Positions 1 through 64,000 of a DNA stretch of 64,000 bases are shown piece by piece. A program made the position numbers and the translations under genes. Below the pieces are notes generated by a model. The model searched no databases and was not told where the DNA came from. It saw only the letters and a program-made list of their open reading frames with translations. Positions within the stretch are counted from its first letter, which is position 1. Each line of letters opens with the position of its first letter. The stretch is taken from contig CM106585.1 in NCBI GenBank assembly GCA_048013815.1, positions 11,284,001-11,348,000 of the forward strand, read 5' to 3'. The stretch comes from Setoptus koraiensis (taxonomy: Eukaryota > Animalia > Arthropoda).

Positions 1-1048
1 AAACAAAAATGTAATGCAAACAACAAATATGTCGCCATTGCGAGTGCTGTTATCAGATTGTTAGCAGTGGCATTAATATAATTTGGCGCCCGACTGACAA
101 ATGTGAAGCAGTGTGTTGATTATAATTACCATAGTGATCTGAATAATCATAAATTGTCTTTTAATCATAAACTGTTTGTCGGATTAATGTGTATAAAATT
201 GTAGATTCCATTATGGATGACAACTGTTTGATAAAACAGACATCAGTGTCAACTGCATGCATAACTGAAACTAATCGCCTAAAAGAATTGATGAATGTGC
301 ATGTGTGTCGCGCCAGACAAAATGAGAATATGAATATCGAGTCGCTGTGAGTTGATAATTATTTCAAGTATAAAGTATATAAAACATTTCAAGCTTGAGT
401 GAAGCGGCCAACAGTGAAGATGTTTTTCATGCACGCCTACACGCGTGGTGTAGGCGTTGCTAACTTTTTATCCAGAGGTAGAGTGCTCAACAGCTATCTC
501 TGGCGAGTGTCAGCGATGGCTGCAGAGGGCTGCTGAGGGCTGCAGAGAGGAGAAGGTGAAGCCGGAGGAAGACAGAAAAGGCTAATGAACTCGTTCACTC
601 TTCTACCCTAATAATCAGCCCATCACGTGAGCGCTGCTATACGACCAAATAACATAGAGGTATGTGTACAGGTGAATGGTTGCATAACAAACATAACAGT
701 AACAAGCGGGCTTGAAATAACAACAACGAAGAAGACGAAGAGGCTTAGCGAAGCCGTATGTTAATTAGAACACTCAGGCTGTGGGCTGAGGCCGAAGAAC
801 TGTTACATTAGCAGCGACGGCAACAACAGCAACAACAATTGCAACAGGTCAGTGTGTGTGTGTGTGTGTTGATATATAAATAGCCAGCTCATAGGCTCAT
901 GGGCTCATGGGCTCATGGGCTCTGTGGCTCGCCGAGTAAACTCGTTTGCTGCGAGTGTGTGTCAAACTTGATAGCTAGACACATCGTGATAGTAGTCGTA
1001 TTCACTTGTGAAGTGCTTGATCTATCATGTGAGTCGCCTGGCTTGCCA

Positions 1049-1104
1049 GCCAGTGAGCCAGTGCGCCAGTGAGCCAGTGAGCCAGTGAGCCAGTGAGCCA
1101 GTGA
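1049..1104 (+). repeat. 8-bp tandem repeat (GCCAGTGA)x7
   Basis: Read directly; one unit is the variant GCCAGTGC. A second 8-bp array (GGCTCATG)x3 lies at about 894-918. Confidence 0.9.
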
Positions 1105-3123
1105 GCCAATAACAACAGTTTAACATTTCGAGTGCTCACACTGACAAGTTTTCCGTTTCAGATTATTACTCAATGGGCTTCTCATAGCGCCGCACACAGT
1201 AGGTATAGTGATCGCATTCAACATGTACCAATGCACCATAATGCCGTGATACCATAATACCACGATACCATAATACAGTTTATGAGTGACTCATACATCC
1301 CTCTTTATATATATCAGTATATACTGGTGTGTATATCGAGCAGTGGTGGCAACAGTGATCAAACAGCAAACCTTTCCATGATGCGCAAATCATTGCGTTA
1401 ACAAAACAGCTAGCGCCATCACAAACTCAAAATACCGCTATTCTTATCGGCTATATCAGCTCAAGCAAGCCGTTGTTGTTCATTACGCGATTGTGGGCAG
1501 AGTTTCGGCCTTACCAGCCACAGTGGAGTGTTAATAAAAATAGTTTGCAAACTCATCGTCGGGGCTGACCGGCTTATCAACGTTTTGTGTAGTGTGTATA
1601 TGGTGTGGTCATTAGCATAGTTCATACCACAACAACCGTTTCTACTCTCACTGACAGTCGCATTGCGAGACACTAACCTTTGCAACTAATATTTACAATT
1701 TAATGTTCAATTAACATTAGTTATACTAAAGTAGCGATGCTAGTGCAAATAGCCGCCAATGATCGCCAACGACCAACAGCGATACTAGCGACAACATCAA
1801 CAACTAAAAGTTAATCTGCGTCGACCATTGTTTAATTTTAGACCAATGTCGACAGGTACGCGTCGCGTCGCCTCGCTACACTAGACGAGCCATTATCATC
1901 ACAATCGTCGTCGCCGTGGTCGTCGTCGTCGTGGTTGTCGTTATTATTATCGTTCTAATGCAACAAACAATGAACACACTTGCCAATCACACGAGTTGCC
2001 ACTAACAACACACACACACTGTGAGAATAGACAAACAAACAATAGCCAACAATAACAAAGCCAGCTACAATCAAAAGTGACCTGTACTACAATTACATGT
2101 GCCAAAATCTTTCCAACACCTCAGCATACACCTCTAGCACCTACCCATTTATATAATAATAAATATCATACAAATTAATGTAATTATTGATGCACACCTA
2201 ACACTATTGCAACCACTTGATAGCCACTCGATACAACACCGGCCTATCTAGATATTTTAATGTTATTTTATTGTTTATGTGTATATAAGACACCCTTTTA
2301 TTCATTCATTTGAACACTTTCATTAATTAATAGCCATTATGTTTGGAATGACAAGTTTCCTTTTGAAGCAATTGTACGAGTTGATGGCCGACGATGCAGA
2401 TTCTAATGACTTTGAGCCAATACTTCTATTCTTGGCCAATAATCAACTACCGGACCTTATTTGTGAGACATTTATTGAGATGCTAACCATAAGCGTTGTT
2501 TTAGCCTTCATTTGGATATTTGTGGCCATATCAGATATTAACTCAGTCACAGACGGATCTCATTGTAAGCTCATATCAACGTTTGCTTGTCCAGCTAAGA
2601 GTATCATGAGCGATTATTGATTGACACTATTTGGATCACCTATAACTATCTAAATGATAACTAATAATAATAATAATAAAAATAGTAATAATAATAATAA
2701 AAATAGTAATAGTAACCATTATAATAATAATGACAAATACAATTAATTAATTAAAAAACCACGTGCACATTTGTCCCTGTTATTGTGAAATGATTGATTA
2801 CAGTGTGGTATTGGTCTAGTGTTCACTAAAAGAGCTGTTCATCAAGACAATGTGGGAATGTCAGGTTCAAATAAATGGTTAATGAGAACAATTATAGATT
2901 TCGTTAGTTTGCATGTAATCTATTGAAGTTGCTAGGGAGGTACAATATCCAGATTTCACAATTTTTTTGCCGTTTCCTGAGAGACTTGAGACAAAGCACT
3001 ATTATAATGATGATATTGTTAGGCTCATTAATGTGCAAAATTAGACTGTATCGCAACGATACCTGACAGAACTTGCTGTAAGTAGTGAGTAGAAGTGATT
3101 GATTCGTCTACTTTAACAATTGA

Positions 3124-3615
3124 TTGCTATCTAACCTGAGAGCATCACAACATCAATTATTTTATCCCGATTGGATGTCTTTACCACCTCCCATAAAGTA
3201 TCTATCGCATTTTTCTCGTCACTATGAACCAAGCTTTCTAGCGCCACCAATTCACCATGACTTTAACAAGGAACGTTCAACGAAAAAAAGTAGTCTTGAG
3301 AAGGTGGGCTTCTCCGCATTGATTGGTTCCATTGCCGCGCTTATAAGTTTTCTCATCATCTCAAATATATTCTTATCTATACCGTTGTTTGCCATAACGA
3401 TCATGCAGTTACTCCAACCAAATCAAAACAACCAAATTATACCCATACCAAACACAAACCCCCAAGTGATACCAACTACAAATGGCAAGCGCAGAAAGAG
3501 GGATCTCGACAAACCGTTCAGGGCCTACAATATCAATGGTACAAACTTAGACAAGCTACTTTTGGACCTAATAAGGATAATAAAGACATACAATGATCTA
3601 CAACAGAAAAGCTAA
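3124..3615 (+). CDS. Hypothetical membrane/secreted protein (probably the last exon)
   Basis: Open frame of 163 codons with a long hydrophobic stretch (ALIGSIAALISFLIISNIFLSIPLFAITIMQLL) and a polybasic KRRKR convertase-type site. A possible signal-peptide exon lies at 2480-2564 (MLTISVVLAFIWIFVAIS..., donor GTAAGC at 2565). Exact splicing is unresolved. Confidence 0.5.
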   Translation: MLSNLRASQHQLFYPDWMSLPPPIKYLSHFSRHYEPSFLAPPIHHDFNKERSTKKSSLEKVGFSALIGSIAALISFLIISNIFLSIPLFAITIMQLLQPNQNNQIIPIPNTNPQVIPTTNGKRRKRDLDKPFRAYNINGTNLDKLLLDLIRIIKTYNDLQQKS

Positions 3616-3974
3616 CAGTTATATTCAATATACAACAGTATAAATAATTGAGATTCTACAACGAAATAAGTTAAATAGCATAATGAATGTTATTATTTAT
3701 TGATATTATGAGATAGATAGAGGTAATTATATAGTAAACTATTACGCAAATGTATGATCATTAAGCTGAGATTAGATTGCAGTTTATCCCATGTACGACG
3801 CTCTTAGTGTCTGTCTTAAAGGGCAGTTGAATGTAAGGACTATTTTGGTAGATTCGAGATATAGGTTTGGCTAGATAATGTAGTAAAATTTAAATTACAT
3901 CATGTTATATTACAATTGTGCCACTGTTTTCTTTTTCATGAAAATTGATACCGAGGTTCGTTTGCATAAGCTAA

Positions 3975-5903
3975 TCAATATTTACTAGAAACTATAGTGC
4001 TATTGTTTTTGAATGAAGTTTTAGATGAATTTTGTGATATATTAGTGCTCGTGGTTGGCGGTATGTCTGAAGTTTGTGAGGTCTGGCCCGTTGACCGATT
4101 GAGCCCTCTAACTATAGTTATACCTCGCTCAGTGACAAAGCTGAATGCCACAGGAGGATTGCTACTAGCCTTGGCATTCGGGTTGCTCGACGAGGGATAA
4201 ATCATCTTAGAAGCAGAATTCAACTGACTTGAGGTTTGATGATTTTTGGCCATGGCGCTATTTTGGCTTATGTTGGTTTCGCATCTATTGCTAGAGTTTT
4301 GTTCATCAGCTCGACAGTTCTTGATACGACTATAGGTATAGTGATGATTGTGATTGTTAGAATTTGGTTGGCTGTAGACTGGCTGAGTGACTGACTGATT
4401 GTTACTCTTTATCGGAACATTCGCATTAGATTGAATGACACATTTGCTCATCATTGGCAACTCATTTGTATTAAAATTGGAACTGCTTGAATTGGGTAAC
4501 GAACACACTGGTGACGCATTAGTGTAAATTTGTGGTCCAATATTAGCGCCCGAGCTGCTCATTGAGTAAGCTATAGAAGTTGAGGGTCTGTTTGTTGGCA
4601 TACCATTCCTGTTCGTAGACATACTGCTAGGTATACTTATGTACGGGGGCATTATGAAACTTGGGTTAGATGAAACGTGGTTTGCCACAGCTATAGATGA
4701 GTCTGATTTGTGTGATGTGGAAGATGGATAGTAGTTGTTGTTTGGTTTAGCGACCTGCAGTATAAATCTTTTTTCAGAGCAACCATTAGAGTTAGTTGGG
4801 TTCATTTTGAATTTCTTCTCTGGTGGCATATGATTATTTCTATCCCCTTCGTCATAGGTAGTCTTGTTCGAAACGGTGCTCTGATCTGAATCCTCTCTTT
4901 CTATTATTGTAATTGCGTAAAACAACCTAATTGCATCCCTACCCCTCCAGTCATAAATATATGCCACGTCAATCAAAGTATAGTCGTCCTGCAGGACATC
5001 GTGCAAATGTAGTATTTTTATGAGATGATTCTCAGAAACAAGTCCAAACTTGATTGTGATGAACTTTTTCAATTGCGAGACTTTAAACACTGCTGGACAT
5101 CTGAGATACCTTTTGAAATGGTCAAATGATGATTCAATCGTTATGGTCTTGTTATCATCGTCGTAGCTTATTGGTTCGACGGAAATATCGATTAGATCTG
5201 TAGGATTGTAGTAGGGCTTTGGTGAGGGTACACAACCTAGTCGATCATTGAACTGGCTATTGTCGTACCATGTTCTTTTTGGAGGCGCTTTTTTAGCAGT
5301 AGAAAAAGGATTCATAATAAACAAATCAATATCATCATAATTTTCTTCGATGTCTTCGGCATTTTTATTGTCGTCATCGCTATCATCATGATCGCTGTCG
5401 TATCCATTTTTTAATTTCCTAACTTTGCTATAGTGTTTTCTTCGTCGTTCCATTTCGCAATCATACAATCCGGGTACTAACTTGTATACTATATCTTGTA
5501 GGACCCTATCCGATCGTAGCAATGACTTTGGTTTCGTCTTGTGTATTAGCATTCTACATTTGGGACAATGTAAGTGTTTCTCCAGATGTTTAAGAATGCA
5601 TGACCGGCAAAACGCATCCATACATTCGCCTATTGTGGTGGCATCAATGAGATATCCTTGACATATAAAACATTTCAACTGTTCCAGTATGTCTAGTCTG
5701 GCTCGTCTTTCCTTAACTAGTTGTGCTGTCTTCGAAGTGGGCCTAACAAGAGGCTTGGTAGTAGATACGATCGGGTTTTGTCTGTTGATGGAATTGTTGT
5801 GATTACCGGCGGCATCAATTCCAGGGTTCGATTGACTATTTCCTGGTGGAGGAGGTTTCGCCTGAATGGCATGATATGCAGCGGCGGCCGAAATAGACGA
5901 CAT
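3975..5903 (-). CDS. Psc: Polycomb group RING finger protein (Psc/BMI1/PCGF4-like), intronless, 642 aa
   Basis: RING CFICQGYLIDATTIGEC..FCRSCI..HCPKC followed by the PCGF signature LRSDRVLQDIVYKLVPGL..EMERRR. RAWUL domain RYLRCPA..LKKFI..K..DYTLIDVAYIYDWR. Long S/N-rich C-terminal region as in Psc. Confidence 0.92.
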   Translation of the reverse strand: MSSISAAAAYHAIQAKPPPPGNSQSNPGIDAAGNHNNSINRQNPIVSTTKPLVRPTSKTAQLVKERRARLDILEQLKCFICQGYLIDATTIGECMDAFCRSCILKHLEKHLHCPKCRMLIHKTKPKSLLRSDRVLQDIVYKLVPGLYDCEMERRRKHYSKVRKLKNGYDSDHDDSDDDNKNAEDIEENYDDIDLFIMNPFSTAKKAPPKRTWYDNSQFNDRLGCVPSPKPYYNPTDLIDISVEPISYDDDNKTITIESSFDHFKRYLRCPAVFKVSQLKKFITIKFGLVSENHLIKILHLHDVLQDDYTLIDVAYIYDWRGRDAIRLFYAITIIEREDSDQSTVSNKTTYDEGDRNNHMPPEKKFKMNPTNSNGCSEKRFILQVAKPNNNYYPSSTSHKSDSSIAVANHVSSNPSFIMPPYISIPSSMSTNRNGMPTNRPSTSIAYSMSSSGANIGPQIYTNASPVCSLPNSSSSNFNTNELPMMSKCVIQSNANVPIKSNNQSVTQPVYSQPNSNNHNHHYTYSRIKNCRADEQNSSNRCETNISQNSAMAKNHQTSSQLNSASKMIYPSSSNPNAKASSNPPVAFSFVTERGITIVRGLNRSTGQTSQTSDIPPTTSTNISQNSSKTSFKNNSTIVSSKY

Positions 5904-7135
5904 ATTGCTTACAACTTATTGTTATGACTAAATTTTTTCCCTACCACAGTTATTTAAATTGTGAATAGCACTCACGTAAATAAAATAGATTATTTTCAAC
6001 TAATAATAATTATATGACTCGGGTCGATGAAAGTCCCAATAAACACATCATTTGATGAATATTGCTTTATATAGATTGCTAATCTTGGCTATTGCAATTC
6101 CAAGATCGAGATAATATCAATAATAAATTGGCTTCAATTAGGAGGTCATATTTAAGCATTGGCCAGGATTCGAATCTTTGGTTATCATTCTATCGTTCGT
6201 CGTAAAGGTCAAAACGATGACGGATAAACATGTCTGTTCAATGAATTCATTTTATTCCTAATATGTTTAATTGCCTCTATGCTAGCATACACAGGTGCAT
6301 TGTTGTATTCGGGTTTTATTGCACACGATTTATCCAAAAAGTTAAAAGTGATTTTTCTCCAAACGCTACATTATCCCAGATGTGTGATTGATCATAAATT
6401 CTCGTCTCGTGAATTCAATAATAACAATCATTTTTATCGTCCTTATGAAACAACACAGTACTAGCCAAAAGTATCTTGACTTATGTAATAACAGTTATGG
6501 TGACTAGAATAAAGAGTTCGACCAGTACCGCGAGATTCAAATATTTTTCTGCCAAGCTGGCAGTCTAAGCGTCCATAATCTAACCATGCTGACCGCTCAT
6601 TGGTTATATTCACATTTTCCCTCTGCCTTATTCATCTACGCTGCAGACCTCTCACGCTAACAAACGTTTGGCGTAAATCCCATGAAAATGAGACAGCATT
6701 TCAGCCGAAAGAGTGCTCACTTTCGAATGAGATGGTAAGGCCTTCGAGAATCCAGATATACCAAAACAAGTAGAGATTAGGACAATCTATGGCTGTTGTC
6801 AAGACTATAGCCAGTCATTGATGGATCGACCCTTGGAGTGAGAGTGTCTTCAGAAAAAAAAAACGTCGTCCGGTGCGGAGATTTCTTAGAATATTTCGAG
6901 TAACTCCGTGGCTGATTCTCTTAATCTTAGAAAGCTTTCGGCTTAAATTGATTGAGTTGGTCGCGGAAACAAAAAAAAAAGATTCAAGCTAAATTATTCA
7001 CATTTTTATGCCAAGTCGAAGTTAAATCTATGATGATAGAGTAAATTGACACGGTTTCATGCTACACTTGATGCATCAAAATCGATGGAAAGGAAGTGGA
7101 TACAGTATTTTCAATTCATCTCAAGGTTGACTTCC

Positions 7136-8573
7136 TCATTGGAGTGCAGTTATTATTATTGGGTTGTTAGGCGATAGCTGACTAGTTGTACCGTGCTCAA
7201 TTATTTTAGGGCTATGATTCATAAGAGGGCTTGGGTCTTCCGATTCACGAGATCGTTTACCAACAATCCAAGGATGCCTCAATGCCTCATGAGGCGTAAG
7301 ACGACATTTGGGGTCCCACTCTAGGCAGCGTTTTACAAAGTCTATGAATTCTTCCTCGCAGTCATAATTTTTGAGTGCGGTCTTCCAGCTTCTTGATGCG
7401 GGAGGTCCGCGCCAATTACCACGTTTACTCATGCCTCCTTTCAGTATGCATTCACCATCAACATATTCTCTAGTTTTGGCACAATAACGCGGGAATCCTT
7501 CTGACGTGATCAATACCTTTACACGTTCCTTCTTGGCAGTGGCAAGTAAACTTTTAGGTGGTAGACCCAAGAGTTCAACAATACAGGCAAACTGATCGAA
7601 TTCGTCTTCACCAGGCATAATAGGGTGGCCACTGGTAAGTTCGGCAAGAATGCATCCAAATGACCACATGTCTATCGGCATACCATACTGACATTGTAAG
7701 ATGGTTTCTGGTGATCGGTAGAACCTGTCAAGGAGCATAAAGATTTTTGTTAGATTTGGCTTAGGTTTGATAAGTAACGAACAAAATAGAAGACAGCTTC
7801 GAATGAATTGATAAATACCTTGATTGGATATATGTGTGAATTCTTTGGTCTTCGAAGCATGATGAACCGAAATCTATTACTTTTATACCATAACTACTCT
7901 GCTGTTTGAGCAGCACGTTCTCTGGCTTGAGATCACAATGTATTATTTTTAGTTCATTAAGAGCTTTCAAGCATTTCAACATCCTATAGGCAAATTTTCT
8001 GACTAATTGAACACTAAATCCAGCAAATTTGTTCTTTTGTGATAATTCATATAAGTTCAGACTCAACATTTCGAAAGTTAGGCATGTGTGACTGCGAAAC
8101 ATAAATTCGTCAAATATGTGCACCACATTCATCTTATTTTGTTCATCTTTCTTTCGCAATGCTTTCAAAATTTTAATCTCTTGTACAGCTTGCCGGTGGA
8201 ATCTATTTTCGTTTCTTACCATTTTAAGCGCCACCATTTGTTGATTTTTGTGATCAAATGCCTTCACGACACTTCCAAAGCTACCCTTGCCTATTACTTT
8301 GAGCACTTCATACCTATAGGCAACATGGTCATGAGACACGTGAACGTAGCCACCAGATTCATCGTCGTAGCCGTAATTCTTAGTTTTCTTTCGTTCATTC
8401 TTTTTATTTAGGCAAGGGCCTAAGTAGTAAATATCTTGATAATGTAGTATTTCATTTCGCTCATACTCGGTCAATCTTGTATGATAAAATGCCTGTACAT
8501 GTTCTGGTGAGAGAGGATTCTTCCATGATCTTCCTACCAGAGTGTGAGTGGTATTTTTGGGCTTGTGTTCCAT
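7136..8573 (-). CDS. DYRK2: Class-2 DYRK kinase (DYRK2/3-like); exons 8573-7819 and 7724-7136, about 447 aa
   Basis: NAPA-like region [15 protein letters not shown] box [34 protein letters not shown] and the RGPP insert. A 94-nt GT-AG intron (7818-7725) joins HTYIQSR to FYRSPE in frame. Extra upstream exons are not excluded. Confidence 0.93.
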
Positions 8574-11060
8574 TGTTCTCAATTAATTGAGAGTAGTTTG
8601 AAAATTTACTAATCAATTGTGCGTGTTATAGTCTTTCTATTGAGTAACGTTGACTTTGTTGTTGTGGCGCTTAAATGGTTTTGTTTTGCTTTAGTTTTTG
8701 TTATATCCAATGAGTATGCTAGAAGATGTCGAGTGAGATAATGTTACGGTACAATAATAATTCGTTAATTTTCGCTATGTATTCTAATTGATTAGCTATT
8801 ACTGAGAAAAGTTTGCAACTAGTGGTCTGGTCGCTAATGGACCATTGAGTGGGCAGCAGAAGTTGATAATCCAATGGTGAAGTCGTCAGATAGTGGGGTA
8901 ATGGTGGATGAGTGTAGGCGCACTTCTAGAGCCTGTTGCAATTGATGTCGCACCTGGCAAGTAACTTGGCTTGGTCACTATATCTAGAGCTGGGGTACCC
9001 AGGCAGAGGTGTCCATCTACTAGTTGACAAATGAGGTAGTATTGTGTTAATATCCAAGTTGTTATTGAATGACTACTTGTTGTTGTTACAACTGTATTCT
9101 ATTGTTTGCTATCATTGATTGTTGTTCATGCGAGGAGGATGAATGCCGGATCCGAATGCATAATTCGTTGTCGTTTTTACGATTATTATATGATTATTGT
9201 GATAATAAAAATAATAATCGTTGCTTTTTTGTCTATGATTATTCATCAAAAAGAAAGAAAAAAATAAATAATAAATATTGTCGTATAAATAGTAAGTTTG
9301 TAATAATGTTTCGCTGAGTCAACTGGTAGCTTGGTCACAGATTTGGGTCTGTTCTGTCTAGCGGGACAGGACCTAAATTTGTCTCACATGAGTCGTCCTT
9401 TGTCAAAGAAACTGATTGACAAGTTGCCGTTTTTGATTCGTTTTATCGCAAGCGTCTGTGAGTGGTTGTATTTTGCTGAAAGCGTGCGCAATAGACTGCA
9501 ATATTGCTGGCGACGTGAGCGTCCGCTTTTGGCAAGTGCGAAATTTAAATGCTGTTGCACTAATTGATGCGCTTGCGATCGCAAGCCATTATGGACGGGC
9601 ATGCACTAATTATGACATATTGGCCACTGAATGTGTGTGTTGGCGAATGTTTTGCACTGGCCAAACCAAAGGGCAACTAGTCGTCTGGTTTTTGGGCGAA
9701 CGCAATTGATGATTAGATTGACAAAAATTATCGTCTATACATACCTTATAATCTAAAGTTGACATACGATGACGAGTCAAGTGTTTGTTGCGCCGTGATA
9801 CCGTCGGTGCTGATGATAATAATAATAGTGTCCGGCCGGCACACAAATATGGAATTAAAATACTGATTGTAACGGGCAGTGTTATCGGTATTATCTGAGT
9901 GTTATTTGGTGCAACAACTAATAATATTTTGTATTGAATTGTTTGTTGTCTATTAGATATATTGGCGATGATGATCACTGTGAGACAAACAACAACACAA
10001 AAATGACAACATATCAGGCTTTGTCCGTTCTGTTGTTATTGTTGCCAGCACTACTGTTGCTACTTGGGCCAGTTTATTGTGTATTTGGCAGAGTGTGCAG
10101 CGTTCGATGCCAGCGTCCATCAGCATCTTCAACGTGAACTAGTTATTGTTGTTGTTCGTTTCGGTGGTGCTGGCACTACTTGCAGTGTTTAGTGCTGCTG
10201 GCTTCATTGGTTGTTGATTCTTCTCAAAAGGCTCACTCTACTCACAAACTTGGACACAACACAAATATTGCGGAAGGGGGGCAAACACACACACACACTC
10301 ACACAATGAGCGAGCCATCTTGTGTCTGTGCACCATTCGGCCAGTCATGAGCGAACGCTGACCTTCTTCTTCTTCTTGTTCGTCGAACACCACACACGCA
10401 CACACACACACATCCGCTGATTCTTTATTCGGGGATTTCACTGATCCGCAATACAGCGCCGGACTCCACTAGGCTGCCACTGGCGGTGTGCGCACTACAA
10501 ATGAACTCACTTCACCCACAATCGGGGTTATTCCTCCAAAGCGTCGTTCGCCCAAATTCTCTATCCTACATGCTATTCATACCCCCAAAATAGGTGTTTG
10601 CTTGCACTGCGGCACAAGTGCGGTGTGTATATTTACGACCACACTAGTGTTATTGTTTCTCGTGATTATAAATAAACTTTTATATCAACCTATTACAGTT
10701 GCTAACTTGCGCTAAATTACGCCAACTTGTCAATAACGCTCATGTATTGGCTGACTTTTGTGCGAATATGCGACACTAATTGATGTTATAGTAGTTGCAA
10801 TTTGTTTGGCGGCGCAACCGGATCTTTTGCAGCACTTCTAGCGGCACCTCAGCTTCACTAATACAAACGATCGCCACTCGATAACCGATGATAGCTTTGC
10901 GAGCACACAACACCACTAATAGCGGCTCGCCAGAAAGAAAGGGTCATTGAACCGCGCACATATGGGGCCCCTCAAAATGTGTGTGCTGGCACGAGATAAT
11001 CCTGTCAGTGCCAGAGCGAGAGAGCCTTGTGGACAGTGGTGAGGACCCTGCTGCAGTGTT

Positions 11061-11079
11061 CGCGCGCGCGCGCGCGCGC
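11061..11079. repeat. Pure (CG)9 dinucleotide tract
   Basis: Read directly; flanked by GTGTT...AACAC. A (CG)6 tract also occurs at 18917-18928. Confidence 0.95.
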
Positions 11080-13822
11080 TCTAACACTCCCCGAGTGCGC
11101 ACCGTTTAGCTCGCTACATTGCAAGCTCGATGACACACGTAAAGAAAACAGGGATCAAAGAACTCTGACAGGGTGTAGGTAGTAATAGGGTGAGAACAAC
11201 GAGATCACTGGCACAACGAACAGCAGCTAGACAAATACTGCGAATTCTGCAGCACAGTGCTGTGTGTATGCTACGGGCACTACGACTCGTAGTCTGCGAG
11301 AGTTTATTTAGTTGGTGGCGCAGTCACGGAAATATATTGCAATACATGAATGGGCCATTCACACACAATTCTTATCTAACTAATACAACCACAGTGCATA
11401 AAGAGCTGTTGCCTGACCCTCTTGCGATACAACAACTTTACCCTGTGTGTATCATACAGACTGAATAATTCAGACACAATTTATTCTGCGTGTGTTTGCC
11501 ATGATTACATGAGCGCTTCTGCCCACGCAAAACTACACTCGTTAAAAATTTGAGATTATCGCTTGGCGATCTTGTACGCTCCTGTAACAAGCTGCTTCAT
11601 GAGCAGCAATCAATGCGCTTTTATATCTACTGAACACCTCGAAATTAGCTCTTTATTCTAACTCTGCAACAACGCTGTTGTGCAGCATTGGTGCAATGAT
11701 TACGCTGACATAATGATGATTTTATTTTGTAGCTAAGCGCCACAACACATCGAGAAATTCAACATGTAGAGGAAGTTTCGATAATCTCTGACAGTTTTCA
11801 TTTCGAGCCTCCCAAAGTTAGATCCTCCGAGTGAATCAATATCGAAGGATTGCTTCAAAGAACTGTGACAACTGAAGGTATTGCGGGCTTGAGGACTCAA
11901 GCTTGCCATCGTGAGGCACAGGTGAGAAGTATCAATTATGCGGCTAGTTTGGTCTAGCACATGTTGATGATGGTGGGCTTAGCTCGACAACAAAAAGCTA
12001 TGTCAAAGGCAAAGAAATAGTCGACAGGGTTATTTTGTTTCCGGAATTGAAACAAAAAGCCAGATCGAAAAAGATAACTAATGTAAAGGAGATACTGAAT
12101 ATTTTCGTGTAGCAGACTGCCTTTCAGTATGGCTAAAAATATCAAGTTCCAAAATGACACTTTCCCAGCATTGACAAGAACTCTGAATGATGTTTTCACC
12201 AAGAGCAAAAGCTGCATGTCATCGCTCTCCTTAGATCACACGATAATTCAAAAAGCAAACAAGTTGATTGGTGTCAGGTAGTTTTCCCATTTCTATCACT
12301 AAAAATATTTGTACACATCCGCAAATTGGTCAACAAGTCCGTTACTCGTCTGTAAATAGTTTGTCATTCAGGAACTACGCCGGCCACAGAAGCAACATCT
12401 GTGACAACAAAGCAATAATTGGTCGCATAATACATGTAATAATGATCATATATTTGACTGTTGCATCTGTAGAGGCCTTATCTTTTACGAGTTCTTGTGT
12501 TAATCTACACTCACATCAATGTATACTAACCCAAGTTACTAAAAATATACTATACCTGTTTTGAAATACAAATGATATAATAACATGTAAATAATGCAAG
12601 AAAAATTGATGATATGATGGTTCATCTCTCAACATGATCTCTGACTGATTCATTGTTGTTTAGTATTGATAAAAAACATTGTATATCCACAGATAGAGAG
12701 ATATTAACATCATTATTGTTATTATAGATATCATGCACGTTGACTCATTATATGCAAAGCAATGAACTTTCCTGGTGTGACCTGGTGTGTTTCAGTCATG
12801 CATCTGCGATATGATGATGCGAAAATTCTCACTTGTACAGAATCAACCACCAGCTAGAAACATTTCTATTTCAGAGATCTCTTAGGTATTATCTAACAGG
12901 TGATTATGCAAACTTTGTGTGCTTTGAAAGGCTTACTTTGAGGCGTGGATGGTTTTGCGAACTCATACAGCAGGGCATTTAGCAGGTGTAGTTAGTGAGT
13001 AATCTGAACTAATCAGTCTTGTTGGTCAAACCAGAATAGAATGTGTGGGCAAAATATGATGCCGCTGGGCAAGTTTTCCCATGATTTTATAAAAATGTTG
13101 AGATGACCAATGATACAGCTTCACAAAGTTCATTGTGTTAGCGTGTTTCAGCAAAAATTATATTCAAAAACCAACATTCACATAATTTTAAATGTTGCAG
13201 TTGATAACAACTTGATTTGCAAAAATATCATGATCTTGTCAGTCATTGTTTGTACTCTAAAAACCAAAAGGATAGAATAGGTTAGATTTACTGGTTTCTG
13301 TTGGCTCTTCTGTGGAAAACAATGAGTGACTTATAGAACAGAATTTGCCTGCGAAGGATAGACTTCGGTTATCAGTCGTCAAGATTGTTAACTAATCAGA
13401 TCCTCTAATCTCCTTTTAATGATCTGTAGCAACGTAGCGCGTTCAGTAAGGTATCGGTTATTGATTGATTATTGAGCCTGGTATCAAAACTTTCGAGTTG
13501 AGCAGAATACACAGCCTTGCTGTTTTAGGATGCGCATTTTTTAGTTTATCGGCACTGTCAGAACCTGTTGTGTAATTACAGTCCCGTCGTTTTCATTTTG
13601 ATGAATACAGTTGTATCATTATATCAAAATGGTACACAACATGACATGTACATTCCGACAAATACAAAAAAAAGAATAAAAACTTTAAGGTTTGCCGGTT
13701 CTTCGTTCGATTGATTGGAGCATGCGCAAGTTTTATGTAAATACTGATCAGATGTTTCATGTCAAGTATAAATTCAATCTTGGAACCTACTATGCTATTT
13801 TGATTTAGACTAAATCTCGAAA

Positions 13823-14137
13823 ATGGGCTCGCACGAAGACAATAACCTAATAGAACAAGATAATAGGAATAGGACGGAAAGACTTGCTCAGAAACTATCC
13901 AGATTAAAGAACGTTGCCGTAGACATTGAGCAAGAAACAAAAGATCACATACCGCTTTTAGATGGAGCTAATTCAGCACTGGAGCGAACTATGAATATGC
14001 TAGGATCTGGACGACTCAGAGTCGTATCCCTGTTGCAGTCAAATCGTCGCAACCGAAAGCTATTTTGTTATACAGTGTTAGTGGTCACCCTCCTTTTGAT
14101 AATTGGATATCACATAATCACCAGAGGTGATGCATGA
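13823..14137 (+). CDS. BET1L: Golgi Qc-SNARE BET1-like (GS15), intronless, 104 aa
   Basis: SNARE helix LAQKLSRLKNVAVDIE..LLD, then NRKL and a C-terminal tail anchor; the length matches the BET1L family. Confidence 0.8.
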   Translation: MGSHEDNNLIEQDNRNRTERLAQKLSRLKNVAVDIEQETKDHIPLLDGANSALERTMNMLGSGRLRVVSLLQSNRRNRKLFCYTVLVVTLLLIIGYHIITRGDA

Positions 14138-14185
14138 TTCAATTGGAGGATATTAAAAAAATATGAATATCTAGCACCGTTGTGG

Positions 14186-15577
14186 TCACTCGTTAGTTTT
14201 TTTACTATTATCTCTGTTAAGATATTTTTCTCTGAAATTAGCATCAAGTAAATATGAAATAATACAAACATTCTCTCTACCGTAAATATTCACGGCTTCA
14301 TCTATACTCCTAATTTTCTCCATGACAATCATAACTCGGGAAAGTTGTTGAGTTAGCGTTTGTTCGCTGAAAGAGATCAATTGGAAACACTTATGCAGGG
14401 GGATGTGGTCTTCCACTGTAGCCACTTGTCTAGAGACTGGCAACCAATAAACCAGCCGTCCCCCAATGACAATGTGATTGGCCGCAAATGTCAACAAGTC
14501 TGTTAAGATATCTCTCATTTTATAATCTATCTTGGATGGAAAATGTTGAGCATAAGCATCAAATGGCAAGAGTTTGGCTTTTTGCGTTCCAACTTTTTCT
14601 GTAGATTCACGAATACCATAGGGTGGATCTGTAATGATTGCATCTATCGTTAAAGATGACCTGAATGGACTGCGCGCGGCATCTGATACTAAGACATCTA
14701 AATATTTATCATCAAGGTTGTATTGGGCCAGGTTGCACCTGACACTTTCGTCTGGCTGTCTCGTTTTCAGACCTTGCCTAGATGGTTTGGAGCGTCCATG
14801 TAGAAGTAGAAAATTTATATCAGAACCAAACACGTAGGCACCTTGATATGCTGCGCCAATGAGAAGGCTACCTGAACCAACGAATGGATCATATACTAGG
14901 GAGTTTTTCTTTATATTGGCCACGTTTGCCATTATTAGGCTAAGAGTAGGGTCCATGGACGTATTTGCAATGAATTTTCTCGTTTTTAGACTAAAGTGTT
15001 TAATAATAGATCTATTGCCATCTGTTAGCCATCGTGTGAAGAATAATCGCTTGGGTTTGCTGTCGGACGTAATGATATTTGGATCTTCGCCGTAATATTC
15101 AAACAAGGAATAGACCTGTTCGGGATTTTTCAGATTGATTTCGCCTTTGAAACCGGACAAGAAGTGCATTTTTTCTATCGTTTGAATTTTGTACTCTTGA
15201 GATGCTTTGGAGCCATAGCTTTCCACGTTGATTCTGAATGATTGTTTCGTAAAACTACTCTCTCCCGTGTTGATATTCACTCTGACACTTTCATAAAGAT
15301 CATCGTGAGATTCTGACGAGTGAGCCAAGATCTCCGATAGACTCTTGGCGAGAACACTGTTTGCCACACATTGTTTCAATGAGCTGATATCATCAGTTTC
15401 CACAACAATATAAGGATCATGTGGGGAGCACGGGATATCCGTTGTGAGATTGAATTCGCATTGATACTTCGTTGCCAATGCTCTAAATTCGGGCCAACGG
15501 AATGTCAAATGCTCCTTAACGAAATGTATAAGATAAAGTTTTTTAGTTGAATTCATCTGTCCGGTGAAATTGGGCAT
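14186..15577 (-). CDS. TRMT11: tRNA (guanine(10)-N2)-methyltransferase TRMT11, intronless, 463 aa
   Basis: LKTRKFIANTSMDPTLSLIMAN, SAM motif VYDPFVGSGSLL, DAIITDPPYGIRE and GGRLVYWLP. Confidence 0.94.
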   Translation of the reverse strand: MPNFTGQMNSTKKLYLIHFVKEHLTFRWPEFRALATKYQCEFNLTTDIPCSPHDPYIVVETDDISSLKQCVANSVLAKSLSEILAHSSESHDDLYESVRVNINTGESSFTKQSFRINVESYGSKASQEYKIQTIEKMHFLSGFKGEINLKNPEQVYSLFEYYGEDPNIITSDSKPKRLFFTRWLTDGNRSIIKHFSLKTRKFIANTSMDPTLSLIMANVANIKKNSLVYDPFVGSGSLLIGAAYQGAYVFGSDINFLLLHGRSKPSRQGLKTRQPDESVRCNLAQYNLDDKYLDVLVSDAARSPFRSSLTIDAIITDPPYGIRESTEKVGTQKAKLLPFDAYAQHFPSKIDYKMRDILTDLLTFAANHIVIGGRLVYWLPVSRQVATVEDHIPLHKCFQLISFSEQTLTQQLSRVMIVMEKIRSIDEAVNIYGRENVCIISYLLDANFREKYLNRDNSKKTNE

Positions 15578-15820
15578 TTGAAGTTGAAGAACAGAAAAGA
15601 ATGGTCCTTACTCCTCACGATATAAACACATAAAACACATGCAGCAGGATAAATAGAAGTGCGCACATTTTTGAAAAAACACGTGGTGAAACTATCGATT
15701 ACCCTATGCTGAAAACAATCATCATTAGATAATTCAAGTTACTTGATAAATTCAAAATCAGAATTTATCCATATTTATTCGTCGAATAACTATATAAGAG
15801 ACACGTACTTGTACGATTTA
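15578..15820. promoter_or_regulatory. Short bidirectional promoter region between TRMT11 and EARS2
   Basis: 243 bp between divergent ATGs. Contains a DRE-like TATCGATT near 15693. Function is inferred from position only. Confidence 0.55.
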
Positions 15821-17582
15821 ATGGTTTTCAGGCGAAAGTGTCTGAGGTTTTTCATTCAATTGAACCGATGCCACAGCTCTCACTCAAGCTCAAAGAAAAT
15901 ATCCCATGTATCACAGAACCTGGTTAGAGTTAGGTTTGCACCTAGTCCCACAGGAAAGATGCACTTTGGTGGGCTAAGAACGGCTTTATTCAATCATATT
16001 TTTGCAAAACAGAATAATGGGTCCTTTGTTCTTAGGATAGAGGATACCGATAAAGCACGACTTGTCGAAGGTTCTGCCGAACACATAGAAGATATACTTA
16101 CTTGGTTTAACATACCACCAGACGAAAGTCCGCTAAAAGGCGGACCGTACGAGCCTTATGTGCAGTCGAAAAGACTTTCGTCATATAAAGCAATAGCCGA
16201 GAGATTGGTTGAAGAGGGACTAGCATATCGTTGTTTTTGCAGCGAGATGCGTTTGGAACTACTAAGAAAACAACAAGCTAAAAATCGACAAAGGATTCGA
16301 TACGATGGAAGGTGCAAGTTATTGACCAAGTCAGAAATTGAAGATAAATTGAAGGAAAATGATGGTCGCTATGTGATAAGATTTGCGTTGCAACCAGGAT
16401 CGCTTACTTTTGAGGATGGAGTTTTTGGAAAGAACACTCAGGACCTTGTGAGGTCCGGCGAGGGTGACTTCGTCATTTTGAAACGAGATGGATATCCAAC
16501 TTATCATTTAGCTAACGTTGTTGACGATAATGCCATGAACATTACACATGTGCTGCGAGGCGGGGAGTGGCTAGCATCAACCACAAAGCACATTCAAATC
16601 TATAAATCTCTTGGTTGGCAAGTGCCCAGCTATTATCACTTCCCTCTACTTACCAACGATGATGGGACCAAGCTTTCCAAACGCCAGAACGACATGGATC
16701 TCGAAACTTGGCGATCTAGGAGCTTCGATAGCTTGGCAATTTTAAACTATCTCACTGCTTTGGGTGGTGGAATGCCGAGTAAGTTAACATCTAATGTCTC
16801 AATTGAGCGATCTCTACTTCAATGATTCACTACTGATTTTGATACTGACGTTTTTTTTCTCGCTTAGAGTCGAAACAGGATACTGTGGATGTGTGGGACC
16901 TCTCGAGACTAATCGAAGAGTTTGATTTCAGTCGTATTCTGACAAACTCTTCCAGATTCAGTGTCGAACGTTTGATAAAACACAATGCCTGTGCATTAAA
17001 AACTTCTTGGGAGAATGACCCTGATGTATTCGTTGATCGTTGTTTAGATTTCTTAAAGAGCCGCAATATAACAGTTGACCTAAAAACTGTCAGCATGAAG
17101 CATCTGATTGGACTCATCATAGATAGGCTATGCTCTTTCGAAGATCTACTAAGTAATGAATATGTGTTTCTGTGGCACTGTCCTGAATTGAATTTCTCGG
17201 ACGCTAAGTATGAATTGGATTATGGTAAGTTAAGATTATGCACCATTATAAGAAATTCTCACATTTTATTAAGATTTATTGTATTCTAATCAAAGAAAAA
17301 ACAACTTTCGTCCGGATAGCCTTTTGCTTGACTGAGACCATTAGAACAGTCGAGGAGTCAGAGTCCTTCGAAAAAGACTCGCTGATGTCTGATTTAAAAC
17401 TGTGTGCTGCCAAAAATAATTTGAATTGGCCGGATTACATGAGATTTCTAAGAAAATCGCTCACAAATTGTAAGGTGGGACTGCCTGTTGTGGAGATATT
17501 GATGTTATTGGGTCAAAGCCGTTCTGTTGAATATCTCAAATCAGCTCTTCAATATGTACAACACTTGGATGCCAATAAATAG
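15821..17582 (+). CDS. EARS2: Mitochondrial glutamyl-tRNA synthetase; exons 15821-16778, 16868-17224, 17320-17582, about 525 aa
   Basis: RVRFAPSPTG-HFGG (HIGH), LRIEDTD, RCFCS, YHLANVVDD, HVLRGGEW and KLSKR (KMSKS); basic N-terminal presequence. Two phase-1 GTAAGT..AG introns restore the frame; the last acceptor could alternatively be 17295. Confidence 0.94.
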
Positions 17583-17608
17583 TAGAGTTGACGATGCAAA
17601 TAAACGCT

Positions 17609-18603
17609 TCAGATTCTCCTTCTCGAAGCTAGTAAATTTTTGTGAATAACTGCAGTATGCTTCTTCAACGAACTAGCGTCTTGGTATGACATCTCGCAGT
17701 GATCACAGTGGAAAGGTTTAGATACAGTAACCATAGGCGACTTCGATCTAGTTGTTCGGGGACTTGGGGTCTGGAGAATCGAGCTTGTATCTTTTCGGAT
17801 TGTCACTTTTTTGGTAACACTAGACTTCTCTTTAATGGCAGAAGGCTTATCTTTAGTAGCACTCGGCTTTTCTCTAGTAGCACTTGGATTCTCTCTAGTA
17901 GCACTTGGCCTCTCTTTAGTTGCACTTGGCCTCTCTTTAGTAGCACTTGGTCTCTCTTTAGTAGCACTTGGCCTCTCCTTAGTAGCACTTGGCCTCTCCT
18001 TGATAGCACTTGGCTTCTCTTTAGTAGCACTGGCGGCTCTTCTTCTAGTTGTAGCACTGCTTGGAACCTCATATGATTCCTCATCAGTGGTGTCTCCAAC
18101 AGGGTCCGGCACAACAACAGGCACACTTTCAGAGACATATTTTTTCTCTTTAGAGTTTTGTTCATCTGGTGTGTATGTTGAGTTAAAACCCGGAATTATC
18201 ACAGTTAGCTTTTCTAAAAGATACTGTTCAATTTCTAAATCTGTGGGCTTGGCTTGAATGCGCCTAGAGTTGGAGGTTGCAAGAAGTTTTTTTCTTTCAT
18301 TGAACTCATCCTTAGTGAGCAGCCAACCGGCTGGAATCTGTTCAGTTTTAAATGGTAAAAGTTTTGTAAGTGAATACGATAATTAATTACGCAAAAATTA
18401 TAACAGACTGTATATGGCGACAACAACAATTAAGTGAAACCTATTGAATTGTTAGATGAATTATCTGATTTCCAACTCACTTTGTTGTTATTGACCATGA
18501 ATTCGCTATTTTTTTTGAGGCTCAACAAAGCTCGATCGATGGCATCAGGGGTCCTATTGGCACCTTTCGCTGGTCTACCTTTTCTTTTTCTCTGGAAGGC
18601 CAT
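17609..18603 (-). CDS. Orphan nuclear protein: AT-hook-like N-terminus, heptad repeats, single C2H2 finger; exons 18603-18481 and 18337-17609, about 283 aa
   Basis: Exon 1 encodes MAFQRKRKGRPAK.... A phase-0 intron (GTGAGT 18480 to CAG 18338) joins it in frame to IPAGWLLTK.... C-terminal finger FHCDHCEMSYQDASSLKKHTAVIH. Confidence 0.72.
17822..18031 (-). repeat. Coding 21-bp minisatellite, 10 units, encoding (S-A-T-K-E-R-P)n
   Basis: Read directly in both DNA and protein; units are most similar in the centre and degenerate at the edges. Confidence 0.95.
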
Positions 18604-19592
18604 AGTGGATGGAATGCGTCGTTTGTTTTTTAAGATTAATAATTGTATAATGGTGTCGATAAAAAAAAGTATTTGTGCGTAAAGTGCAGATTCAACTTGC
18701 ACTGTGGTGCCCAAAGGGGTTGTTGTTTCGAGAGTAAAGTTTGTATTAGATTAATTAGGTGCTGAGCCAACACACAACCCACGTTTGTGAGCCACTTCGA
18801 TATGTGCAACATGGACGCTATACCAACTGTGACCTACACGCATTACATATGCGAGAGCATGTGTGCCGCCCGGTCAGAAAAAAGTAGGTGTGACAGCATC
18901 TCGATACATCCACGGACGCGCGCGCGCGGATTCTTTCTTTCGATTTGGCTTGCCAATAATCTAGAATATCCAGAATAATATTCGAATGATACCCCAGTTG
19001 GGGGCTAGATTTGCTGTTATTTGGTTTTTAGTTGACATCGTGAGAGCTCGTTTTTGGGACCGTGTTACGGGGCGGTTACCCGCCGCATGCACAATTCCGC
19101 GCGGCCAATGCCGGGCATCGATCTATTTTCGATTTGAGACCGCACATTCAGAAGCACAAAGACACAACGCAACCGCGTGCCCTTCACTACACAACAACAA
19201 AACCCTCACTCGACTGAAGCTCTCGGATAAGGCGCCAACGCTAACGAAACCGGCGCCCAAATGATGCAACTAGTGGTATAAGTATGAACTAGTCAGCGCA
19301 TATTGAGGCTGCACTGTCCGCTATTCAAACCTGATTTCAGCCGAAGCATCCAGCGAGTGGGGGTGTGAAGGGCGAATGCGCTACAACAATCCACTTTTGT
19401 TCGCTGTCTAGCATCAATTTAGGCGCCTATCAATTCAAAAAGCTTCATAAAATACCTACCGAGTGGCGTGATATTTGAAAAGTGTTCTTGATATTTAAAC
19501 CAGAGGACAAGCTATCAAATGAAAATTCATTCGTCGATCTGTTATTAACGCAAAATTAACCCCATTAATAGACCAATTGTATATCGAGAACC

Positions 19593-20609
19593 ATGAGTCG
19601 TCTAAGACAATTGAAATTCAACAAATTCGGTGACCCATTAGAGGTTTTGAAGCTGTACCAATCTGATGTCAATCCGTATATATCACAAATATTACAACCT
19701 AAACAATTACTGGTCAAGTACTTAGCATCGCCGATAAACCCAGCTGACATTAACACAATCCAAGGTACTTATGGCGTTAAACCTCCCTTACCCGCAGTGC
19801 CAGGCAACGAGGGACTGGCTTGCGTAATGAGGCAGGGGAATGCAGTTGACCAATTCAAGGAAGGCGACAACGTGATAATGGTTGGCGGCCAGGGTGGAAG
19901 TTGGTCTACCCATGGTATTGTAGAAGAAAAATATCTAGTCAAAGTGGATAAAGACCTTGATCTTGAGGCTGCAGCCCAATTGAAAGTTAATCCTTGCACT
20001 GCATTTAGGATGCTGAAAGATTTTATAAGCTTGAAACCCGGTGATTCTGTCATTCAAAATGGTGCTAACTCAGCTGTGGGTGTATATTCTATTCAACTTG
20101 CAAAACTGTGGAACGTTCGCACGATTAATATCATCAGAGATAGACCCAATATAGCAGATGTGATCAAAGAGCTTAAAGAGTATGGAGCAGATTACGTTCT
20201 GACCGAGACTGAAGTCAGACAGCCAGATACTATGAAAGAGATTTTCAAAAATATTAAGAAACCCAAATTAATGTTGAACTGCGTCGGAGGTAAAAATGCC
20301 CGTGATTGTCTGCGACACTTGGATCACTCTGGCTACTGTGTGACTTATGGTGGGATGTCTAGGCAACCATTCGAGATCCCTCTTGGATCGCATATATTCA
20401 ATAATCTTGCTTTTTTCGGCTTCTGGATGTCGAGGTGGTATGAGAATAATGAAAGAAATAAGATCGAAAACATGGTGAATGAATTGGCCGGTTATTTCAA
20501 GAGTGGTCAGTTGAGAGCCAAGAGAAGTAAAATGATTAGTCTGGATGAATTTCAAGAGGCTTTATCGACTAATTTTGCCAATGTAAAATACATATTTCGC
20601 CCGGAGTGA
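19593..20609 (+). CDS. MECR: Trans-2-enoyl-CoA (ACP) reductase, MDR family, intronless, 338 aa
   Basis: FGDP..VL, ASPINPADINTIQGTY (catalytic Tyr), GNEG, VNPCTAFRML, QNGANSAVG, NCVGG, VTYGGMS and GFWMSRW. Confidence 0.95.
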   Translation: MSRLRQLKFNKFGDPLEVLKLYQSDVNPYISQILQPKQLLVKYLASPINPADINTIQGTYGVKPPLPAVPGNEGLACVMRQGNAVDQFKEGDNVIMVGGQGGSWSTHGIVEEKYLVKVDKDLDLEAAAQLKVNPCTAFRMLKDFISLKPGDSVIQNGANSAVGVYSIQLAKLWNVRTINIIRDRPNIADVIKELKEYGADYVLTETEVRQPDTMKEIFKNIKKPKLMLNCVGGKNARDCLRHLDHSGYCVTYGGMSRQPFEIPLGSHIFNNLAFFGFWMSRWYENNERNKIENMVNELAGYFKSGQLRAKRSKMISLDEFQEALSTNFANVKYIFRPE

Positions 20610-20692
20610 TCAATTAATAGTGCTGACAATAAAGGCTAGATTTATAATTTATTGAATTCAAATTTTGTTTATCGTAATTGTGGGCCTTTGTC

Positions 20693-21139
20693 TTATTTGC
20701 CACCTTTTCTGAACGCATCTTCAATGGCGTCTTGAGAGGCTTCCTCAAAGTCACACGCCTGGACATATTTGTAAACACCAACGAGGGCCTTCTTGAGTGC
20801 GTCGTAACTAGATGAGTAAAGCATTTTTTGTTTGATTTTAGATTCTTCTGGACACCAAGTCATTAGTACCAATCTATCTACACACATGGATGTTTTATCT
20901 CCTGATCCTTCGACTAGTACACTTGCTGGGAAATCAAACACACAATAGCGGCATTCTTTTTTGAATCCTCGTAGCTGCTCTAAGAAATCTGAATATTTGG
21001 CATCTCTAGGTCCGGTGGACTCGACATCGATCACCTTTTCATCTTTGATGTGATAAATGATGTAGCGAAATTTTTTATCTTTCTTCACCTCCTCGTAGAC
21101 GGTCTTTGCTTCTGCGGATACGGACACACCAGAAGACAT
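20693..21139 (-). CDS. tsr: Cofilin/actin-depolymerising factor (twinstar), 148 aa, no intron in the CDS
   Basis: MSSGV (regulatory Ser), KKDKKFRYIIYHI, CRYCVFDF, WCPE and KMLYSSSYDALKKAL. Confidence 0.97.
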   Translation of the reverse strand: MSSGVSVSAEAKTVYEEVKKDKKFRYIIYHIKDEKVIDVESTGPRDAKYSDFLEQLRGFKKECRYCVFDFPASVLVEGSGDKTSMCVDRLVLMTWCPEESKIKQKMLYSSSYDALKKALVGVYKYVQACDFEEASQDAIEDAFRKGGK

Positions 21140-21343
21140 TTTGGTATTTTAATATTGATTTAATACACTGAAGAGATATATAATAGTGGTGGTGTTGGTG
21201 GTGGTGGTGATAGTAGTAATAATAAATAATAATAATCTATACTATTAAGATGAAGATTTTGTGACAATTGTGAGTACTCTGGATTAGATGTGAAGAAATG
21301 GCTTGCTCATTACACTCAATATATAGATTGAAAGATAGAAAAG

Positions 21344-21376
<33 letters not shown>

Positions 21377-24300
21377 GTACACTTACACACACACGCACAC
21401 AAACACACACACAAGATAAAATAAAAAGATACACACACACACTCTCCGTTTATGCACACAAACACAATGCACCGACGCTGCTGACGCAAACAAATGCACG
21501 GTCAAGAGCAACAGCGTGAAGACTGTTCCTCAGTGTGTGTGTCGTTCTTCAGTAAACTGGGGGTAGCGTGCACGGGTGGTGCAAGCAAGCCACCAATTTA
21601 CACTGGTTATTCTGAGTGGCATTGACAGTGCCTTTCAGCGGCGAACCAGTGTGACGAACTCTCATGAGGCACACACTGTGTCACCGAGGGGTTTTGTGCG
21701 TGGCACAGAGCGCACACAACGCTTTTAGCTGTAGTCAGCCTACAGTCGAGTGTGGCACAAAAATGACCGTAGCGGTTTCTGTGCCACAACGATGCACAAT
21801 GTGTTTCATAACTTGAACATTCGCTGGACGCGCCCCACCATAACCATCTCTGTATGGTGTGTGTGTTCTGCTGTGCCGTTGGTGACTAATAAGGGGAAAA
21901 CACAAGAAGAGTTCCTTCGTTAACGTTGGCTGGTCGTCCAGTTGAGCTGTTGATTCAGGTGCAGGCAGCTGTAGCAACAGCAACAGCGACAACAACAGCA
22001 ACAGCAGCAACAGAGGCCGCCCTACCGGCTCTGTTGCTCTCAAGCGATGCTCTCTCATGGCATCAGCAGCATCGCGTTGGTTTGGCTTCAAGTGCACTAT
22101 TTCTCCTACAGGGGACGCGGTAACATGCACAAGAAAGTGCAACAATCAGGTTTTGCAACCATGCATATCCATGTTTCATGTGGTGATGCATCACACTCAC
22201 TACACTGTAGTGTAATATGGTATATAATATCAAACCAAGTTGAGTCACAGCATACATGTGTGACAGTGGCCGGCACAGTCGTCATATGCTCTCATGATAT
22301 CAATTCGCGCCCTCTCCAGTTGTTTTAAAGAATTTTAGTAAGCCATGATTATTGGTTTGTGATGCTAAACGTCTATGAGAATTTTGTTATAAAATACAGC
22401 ATCAGAATGCGCATGAGTGATGGTGCTATAACTATTCAACTACTGCAGTCGGCAGTCGGCCTGCCGCCGTTGTCGTTGCCGTTGTCGTTGTTGCTTCAAC
22501 AAACAGCACCAGCTCAAATTGGCGGCCATATTTGTTGCAGGAGACAAACAACCGGACAAACGAACCAATAGAAATAAGCTTGCCTTCGCGACACACCAAC
22601 AGACACACAAACCTATCTTATGGGATGCATTCGCGAGGATGAAGAGTCGTGATGTGATGAGCCATGGTGCATAGAGTTAGGCAGTAGAAACGAGTCTGTC
22701 TGTCTGTGTCTCTCTCCTCTCTCTCTCTATCGCATGACTTTTATATGATGTGAACAGAGAGCATGGAGTTGAAAAAGAACTCCTTTTAAAGGAGTAGTAT
22801 GCTTGTGTATGTGTGTATATACATATATATAATAATAATAGTAATAGTGATAATAATTATAAAACAAATACGATAATACTAGTGCTAGTATTACTGTTCT
22901 ATGGCCATCATTATTGGGAGTCTAATTATATAGATCTTCGCTCGCAACCATGCCTCATCATACGCTAGATGCAAACACTGCAGTCAACTGCTACTGCTGC
23001 AGTAAGTGGTGAGGGCGCTAACAAGCGCTAGGCGCACCAACATCAACATTAGTCTATCGAATCGCATATATTCTTTGGCATATATGATCTTAGCTTCGCT
23101 ATTTTAATTGTCTAATGGCCACGGGAACACTACTAATACACTAGTGTGCATACGGATGCGCTCTCTGTGTTCAGGATTCCATATATGGAGTCTGAGTAGT
23201 GTTGTTGTTGTTGTTGTTGTTGATATGCTTTTGGATTCATCGTGGGTAGGTGATACTACACAGTATGTTTGTGTATGCAGATAGTTGACACTGGATCATC
23301 ATGCCAAATTCATCAGTTCCTCTCTACACCAGAGGCCACACTTATGCATAGAGAGGCATCGGCTTCGCGATAGCAACACAAACACACTTTTCAGCAACTT
23401 ACGAGCAACTTTTGGTTCCAAGCCAACAACGCAAAACATATGTCTCACAACAACGTTATGTAGTACACTATTTATATTACTACATTTTATATGTATCATG
23501 GGGCGTCATAGTAATCCAACTGCGCTCTCTCGAGGCGGCCAATCCAACGATATTCTTTCACTGACAATTTTTAATGTTTGCAATGCACAATGCACTACAT
23601 GCTCAAATAACATCACTAGTGTTGAGATTCAAATCCAACAAGGCTTGTAAGGCTTGAAATGTTGTGAATCAATTCTGTTCGATCACCGCCCCAATTGGCT
23701 GTGCAGCCTACACACAAACCTAATCTAGTGACAAACGGTCTTTTTTTTATATTATTTGTCATTACATTACACTTGTATCAATTAGTTAACTGAGAGATTT
23801 GCTTTAGGGGTTATTGTCTTCTCTTATATCCTTTCAACTAGCTCGCAATAGGTATCTCTCAAATAGTGTAGTGACAATGGTGTGTATATTGTCTTCTCGA
23901 TGTGTCCACCTCATGATCATGATCTCATTGAGCCACATCACCAAGCGACTTTTTGTGACGCTTAAATCTCTTGCGATTGGACAGTAGAAGCATCTATAGA
24001 GTCATACAGTTTTTCTTTTAATATGTGTTTGTGATCGAAATGTTGGCGATGACCATCATCTTTCGAAGCGGTTTTGCGATCAACTACTAGTCACGGTCAT
24101 CTCACTTCACATAAATCTGTCAATTTGGTGGACACTTGATCTTCTTTTGATTTGTCATACAGTCTGTATGATACAGACCAATTCCATACGACGACAACGG
24201 CGCCACCGTCAAGTTTCTGATTTTTTGCCTTTTAAATTTGGCGCATATGAATCAATCGCAGCCTTAACAGGCTCAAGGCAACCATAGGATTGGATCATAT

Positions 24301-24731
24301 GGGAAGGAATGCAGAAATTTATTTATAAAAAAACAACGCACAGCGTCGTGCGGTCTCCACTGTGAAGGCGCTGATACATTCTCTGATATTATCATTATTA
24401 TTATTATTGTAATCATCACCATTTATATTGTTAATGTTATAAGTACCAATATCTGTTTGGCACAATGCTGATTTAATCATTAACAAAATCATCAAAGCGT
24501 ATATATTATTATTGGTCTAGATATGGCTTGACTCCTATTATTTAATCAGATCGCACACCCAGTCGGAGTAATCTCACAATTCTTCTTGATTGAGCTCTTA
24601 TCGTAATTAGACAGAAGAAAAAATAATTTGACAGATTTAGAATCGCACGTACCGACACATGGACTAATCTTGTTTTGTACATATATTTAATAGGATCATA
24701 TTGTTGTTAGTTTCTCAAAGATTCATCGCTC

Positions 24732-26039
24732 ATGGATTGTGACGACAGCGATGAAAAAGATAGCGATGATGACAGAGAAGAGGATCCTAGAAGAAAAAGA
24801 AAATTCTGTAATGAAAGAGACGATTTGCCTCTCAATGATGCACCGACAATTAAAAGTGAGGCCCGTTTACCATCGGATCGAAAAAAATTAGCACGTTCCA
24901 ACAGGCACACGAGTAGGCATCATGATAACAAGATTGAGATTGTTAGAAACTGTAATAGGAAAAACTTTTATCATGAAAAATCGAAACCTATTCCAACATT
25001 AGTGGCTGGTAATAACAATTTGATTACCATTCGGTCGACCACAGCAAATGTGCACCAATCAAGTAATAATCACAATAATAAATTCAAACTACACCATCAG
25101 AGAGTCCCGCAAACTAATCAATACAATAACACTAATGTACAACATTTCAACCAAAACAATTCTGGCTTCGTTGGGCCCCCGCCTGGTTTATATTCTGTAC
25201 CTTCGCAGTCATCCGCTCCTCCGATTACAACTACTCCTAAAATTCATGTGAATCCTCATTTTGTGAAAAAGTTTCTCAGAAAATCTGATAACAGCGAGAG
25301 TTTTGACAACGACGACACAGATCTAAGCTCTGCACCGCCTGAAGCGATACATCTAGCTGCTGCTGTCGTTGCCGCCAACATTGTTTCTGCTAATAAATTA
25401 GTATCAGTAACTCAATCGGAACAGGGCTCCAACAGCTCAAATGACGATTATGTGAATAATTTGAATACTCAAGACAAAAATAAAATATTCAAACCTCATA
25501 GTATGGGTCAAACTGAGCCAGTACAGCAGCGTAGTATCAGCAACAATACAACCGTGTCGGAACATTTGGGAAATGGCGGCCAACCAATACCTGTGATAGG
25601 TGGATCTCCAAATACTCTGTACAGTAACAATCCTAGCGCAATACATTTCAAAAGACGTCAGAACACATGCCATCAACATTCTTTGTCCTACTCAAGGTTC
25701 AACCAACAGTACAATGATCAGCAGCGCTTCCATTTGTCCAAAATACCCATTAACAACATTAGCCCTCTCTCGAATCAGCATCATGCTTCTACTAGCCAGG
25801 GCTCTAAGCACTCTTGCTCTTTATATTCTTCTCAGATGAATTCAAATGGTTTTCGGCACAAAGAACTAAGCTCCTTTTCGAGTGTGCCGTCGGATGTAGC
25901 TGAGCCTGGCCCCCAAGAGGATAATAAGTCTGAAAGTCGGCAAATATTCTCCGGTGATAAGTCGGATGACATTCTCTATCAGTCATGTGCTGAATCAAAA
26001 GTCAAACAAAAAGAAAGTGTCGATAATATTCAATTATAG
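24732..26039 (+). CDS. 435-aa low-complexity nuclear protein, tentatively RBM33-like
   Basis: Long open frame. An acidic tract followed by RKFCNER and the motif KIHVNPHF both resemble motifs I recall from RBM33. No folded domain is visible; additional exons are possible. Confidence 0.6.
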   Translation: MDCDDSDEKDSDDDREEDPRRKRKFCNERDDLPLNDAPTIKSEARLPSDRKKLARSNRHTSRHHDNKIEIVRNCNRKNFYHEKSKPIPTLVAGNNNLITIRSTTANVHQSSNNHNNKFKLHHQRVPQTNQYNNTNVQHFNQNNSGFVGPPPGLYSVPSQSSAPPITTTPKIHVNPHFVKKFLRKSDNSESFDNDDTDLSSAPPEAIHLAAAVVAANIVSANKLVSVTQSEQGSNSSNDDYVNNLNTQDKNKIFKPHSMGQTEPVQQRSISNNTTVSEHLGNGGQPIPVIGGSPNTLYSNNPSAIHFKRRQNTCHQHSLSYSRFNQQYNDQQRFHLSKIPINNISPLSNQHHASTSQGSKHSCSLYSSQMNSNGFRHKELSSFSSVPSDVAEPGPQEDNKSESRQIFSGDKSDDILYQSCAESKVKQKESVDNIQL

Positions 26040-26531
26040 CACTAAAAAATGTTTTTGCGTCAAATCTAAGAAGAGCAACCTGGTTTTGAGCTTCACCAAG
26101 ATCCCCTTTCTCACCCACTATAATGGACATGCCACCTATTTGTTTCGCTGCACAAGACAGGCGATTGAAAATCGCGGATCGCTTTAGTTCCTCAAGAGTT
26201 GATGTTTCAAGGGAACAAGAGCAATTTTTTCTGATAATTGTTTGGAATATGATTTTTGCTAGCTGCTCCAAACATAGACTTCAATAGCCAAAACGATTAG
26301 AAAGTATTTTGCTAAGAGCAGTTGAAATTGCTTAAATTACATTTACATCCTAGTAAAACAATAAGCGAGGAACCATGTTTCTCAAAATATTGCTCTTTTG
26401 TTCGTGTATTTCTGCTATGTCTCGAATTTTATCGAGATTGGTCTTCTCGTGATAGTGTTAAACGTAAATCTTTCCAAGTCTAGCTTTGTAGTCTGGAGTA
26501 GTATCAATCGAGTCGGATCATCCACGATCCA

Positions 26532-26630
26532 CCAAGTACCTGTGTTGGTGGGTCCTCAAATACTCTGTACAATAACAACCCTAACGCAATGCATTTCAAA
26601 GGGTGTCAGGACAAATGCCATCAACATTCT
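26532..26630 (+). pseudogene. Diverged partial duplicate of 25584-25682
   Basis: Manual alignment gives 72/84 identity for 26547-26630 vs 25599-25682; 11 of the 12 mismatches are transitions. Confidence 0.7.
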
Positions 26631-26898
26631 GTCAGTGCTCGGCAGAATCCTCCTCCCACCATTTTAAACTTATGTAGATGGCGCCACTAAAATTCAAGCT
26701 GTTATGTTATGGTCCACTTTGACAGATAAAATGTAGGACGCAATAATTCTAACACACTGTACTGTTATTATTTTTATTTTTTGAAAATGATCATCATTAC
26801 CATACTGATATTGTATTAGGAACCATTATAACTAGTTATTTATTAAATTACTAAACTAAATTACCTTTCAACAATAGTAGCAGTCTATAATTTCTAAG

Positions 26899-28719
26899 AT
26901 GGAGGAAATCATTAGAACTGTTTTCAACTCTGGAATCATTGATATTAAGGGCTATAAGATTCAAGTAGAGAATGGTATCGCCGAGGGTGGATTCGGTTAT
27001 GTATTCAAGGTTCGAGACGTTACAACAAATACACCCTATGCCCTCAAACGTCTACTGGCAGCAGATAAAGAATCAAAGAAAGATATCCAACGAGAGATTA
27101 AATTGTTGACCGATATACAACCTCATCCTCATATCATGAAATTCATTGGTTGGACGAAAGTAAAGCACAATCTACAGAACGCTTATTTATTGCTGAGTGA
27201 ATTTTGTAGCCAGGGTTGCTTAACTGACCTACAGATGCCAATGGAAAATCACCAACAGATGTATCGCATAATATATCAAATCAGTTTGGCTATTAATCAT
27301 ATGCACAATCTAGGTGTGATACATCGTGATATTAAAGCAGAAAATATATTATTTGATGATGACGGTTTTGTTAAATTATGTGATTTTGGATCGGCAACAA
27401 CAGATTCTTATGAACCTAATTTAGATTGGACACCTCACCAACGGTCCACTGTGGAGGACGACATGCAACGACATACCACACCAATGTATAGGCCTCCAGA
27501 AATATTAGAAACATACCTTCATTATTCCATTAACGGTGCTATTGATATTTGGGCTCTCGGGTGTCTCGCTTACTATATTAGATTTGGCCAGCATGCTTTC
27601 CCAGATTCGGGAAAGTTACGCATAATCAATTGTCACTATAGTATACCGAAGGATGCTAAAGATGGTATCGTCAATGTAATCAAGTAAGTATCATCGGCTT
27701 TCTTTTAAACTTACTCATCTTTTAGATCTATATCCAATGTTTTATCAATACTGATATCCTCTTCTAATTTTTCTTTCAGACAATGTTTGAAGCCGGACCC
27801 CAAGGATCGTATATCAATAAATTCATTGATTCAATCCTTGGAATTGGAGTTCAGTGATACAATTCTAAGAAGTCCAGTTATTCCTTCCAAGTCATCAGCT
27901 TACAAAAGTAGAGAAGACAATAATACCGTTTATCCTGAGTCCAACTGCGTCGATAAGAAAAATAATTTGAAAAATACATTAGATGACTTAAAGTTAATCA
28001 TTCCCGAAGATCCCAAAGAGGACGTACTCATTGAACTAATCGATAGTAACACTCCAACGAAAATCCCACCAGTGGATACCACTAAGATGTTGCATGACTA
28101 CGCTGAGGCGGCTGGTCTGACATCTCAACTTTTATCAGCGACCGAATCCACGAAGAATGTGGATTTCCTCACAGACCTAGAAACAATCTCGTTAAATGAT
28201 GTGATATCTGATCAGAAAGTTCTCAGTCCAGAGAAGGCTATATTGAACGATATTCCAGAAAATAATAGGCTTTTTGGTAAATCAAATGGTAAGAAAGATA
28301 TGTTCGAGGATTTGTTACCAGAATTTAAAAAGAGCACTAATAACAATAATGGACAAAACCATAGGTCAATATTTGCTGAACCAATCACGAGTGGCCACTC
28401 AACTAATGGCTCTCTCTTGGCTGATCTCGATTTTGAATCAAATCATACTTCAAAGATAATGGAATGGAAAGAGAAAAGGCGTGGCAATATAAGAGCTTTA
28501 TTGAGTTCACTACATTTAGTGCTATCTGACGAATTCAACTGGAAACCGATAGAAATGCAGCAACTGATAGCGGATAGCGACGTGAAGAAGGTGTATCGAA
28601 AGGCCTGCTTGGCTGTTCATCCAGATAAAGTCAGAGGCACTGACACCCAGGAAATGGCCAAGCTAATATTTATGGAACTAAATGATGCCTGGAGCAAATT
28701 CGAGAGTAACCAGAGTTAA
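26899..28719 (+). CDS. GAK: Cyclin-G-associated kinase/auxilin lacking the PTEN-like and C2 domains; exons 26899-27683 and 27780-28719, about 574 aa
   Basis: NAK-family kinase (IAEGGFG, ALKRL, HRDIKAEN, KLCDFGSAT, TTPMYRPPE). A 96-nt phase-2 GTAAGT..TTTCAG intron follows. C-terminal auxilin J domain: NIRALLSSL..YRKACLAVHPDK..AKLIFMELNDAW. Confidence 0.93.
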
Positions 28720-28739
28720 TAATATCACATTGGTTTGAC

Positions 28740-29039
28740 TTACAAATCTTGCCATCCGTCTTCATTCAGCTTCTTTAGTCTTCTTTTATGTGATTTGCTC
28801 TTCTCATGTTTAATGAGGACATCTTGATCTTGGAAATAACGTGCGCATTCTACACAGTAAAACTGACCATTGCCAACCTGGTCCAAGTCAAATGGGAGAG
28901 ACTTAAGTAATTCGTCTTTGTTCTTTAGATTGGCTATAATTTCATCCAAATCTTTCGTCTTGGTTCTTGTCTTTCCCCCTCGGCGTCCATAACCCTGGCA
29001 TGGTCCCGTTTTTCCTTTCTTACGAGCGAGTCTACCCAT
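28740..29039 (-). CDS. ZNF593: Zinc finger protein 593/Bud20 (pre-60S factor), 99 aa
   Basis: RTKTKDLDEI, DLD..GNGQFYCVECARYF and HEKSKSHKRRLK. Confidence 0.9.
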   Translation of the reverse strand: MGRLARKKGKTGPCQGYGRRGGKTRTKTKDLDEIIANLKNKDELLKSLPFDLDQVGNGQFYCVECARYFQDQDVLIKHEKSKSHKRRLKKLNEDGWQDL

Positions 29040-29056
29040 TGTTTTGAATTAAATTA

Positions 29057-30075
29057 CAGTGAAGTTCAGCCAAATGCGAATGCTGTCCAAATGCGAATGC
29101 TGTCCAAATGCGAAAAATGATCACGTTTTAGCTATATTCACTTCATTTTCGCGAGGTAAATTTGAATTTTGGTAGTGATCGGGGGAGGAAGACCTCCCCC
29201 TCCCACCTCCCCGTTTCATATCGGGGAGGTGGGAGAATTTCCTCCCGCCTCCCCGATATGAAACGGGGACGAAATCCTCCCACCTCCCCCTCCCTAGTTC
29301 GAATCGGGGACGGGGAGGTGGGAGCTCCCCCTCCCCCTCCCCGGGGAATCGTTGGGACCTCCCCAAAAAAATGGGGAGCTCCCGCTTCTCCCCGTCCCCC
29401 TCAGCTGTACTAAAACACAGAATACGAGTGTCAATAAGATGAAAAAATAGCTTAGAATTCATGTCTTGTGTCTTTATATCATGTCTTGCGTCTCTATATC
29501 ATGTTTTGTGTCTCTTATTCATACTTTGCCTCAGTTTTCGGCAATCCGGGAGCTCCCCATTTGTTTTGGGAGGTCCCGATGGTTCCCCGGGGAGGGGGAG
29601 GCGGGAGGACGACCTCCCCGCTATTAGATGGGGAGGGGGAGGCGGGAGCTCCCCGCGGGGAGGACACCTCCCCACCTCCCCCGATCACTAAATTTTGGCT
29701 TGATTTTGAATTTCCCGCGTGGTTTTTCGAAACTTTTCGGATATCCATGAATAATTAATGGTCCTCTTTATCGATTAAATAACCTCCCAAAAGGTTCTAC
29801 TGAGGATTTTTTTTCAATTGATTCTTGAAACTCGATCAAAGAGATCTGCAGAGCATAAAAAAAATCGAAAAAATGATTTACCAGTGGAGGTAAGGCAAGT
29901 AATGGCTGGTCGTCACTAGTTCACAATCTTGAATCTAACTTTAAAACTCGCGCTGATGTTTTGGTCCCAATTTTTCGCATTTGGCTGAACTTTACTGTAG
30001 CTAAAACGTGATCATTTTTCGCATTTGGACAGCATTCGCATTTGGACAGCATTCGCATTTGGCTGAACTTCACTG
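29057..30075. mobile_element. Non-autonomous DNA transposon (MITE/foldback) with perfect 78-bp terminal inverted repeats, Tc1/mariner-like CAGTG...CACTG ends
   Basis: 29057-29134 is the exact reverse complement of 29998-30075, and each TIR has three CCAAATGCGAA motifs. The left flank is TA and the right flank is TT, so the TSD is imperfect. An extra partial end at 29971-29997 is followed by TA. No transposase ORF. Confidence 0.78.
29173..29690. mobile_element. Non-autonomous hAT-type MITE, 518 bp, nested in the outer element
   Basis: Perfect 16-bp TIR TAGTGATCGGGGGAGG (29173-29188 / 29675-29690), flanked by an identical 8-bp direct repeat AATTTTGG (29165-29172 / 29691-29698). An 8-bp TSD and a YARNG-type end are hAT hallmarks. 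Confidence 0.87.
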
Positions 30076-30128
30076 TTGAAGGATCTGTTGAATAGGAGGA
30101 GCAGTGGACGGACGACAATCGCCATACT

Positions 30129-30488
30129 ATGGGTCCTCCAATTAAAAAGAAACCAAAATTGGAAACAAATGCCCCTAAGACAAAGAATCTCTTCAAGTTG
30201 TCGAAGAATTTAATGCAGATGAAATTTATGCAACGGTCCCGTAAGGAATACGAGAAGCAAGTAGAAGAAAAAGAAGGACCTATTGACTTCACGGCAACTG
30301 AGTCCAATGAACGAAATCAAATCACCTATCAGCCAAGTTATGTGTTTTTCGAGAAACTGAGGTTCGGCAGGCTCTCGTTTAAAAGTATGAATGTAGATAT
30401 TGAACAGTTGATGAATTCCAGTAATACAAGCGTTAAAAGGGAGGCACCGTCTGAGTCATCGGATAACGACGACGATTTAATCTATTAA
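30129..30488 (+). CDS. MPHOSPH6: M-phase phosphoprotein 6 (nuclear exosome cofactor MPP6), 119 aa
   Basis: KLSKNLMQMKFMQR and FGRLSFKSMNVDIEQLM match the two conserved MPP6 blocks. Confidence 0.86.
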   Translation: MGPPIKKKPKLETNAPKTKNLFKLSKNLMQMKFMQRSRKEYEKQVEEKEGPIDFTATESNERNQITYQPSYVFFEKLRFGRLSFKSMNVDIEQLMNSSNTSVKREAPSESSDNDDDLIY

Positions 30489-30520
30489 ATAGTTTATTAC
30501 AATGTGTATGATTAGTGCGA

Positions 30521-30805
30521 TTAATGTGTCGAGTTGTCTTGTTCCTTTTTGACAGACAAATCCAACGGTTCGTCTTGTATTTGTGATTTCTTATGTACCA
30601 GACTTAAGTGCCTATTCAGTTTTTGTAGATATTGACAGGCGTAAACACAATGGGGACACTCGACAATTTTAATTCTATGCTGATGGAAGTTTCTCCTATG
30701 ATACAAGTGTTCTCTTGGATTAATTGTCCTATGTCCGCAGTCAGCACAGGTATACTGTCTTCTGATTCGTGTAGGCGGTAAATTCATCATGACCATGTTT
30801 TCCAT
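30521..30805 (-). CDS. Small C2H2 zinc-finger protein with a CtBP-binding PLDLS motif (94 aa from ATG 30805; may be a terminal exon)
   Basis: Fingers YTCADCG..H..H and VECPHCVY..HLSLVH, then DEPLDLS. A CAG acceptor-like site directly precedes AATG, so an upstream exon is possible. Confidence 0.75.
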   Translation of the reverse strand: MENMVMMNLPPTRIRRQYTCADCGHRTINPREHLYHRRNFHQHRIKIVECPHCVYACQYLQKLNRHLSLVHKKSQIQDEPLDLSVKKEQDNSTH

Positions 30806-31449
30806 TCTGTTATGTTCAATTACGAGTGGTCGCAAGGTTACGTCACAATACGTTTTGGTTAAGTAGTGGATAAAGTAGATCACACGACAGGCAGCAGCAG
30901 CAACGACGACTGGAAGACCAATTGAAGATATGCCAGAAGTTGCATGTAAAAAGTAATGTTGCGATGATGTATTGTTGAACGATGAACGAGACTGTCGACA
31001 ATTGACGATCGTTTGTTTCAACTGTCCGGCGCCAATTTAGCCGTTTAACAAGTTGACTTACAACTGCATTACAATTTATCTATCATCATCGATTGGTCAG
31101 CATATAAATATGTGTATGCAGCAGCCGTGCTGTACTAGATGCAGCACTTGGTTGCTGTAGCGGAGTCGCGCATACTTTGGGTCACCCGTTGGATACAGTA
31201 GTGATAAAGCGAAAGTGAGACAGTCGACGAGTAATCTGTAATCACGTCAGTCAGTTATACATTATGATGATGTTTGTGTACTGTTTGTTTGTTGTAATTG
31301 TGATGTGGAACAATCTTGTCTGTTGTTTGAGTAGTACAAACATGCAACCAGCAGTACAAGTAGCAGTACAATCATTGTCACAAGATAAACGATATTTTGT
31401 TCACGTGGTCCACCCCCGCTGTGTGTCTCATTATAATGCCCTGTAGCGT

Positions 31450-33156
31450 TTACATAGGACAGGCAAAATTTAACATTTGCGTGGGCGCCTGCATCATCTC
31501 AAATTGAACACCTTTCAAATTGGCCCTACTTAAATTGGCCTCATGCAAATCACTACCAGATAGATCACAATTCTCTAGATCGGCCCCAACCAAGACGGCG
31601 TTTCTGAGATCACAATTTTGAAGATTGGCGTTGTTTAAAGCGGCCTTCCTCAGGTCGGCGTAGGCCATCTGGCTGCCCTCGAGATTTGTGTTCTTCAAGT
31701 TAGCCCCTTCAAAGTAGGTGAAATTATGTCTGCCTGTCGCGGGTTCCTGTATGGATATGGCGCGCAAATTTGCACCCTCAAGGTTAGAATAGTTGAGCGT
31801 TGCGCCGCACAATTGGGCTCCCTCCAGGTTCGAATGAGACAGGTCTGCCCTCTCTGTTTGTGTTATATTATTAATTAATGTATAATTTAAATATATATTG
31901 AGAGGAAATAATTACAATAAGAGATTAGAGACAACGAATCAGCAAACAATTACGTGAACGGGTTACGACCATCACACAACAAGTCCATACAACAAGCCAT
32001 ACAACTTGTATGTATGATACAAGCTGGACACTGGTCGCCAAAAGTACGGAGGCGCGCCGCCTGTCGGCCAGGTACAGAGGCAAAACTTACCCAAATTGGC
32101 TTTGGATAGGTTGGCGCCCTTGAGGCAGGCGTTCTTGAGATTGGCGTATTTCAAATTGATGGCTCTCAAATCGAGCTTGGATAGATTTGCGCCGGCCAAA
32201 TTGAAGCCCTGAAAACGGAGCTCAGCCGTGGACGAGGTGGACATTATCGCCCGTATCACGTCCTGCCTTGTTAATGGCATCATTGTATCATCACTAGGCG
32301 TCTCCAATGCCCTGTTCGTTTTGTCTATCTCGGCCTCCAATATTGGAATAAGCGACGCTATCCCATAGAATTTGGCCTCCTCTAGAACGCCCTTAATATT
32401 TACATTGTGGTCAATAATACATTTGCCGTGTCTAAGATAATTGAGAATGGGCTCAAAATAGTTTGGGCTTCTATCTATCAGGTAGGCGCCAGTTTTGTCC
32501 ACTGGACTAGGCGCTATTTTGAACGGGCGCTGTCGCGTATTCCTAGTTGTTGATTGTTTGATTGACTTGACGTTGCTGTTGTTGCTGATGTTGTTGTTGC
32601 TGATGTTGTTGTTGTTGTTGTTGAATAGTATTGTTGAATTGGTGTTATTACTACTATTGCTATTAATGTGACTACTATTGCCATTGAGAATGGTCTCTTG
32701 TTTAGCTGAAAACCAGCGCTGTGGTTTGCTGTGGTTTATCAAAGTATCTGCGTTATTGATATCATCAAATGTATGGTTGTCGTTATCATTGTTGAAGCTA
32801 TTATCATCATCAAATTTGTTGTTGTTATCTATGTTGGATGCCGGTGGTTGGTCCGTATGATTATTATTAATAGTTAATTTCGTATTCTTGTTGCTACTAG
32901 TGGTGCCGTTTTGTTGACATTGGCCGTTAATCAAATCTGATGTACAATCGTCGTTGCTCATGTAATAATCTTGATTGTTGTCTACATGATGATGATGATT
33001 GTGGTCATTGTCACTGTCACTGTCGTCGTCGAGCATCATACTGAACATTTTTGCCAACATTGAGTCGGGTTCTTTGGCGCACAAGGTGGTTCTGGTGGTG
33101 GAAAATACGCGCCCTCCAACATTTAAATGTATCCATTCACCATGATGCCTGTCCAT
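31450..33156 (-). CDS. KCTD9: BTB/POZ plus pentapeptide-repeat protein KCTD9; exons 33156-32091 and 31853-31450, about 489 aa
   Basis: [46 protein letters not shown] and [12 protein letters not shown] 237-nt phase-1 intron joins ANL to ERADLS. Pentapeptide repeats run to [16 protein letters not shown]. Confidence 0.93.
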
Positions 33157-34312
33157 GATGATGAAGTGAGCGCTGCCAATTATTGTATATAACTAATTTG
33201 TTTGTGTTTGATATTGTGATATTGATTGGATATCAATGGAATTGTGTGAGATTGTATATATGTGTGTGGGTGTGTGTATAATATTGTGTTATAATATTAT
33301 TATTACTATTACTATTACTGATCTAATGTAAAATTGGTTGTCTAGTAAAAGTGCAAGCGAGCGTGTATACAATATTGTGTGACACTCCAATCAATTGGGC
33401 ATAATAATATCAAAAAAATGTCTTATTTCCGTTCAACTCTTTTGCTATCGCCATCGCCACCACTGCTGTCGACACGGCCACTGATGCTACGGATAATGGT
33501 GCGGTATGTGACATGGTCGACATGCATGCAACATGACCACAAGATTGTGTCTGTCTAGTAATGATGATGATAATTATGCCAACAGTTCATCTAACACTTC
33601 GCGAGAGCAACGGGTAACAAACATTTCTCTCTCTCTCTGCGTGCGTGTGTGTTGTCGTTACAAGATTGTTGATGTAGACGATGATTTATCTCGACTCACA
33701 AGAAGCGACTGAAGAATTTACTTTTTGCTGCTGTGATGTGGTTATTACATAGTAAGCTGTGTGTGTGTGTGTTTTAATATTGTAATTATTGCTATTACGA
33801 TTACATATTATTAAATGCTCAGGAGCAACGGAGAAGGAGAAGCGTCTATTTTGTGACTATTACTATACAACTATTATAAACACACACACTCGCTCGCTCT
33901 CACAATATATGGGACAACAACAGCAACGCAACGCATAGCGAACAACTATTGACGTTCCTAACCACCAATACAAGCAAAACTAGCTTGCCAAAACTAAGCT
34001 TGACAGACTTAGCTTGGCAAGCTCATTTTAAGCTCTGCAAATGTGCCTGTGTGTGTGCGTGTGTGTCTGTGTGTGTGTGCGCCAAATCCACTGCATCTGT
34101 GCTGTCTGTGTGTGTGTGCGTGTGTGTGCGTGAGTGTGTGTGTGTGTGTGTGTGTGTGCTAGCACTAGTACGATGCTAGTTCTGGCAAGCTAGTGGAGAG
34201 AGAGAGCAACGGAAAGTAGGTCATATGCACTATCATGTCTGTCACGCTCGTTACCTTCCGTTGTTGGTACGTGTGTCCATTGTGAGTGCCGTCTGTTACT
34301 CATGGACTCTCT

Positions 34313-34315
<3 letters not shown>

Positions 34316-34362
<47 letters not shown>

Positions 34363-34414
34363 CACACTCACACACGCACACGCACACACACACACGCACA
34401 CACACACACACACA
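34316..34414. repeat. Long interrupted (CA)n microsatellite
   Basis: Read directly; one of many (CA)n/(GA)n tracts in the non-coding regions. Confidence 0.95.
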
Positions 34415-34673
34415 GTAAATTTGCTGCTGCTGCTGCTGTCGTTTTTGATGTTGTGAGCTACTTCCACTAACACTTTTGGTCACAACAACAACAACAACAG
34501 CAACAACAACAACAATGCTCCTGTCAAATTATGTCCGATCGACTGAACAGAGTCGACCAGCCGCGGCACAGAACAGCCCGCTGCTGCGGACAATTCTGTG
34601 CCAGTTGCAGGCTTTGCGCTAGCTTACCAAAGCAAGCTAGTCACACAACACACAATCCATCATAGCACATCTA

Positions 34674-34770
34674 CGCACAATCTGACATGGGAGCGCACAA
34701 TCTGACATGGGAGCGCACAATCTGATGCAAGGGCGCACAATCTGACGTAAGAGCGCGCAATCTGGCAAGG
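34674..34770 (+). repeat. 20-bp tandem array, about 5 units, conserved core CGCACAATCTG
   Basis: Units start at 34674, 34694, 34714, 34734 and 34754; the 3' part of each unit diverges. Confidence 0.9.
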
Positions 34771-34867
34771 CTCTGTGCCAATGTGCCAGTTTTGGTGCTC
34801 ATGTCAGCACCGCTAGATAAAGTAGGTTAGTTCACCTTCAATTTTTCTGTTCACTTGCACACCTGAG

Positions 34868-34898
<31 letters not shown>

Positions 34899-35585
34899 AC
34901 GCACACGCACACACACACACACACGGACAAATACTGTATAATAGCGCGCGCCAAATCTCCAGTTATTTTGATGCGGCACAAGCAGCATGTTATGTAATCA
35001 TGTTAGTTAGTATCATTTATCTCATCATCTAATCTTATCTGTGTAGCAACAACAAACAGAGAAGATCTATATTTCCTTTGCAGAATTCATCATGGTCGCA
35101 ATCACTACAACACACGCCAGCGCTAACTAACTCTGAGTTAACTAACTATTAGTAACTGGCATTAACTAACGAACTCACAGTGAGTCAGTCTGTCAGTCTT
35201 GTCATTTCCGACACGATGAATCGAGCACCACACATTGCGCAACACAGTTGCCATAAGGTAAATGTATACATTGTATGCACTTACATTAATTACAAATATT
35301 AGTCTCTGTGGCTCGGTCACTGGAACTGGCTAAGTGCTTCTGCTCATGGTTGCATCGGAGAGTCACAATTGAGAGTTATCATGATATTTATATTTACCTG
35401 ACTGACCACTGTGGATATTCGTCTGGTCTCGATGTCTCGTGATGATACGACTCGCTTGATGCTCGCTTGCTGTTGGCTTGTTTGTTTGCAATTTGAAATT
35501 AGTTGTTCTAGTTGACGATGCGCTCTACACACATTCGTCTGATGATTTTCAACCGTCGATTTGTTGTCGGTGCAGTTGTTGTTGT

Positions 35586-35626
<41 letters not shown>

Positions 35627-36900
35627 CCGTCGGGGTATTCTTGCGACACTACTGAATGCTGTCGTGAATGTCATATCATCTTTTTGCAGCTAACACATTG
35701 CCACAAACTAGCAATAATGACGACAACTGGCTGACTGGTGAGCTAACTGGCAGCGATGATAAAATGATAAAATAATCAAATGAACAAAAATATTATCTGC
35801 TGATTGCAGTGATACTTTGCGTGCTGGTGCTGGTGGTCGTGGTGGTTGTCTGTTAACCTTGAACTTTTATCCACCCATTATAGCATTTAGATGGATAAAA
35901 GCGCCTGTGTACGTTCTGCTCGCCGACTCTTGAGTGCATCTATGTTTATGATATCTCTCCCTCTCGCTCTCTTTCCACAAATCCAAATGAATGTGGATTC
36001 AGATAAGAGGAAGCGGCAACATTTGGTTCAGTCTAAAGCATATCCACCGGACTTGTGCCAAGCACGCCATCATCAACCGACTAACCAAAATAAACACACA
36101 AACAGAGAGAGAGAGAGAGAGAGAGAGTTTGCGCATATTGCGCTAAGCCACTCTAAGCCACTGCCCACTTGAGCCCCATTTCAGCTCGCTGGCCCACTGG
36201 CTTGTCAATTTGGGCTAAGCAGCCTTTTACCTGCTTTTAGATAAGCCGAGATCAATAGCAACAGCAACAGCAACAATTGCAACTGGCTGCAACTGTAAGG
36301 CTGCAACAACTTTTTGATGCAGACCGTTGTTTGTCCGTTTGGACAACGCGCGTGAGTCACTGCTGCTTCACAGGTAAGATAAATATTGTGCAGCAGCTAT
36401 TATAGTCATTTGTTGTTGCATCGTCTCTACTGCCACTAGTACCGTTAGCTGTTACTACTACTACTACCCATTGCCACTACCACCAGTGCCACTACTAGAC
36501 CGGACAAGGCCAGTACAAGTTGTAAGCGTAAGCAATAGTTATGTAACAGTGATGGGGATTGCATCAATCAAACTGTGTGTGTCCGTTGGTGTTGTTGTCT
36601 AGCTAGCGTCGTCTCGGCTGCTAGAAACGGCAATTTTTACCGTTAATAATAGACTCATCAAGACAAGTGTGTGTGTGTGTGCTAGATACTACTACTACTT
36701 GTTGTTGTTGTTTTCGTAACTGTTTCGTTTCCATTTGAGCGGCCAGGAACAAGCCACTGATGCTGCTGCTGCTGCTGCAACCACTGTAACTGCTGAAACG
36801 GGCGCACTGTAACCTAATTTCTCTTTTCAGAGACCTCATTATTATTTCAATGCCGTGTCGTGTCTTCCAAATTGCCATTGCCGCTCCGACTCATCCAATC

Positions 36901-36950
36901 GAATCGGCTAGAATCGGCCAGAATCGGCCAGAGTCGGCCAGAATCGGCTA
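36901..36950 (+). repeat. 10-bp tandem array (GAATCGGCYA)x5
   Basis: Read directly; one unit is GAGTCGGCCA. Confidence 0.92.
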
Positions 36951-38258
36951 GGATCAGATTGGATACGATTGAAGCGATCGCGCTGAGTGTATCCGCTCGA
37001 GCAGTGCTGTCGTTGATGTTTGCCGTTCAGCATGCCCATCCAATGGATAATAATAGTCGCACTGTACTACTACATGACTGACTGTTGCTTGTGCTCCGTT
37101 GCGCTCATTGCTATGCAATCTAACTGAATTCAATGCCAATGCAACAATCCATACATTACGCAATGCTGACAAACAAGACAGGTAGACAGGTAAGATGCTG
37201 TTTATAACACTGCCTGTCTGTCTGTATGGCAGGCTGGCAGGCGGGCTAACAGACAAGCAGGCAGGAACTGAAAAGGAGTCGAGGAAACGAGTAGTCAACA
37301 GTTGCACCAACACACAATCAATAGAATGAAGAGTAATTGTAGACATGATAATGCTTGTAATTCTCATTGCAATGTACGCCGGTGATAGTGGCCGTATCGC
37401 CAACAGTAACAGACAACAGGTAACAGCAAGCTAGCAATAAAGAGTGAACACCTATTACATAACATCGTCGACATGATCGACGTTGACGTTGTCCATGCCA
37501 CAATTGGAACACTTTTTCATCGCAAGCTCTACTTTGTTGTTCCTTGAAAAGAGTTGCTCACCAGCCAACTTCTTTCTTATGTCGGCCGGCTTGACACAGG
37601 CCGGCGGTGTTCGCTTCACGATTATTATGTAATGCACACAATACATAATAGGCCAATTAGATAGACCCAACAAGCCATTATCTTCTCCATTTCTTCTGCT
37701 GTCGGCACAATATACCGTTGTGCAATCACGACGCTAGTTACTTGATGCTAGCGAACTGGGCTGTTGCTGAGCTCATTCCTTGAATTGATATTTTTCACCA
37801 TGATCATGATCTTGCAAACGATGCAAAGGAGCAAAAACTGGCCCGCTTAAAGAGAGCCGCCTATAGGACCGATCTCATTTCGCTTGACTTTAGTAAAGAG
37901 AAAAATAAGAGCATAGAAAAAGGAAAAGATTTCGAAAAGAGCTCGTTATTATTAGGAAGCTCATCCGAAATAAACGACAAAAGTTTGGCGCGACGACTTG
38001 GTGATGTCACTTCAAGTTTATTCGTACAATTGGTCTAAAGCGGCTTATAGAATTCAATTGGTTCTATGTCTTGGTCTGTATACATATGCGTGACTTACAC
38101 AACACACATTATGGCATTTGGTTAGTCGGATGTAGCGACGTTTGAGACATACACACTACAGTAGTCACTGATGGGTAGTGTGATAGTAATTAATATTTAC
38201 AAAGTTGGCCTACAACTTTTTCAATTATATATTATTTGATAATAATATTATTTTTATA

Positions 38259-41200
38259 TTATTTCTTAAAGAAACCACAATTATCTATGTGATGTCCAAA
38301 CATCTCACAATGATCACAATACGGCCTTGGTGTGGCCGGCCTCCTCAGTGATTGAAAGTATCTATTTGATGTGGGTCCGATGTCCTCATGGTGATCGTGA
38401 TGACGACCGTTATTCTCGTAACGATTCAGCGATTGAGCTGACTCATACAATGGCTTAGCGCTACCGGGACCACCACCACTAATTGTTAGGTGTGACATTT
38501 TGTTGCTGCTATTGTTGTTATTTGGCGTAGTGGCATACTTGTTACAATTGTCAGTATAATGCAAATCGAATCTTTCGCAATAGTCGCAGTACATTCGTTT
38601 TTGTCTCGCCAATAAACGTTTTATTTCTTTTGATTTCGCATCAAAGTCCTCTAAATTCATTTCCTCTAGTGTGGCCACTCGTGCTTTCATCTCATCACAT
38701 TTCTTTTGCATATCAACGATAACAGAATTCAAGAATTCTATTTGCGTTTCATATTCTTCGCGCTCGCCTAATGTCATCTGCGAGTGCGATTGTCCCATCT
38801 TAGCTCTATTGTGGCCTAGTGTTTGCGATCCAAGAGGTTGTGGCGATGAAGATGTGGACACTGGCGTTGCCGAATGATGAATAAATTTAGTTGATACTTG
38901 AGATCCTCTGCCAGTGGTTATGTCCGATGACATCTCTAATCGTTGCTGTTGATTTTGCTCACGCTCCTCGGCTAATTTACATTTGGCCTCCTCGGCCTCT
39001 GTCTTTAGTTTCTCTAGCTTGCCTTGCATATTGTCTAATTCCTTCTCCAACAAATGAACTCTACTCTGTAGATCTTCCCGTTCCTTCCTATTACTCGTCT
39101 CTAAATCGACAAGATTTTGATCGTTTTCCTCTTCCAACAGACGCAATTTATCACTCTTTTGCTTCAATTGATCCATTGATTGCTTGTACAATTCATTTAT
39201 ATGTTTACATTCAGCCTCCAGCTCTTTGTACTGGTCGCCTTTGTTTCGAATCAGTTGCTGTTGATCTCTTTCCTGCTCGTCCAGTTCCTTCAGTAACCTT
39301 TGTGACTCTTGCTTATATCTGGAGTTTTCCTCTTTCAGTTGTTGACACTCCTTACGTAAACTCTCCATGCCAGTTCGCAGTTCTTTAGTCACCTGGTCAC
39401 TATCACGTTGCGTCTGACGTTGTATCTGATCCAATTGACTCTTATGATCCTCTAACAATCGCTTGCAATCGTCCAACTCATGACGCAGTGTCTCAATAAT
39501 GTCATTGCGCGATTCAATATATTTCTCTCTAATGTCGAGGTCAGCTTTGAGACGGTCTCGTTCCAGCTGGAGATCGTTGCTTTGATTTTTCAGCGTCCTC
39601 AAATCCTGCTTGTGTGTTTGCAAATCATGTCTCAATTGAGAGTTTTCTTTTTCACTCTGCGATAACCTATTTGCAAATGTGTCGCGATCTTGGTCAAGAT
39701 TGTTTGATTGTCGACTAATTTGATCAGTCAAATCGTCCAGTTGCTGCTGCAGATCCTGCAACTCTTGACGTAAAGCCTCCACTTGGTCTTTGTAATCTGC
39801 GTTCTCTTGTTTCAATTGACCATTCTCCTTTTTGAGCTCGCAGTTCTGTTCTTGTTGCTCCTTCAAGTTGCCTTCCAACTCATCGATCTCCTCTCTCAAC
39901 TTGGAACACTTGCTAATGGCCTCACTCAGTTCCTCAGTAGCTCGTATCAATTGTTGCGAATTCTCTGCTGAGCTCTTCATCAATTCTTTCACTGTATCCT
40001 CGGAATTTCTATTCTGCTCCAATAGATCTTGACAACGTCGCGCCAATTCTTGGTTGTTGCTGTCCACCTCCGATGAGCGTGTATCGAGTTTTTGCTTGAG
40101 TACATCTAGTTCACGTTTGTTGCAATCAAGTTCGGCCTCGCGATCAATGAGTTGATCTTTCAAGTCTCTTATTTCCATTTGTAATCGAACAATTTCATCT
40201 TGTGGTGTAGGCGTGGACACGAGGGTCGGAATAGGCGAAGTGGGAGTGTTTGCCGATGAGCCTCTTCTTGCCAAGCTCAATTTATTGTGGAGAACTTCAA
40301 CGTCCTTCTTCTTGGACAATGACAATTGTTCAAGTTTCTCTTCGGCGTTCCTCAGATCGTTGCGAAGTTTACGCACTTGTTTCTCGTACACTTGATTCTC
40401 CTCCAATTTTGTTGCTAATTTAGTTTCGCTTGCCTTTAGCTCGAGATTAATGTCGTCAATTTTCTTGAGATGTCTATCGTTTCTTTCCGTTTCTGTCTTG
40501 AGGTTTCTCTCAATGTCCACCACGCGCGTCTGTAGATTTTTCACCTCGTTCTTTCGCATCTCCAAAGAAGTTCGCAACTGTATTAGTTGCTCATCTCTAG
40601 CTACGATTTGCTCCTTCAAAACGGCAATCTCCTTCTCATATTTTGCCTTTGTTGTTGCAGAACGATCCAATTTGGACGCAGACGATGAAGCTAGCGACAG
40701 TTGGCTACCCGGCATGGACTGATCCATGTTTGACGCGTATGATTGGTTAAGCAATGATTGCTCCATTTGTGACAAGCGTCTATCCTTGTCTTGAAGTTGT
40801 TGTTCAAGGTCACCTTTGAGCACCTCCAATTCGTCAAATTTAAATTGTGTCTCGCCATGAAATTGTTTCTCTTTGTCGAGATCATCTTGTAACTTCTTGT
40901 TCTCGTCCTCCAATTCTTGGCTGAGTCGCTTTAATTCTAGAATTTCATCATCGGCCTCGTTGGTCATACGCGACCTGTCTAGGTCGGCCTGAGTCAGTCG
41001 TTCCTCCAACTCTTCCAATCGACGATGTAATCGACTGTTTTCCTCTCTTTCGCTATCTCGCTCCTTTGTCAACAAATCAATTTGTTGATCTTTATCGCGT
41101 AATGCCATTGAATTTGAAGATGAACCAGTTTTATTAGCACCGTTTGTTGATGTGATGGGGGCCATTTTGGTTATGGTTGATGGCGGCGGATTTAATGGCA

Positions 41201-44200
41201 ATTTGAATGCCGATAGAGTTGTTGTTGGTTGCTTGCTGTCGTTATTTTTGTAAGAGCTGTAGGTTGTATGCAAATTGGATGTGCTTCGAACAGGTAGCTT
41301 GCTAGTGGTGCTAGGTGCGCCACTCAAATGGCTTGATGTCGATCTGATTGAGCTGACAGATGAAACGGAATCGCGCGAATCACTTCGATTTAATTTAAAT
41401 GGTGTATTGATATTATTTCTACTTGATGTATTACTACTTGATGTCAGGCCACCCTTGTTAAATTGCTCCTGCAATTTCGATGTAAGCTTTTGTATTTTTG
41501 TAACTGGTGCAAATAGGCCATAATTGGGCTCACATTTAAAGTATCGCTTGCCAGCTACAGAGCCATCATTTTTACCTAGTGGCTCCTCTAATTCAACACC
41601 GGCCCAAACACCAGCGCCAAAGTCTGTATTGCCTAGGTATCTTAAAGTGGCAGGCTTTAAACCAATGCTGGAGTTAACAAGTACTCGTTGATTCAATTTA
41701 AATTGATAATGATTCAATATTGATTGCTGTTGTTTCTGTTGATTCTCGATGTCTCCCAACAAGTTTTGACTCAACGGCGCCACTTTAGACGCTGATAACA
41801 GCGATGACTTCGTGGGCGCTATTAATTTGTTTTGGTTAGTCTTAGTACTATTGTTTTTGTTTGTTTGTTGGTCTTGCAAAGACGATTGAGCTCTACGTAA
41901 TCTACTAAACGATGTAGAGGATGAGGACGACGATGATGCGGCCGATGAAGAAGTTAAAGAGTTTATAGAACCCAACGCCATAACTGGCTTGCCTGTTGCT
42001 GACTTGCCGCCCGTTTCTAATTCACCACTTGTTGTTACGGACGATGATTTCAATTGGTTGTCTGAGGTTGTTTGCCTATCACTGTTGCTGGCTCCTCCTT
42101 GTTGCTGTTGTTGTTTCACTGTTGTTGTTGTAGTAGCTGAGTTGGTAATTCGTTTAGGTCGAACAAATACTCCATGCTTTGGCTTGCAATTGAAGTATCT
42201 TACACCATCTGTTAATTGGAATGCAAATTGATAGGATTAATTAGATAAAATCACTAATGTATCTAGTATCATTGGATTGGTCTTCTCAGTAATCACACAA
42301 TGGTCAACTTTTTTTAAACGATTTCTTCAATGGTGCAACATCATTTACGAATGTCAACACAACAAATAGCGGCCATTGAGGGCGATAATGAACAATGAAT
42401 GAGAATTTATGGCGGCATTACGAATAACTTGCTGAGCCCATTGAGTCTCTTAACTATTAATCTGTCTCAATATCTCTCTCTCTCCCTTGTTGAGAACGTA
42501 TAAATAATGCACTCACAGGTTTCGTTGTTAGTGATGATGATGATCTGACTTGTGGGGATAAACAACACAAACAAGTGTTGAGCCGTTTCAGCGGTTCCAA
42601 TGAAGGACGCCAACGCAAATTTGGAAATGTGTTCTCAAATGAAAAATGTGCTCGCTCGCTCTATAGTTATCTAGTTGAGTCAGTCGCAAACTTTGCAGTT
42701 CAAAGAGAATATTTTTTTTTTCTCTATCTCTTCTCAAACATGCTCAGTTTAGTCTTACACACTAGGCCTTACCGACTAAACAACAACTAATTCACCTGAT
42801 CACATCACGTCTGGATGAAGTCGATCATGCTCACCAAAATGTGCACAGTTCAATTTCGGGCAGCAAATTTTCGCAAGACAACAGTTGTAATTTGCTGTTG
42901 AAGCTGAAATTGAAACTGATTAAAATGAGTGAGTAAGTGTTGAAAAGCAGTGGATACTTTTCATTATTGTAAATGAACTTCCAATAAACAACAACAAATT
43001 CATCCAGTGATTCATGTAATGTACACTTGTTTCCAATGTTGTGCAACTAGAAGAAAATGGTCGTGCCAAATCAAAGAATGGACGTGACTATTTAACTCTT
43101 ATTCACTATCCTCGAATGAACTGTGCTGTTGTTTTTATTGATCTAATAATTATTGTTATTATTTGCGCTTCACTTACCATCACATTCATCAATCGCGTCT
43201 ACTGTCACTTGGTGCGACACAATATACAAAGCAATAGAATAGGTTCAGTGTGCCCCACTTGGTGTAGTGGAAATATATGAGGTCAACAAGACAGTGATCG
43301 CTCTTTTGAGCTCCCAAATCCGCAGACGATTATACATACATACATTGTATGATACTCACTAGTGCAAAAACTAATTTATTGCGCGACACCATATACCAGA
43401 GAATAAATTGGCAGCAATTTTCATTTCATTTCAGCTTTCTTAGTTGCGAAATGACGAGTGCAACGTTATCGAAGAGCAGTCATGTTGTTCCGATTCGTTT
43501 TATATACATAATTCATACTCTCTTCGACGAGATGTACCACTCTGGGCCTTTTTTAGCAGTTGTCAACTGGATAAGACAATTGATTACATAATTTTAGTGA
43601 CGATTCTCTCATCACAACGCACATGCTGAGAGACACATCGATCAACTGACATGTAAACACAACAATGTGTGCACTAGTATACAATGTAAATCTAGAAAAA
43701 CATGTCGAAAAGAGAATTATTCTAATTTATAGATTCAATTAGTTGCTGGGGGCAATGTACCAGCCAGTAACTATATTATGGAGGACAGTATTTTTTGACA
43801 GGTAGCATCAACGATTATATTTTTGTTTTAGTCAAAAGGGTGTTGTCAAATTCATACACACAACAATAAGTGAGCTATTTCGTTGTGCATATATATATAA
43901 GCGAACGACGCAGATCGAAGGACCGGATGTAACAAGAAAGCCATCAAAAATATCAGATGCCATAAACGAAAATGCATCTGGCCAACACTGGAAATGCATT
44001 CATTTGTAATGGTTGGCGATGCCAATTCATTACATTGCTTTATTAGTCTAGGCATCAGATAAAAATTAGATCGTTTCAAATCAATCTGGACATATTATTA
44101 TATTGTGCTTTTTTTTTTGCTAACAACTAAAGGAAAGCAAGTCTAAAATGTCCAAGCAACACACATTTTGCACCAACAGTATCGCTCAATCTAGACCAAT

Positions 44201-47200
44201 CTGTTGTTACCTGATACAACGAAATGTAATTATAACTGTTTGTCGGTCTTGCTTTCATTTGGAACTTGTTTATGATCTCACTTTCACACCGAGTGGCACA
44301 AATTTTCTAGGTAGCAACTTTGTTTTATTGTTACTGCTCTCGTTTATCAAACTGGAAAAGAAACATACAAACAATCATATTTCACCCATCCGCTGTACGT
44401 TAGTGCATATATTAATTGGCTGTTGTGGTTGGAAATTATATCACTTTGATTGACGGCGAAATTTTACAATGTACCGCCACCTGTTAGCTGGAAAGTAATA
44501 CACACATCGAATCACTTTAAATGGTGCTTCTTCTATTACCTTTACCTGTTTGTAGTTGGTTTGCAACCAACCTCAACGAAAACTCAAATGAATAACATTT
44601 GAAACAACACGTAAAACACTATGCTGGCGCCAACACATATACTAGCTAGCCAATTGGTTATCTAGTTGCGTGGGCGTCCCTTTTGTTGATTCCGCCAGAG
44701 GAGAAAAAGGGCGAAAATAGGTATAAGCTCACAGTATTTTCTTTACGAGAGAATAGAGTTATGGGCAGCTCTCACTTATTAATGAATTAACATTGAATGA
44801 AATGTATGAAATGAAAATGGTGACAAGGTAAACAAGTTGGCTTGTAAATTGAACAGAATGGAAAAATGATGCCGTTCGTTGACTCTGACCGTCAGCTTTT
44901 GATTGTTTAAATTGATGAAAACCTTCTCCGATGTAAACGCCCGATATCTTTATCTTCGCTATCTCTGACTATTTATCAGGTAAAACCTCCATAAAGCTCG
45001 CACTTGTCCAAAGGCTAACAACAAACAGTTTGCTTTTCCTTTTGACATCATTTTTAATTCCAACATTCGAATGATGAAGTATGATTGTTGGGAATTATAT
45101 AGGAAACGTGGACATTGTTTGCGTCCAGAAAACAACCGAAACGCAAAAGGTGTTGGTTGAAACTCTTTGATTGTTGGTGGTATAATCATGAATTGCGTGT
45201 GGTCCGCTAATCTTTAGATTGTAAATACCCACTGATGATTTCAAATCTAGAATAAAACATATAATGTGCTATATTCTGATCGGTCAATTTAATATATGGA
45301 TACAATTGATATATCTGTCGTTCAGAGGATATGGATTCACACGTATGGCCGGCCGTCTAATGGGACTGCATCAATATTACAACAAGCACTGCGAAACTGC
45401 AAATAGCCAACCAGATCGTCATCGAAAACATTGTGCGACTTGTGGTGTGTAGATTTTATCTGTAAATACCTATACTGTTATCATTGACCATCACATGACC
45501 AAAAACGACCGGCCAATGATAACTAATTCTCTTCTCTGACGTAATCGCTTTGGCATTTAACTTCTCTGGTTCGCAAGTTTCGATGCTTATCTCTTATGTC
45601 AAATCCTACACATTTATTGCTGTTCTTCGTCCGCTATCCATGTATGCATTTCGGACATGTTAGGTGTAGGAAATCATCACACGATACTACTATGATATTT
45701 GTGCACAACACTTTCCACAAACACAAGTCATTAAGAGAATCAATTATGGTCAGCAAAAAGTGGGTATATCTATCTTCCCTATATAGAATCATGTAATTTA
45801 GTGTGGGAGATGAACACAAGTGGCACAAACTCAATCAAGAGAAACAAATTACACTCGGACAATGAAAATTATATAAGTGTGAAGCAAGTCGAATGCTGTT
45901 GCTGTAGTTATTGTGCAACACATATATTCTCAGAGATAGATTCTTGATTTCTACTAGCACTAAGTCAAGCAGAAATCGTAATCAACTCGTTCATTCTCAA
46001 ATTTTCGTGTTAAAAATAAGAGTAAAATGGCGCTCTTACTTTCATGTTCGTCGGTGTCTGGCATATTGATCGAGGGAGTCGATTTCGAAATCATGATGAT
46101 CAATTGTCAGAGGACTATAAGAATCGAGATCGGAATGGCCGATAATAAGGATTAGTAAAATTCGTTTGCTAAATTGGTTGTATGGTCATTGATCACGACA
46201 ACCAATTAACTAAAATTCTCCACCTCAATTCAGTGTGTACTAGATTAACGATCTCGGTTGTCGACTGTTTCTAATGAATAGCTAACGAGATAACTGCTTG
46301 ACATTGGTCACGATCGAAGGATTGCCTATTCAACTGATCGTGTCATTGACTTTCCAGCAAACTCTCGTAGCCTGAGAGTCAGGCACCCCCACAGATAGTA
46401 ATAGCTAAATGCATATGAATATATGTAGTTTTAATTTGCTAACTTACCTATAGAACCATCGTTTTTGCCTTGCTCCGTATCTAGTTCAACACCAACCCAT
46501 AGTCCTAGACCGCCAAATTTTGTTTCACCCACAAACCTTACGACGCCTGTAATACATGAATATTATACAAGAAGAAAGATAATAGCTCGTTAAGACATGA
46601 ACATAGCCATTGCATTGAATCTAGGATATTTGTACCAAAGCTTGCATCAAGAGATAATGACTTACCTGATCGAAGTCCATCCACGTAGACGTGATCATTT
46701 ATCTCAAAGTTGCATTCATTGTTATTTGTTGCAGTTGAGCAAATGGATAAATTCGATGAGGCCCGAGATAAATTTGAATATTGGCGAGGTAGTTGGGGCA
46801 ATTTACTGGTTGGAATGGATGGTTTAACCGCACTTCGGATGGGTGTAGAAGAATTTGTCTTATTGTTGATCAATTGTGCCGGGGCTATAAGCTCATTCTG
46901 TGATGAGTCGCAAATAGTTTGATTGGTCATCTTGGTGCTATTTTGCTTCTCTTCCTCCTCTTCTTCTTCCTCTTCTTTGATTATGCTGTCTATAGTATCT
47001 CTGAATGTTGAATTCTGTTGTAAACAATTGTCACTTTTAATACATGTATATGTGGCATCCAATGGAGTCTCGTCAATATCATAAGTCTTGTTAGCAGACT
47101 GTATTATGAATGTGTCTTGATGACTAGAAGAACAATCAAATTTATTATTATCATCCTCATCTTGTGATGATGCATTATGCAGATGAGAAGTTTGTTGCTG

Positions 47201-47461
47201 ACTTTGTGTTAACACTCCATCATTTGAAGGTGGACGTTGTTGTTCATTTTTTATAATATGGCCTCCATTAATCAGGGTTATAGTTGTATTGTTGATATTA
47301 TTATGCCCATTATGTTCAGACGGCGAAAAAATAAAGCTATTTTTTACTTCTAAACCATGATGCTGACTTTTTGCATCATTGATTTGATTATCAACTATAG
47401 AACTCGTGCTTAGAGAATCATCATCAAAGTTCTGACCTGTTGAAGAAGCCTTGTCAGACAT
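38259..47461 (-). CDS. CLIP1: CAP-Gly linker protein CLIP-170/CLIP-190; exons 47461-46666, 46546-46448, 42208-38259, about 1614 aa
   Basis: The first CAP-Gly is rebuilt across two phase-1 introns ([54 protein letters not shown]). The second CAP-Gly contains GKNDG. A long coiled coil follows, then two zinc knuckles, [16 protein letters not shown] and [15 protein letters not shown]. Confidence 0.94.
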
Positions 47462-50400
47462 TTTTGGAAAGACAAAGACTCGCTCACTAGACAAAGCTCA
47501 ATATGGGCGGGACGATTAGGGGCAGGTATATAATAAGAATTTGATCACTTGTTGATTTTAACTCGGTTGCTAACTCGGCGTTGTTTTACTATATTATGTA
47601 ACTCTTGCTACACAGTTTAGTCAAAGCAGTTTCTTCTTGTTCTTCAACGCGAATGTGGGAGGGTGATAGTAGTGGTAGGCCTGATGGTAGTGGCGTAATA
47701 TCCTATATTGTCTTCAAGTCTTGATGTTAATTATTATCAACTAAAGCATCAGTCAGTTCTGGTGATGCAGTTGGTAGATGTTGCTTTTAGGGCGATGGTT
47801 TTTAGGTATACCTACTTCTGAACAGCCATAACAACAATATCCAAAGAGCAACGCGTAATTATTACGTAACAAGTGGAATGGTTGAGTCGTGCTTATTCCT
47901 TTATACAGTGTTTCTTATAGCAAAGTAGTTATAGATGGATGTGAATAGGTAATATTAGTTTCGCTTGTTGTTGCGTAGTCCTGATTTAGGAGTGAAATGA
48001 CCTAAAGTCTGACTAACGTTATAACATTGATAATTGTTCAGCCTATTGTAGAATTCGTTGGTGGGGTTAACGCACACATATAAACAGTTAAAGATGACTG
48101 TGTACGACGAATACGAGCAATAGATTATTATTATATTATAACTGGTTTTCTTCTTCGCTGTTTCTCTATCTACATAAGACACTTGCCTTATCAATGATTG
48201 TTAGAATGTTTTTGTCTTGCTATTGTGATCAGTGTTATGGTTTCCTTGGTTTGTAATTGTTCCGACGATATTAGTTGACGACCTACGACGAAAACTTCGT
48301 GGTGTGGCGAATTATGTTAGTGTATTTGCGCGGGCGTAAGCCACTTAACTTACCAGAAAAGTTGAGCATATGTTTATTACCGAACTGAACTATTTCTGTA
48401 TTCTTAACAAACAATTATGTTGTAGTCAGCGCATCAAGTGAACATACCAAAATGCTGTTGATCATTTATTGATGTGCACTACTAAATTTGTGTTGTTTCT
48501 GGAATCGGACAGCTTCGTCTGGATACTTCAAGAGATGTTCCGAAGAGGTTGAGTCTAGACTGAGTCGTCCGTTACCCGTTATACTCGTATAGGCTTCAAA
48601 GCTGTAGTGATAATCTCAACTGGCAAGAAAAACAATATGGCCTCACACCTAATATTGTATCTGTTGTTTCTTCAAGCGCAAAAATAATTAAAGATTCTGA
48701 TAAAACTGTTTCAGCGTAACAAGTGTTAAAATCACTATGGATAATGTTGCTTATTTGGCACTAAGACTACTCAGGGTGAGATCTACAAGATATTGATATC
48801 ATATAAAAATTGACCAGACGTTGTTGAGAATTAAAGTTAGTCTCTTGGTCGTGAAAGGTTTGCTGGTTTGTCACACCAAGAGCAATAATGATTAATTCAG
48901 TGTGTTAGTAGATCAATCATTAAAGACTCTCCAATTACACACAGATATAGTGAATTGGACAACAATAATAAGGTGTTAACAAGAATGCATGAAGCGGCGT
49001 GGGTGGTTTTGTTGTATCGTATTCCTATTATGCTCTTTTCTTTCTAGCGGGCTGCCGATTGTGGTTGGTAATGTAAATTATCAGCAACTAAAATCTAATG
49101 TCCGTCATCTAATTAAGACCAGTTTTGCTTGTGGCGAGCGGTGTTCGAGCCCAATGGTCAGTGGGTGTTCCTTACGAGGTGAGAAATATAAAAATAGTGA
49201 ATCTGTTGAATTTTTGGTTAAATTTCGTCTCGAATAATAAGTCTTCAGTTTTCTAATTCATTTCGAACAGCATGAAGGCATCGATTTGGGTGAGAGTAAG
49301 ACCAGTGGGGCCTGAAACATTGAAGGCGCCGTTTGTGTAGCTAATATTGAGATAAAAAGGCGACTGGATGGTGCAGTTTATAATTGGCCAATCAGTGATA
49401 ATATTATATTATGCAGCGATTATTGGAATTCACAATCAACGGATTTTCGGTTATATCCAGGGTAGCCGCGTGAGAAACTATCCGCTCAACTGTTTCTTCT
49501 GTACGTTGCCCTCTACAGCGTAAATATTCCAAAGCAGCTGTGCGGCACAAAAATGAGTTTTTCACTCGTGAGCATTCGAGCGCGCTCGAATACCACGTTG
49601 ATTTGAGCGGGGCACAGAGCTTATCAGGAAAGCATGAATAGATTGGTCAAAAGCACATTTTGCGCTCGGGCCATTCTAGTGCAGCGCGCATAAAATATTA
49701 TTGTTTACGAGTTTAGTTACATACAGTGTGTAGAGGGGGCTTTTGAGTTGCAACAAATGTGTTGAGAAATGGGAGGTAGCACCTTCAGGAGAAAACTCGA
49801 ACTCTACTGCCACTAATATATCGGATACATGCCTCATTTCCATTACGTATTCATTTTCGGCTATCGACGCTGCAAATACGCACAAACATTTCGTGCGTAT
49901 TTTCCGCTACACAGCTGATTGCATTAGCGGCCATTCTCCAAACTGGCTTGATTATTCATGCGAATTCTTCATCACTATAAAAAGTTGTTTTTTTGATTTA
50001 TTTAATCTTTATTATCAAGTAACACACACACACACACTAACAAAGTTGTTTCTTATCGGGGGCGATCCAGAATGTAGTTTGCGCATTGTTCAATCATTAC
50101 AATAACCATTTACTTTCTAGACATGTTGGCGGAAGTTACTGGCGACGGACAATGTGCAACAGCATGATGGGGTCCAAAGAATAACGTGCTGCACAGTTGA
50201 ACGGCATGAAGTAATATGGTCTTATTCCCAAACAACCATTGGAGTATGATACATTGTCGTCTGCCCAAATGTTACACCATATTTGCAGGCCCAAACTAAC
50301 CATCGACTTGGCCAAATCAATTGTAGTCCTCTAGCAATAATGCTCGTGTGACCTGTTCTAATCTACGGGCGAAGAAGAAGAAAAACAATGGTGAGAAAGT

Positions 50401-50768
50401 TCTGGAGCCGATTCGTGTTCTTTGGAGAGTAAATCGAGGATGAGGCATAACGAAACAAATGCCGAGTTTGTACAGTATGTAGATGCAAAAGTCGTCTATG
50501 CAGAACCACAGAGAGTGCTCTGGGTCATCAGAACAAAGTTTTGCAGCTAAAATTCACTCTCACCTGACGCCTATTCAAGTCTAATTGTTTGTCTACGAGA
50601 TCGATATCTGGAGAGGCTTGTTCTTCACGGCAACTCTAACATCTCAATGATATCCTGTTATGTTTGCTCATGTGAATTGAGTTGAATAGTTCCGGTGTTA
50701 GGATATTTGAATGAAATTGGTTTGAAGGAAGTGCATAATTTTGAATAATTACAATGCATCACGTATAA

Positions 50769-50897
50769 GCGCTCTGTTACAAGAGATTGATGTCCATACA
50801 CAAATCTTGAATATTATTAGATTGTGGCTTGATTGTCAGATGCTAATCAAATACAATTAACAAGAATTGCGTTTGGACAATCATGTCTTGTTGAGCG
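50769..50897 (-). ncRNA. mir-219: microRNA mir-219 precursor (mature 5p 50883-50861; 3p arm about 50809-50787)
   Basis: The reverse complement of 50861-50883 is UGAUUGUCCAAACGCAAUUCUUG, the conserved miR-219-5p as I recall it. The 3p arm CAAGAUUUGUGUAUGGACAUCAA pairs with it, and the basal stem ACAAGA/UCUUGU plus CGCUC/GAGCG is intact. Confidence 0.93.
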
Positions 50898-53800
50898 TTT
50901 GCTGGTTGATTATTTGAGATTGTTATTTCTGCAACTTTCAACTTTTAAGACTTAATTGTTTACATTGTTTGCGAAGATGATTAAACAGGTCAGTTTCAGA
51001 TGCGTAAATCTTGAGATTGATTAATCAATTCAACAATTCATGGGTGTTATTATAGATTTGGTTGGATGCAGTTGGTTGGTTGTTCAATGATTCTTGCTAC
51101 TGCCAGAAAACTTGTTGTGCCGTCGGTGATGTATTGTATACTAACAAGCTATTGCACTGGGCGCCAGAGAGAGAGAGAGAGAGAGAGAGAGCAATGAACT
51201 CTCGCTCGAGGTGCATCAATGGACCAGAAGAAAGAGGAAAAGAGGGCAGGGGGTCAGGGATCGGGTACAGGCATGAAGTGAGAACACAAAGAAATAGAGT
51301 TTGTCCTATAACAGATGGGTATATTCAACTGAGCACTCTCAGTATTAAATGAAAGAAGATAGCGGCCCTCGCAAGCCCAACTGATTCGGCCACCGCCATA
51401 GAGAAGAGCCCGTGTTATTACCCTCAGATCATTACAACTTTTTCATTCATTCAACTACTACCAATAACGTTCACAATCTATCTTGAGTCAAGTTGAGCAA
51501 GATCGAATGGGCGGCTGGCGCGACCATCACCGAGAGAACAATGACCACTTGTGGTCAGTTACCGTTATATTGATTCCATCACGGACAATACCCCCAACAC
51601 ACACACACACGTCTTATCTCTAAAATTGTGTAATGGTGGGCCCATTCTTTCTTGCTCGCGTCTTATCTAAGTGATAAGATCTAACAAGACGAGACAGCGC
51701 ATCAAACAATTTTAATGTTTTCTCTTGTCGCTGTTGTTGCGATACAATCTTTCATCTTATAATCTTGTTTAATCCAGACACGATAGTGTCCGCCTGATAC
51801 GGGGCTATGGGGTGAATATGCTAATGTAAAATATTCAAATAGTGATAGTTTCCCGGCTTAGGTGTTCATAATGTAGAGCGTTTGTACATTACGTAAGCAT
51901 TGCTTGCCACTTTGGCGCGCGCCGCCTGACGATTGCGCCCGCCGGTGACGGGCGAACGAGTGTCGATCAATTAATGCCGATGATGAGTTTGTGCAGCGCT
52001 CACATCGATTAATTGAGTAATTAAACAGCTCAATTGGAAATTGTCGCCCAAGTGGGGGGCCCCATAAAAGAGCGAGAGCCGATGATAGTGACAGTTTGCA
52101 AATGACGATGAAAATCAGATCAAAATAGTTAGTCTCGTTTGGTATCGTTTTTTCTCGTCCATGCCCAATGGTTTTGGCTTGGACAGTCGTTGGTCATCCA
52201 GTGAAACCATCTAAATTGCGCATATACAGCCATTGATTGAATTGCCGGCCAGCCAACAAGCGTACAATGTGGGCGCCAACGCCAACGATGGGTCAATGGA
52301 CACTTGCCGTCGCCACTCGAGCCACATGACGAGCTATACTATGGTCTATATATATACGGGCGCATGCAATTTTGGCCGGCCCGTGGCTCCAATTGGTCAG
52401 TGGGCATAACGCATCCATGGATGCGCTGCTTTTTGGCCCAAAACGGTTTGGCCGCTTGCCGGACCCAAGCGGACAAGCGACACACAGCGTGCACCTTGCG
52501 CCGCTGAAATGAATATCCAGTTATTTGTGCCAATAGTGTGAGTTCTAGTCGGTCAGTGGTCAAGCCGACCAGTTGGCGAGACATAGTTGTGGTAGTTAAC
52601 TAGTGGGCCGGCTTTATTGTTATTGGTTGATATGGGCTGGTGACATTTAGACTTGGCTGTGTGTGTGTGTGTGTGTGTCGTCACCTTGTTGGCCGCTCGA
52701 TTTAGAGTCATCAAATTGGGCAGCACACCCACACACACACACACACACTGTGAGAAGTACAAACCGACACTCACTGATAGCAGACGTTTGTCAGATAAAG
52801 TTCATTTTATGAGCCTCAGTCAGCCGGGCCCCTGCACTTTGCACACACAAGGGGGGGGGGGCAATATGGCACCCGATGAGCGATAGCGATCTCACTACTC
52901 GCAATATATCGCGCGGCCGTGTGTCTGTCAGTGACTGCACCAGACGGCTCCGGTCCGGCACCAGACTCTAACAGCCGGATCTAACAGCCGGAGTGTGTGT
53001 GTGCGTTCAATAAGTGCCGTTATATAATATATGGCCGGCTCGCGTACGTGTGTGTTATGTAATATTGAACGGCTAACGGGTGATAGACTGATAATGGTTG
53101 TTGGCACCCATATCATGACATGCATACTCTGGCCGGTTGCGTCACTGGCGTCGACTGGCGCCCGACGACTCGGTCACAATTACGGCCGGCATACAAACGG
53201 CGCCCCACTACACACGACGACACTGCGGACGACGACACTGCGGACGACGACACTGCGGACGATAGACATAACTTAGGAATGTCTATTTAATCAACAGCGT
53301 ATCGGCCATAGCTCATATGTGTGTGTGTGTGGCTCGTGGATAGTGGGGCGCAGCTCGTGCCTCGTCAATAGTGCCGACGACAGCCAAAGCGACAAGAAAA
53401 GGAGAAGTGAACTGAATCGAAGCGAGCGACCGTGGCCATCTTTTTATTATTGTTGTTGTTGTTGTTGTTGGTGCGCTATGAGATAATTGAAGATAATAGA
53501 GGCGAACAAAACAAGCGTGAGCAAGCGCCGCCAACACAAGTTATTAGCACATTAAAAGCCTAATGCGACCCCGTCGGGCGCATTCATTCATTATTTTATT
53601 TTCTCTCAAAATTATATTTCCACCATCCGCTCATTATCCGTTGACCATTGAGATCAACGGCAACTTCCTGTCTGCGCAGCAGCGATGCACCTGCTGCTGC
53701 CGCCGCCGGCGCAGCATCGCTGGCTGGTGGTCGAGTGACCACTGGCCACCACTGAGGCCAGTCAGCATCACTTGGGCCCTTGCCTAAAGTTGCCAGACTG

Positions 53801-55426
53801 ACTGTTGGTTGCCTAAAGTTGACAACTAGCTGCGGCAGACCAGACTCCGGTGGCCAGTGCAACAAGAGCAACTGACACTGCCCACTTGCATTATAAAACA
53901 CACGTATGAGCACATTGTTCAACCATGGCGACACCAGCCGCCGAAAAATCAGTCGGCCACTCGGATATTGACCAGGCACCGGTCAGTCGATGGGCCCAGA
54001 CTCTGGGGCCCAGAGTAAACACACCATAGAGTGCGCACTTGGGCGATGCTTTAATCGGCGCTCATCATGCCCAATTGGGTGCACGCGATGAGGCACGCAC
54101 TTTATGGCTGAGCTGTCGCTAGTGCTCGCCTCGTGACTTTGCAACGACAACTTAGCCAGACTGGGGCCAGTCAGCCTCACTTGGGCCTCACTGGCCCATT
54201 GTGGGCCCATTCTTTAACGGTGGCCAGTGGCAGTTGGAATAACCGGTCTGGCCGGCAGTAACAGCGCCACACACAAGCCACTTTATCCTGTCACTTCTTT
54301 CTTTCTTGTTGTTGGGCCATGTTTCGCTGGCGGGCTCCACCATATCACTGTAAGCCACAGAGCCAAAGTGTCTAGACTATGGCTAACTAAGACTCTGAGT
54401 GTATCTGAGTGTGAACTTGACAAGTGCACACTTTATCCGGCTGAATCGGTAAAGCGGCCGGCATATGGTTGAAGCGAACCCCATGAAAGAGATGACAAGA
54501 TAGATTGTCCATCAGACACACACTTATTGCGCTTAATCTCTCTTATCTGGCCTCATCATCGGCTTCATCGAGCCGCTGATGAGGCCCACAATGTATAGAT
54601 GCAAGCCCACTTGTATCTATATATGCAAATAATAAACTTGCTCGTGGTCGTCAGTTGTTACAGTGGTGAGCTGTGTGTGTGTGTGTGTGTGTGCTGTTGG
54701 GGCCCGCTGGCGACTGTGCAAACACACGCCGGACCGACCGACCAGCCAACTAGCATCACCTCAGCATCACCACTGCCCGCTCTGAATGGCCACCCGCCGG
54801 TGCCTCACTCAATCATGCGCGCTCAATCCATAATAGTATAATACTTTGGTCAGCGTATAATACACAGTGTTTGTGTTTGGGTTGGTCCCTTTTAATTTAT
54901 ATATTATATCATCATTTTTTTTCGGGGTATCAAGACGCCACAGTGCCTGCGGTGGCGCACAAGTGATGCCGATATGCAAACACTGAGATGCACCAAGGTG
55001 CAGTTGGCGACAGGAGAAAAAGCGAGGGAGCTTCGGGGGGAGGGGGGTAGAAGATGTCTTTTCGCCGGGTAAGTAGTAGCTGTTGTGAGGGGGGGGGGAG
55101 TAGGGAAGTGGGATAAGTGGGCCAGTCAAGGATGCAAAGTCAGTGTAAGTCAATGATTGATTGGAGTGCAGCAGCCATAATAAATAATCTCTATTACATA
55201 ATATATAATAATGTCAATGGTGTCGTGTGTCTGTCCACGCTGTGTAGACCACAGTCGCTAGTTGACTTAAAGTGTGTATATTCTAACAGGGTGTGTGTGT
55301 GTCAATAACCAGTAATCCGATGATTTGGCACCGTGCATCGATCGGTGTCGTCGGGTTGGCAGTCGCTTCGAGCGCCCCTCGTCACTCCAATGTGCCAATT
55401 AATTAGTTGATTAATTAGTTCAGCCA

Positions 55427-56131
55427 CTAGTAGCTGAATGGGTGCTGTTTAAGCTTTCCGGTTGACTCCTCGGCGGAGCATCGTTCCCAAATGGCAAATT
55501 TTCTAGCATTGGCGTTCCTTGGCAAGTGCAGTCTCACTGATTCACCTGCAAAATTGATCGGAGCGGACACAAAAGCAAGAGAGATTTCGTTAGACAAACT
55601 GGCCTATTTAAACTGATTTACACTACATGTGTACCAAAGCTAGATATGCGCCGGGCTAAATGTTAGCTGAAGACTAAGGGGCCCGGGTCAGTTCTTACCG
55701 TCTACTATGCGCTTGTCGTCGCCGCTGGCGGCCACCGCCGGCTCGGCGCCCTTGTTCACGGCTAGCGGCTCGGGGCCCACTATACCGGATTTTGCGCTCA
55801 ATTTGGAGAGCATGTTAATGGTTGATTTGTCTTCGATATTCAGTGCACTCTTCTCTGACAGTGCGTCCGGCGACGAGCTACGCGCCCAATCGTAACGGGG
55901 TCGACAAATCTTTTCACAATCGTAGGCACATTCGTCGTCGTCGCTGCTTATCTGGCAGCCAACCAAATCACAATCCCAGTAGCAATTGTATCTGTCGCGT
56001 TGACGATCCGTACCGGTCAATCGGTTTGCTCCGCCAATGTTGACAGTTATTATGCAAGAGACACAAGCAACACTTAACACAATGGCCAGACTGATCGAGA
56101 CTAGCACTGACGACGATTGTAATTTGATCAT
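55427..56131 (-). CDS. Secreted cysteine-rich protein; exons 56131-55699 and probably 55545-55427, about 183 aa (147 aa if unspliced, stop at 55688)
   Basis: Signal-peptide-like N-terminus (VLVSISLAIVLSVACVSC) and a six-Cys cluster C-x3-C-x4-C-x8-C-x3-C-x3-C. A GTAAGA donor and a CTAAC..TTTTGCAG acceptor give an in-frame second exon. Confidence 0.7.
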
Positions 56132-58879
56132 GTTTCTGCTGATATTCAACTTGTTACTATTTAAATAATAATTTACGGCTTCTTCGAGTGACTCGTCTAG
56201 TTTGCTTTGAATTTGCGTCTAACTTGCGGTTAATCTCTTCAGTGTGATTGTTGATTAGCGCTTTTTGATTTTGTTCAGAGTGGACTCTGGACAACAGGTT
56301 GTGGTGAGGCTCGGCTGATCAGTGTTCCATTGACCGGCATCGGGCCGGCCTTTTTATATGGCTCGCATGGCTTAGCAGCTCAAATCTGGAGCCAATCTGG
56401 TCAAGGCTTGCCAGTGCAGTGTGCAAAGTGCAAAAAAAAATACTCAAAAACAATATGGCCAATGATAAACCTAACCACAACAGCAAGCATAACAATATGT
56501 GAACTGTCATGGAATGATGTCATCAATTATCAATTAGTCATTACATCACAACAGTAGCGAACAGCGGTGAACATCGGCAAACATGTATTATTATACTAAT
56601 GGGTTATTTGTAACAGTGATGATTCACTATTACTAATATCAATCACAACTACCTGTGTCACTATTAGAATGTGTCGCATTGAGGGCGATGCTCACTGTGT
56701 GACTGCGATGATTCGGTCAATGAACTGATTGAGTCCATATTAATAATCAATCGCCAGGCATTATATAATATTATATAATGCCACAACAATATCCATAGCG
56801 ATAGTTTATTATCAATTACAGCATGCCCAAATGGAGAGAAGAATTATTTTCATAACTTGTGTTGGGTCTCGGTGTTTGTTTTAGATCAATTGATTGGCCG
56901 CAATTATGCATAATAATAAACAAACAAACGCCTGTTGTCGTTTGTGTCAGCCATTTCCTGACTGGGCACCACTCTTATTTTCGCGATCCGCACAGCAACA
57001 CATCCGACCGAGCATGATTTATGCAATAATTACCGTTAGTTTCATTGATTGCAACGGCCATAGTTTCGCTTGCGAGAGAAAATGGATTGGATTAGATCAA
57101 TTAATTAATGAAATGGCTCAAATGGAAACTAGTCAACTTTTCCTTGGTAGCGTTCAATCCAACTCAATGCCATCACACACGATAAACAAAAACAAGAGGC
57201 GTTCATGCTTGTCTAATTTCGGTCCGACAAATGTCGGTAATTTATTTATCTACTGCTTCGTTCATTAGGTTGCATTCGATCGGTTTGCACACTGAGACCA
57301 ATTGCGATCATTCCATTCATTTGTGTATATGGGCAGTTGATTTGTATATAAAAATAATCTTGCAAATGTTGATTATCTTCTCTGATAATGGTGATGTTGC
57401 AAAACGGTCGCTCTAAACGTCCAAATTTGTGTCGATCGATGGGATAATTTACAACGGTTTGTGTTGATATATAATATGTGTATGCAATAATATATACAGA
57501 TATTCGATTAGTTTTCTAAATCGTTTATAGAGCTGCAAATCGGTCAAGGGAGGAGGGGGTGTCTATATATGCGAGATATTTATATAGAGATGAGGTAAGA
57601 ATAGAATACAACAAGAAACAGAGAATTTGCCCATCTCGCTCACTAGTCAGACGATAGTCAGGTTTTTGTTTAAAAACTTAAGATATTCAACAACAAGATT
57701 GCAAGCCCCTAGCACCAGCCGCGTGTGATTTTTTTTTTTGGAAGTGCAAGGCTGCTGCAATTCTAGCTAATGTCTCGTATCGATAAATTTCTATTTAATA
57801 GTGTTTGTTGCTATATAATAATAGAGGGCACAAGATTAAAGAGAAGGAACAGTTTGTGTATGTGTTTGTCTATGAGTATGATGAGCTTTCATGTGGCGAT
57901 GATGATTTGATGGTCCAGTTGAGATGATTTTCGAAAACATTCTGAGTATTGTTAGTGAGTGTTGCTGTTGATCTTGTTATAGTCTACTTTGTCTTAAACA
58001 TTTACACTTATCTGTCCAGCACACCAATAAAAATTGTTCAAATACGACTACTACCAGCACTTGTACAACCGTGCACGCCATTTTCTGTCAATCAATTTTG
58101 TTGACCAATCGAATGATGTCGATCAATCAATTGAACAACATTGAGCAACATCAATTGAAGATGCACCGATGCACAATGTTGCCATGAAAACCTTACTATA
58201 TCTACATGATTAACTAACATTTCTTCTGGTGATGCAAATAAATGTATTTTTGGGGCAGTTTTGTAGCATTATTTCTATCTCTGGCCTGTCTGGTCTATCC
58301 AGGTACATGCATGATGATTTTTCCAGCTAAAACACACGATAATAAATAATGGCGATGCCATTAATACGATAACAATAGTGTGTCATCGCCAAGTATCCAA
58401 AGGCATGCTGACCAATGTTTTCTTTCTTGGACTCTCATCGCGACCACAATCTTGTCTCATGCTGGTATCACTTAAAAGTCCTTCAATTCGCCCTTGGGCC
58501 GCTCTACTCTCTATATATCTATCTATCTATCCATCTATCTATCTATCAACTATGATCGCTCACTAATTGGGCATCCAAATCTGTTTTTTGTTGCTGTTCA
58601 TATTCTTGATTTGTGTGCTGTCCTGGTGGCGGCCATCGGCCTGCCATTGGTCATCTATATCCCTTTCACTGGCAACGGCTGCTTTGAGCCAATTGAAACC
58701 ACACGAACCACAACAAGTGTTTTGGTTGCTTGCCGTGTCGTTTGTTTGCTTGTTTGCTTGCTAGCTTGCGTCATCCATCACCAATTACTTGTTAATAATA
58801 TTATGACCAATGGCTCGACCAATTATGGCTCTACTAAGACGAGCACAACCAATTTAGCGCGACAACTCTAGTTCATCAC

Positions 58880-59637
58880 TTACCAAAGTGCGGGTCTTGC
58901 TAATAGAGCTGGTGCTCCGTAGGCGAGACCTGGTGCGGCCAATGGGAGGGCTGGGGCGGCCAATGGAAGAGCTGGGCGGGCCAACAATGGGGCGGCCAAT
59001 GGGGCTCCGAGGAGGGTGCTGTTTGTTGGATTGAGTGAATGAGGGGCGAGTTAATACATCATTCACAACAAAGCTAGATTTATCTGCAGTCGACAGGTAC
59101 GTGGTCGACAGGTGAGTAGTCGACAGGTAAACTTACTGTGTTGTTGCGTAGGTGGCAACTGGACGGCTGATGGTTTGAGCGGCAATTGGGGCACCAATGT
59201 GTGTTGTTGTGGCAACTGGGGTGTGTGAGAAACCAATTGGCGCATGTCCGATCACAGCTGGTGCAGTCAAGATGGGTGCTGGTGCAGCAAAGATTGGCGC
59301 TGGTGCAGGGATGGCTGGGGCCAATAAAGCTGGTGCGGCCAATGGTGCCGGTGCGAGGTATGGGCCAGCTGGTGCCAACAGGTGGCTGGCGAAGCTTGAT
59401 GAGACGGTTGCCAGGACAACGAGGGCTACAATGTAAGACTGTTTACAAAATATGAGATTAGATAATTAATTAAATTAGTGACTGGTCAAATTAGCATAAC
59501 TGTGTGTGCTAACTGTGTGACAGGACTGTGTCAACTGTCTATACTCGAGTCTTCACTGTTGACTGACCACTGGTGCCCACTCAGCCAGCTAGAGACGGTT
59601 GGTCAGTGGCCGCATATTGCACGCAACTTACATTCAT
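58880..59637 (-). CDS. Low-complexity Ala/Pro-rich cuticular protein; exons 59637-59632, 59438-59137, 59018-58880, about 148 aa
   Basis: A micro first exon ATGAAT|GTAAGT, then signal peptide SYIVALVVLATVSSSFA and repeated AAP(A/L) motifs, ending in W. Both introns (193 and 118 nt) are GTAAGT..ACAG and phase-consistent. No Rebers-Riddiford motif. Confidence 0.86.
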
Positions 59638-59764
59638 CTTTGGTTGTTGTTGATTAGGTTTGCTTGCAGTGAATGCTAAAAGTTGAAGTTGATTGCTGTT
59701 GTTGGGGCTTGTGGTATGTTTTGGCTGGTGTTGTTGTTGTTGTGAGATTGCTTGCTCGTTGACG

Positions 59765-59801
59765 ACTGTGGCCCAATGCAACTTTCGATCGGCCTTATAT
59801 A
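59765..59801 (-). promoter_or_regulatory. TATA box and Inr-like core promoter of the cuticular protein gene
   Basis: TATATAA at 59801-59795, with ACAGT about 30 bp downstream on the minus strand. Confidence 0.6.
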
Positions 59802-60069
59802 GCGGTTGTTGGTTTGTGCCGATGGTCGTAGCTGTGACCTCAACTCTAATTTGCAGTTAACGCTCAACAGGTCGCTAGCTATTTTTGGTCGCCCTTCCCC
59901 CGTCGCCTCTGCGAACAGCAACAGCAAGCAACAGCGACAACAGACCAATCTCTATGTGCAGCAAGTTTGTATTAATGAGTCTGATCTTTAACTGTATGTA
60001 AATTGCACGTAGCTGATGGGTGTTGTTAACTTGTTATTGTTGTCGTTGTTGTTGTCGCTGCTGCCGTCA

Positions 60070-60073
60070 CTGT

Positions 60074-60156
<83 letters not shown>

Positions 60157-60189
60157 TTGTTGTTGTTGTTGCTGCTGCTGCTGTTGTTG
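60070..60189. repeat. (CAACAG)n/(CAR)n microsatellite, about 40 triplets
   Basis: Read directly; it is the source of the poly-Q, poly-L and poly-C ORFs in the ORF track. Confidence 0.95.
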
Positions 60190-63126
60190 TGTACCGTTAC
60201 AAGTGGCCCTTCGTTGCTCGTTCTCTCGATTGGCGTTTGTTTTGCCAGCGAGCCAGCAAGAACATCGCTCGTTCGCTCGTTTGCTCGCTCGCACTACTAT
60301 CGCGTAGCGAGCAGTAGATGACTTAATCAGCCCTCGCCTAGCCCGATAGCTGTGATAATGATTAAAGGCATGTTGCTCAAATTGTTGCTGTCGTTCAACT
60401 GTTTCTACGGCCAGCCATCTACAGCGTTTAGCTGACGATAAAGCCCAAAGAACGGCTAAAAGAAAGAAAGATTTATCATCGGCTTGTTGTTGTTGGCAGT
60501 CGCGAGTACGTGTAGGCTCGTCGGATACTTTGTTGTTGGCGGTTAGTCGACAGGTCGCATTGTTGTTAGCACCGACGCCAGACAACAACAACTATCTTGA
60601 TGATGTTTGAGGGTCTTACGATCTGTTGGAGAGAGCTCTCTCTCTAAAAGTTACTCTCCTTCTCAGCTGGCTGGCTGGCTGGCTTATCCAGCGCTGGCTG
60701 AGCCTTATTTATCCAGCTTCGACTGGATAAATAAGGCAATCTGTTGTCGCTGTGTGTCAGCCTTCGCTCGCCAGAATCTCTCGGATTCCAGCACACACAC
60801 ACACACACACACACACAAAAGTTGGGCGAGAGAGCGAAGAAAAATCTTAACAGGTGTGAGACAGAGTCAGAGAGATTAACACTGATCGTGCGGCCACGTT
60901 ATTTGACCATGAAGATACTCACGCATATTCAAGTTGTGTGTTTCAGGTTGCAAGCTACAGGCAACAAATCAATTTGTTGTGATATTCAACGACTGGCAGT
61001 TTGCAATTGGATAAAATAAAACGAAATGGAATGAAATGAAATAAATTCAACCCTACTGCTGTGCGCAGCAACAACGCCAGACAATGTGGAAAGTGGAGTG
61101 GAAAATTTGAGCGGCCGATTCCATTTACATCATTCCACCATCGAACCAGCAACAACAACAACAACGACACCAGCAACGACAACAGCACAACAACAACAAG
61201 TGTTTACGGTCCTTAATGGACATGGAAATGCGCGACAGCGCAACCAAGTCGCCCGATAATCGCCTCGCACAAACATTTGCACTTGTTGTCTGGCCAAACC
61301 GTTGCATGTTTATCTGCTGCTTACCTGGCCGAACACATTGCCTCACCAATGTGTTTTTCTTTTCACAACGTGTGATACAACACCGCTGGAACAAATTGCC
61401 TGGCGATAAACACACGCCAAGGCGTAACATCCATGCAAGGCAGGGATTTTCGCCGAGCTTTTATGCATTGGTGTGTGTCGAACCGACAGTTGTTGGTTCG
61501 GGCCTCGTTCTCGATCGGTTCCAGAGTCACCTGTTTCGGCCGCCACGCCGCATGCAAATAACTGGATGGATATAACTCGGCTGCATATCAATGAATGCAA
61601 CTGCTGCGCCGCGTATAAATGCATGCGACCTGGCCGGGTACGAAGCGAGATATGAGCGGTCGCAAGCCAATCTCATTAGCCTGATCTGATATATCAATTT
61701 GGTCAATGCAGTTTGCACGCTGTGGAGAAAAATGCTGCTGCAACTTTGGCAACAATGTTAAAATGTTTCTTTTTTATTATTATTGTTGTTATTATTGTTC
61801 CTTCAATGATCAAACTAGTCACGGTCATGCCAGCAACGAGGGGCTTACTTTTTCTTACTCTCTCGCCTGGCTTTGTTCTTGGCAAGCTCGCTAAATGCAG
61901 TAAAAACAGTTATTACACAAATAACTTTTTGCAAACAAATAACCTCCTCGCGTGAATAATGCAGCCTCTTCTTTTTGGTCTAGATTGATCACTTTCGCTA
62001 GATTCGAAGTATCTATTTGGTCTTGATCACGAGTTATTGCGTGTTTGTGTGTGTTGCGCTAATGATGATTGCAGTGCCATTGTGCACCTTTTGCACCTTC
62101 GTAAATCATTGGCCACCAAACGAGCAACAAACAGTGAAATAGATAAAAAACAGACAGCAAAGGGCAACCTTGACCAGACAATTCTGGCTACGGCTTGCCA
62201 GCAAATCGCATCTCGCTCTTATGAACACCAGCTCGTTAGCTGGTTGATTAGTGGCAAAAGATTAATGACACCTATAAATTTAGTTGCACGCGAAGTGTCA
62301 ATGAGTGAGCCAGAGAGAGGCCACTTGTCGAATGAATCTCGCCCGCAAAGCAATCGTGAAATCGACAAACAAACAGATAGACTCATCGGCCATCGATCGG
62401 TTGACGTATTTTGAGTGAGTCAGCCTTCAACGCGGTCCTCTCTTTGTATGGATATGGGCAATATCTGTTGTTGTGACGGCATATTGTCGTGCTAAATTAC
62501 AGATTGTCTTAAATCTTTATTTTTTTTTTTTTTGCAGTACAATGTCGCACTCTCACTCTCAGTATTACTGACAGCGAGAGTCAGTATCAATATTTTGAAT
62601 CTTGTCACTGTGAAGGAATAGCGTCACAGAGCGAAAATCTGAATGAAATCTGTGTATTGTTCGGCAACTTGTACGACAATTTCGGAAGGGATTATAGCTG
62701 CTGCTTGCTGTTGGCAACTCCGACAGAATCGCTCACTATTTCAGCAAGTATTGCCCAGGTATGGATAGTGTGAACTTGAAAACAACAATGGCTCTTTCTT
62801 GCCTTTAACTTCCTCAATCGTTCTCATCTGAAATTTTGTGGAAAACTTGAAGTCCTCGTTTCCTTGAAACGAGCACCTATATATGAATATGGCGATATCT
62901 CAATATCGTCGACAGTTCATTTATCGATTAGCACCAATTGACTCCGTTGGACTAAGTGGTTTCGAATTCGAATTGCCAGCAAGTTTAAAATTGCAAGTTC
63001 TGTTGCTGCACTTACTAACGTTACCTGATAATTTAATTGGCTCTATTATCTCGCGTTCATATCTCATGTGATAGAAATTGCGATTAGAGCAACCCCCACA
63101 GACAGTACACAAATATTGATAAAATC

Positions 63127-64000
63127 ATGAATTTAGGTGAGTAATAATGACAATGCGAAACGTTTGTCTTTCTCTCTCTCTCTATCTCGAGATAATTGGC
63201 GACACGACTAAACGCTCACTATCCTCACGCTCATGATATGCGGCAACTTATTGTTGGTTAAAACGTCCAATTTGAACAATATTGGCAGATCTTTGTCTTT
63301 TGGTTGCCCTACTGGCACTGCTACACAACAGCTTCTCAGTGGGCGCCGAACGACAAGACAATGAATCTGATCGAGAGCGATCCCTACCCGCCAACATAGA
63401 GGAGGGTTTCACCTGTCATTTGAGAACAATCGATTTGTGTTATGCTGGCTTGCTGGCCTCAATGCAGAAACCTCTGCCAACAAGTGACGAAGAGATCGAG
63501 ATTAAATGCGAAGAGGTGCAAGCTGCCCTGGATTGCATAACAACTTATAATTCGCGCTGTGCGACATTGCAAATATTTGGCGGTGCCATGTCGCCGGTGG
63601 ACATTTACGAAGACGCACCGAAGGGCTTCAAATTTTGTGGCAACAGCACAGATCCAGAATCAAAATTATTGCGAAAGAAAGTCAAAGAATTGGCACCTTG
63701 TGTCAACGAACGAATGAACATGCTGAAAAAATGCTTTGCTGATTTCCAAACGGCAGTGGTGATATTTCACGAACCACCAAAACCGTTGCCCACAAAACCG
63801 CTCTGCTGTAGCCTGGACAGATTTCGCATTTGCTCCCAGGATGTGTTAGATGGGGCCTGTGGTTTTGGCTCGTTTAAGGAACTTGAGGCCACCATGATGA
63901 ACTCAATGCCGCGAGTTTTTGACACCGTCTGTCGTCAGGCTAAATACAAGACTAAGTTTTGCAATGACATTCTACCGCCGCCGGGCACACCAACACCCGT
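63127..64000 (+). CDS. Secreted Cys-rich protein of an uncharacterised arthropod type (DUF19/DUF1397-like architecture), truncated by the window end; exons 63127-63136 and 63289->64000
   Basis: Not in the ORF track because it has no stop in the window. ATGAATTTAG|GTGAGT..GGCAG|AT gives MNLDLCLLVALLALLHNSFSVGA, then more than 210 open codons with regularly spaced Cys (CHLRTIDLC, C..Y..RC, APCVN, CC..RFRIC, CG). The family label is tentative. Confidence 0.8.

Follow-up and report, generated by a model that had tools for sequence, protein, structure and literature searches.

How do two divergent genes come to have the same sequence directly upstream of their start codons? The question is raised by a locus in the mite Setoptus koraiensis (contig CM106585.1), where two ribosome-biogenesis genes of this small-genome mite flank a perfect inverted repeat. 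The locus lies in a 64,000-nucleotide stretch of DNA that was analysed at its full length and is termed here the window. Positions without a contig name are those of the window, and positions elsewhere are given as G000:C1 or G000:C2. The whole genome was searched, 48.76 Mb in two contigs. Gene starts throughout are based on open reading frames, not on annotation.

Flanking genes and intergenic spacer

On the minus strand, a single-exon open reading frame of 99 amino acids (28740–29039, ATG at 29039) displays a zf-C2H2_jaz domain (2.4e-10). The label ZNF593/Bud20-like is based on this domain and on the MGR... start. On the plus strand, an MPP6-like open reading frame of 119 amino acids (30129–30488, ATG at 30129) matches PF10175 (2.7e-17). 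Native spacer remains as 17 nt on the ZNF593 side (29040–29056), ending with the TA target dinucleotide at 29055–29056, and as 53 nt on the MPP6 side (30076–30128). The open reading frame coordinates agree with an initial annotation of this DNA, in which the distance from the repeat to the ATG was 17 nt for the ZNF593-like gene and 53 nt for the MPP6-like gene. Without the 1,019-bp inserted block and one TA, the two ATGs would be about 68 bp apart. An original spacer of this length is plausible given the local compaction, as the convergent open reading frames on either side end just 20 nt apart (28719/28740) and 32 nt apart (30488/30521). At such distances, the 3′ ends or terminators of the opposite genes must overlap or be shared.

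A neighbouring gene at 26899–28719 (+) encodes GAK/auxilin, with a kinase and a J domain and without the PTEN/C2 part. A 97-nt GT..AG intron at 27685–27781 interrupts it, and the whole is a single gene. Orthologues of the same short architecture, single open reading frames of 537–549 amino acids with 57% kinase identity, are present in two metagenome contigs, probably from other mites (L078:6013-7662 and L079:5851-7464). In the metagenome scan with the GAK/auxilin kinase, these two orthologues are not beside ZNF593 or MPP6 and are without the pogo module described below.

Structure of the insertion

The arms of the inverted repeat (29056–29134 and 29998–30076) are 79 nt long, 100% complementary and separated by 863 nt; the perfect inverted ends that had been noted earlier are thus real. 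Each arm consists of 76 nt of element, the inner TA and one flank base. As also noted earlier, each has three TTCGCATTTGG boxes, which form a 17-bp unit repeated three times. A 24-nt terminus occurs three times in the window, with 0.00 occurrences expected from shuffles. The two outer copies are perfect (29057–29080, plus strand, and 30052–30075, minus strand). The third copy, absent from the initial annotation, is internal (29974–29997, minus strand); it has one mismatch (CAGTA for CAGTG) and abuts the right arm.

The internal copy is the short-end terminus, of the CAGTAAAG type, of a complete non-autonomous pogo-type element of 941 bp (29057–29997, plus strand), termed here copy Y. Copy Y is flanked by TA at 29055–29056 and again at 29998–29999, directly after its short end. 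Its left end is the long (transposase-5′) one and its right end the short one; the core comprises 423 bp when a nested insert is set aside. The long-end module (29057–29172, plus strand) displays a terminus that begins CAGTGAAG, three 17-bp boxes (29070–29120) and a conserved inner block, and its first 78 nt are the left arm of the perfect inverted repeat. The right arm is an extra solo copy of the long end, consisting of the terminal 76 nt in inverted orientation (30000–30075, minus strand). On its inner side this solo copy begins immediately after the TA found 77–78 nt inside the canonical element, and on its outer side it extends precisely to the terminus. The whole block is preceded by TA and followed by TT, which bears out the earlier remark that the target duplication is broken on one side.

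Four other complete copies have CAGTG at the long end and CAGTA at the short end. Two outward-facing long ends (CAGTG) are found in the window and nowhere else in the genome. The block had been taken for a single element with 78-bp terminal inverted repeats (TIRs). The true TIR of the family is about 26 nt with asymmetric ends, and the window holds a complete copy together with an extra solo long end. The block is read here as a compound pogo-type insertion that carries the long end twice; this anatomy, jointly with the youth of the insertion, is held with high confidence.

The pogo family

Three copies of 2.37 kb carry an open reading frame of 471–487 amino acids with a DDE_1 match at 7.9e-29 (profile positions 2–177 of 177). 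The transposase triad is DD32D, 32 residues being counted between the second and third D of the open reading frame. The CENP-B_N match on the transposase has an E value of 0.0051 and 16.9 bits, which is under the 21.2-bit cut-off, and HTH_Tnp_Tc5 was not reported in the Pfam profile search of the transposase open reading frame. The full-length 2.37-kb copy has TA flanks and a 28-nt TIR at 96%. The 24-nt termini recur across the genome. TA target duplications are found on both sides of copy Y, of a second copy of Y on contig C2 and of the full-length copy; TT lies at the outer right of the compound, and TA follows 9 of the 14 aligned long ends. The long end of the autonomous copies is represented by the 146 nt from the terminus to the first ATG of the transposase open reading frame. 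In the family as a whole the long end has two to three boxes of 17 bp and the short end one; these boxes are probably transposase-binding sites.

Copy Y shares with the autonomous element only about 100 nt at the long end and about 60 nt at the short end. In its interior there is no transposase-related sequence or conserved open reading frame, and the only open reading frames span the G-rich nested insert. Copy Y thus displays the characteristics of a MITE, being short and non-coding, with ends shared with an autonomous partner, a TIR and a target site duplication. The high copy number of MITEs is lacking: in 48.76 Mb two copies are intact, and truncated remnants number about eight. Copy Y is classed here as a low-copy MITE-type derivative of the pogo family.

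The tandem-box pattern is found genome-wide only in the two arms of the window and in five other family copies, with 0 occurrences in the control. The box pair was considered as a general host promoter motif and rejected, the tandem pattern being confined to the pogo family. Single-box 11-mers number 72 in the genome, about half of them inside family copies.

The three intact pogo copies (L048/L056, G000:C2:11901023 onward; L049/L057, C1:11487408 onward; L050/L058, C2:14982622 onward) are not independent insertions. Each stands at the head of one of three versions of the same segment, which extends over at least 12.4 kb and is 99.6–99.8% identical among the three. The left edge of the segment is the exact pogo short end, followed by the element, the CHMP1 gene and a 488-amino-acid open reading frame, and the left flanks differ. 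The triplicated segment may represent an end-bounded macro-transposition or a segmental duplication. A fourth pogo copy (L046, G000:C1:2228300-2231100) displays an insertion of about 900 bp at element position ~407–415, with about 8 nt duplicated. This insertion is unrelated to the nested MITE of the window, and the long end of the fourth copy faces the 3′ end of a 330-amino-acid open reading frame.

Nested element and age of the insertion

The insert in copy Y is a hAT-like MITE of 518 bp (29173–29690) with a perfect 16-nt TIR. The 8-bp target duplication consists of AATTTTGG on both sides (29165–29172 and 29691–29698); an 8-bp duplication and short TIRs are the features of hAT-type MITEs. 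The nested MITE is built of GGGGAGG/CCTCCCC palindromes and has a 74-nt internal inverted repeat at 84%, as well as three 20-bp tandem repeats (29459–29518) within the palindromic surround. Its relatives are found in at least 10 other places in the genome.

One more full copy of Y was detected by the genome search, on the other chromosome (G000:C2:5287361-5288260), where it is TA-flanked. This C2 copy is collinear with 29057–29997 of the window from tip to tip and displays 99.44% identity over 900 aligned positions. The differences are five substitutions, all within 29822–29917, and one 41-bp indel. The C2 copy has the three-box long end on one side only and the short end, with a single box, on the other; beyond its short end no sequence resembling the long end was found. 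It holds the nested MITE at the identical site, and older relatives (L015, L017, L018, L022, L036 and L037) are without it and display an 8-nt overlap at the join. As the nested MITE is common to the window and C2 copies, it predates the last transposition of Y. The initial annotation had assumed a second element that has since inserted inside, which reverses this order. Being older than the last move, the nested MITE is no clock for a long persistence of the perfect arms.

The 79-nt sequence is found at 100% identity in three places, the two arms of the window and the unlinked C2 copy. On the simplest reading, the three identical long ends would be very recent copies. The perfect arms had been taken as a hint of homogenisation or selection. 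With a third copy identical at 79 of 79 positions on the other chromosome, in an element 99.44% identical as a whole, the perfection of the arms reflects youth, and neither homogenisation nor selection is needed. The earlier description of the element as domesticated likewise lacks support: its termini are undamaged, it inserted recently and the genome still has intact genes for the transposase. By its near identity to the second copy and its intact termini, the element is not old enough to have lost the features of mobility.

Long ends and host start codons

The reachable long-end loci in the genome were oriented, the neighbouring open reading frames were checked against Pfam, and 14 long ends were aligned (A2). 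The census comprises 12 independent loci besides the window, duplicated segments being counted once. At 10 of the 12 loci the long end is directed outward to a host ATG at 14–246 bp, and six of these lie at 14–42 bp. The distance from terminus to ATG is 14 nt for a gene encoding an SSB-like OB protein, 24 nt for DUF1674, 28 nt for ARL2, 33 nt for a 485-amino-acid open reading frame, 34 nt for NDUFB8 and 42 nt for FKBP-TPR. The remaining distances are 84 nt (PheRS alpha), about 111 nt (FYVE), 239 nt (a 206-amino-acid open reading frame) and 246 nt (CHMP1). The two exceptions are a long end that faces a 3′ end and one without an open reading frame within 1.5 kb. None of the short ends, neither the two solo short ends nor those of full copies, is within 300 nt of an ATG, and those of the full copies are at least 347 nt from any ATG.

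The null for the distance test is the window's own open reading frames, by which 2.2% is expected within 60 nt and 8.9% within 250 nt. The observed 6 of 12 within 60 nt gives P ~9e-8, and 10 of 12 within 250 nt gives P ~2e-9. Orientation toward the ATG is found in all ten cases (10/10, P ~1e-3). The census statistics leave out the two ends in the window, which would add distances of 17 and 53 nt. The facing of host start codons by the long end across the family is a new pattern.

Most of the tight cases are old remnants, 78–92% identical to the young copies and 75–210 nt in length, with the long end alone kept. Young copies besides that in the window lie 239 and 246 nt from ATGs or face a 3′ end. 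A count of singleton substitutions in the old remnants displays no sparing of the boxes after insertion.

The FYVE-domain gene with its upstream pogo remnant is found on both chromosomes (L053, G000:C1:12037679-12037881, and L054, C2:1693238-1693444; 90.6% identity). The remnant was duplicated along with the gene and is thus older than the duplication; the L054 remnant has lost one box. The copies of ARL2 lie in tandem, and a pogo long end precedes each of them by 28 nt (L072:915-1526, minus strand, and L073). The ARL2 long-end loci are at G000:C2:4405834 and 4410190, and a third terminus is at 4400885. The ARL2 frame continues without a stop into the transposon end; a start at the in-frame ATG found there would lengthen the protein by 19 residues.

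Origin of the compound and promoter donation

The explanation favoured here, taken as a whole and with a little better than even confidence, is that of a recent two-long-ended pogo compound that lies in a divergent promoter and whose long end donates promoter function. A pogo/Tigger-type compound would have entered a TA very recently, when the ZNF593-like and MPP6-like genes stood head to head with a spacer of about 68 bp. Two routes to the compound can be drawn. By route (a), one copy would have nested in another at the donor site, at the TA 77 nt from the long end, and the transposase would then have moved the unit by its pair of outward-facing long ends. By route (b), the nesting would have taken place at the present site, and the left part of the host copy would have been deleted between 26-nt direct repeats formed by the short end of the host copy and the long end of the incoming copy. 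The junctions seen in the window are precisely those that this deletion would produce. In so young an insertion, the TT right flank is accounted for by neither route. As both outer tips are the same long end, the arms form the perfect 79-nt inverted repeat.

Because the long end faces host ATGs at short range nearly everywhere, we infer that it starts or supports transcription outward. Most likely the long end would supply promoter function outward as well as toward the transposase, and it is probably a promoter of a portable kind, not one that was domesticated long ago. Donation of a promoter by the long end, which is argued from position, has about an even chance of being correct. Insertions tens of nucleotides from a start codon would survive only with the long end facing the gene, and a deletion-prone genome would later remove the rest of the element and leave the long end. 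An outward promoter would let the element survive in the 5′ regions of a streamlined genome. It is a more tentative proposal, and one open to real doubt, that a compact portable promoter has been kept repeatedly as a solo long end at about ten unrelated housekeeping genes, with the window representing the start of the process.

In the window, the long ends would act as proximal promoter for both genes. On the ZNF593 side the 17 nt of native spacer are too short to hold the −30 region, which falls in the element wherever the gene's transcription starts. A transcription start site or core promoter within the element had been proposed for both genes by the initial annotation. This part of the proposal is in keeping with the fact that −1 to −100 of both genes is now long end and with the family pattern at 10 of 12 loci; the part that concerns a domesticated MITE is unsupported. 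Had an ordinary copy inserted instead, MPP6 would lie behind the short end, and the single long end would serve one gene only. The compound would thus be the form that survives in this divergent promoter, and we infer that a two-long-ended compound is what a divergent promoter of about 68 bp could tolerate. That the window presents promoter donation by a still mobile-looking element, and not an old domestication, is the reading to which we lean slightly.

Alternative explanations

The same anatomy might be present with no promoter donated. The compound would then be a neutral or mildly harmful recent insertion, possibly polymorphic, and the two genes would start in the flanks or by read-through. 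The family pattern could in that case arise from a preference for TA sites in open 5′ regions, from the elimination of insertions that direct transposase-sense poly(A) or termination signals at the gene, or from better survival of remnants beside essential starts in a deletion-prone genome. Several observations point this way. The distances of the young copies are consistent with it, the tight cases are mostly old remnants that may be shielded from deletion by the neighbouring gene, the singleton count shows no constraint on the boxes after insertion, and the L054 remnant has lost a box. DNA transposons also often favour 5′ regions, which is general knowledge and is stated for Mu (bioRxiv 10.1101/2023.06.05.543741). 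The position of the −30 region of ZNF593 speaks against starts in the flanks, however, and read-through must cross 1,019 bp that include the perfect 79-nt inverted repeat and the G-rich palindromic MITE. In addition, two remnants of subfamily B (at DUF1674 and at the 485-amino-acid open reading frame) have a terminal GGATGA whose ATG, if transcribed, opens an out-of-frame upstream open reading frame over the main ATG. This argues for starts at or after the terminus. Insertion without donation is considered rather unlikely, but it is the alternative with the most weight.

Two further alternatives have little probability. The arrangement proposed at first was a domesticated MITE whose symmetric 78-bp TIRs are kept perfect by selection or gene conversion and act as a co-regulating bidirectional promoter of two 60S-biogenesis genes. 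The position is right for such a role, both genes have the same 76 nt upstream, and no other locus in the genome has two long ends. The role is nevertheless very unlikely in view of the unlinked third copy, identical at 79/79 in an element of 99.44% identity, the asymmetric ends and TIR of about 26 nt that are normal in the family, the intact termini with TA on the left, and the presence of intact transposase genes. The nested element is not a later event, and the other genes with long ends share no function with ribosome biogenesis. Alternatively, the right arm could be an assembly artefact from a chimeric or fold-back read consensus, the real locus having one ordinary copy; perfect inverted repeats are generally known as a failure mode of long-read assembly. 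The extra piece copies the far end of the element, however, and is not a fold-back of the adjoining sequence. It is bounded precisely by the canonical internal TA on the inside and by the terminus of the element on the outside. Transposition chemistry predicts such edges and an artefact does not, and this alternative is deemed extremely unlikely.

Significance

If the long end does drive its neighbours, promoter donation would illustrate a means by which a DNA transposon persists in a genome that is among the most compact of any animal, as the element would bring a replacement promoter to the only places where landing is possible. The presence of a common promoter module at housekeeping genes of unrelated function would likewise be explained. 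As a before-and-after case, the window would present two genes whose shared promoter of about 68 bp was interrupted, with identical transposon ends taking its place, during the last ~0.5% of divergence. Should the insertion be no more than a recent event that the host tolerates, there is nothing unusual about the finding.

Comparison with known systems

The pogo/Tigger superfamily of IS630-Tc1-mariner elements is characterized by DDE_1, DD29-56D, a TA duplication and TIRs mostly of 40 bp or less (Gao et al. 2020, PMC7386202). The mite family, with a DDE_1 transposase of 471–487 amino acids, DD32D, TA, a TIR that starts with CAGT and a length of 2.37 kb, is within these published ranges throughout. 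It differs in that its ends are strongly asymmetric (two to three subterminal 17-bp boxes at one end versus one at the other), in that the match to CENP-B_N, which with HTH_Tnp_Tc5 represents the N-terminal DNA-binding motifs of the superfamily, is below the Pfam cut-off, and in that the family is low-copy, with most copies against host start codons.

Copy Y resembles the MITEs of Tc1/mariner/pogo elements in its 423-bp non-coding core, in sharing only the ends with the autonomous element and in its TA flanks. Unlike these, it is low-copy (two intact copies, about eight truncated remnants) and has another MITE inside. Compound or fractured-element structures are found with Ac/fAc in maize, where they arise from nested insertion and alternative transposition. 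The likeness to the window is structural only, a complete element beside the terminal fragment of a second copy providing a new pair of usable ends, and the superfamily differs from that of the mite pogo.

The closest documented parallel to the mite pogo long end is the outward-reading promoter of maize Mu. Mu inserts in 5′ regions, and its terminal region can start transcripts that read into the gene (Ellison et al., bioRxiv 10.1101/2023.06.05.543741); this outward-reading promoter is described as a form of transposon–host co-existence (bioRxiv 10.1101/2023.06.05.543741). Both are cut-and-paste DNA transposons with 5′ insertions and a terminal region that acts, or in the mite would act, as an outward promoter. 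The activity of Mu has been demonstrated by RNA-seq, whereas that of the mite element is deduced from position. The Mu TIRs are long and symmetric and their activity is independent of orientation, whereas the mite pogo has only one apparently competent end. A single competent end would lead to the orientation bias seen across the family and, in the window, to a compound with that end on both sides.
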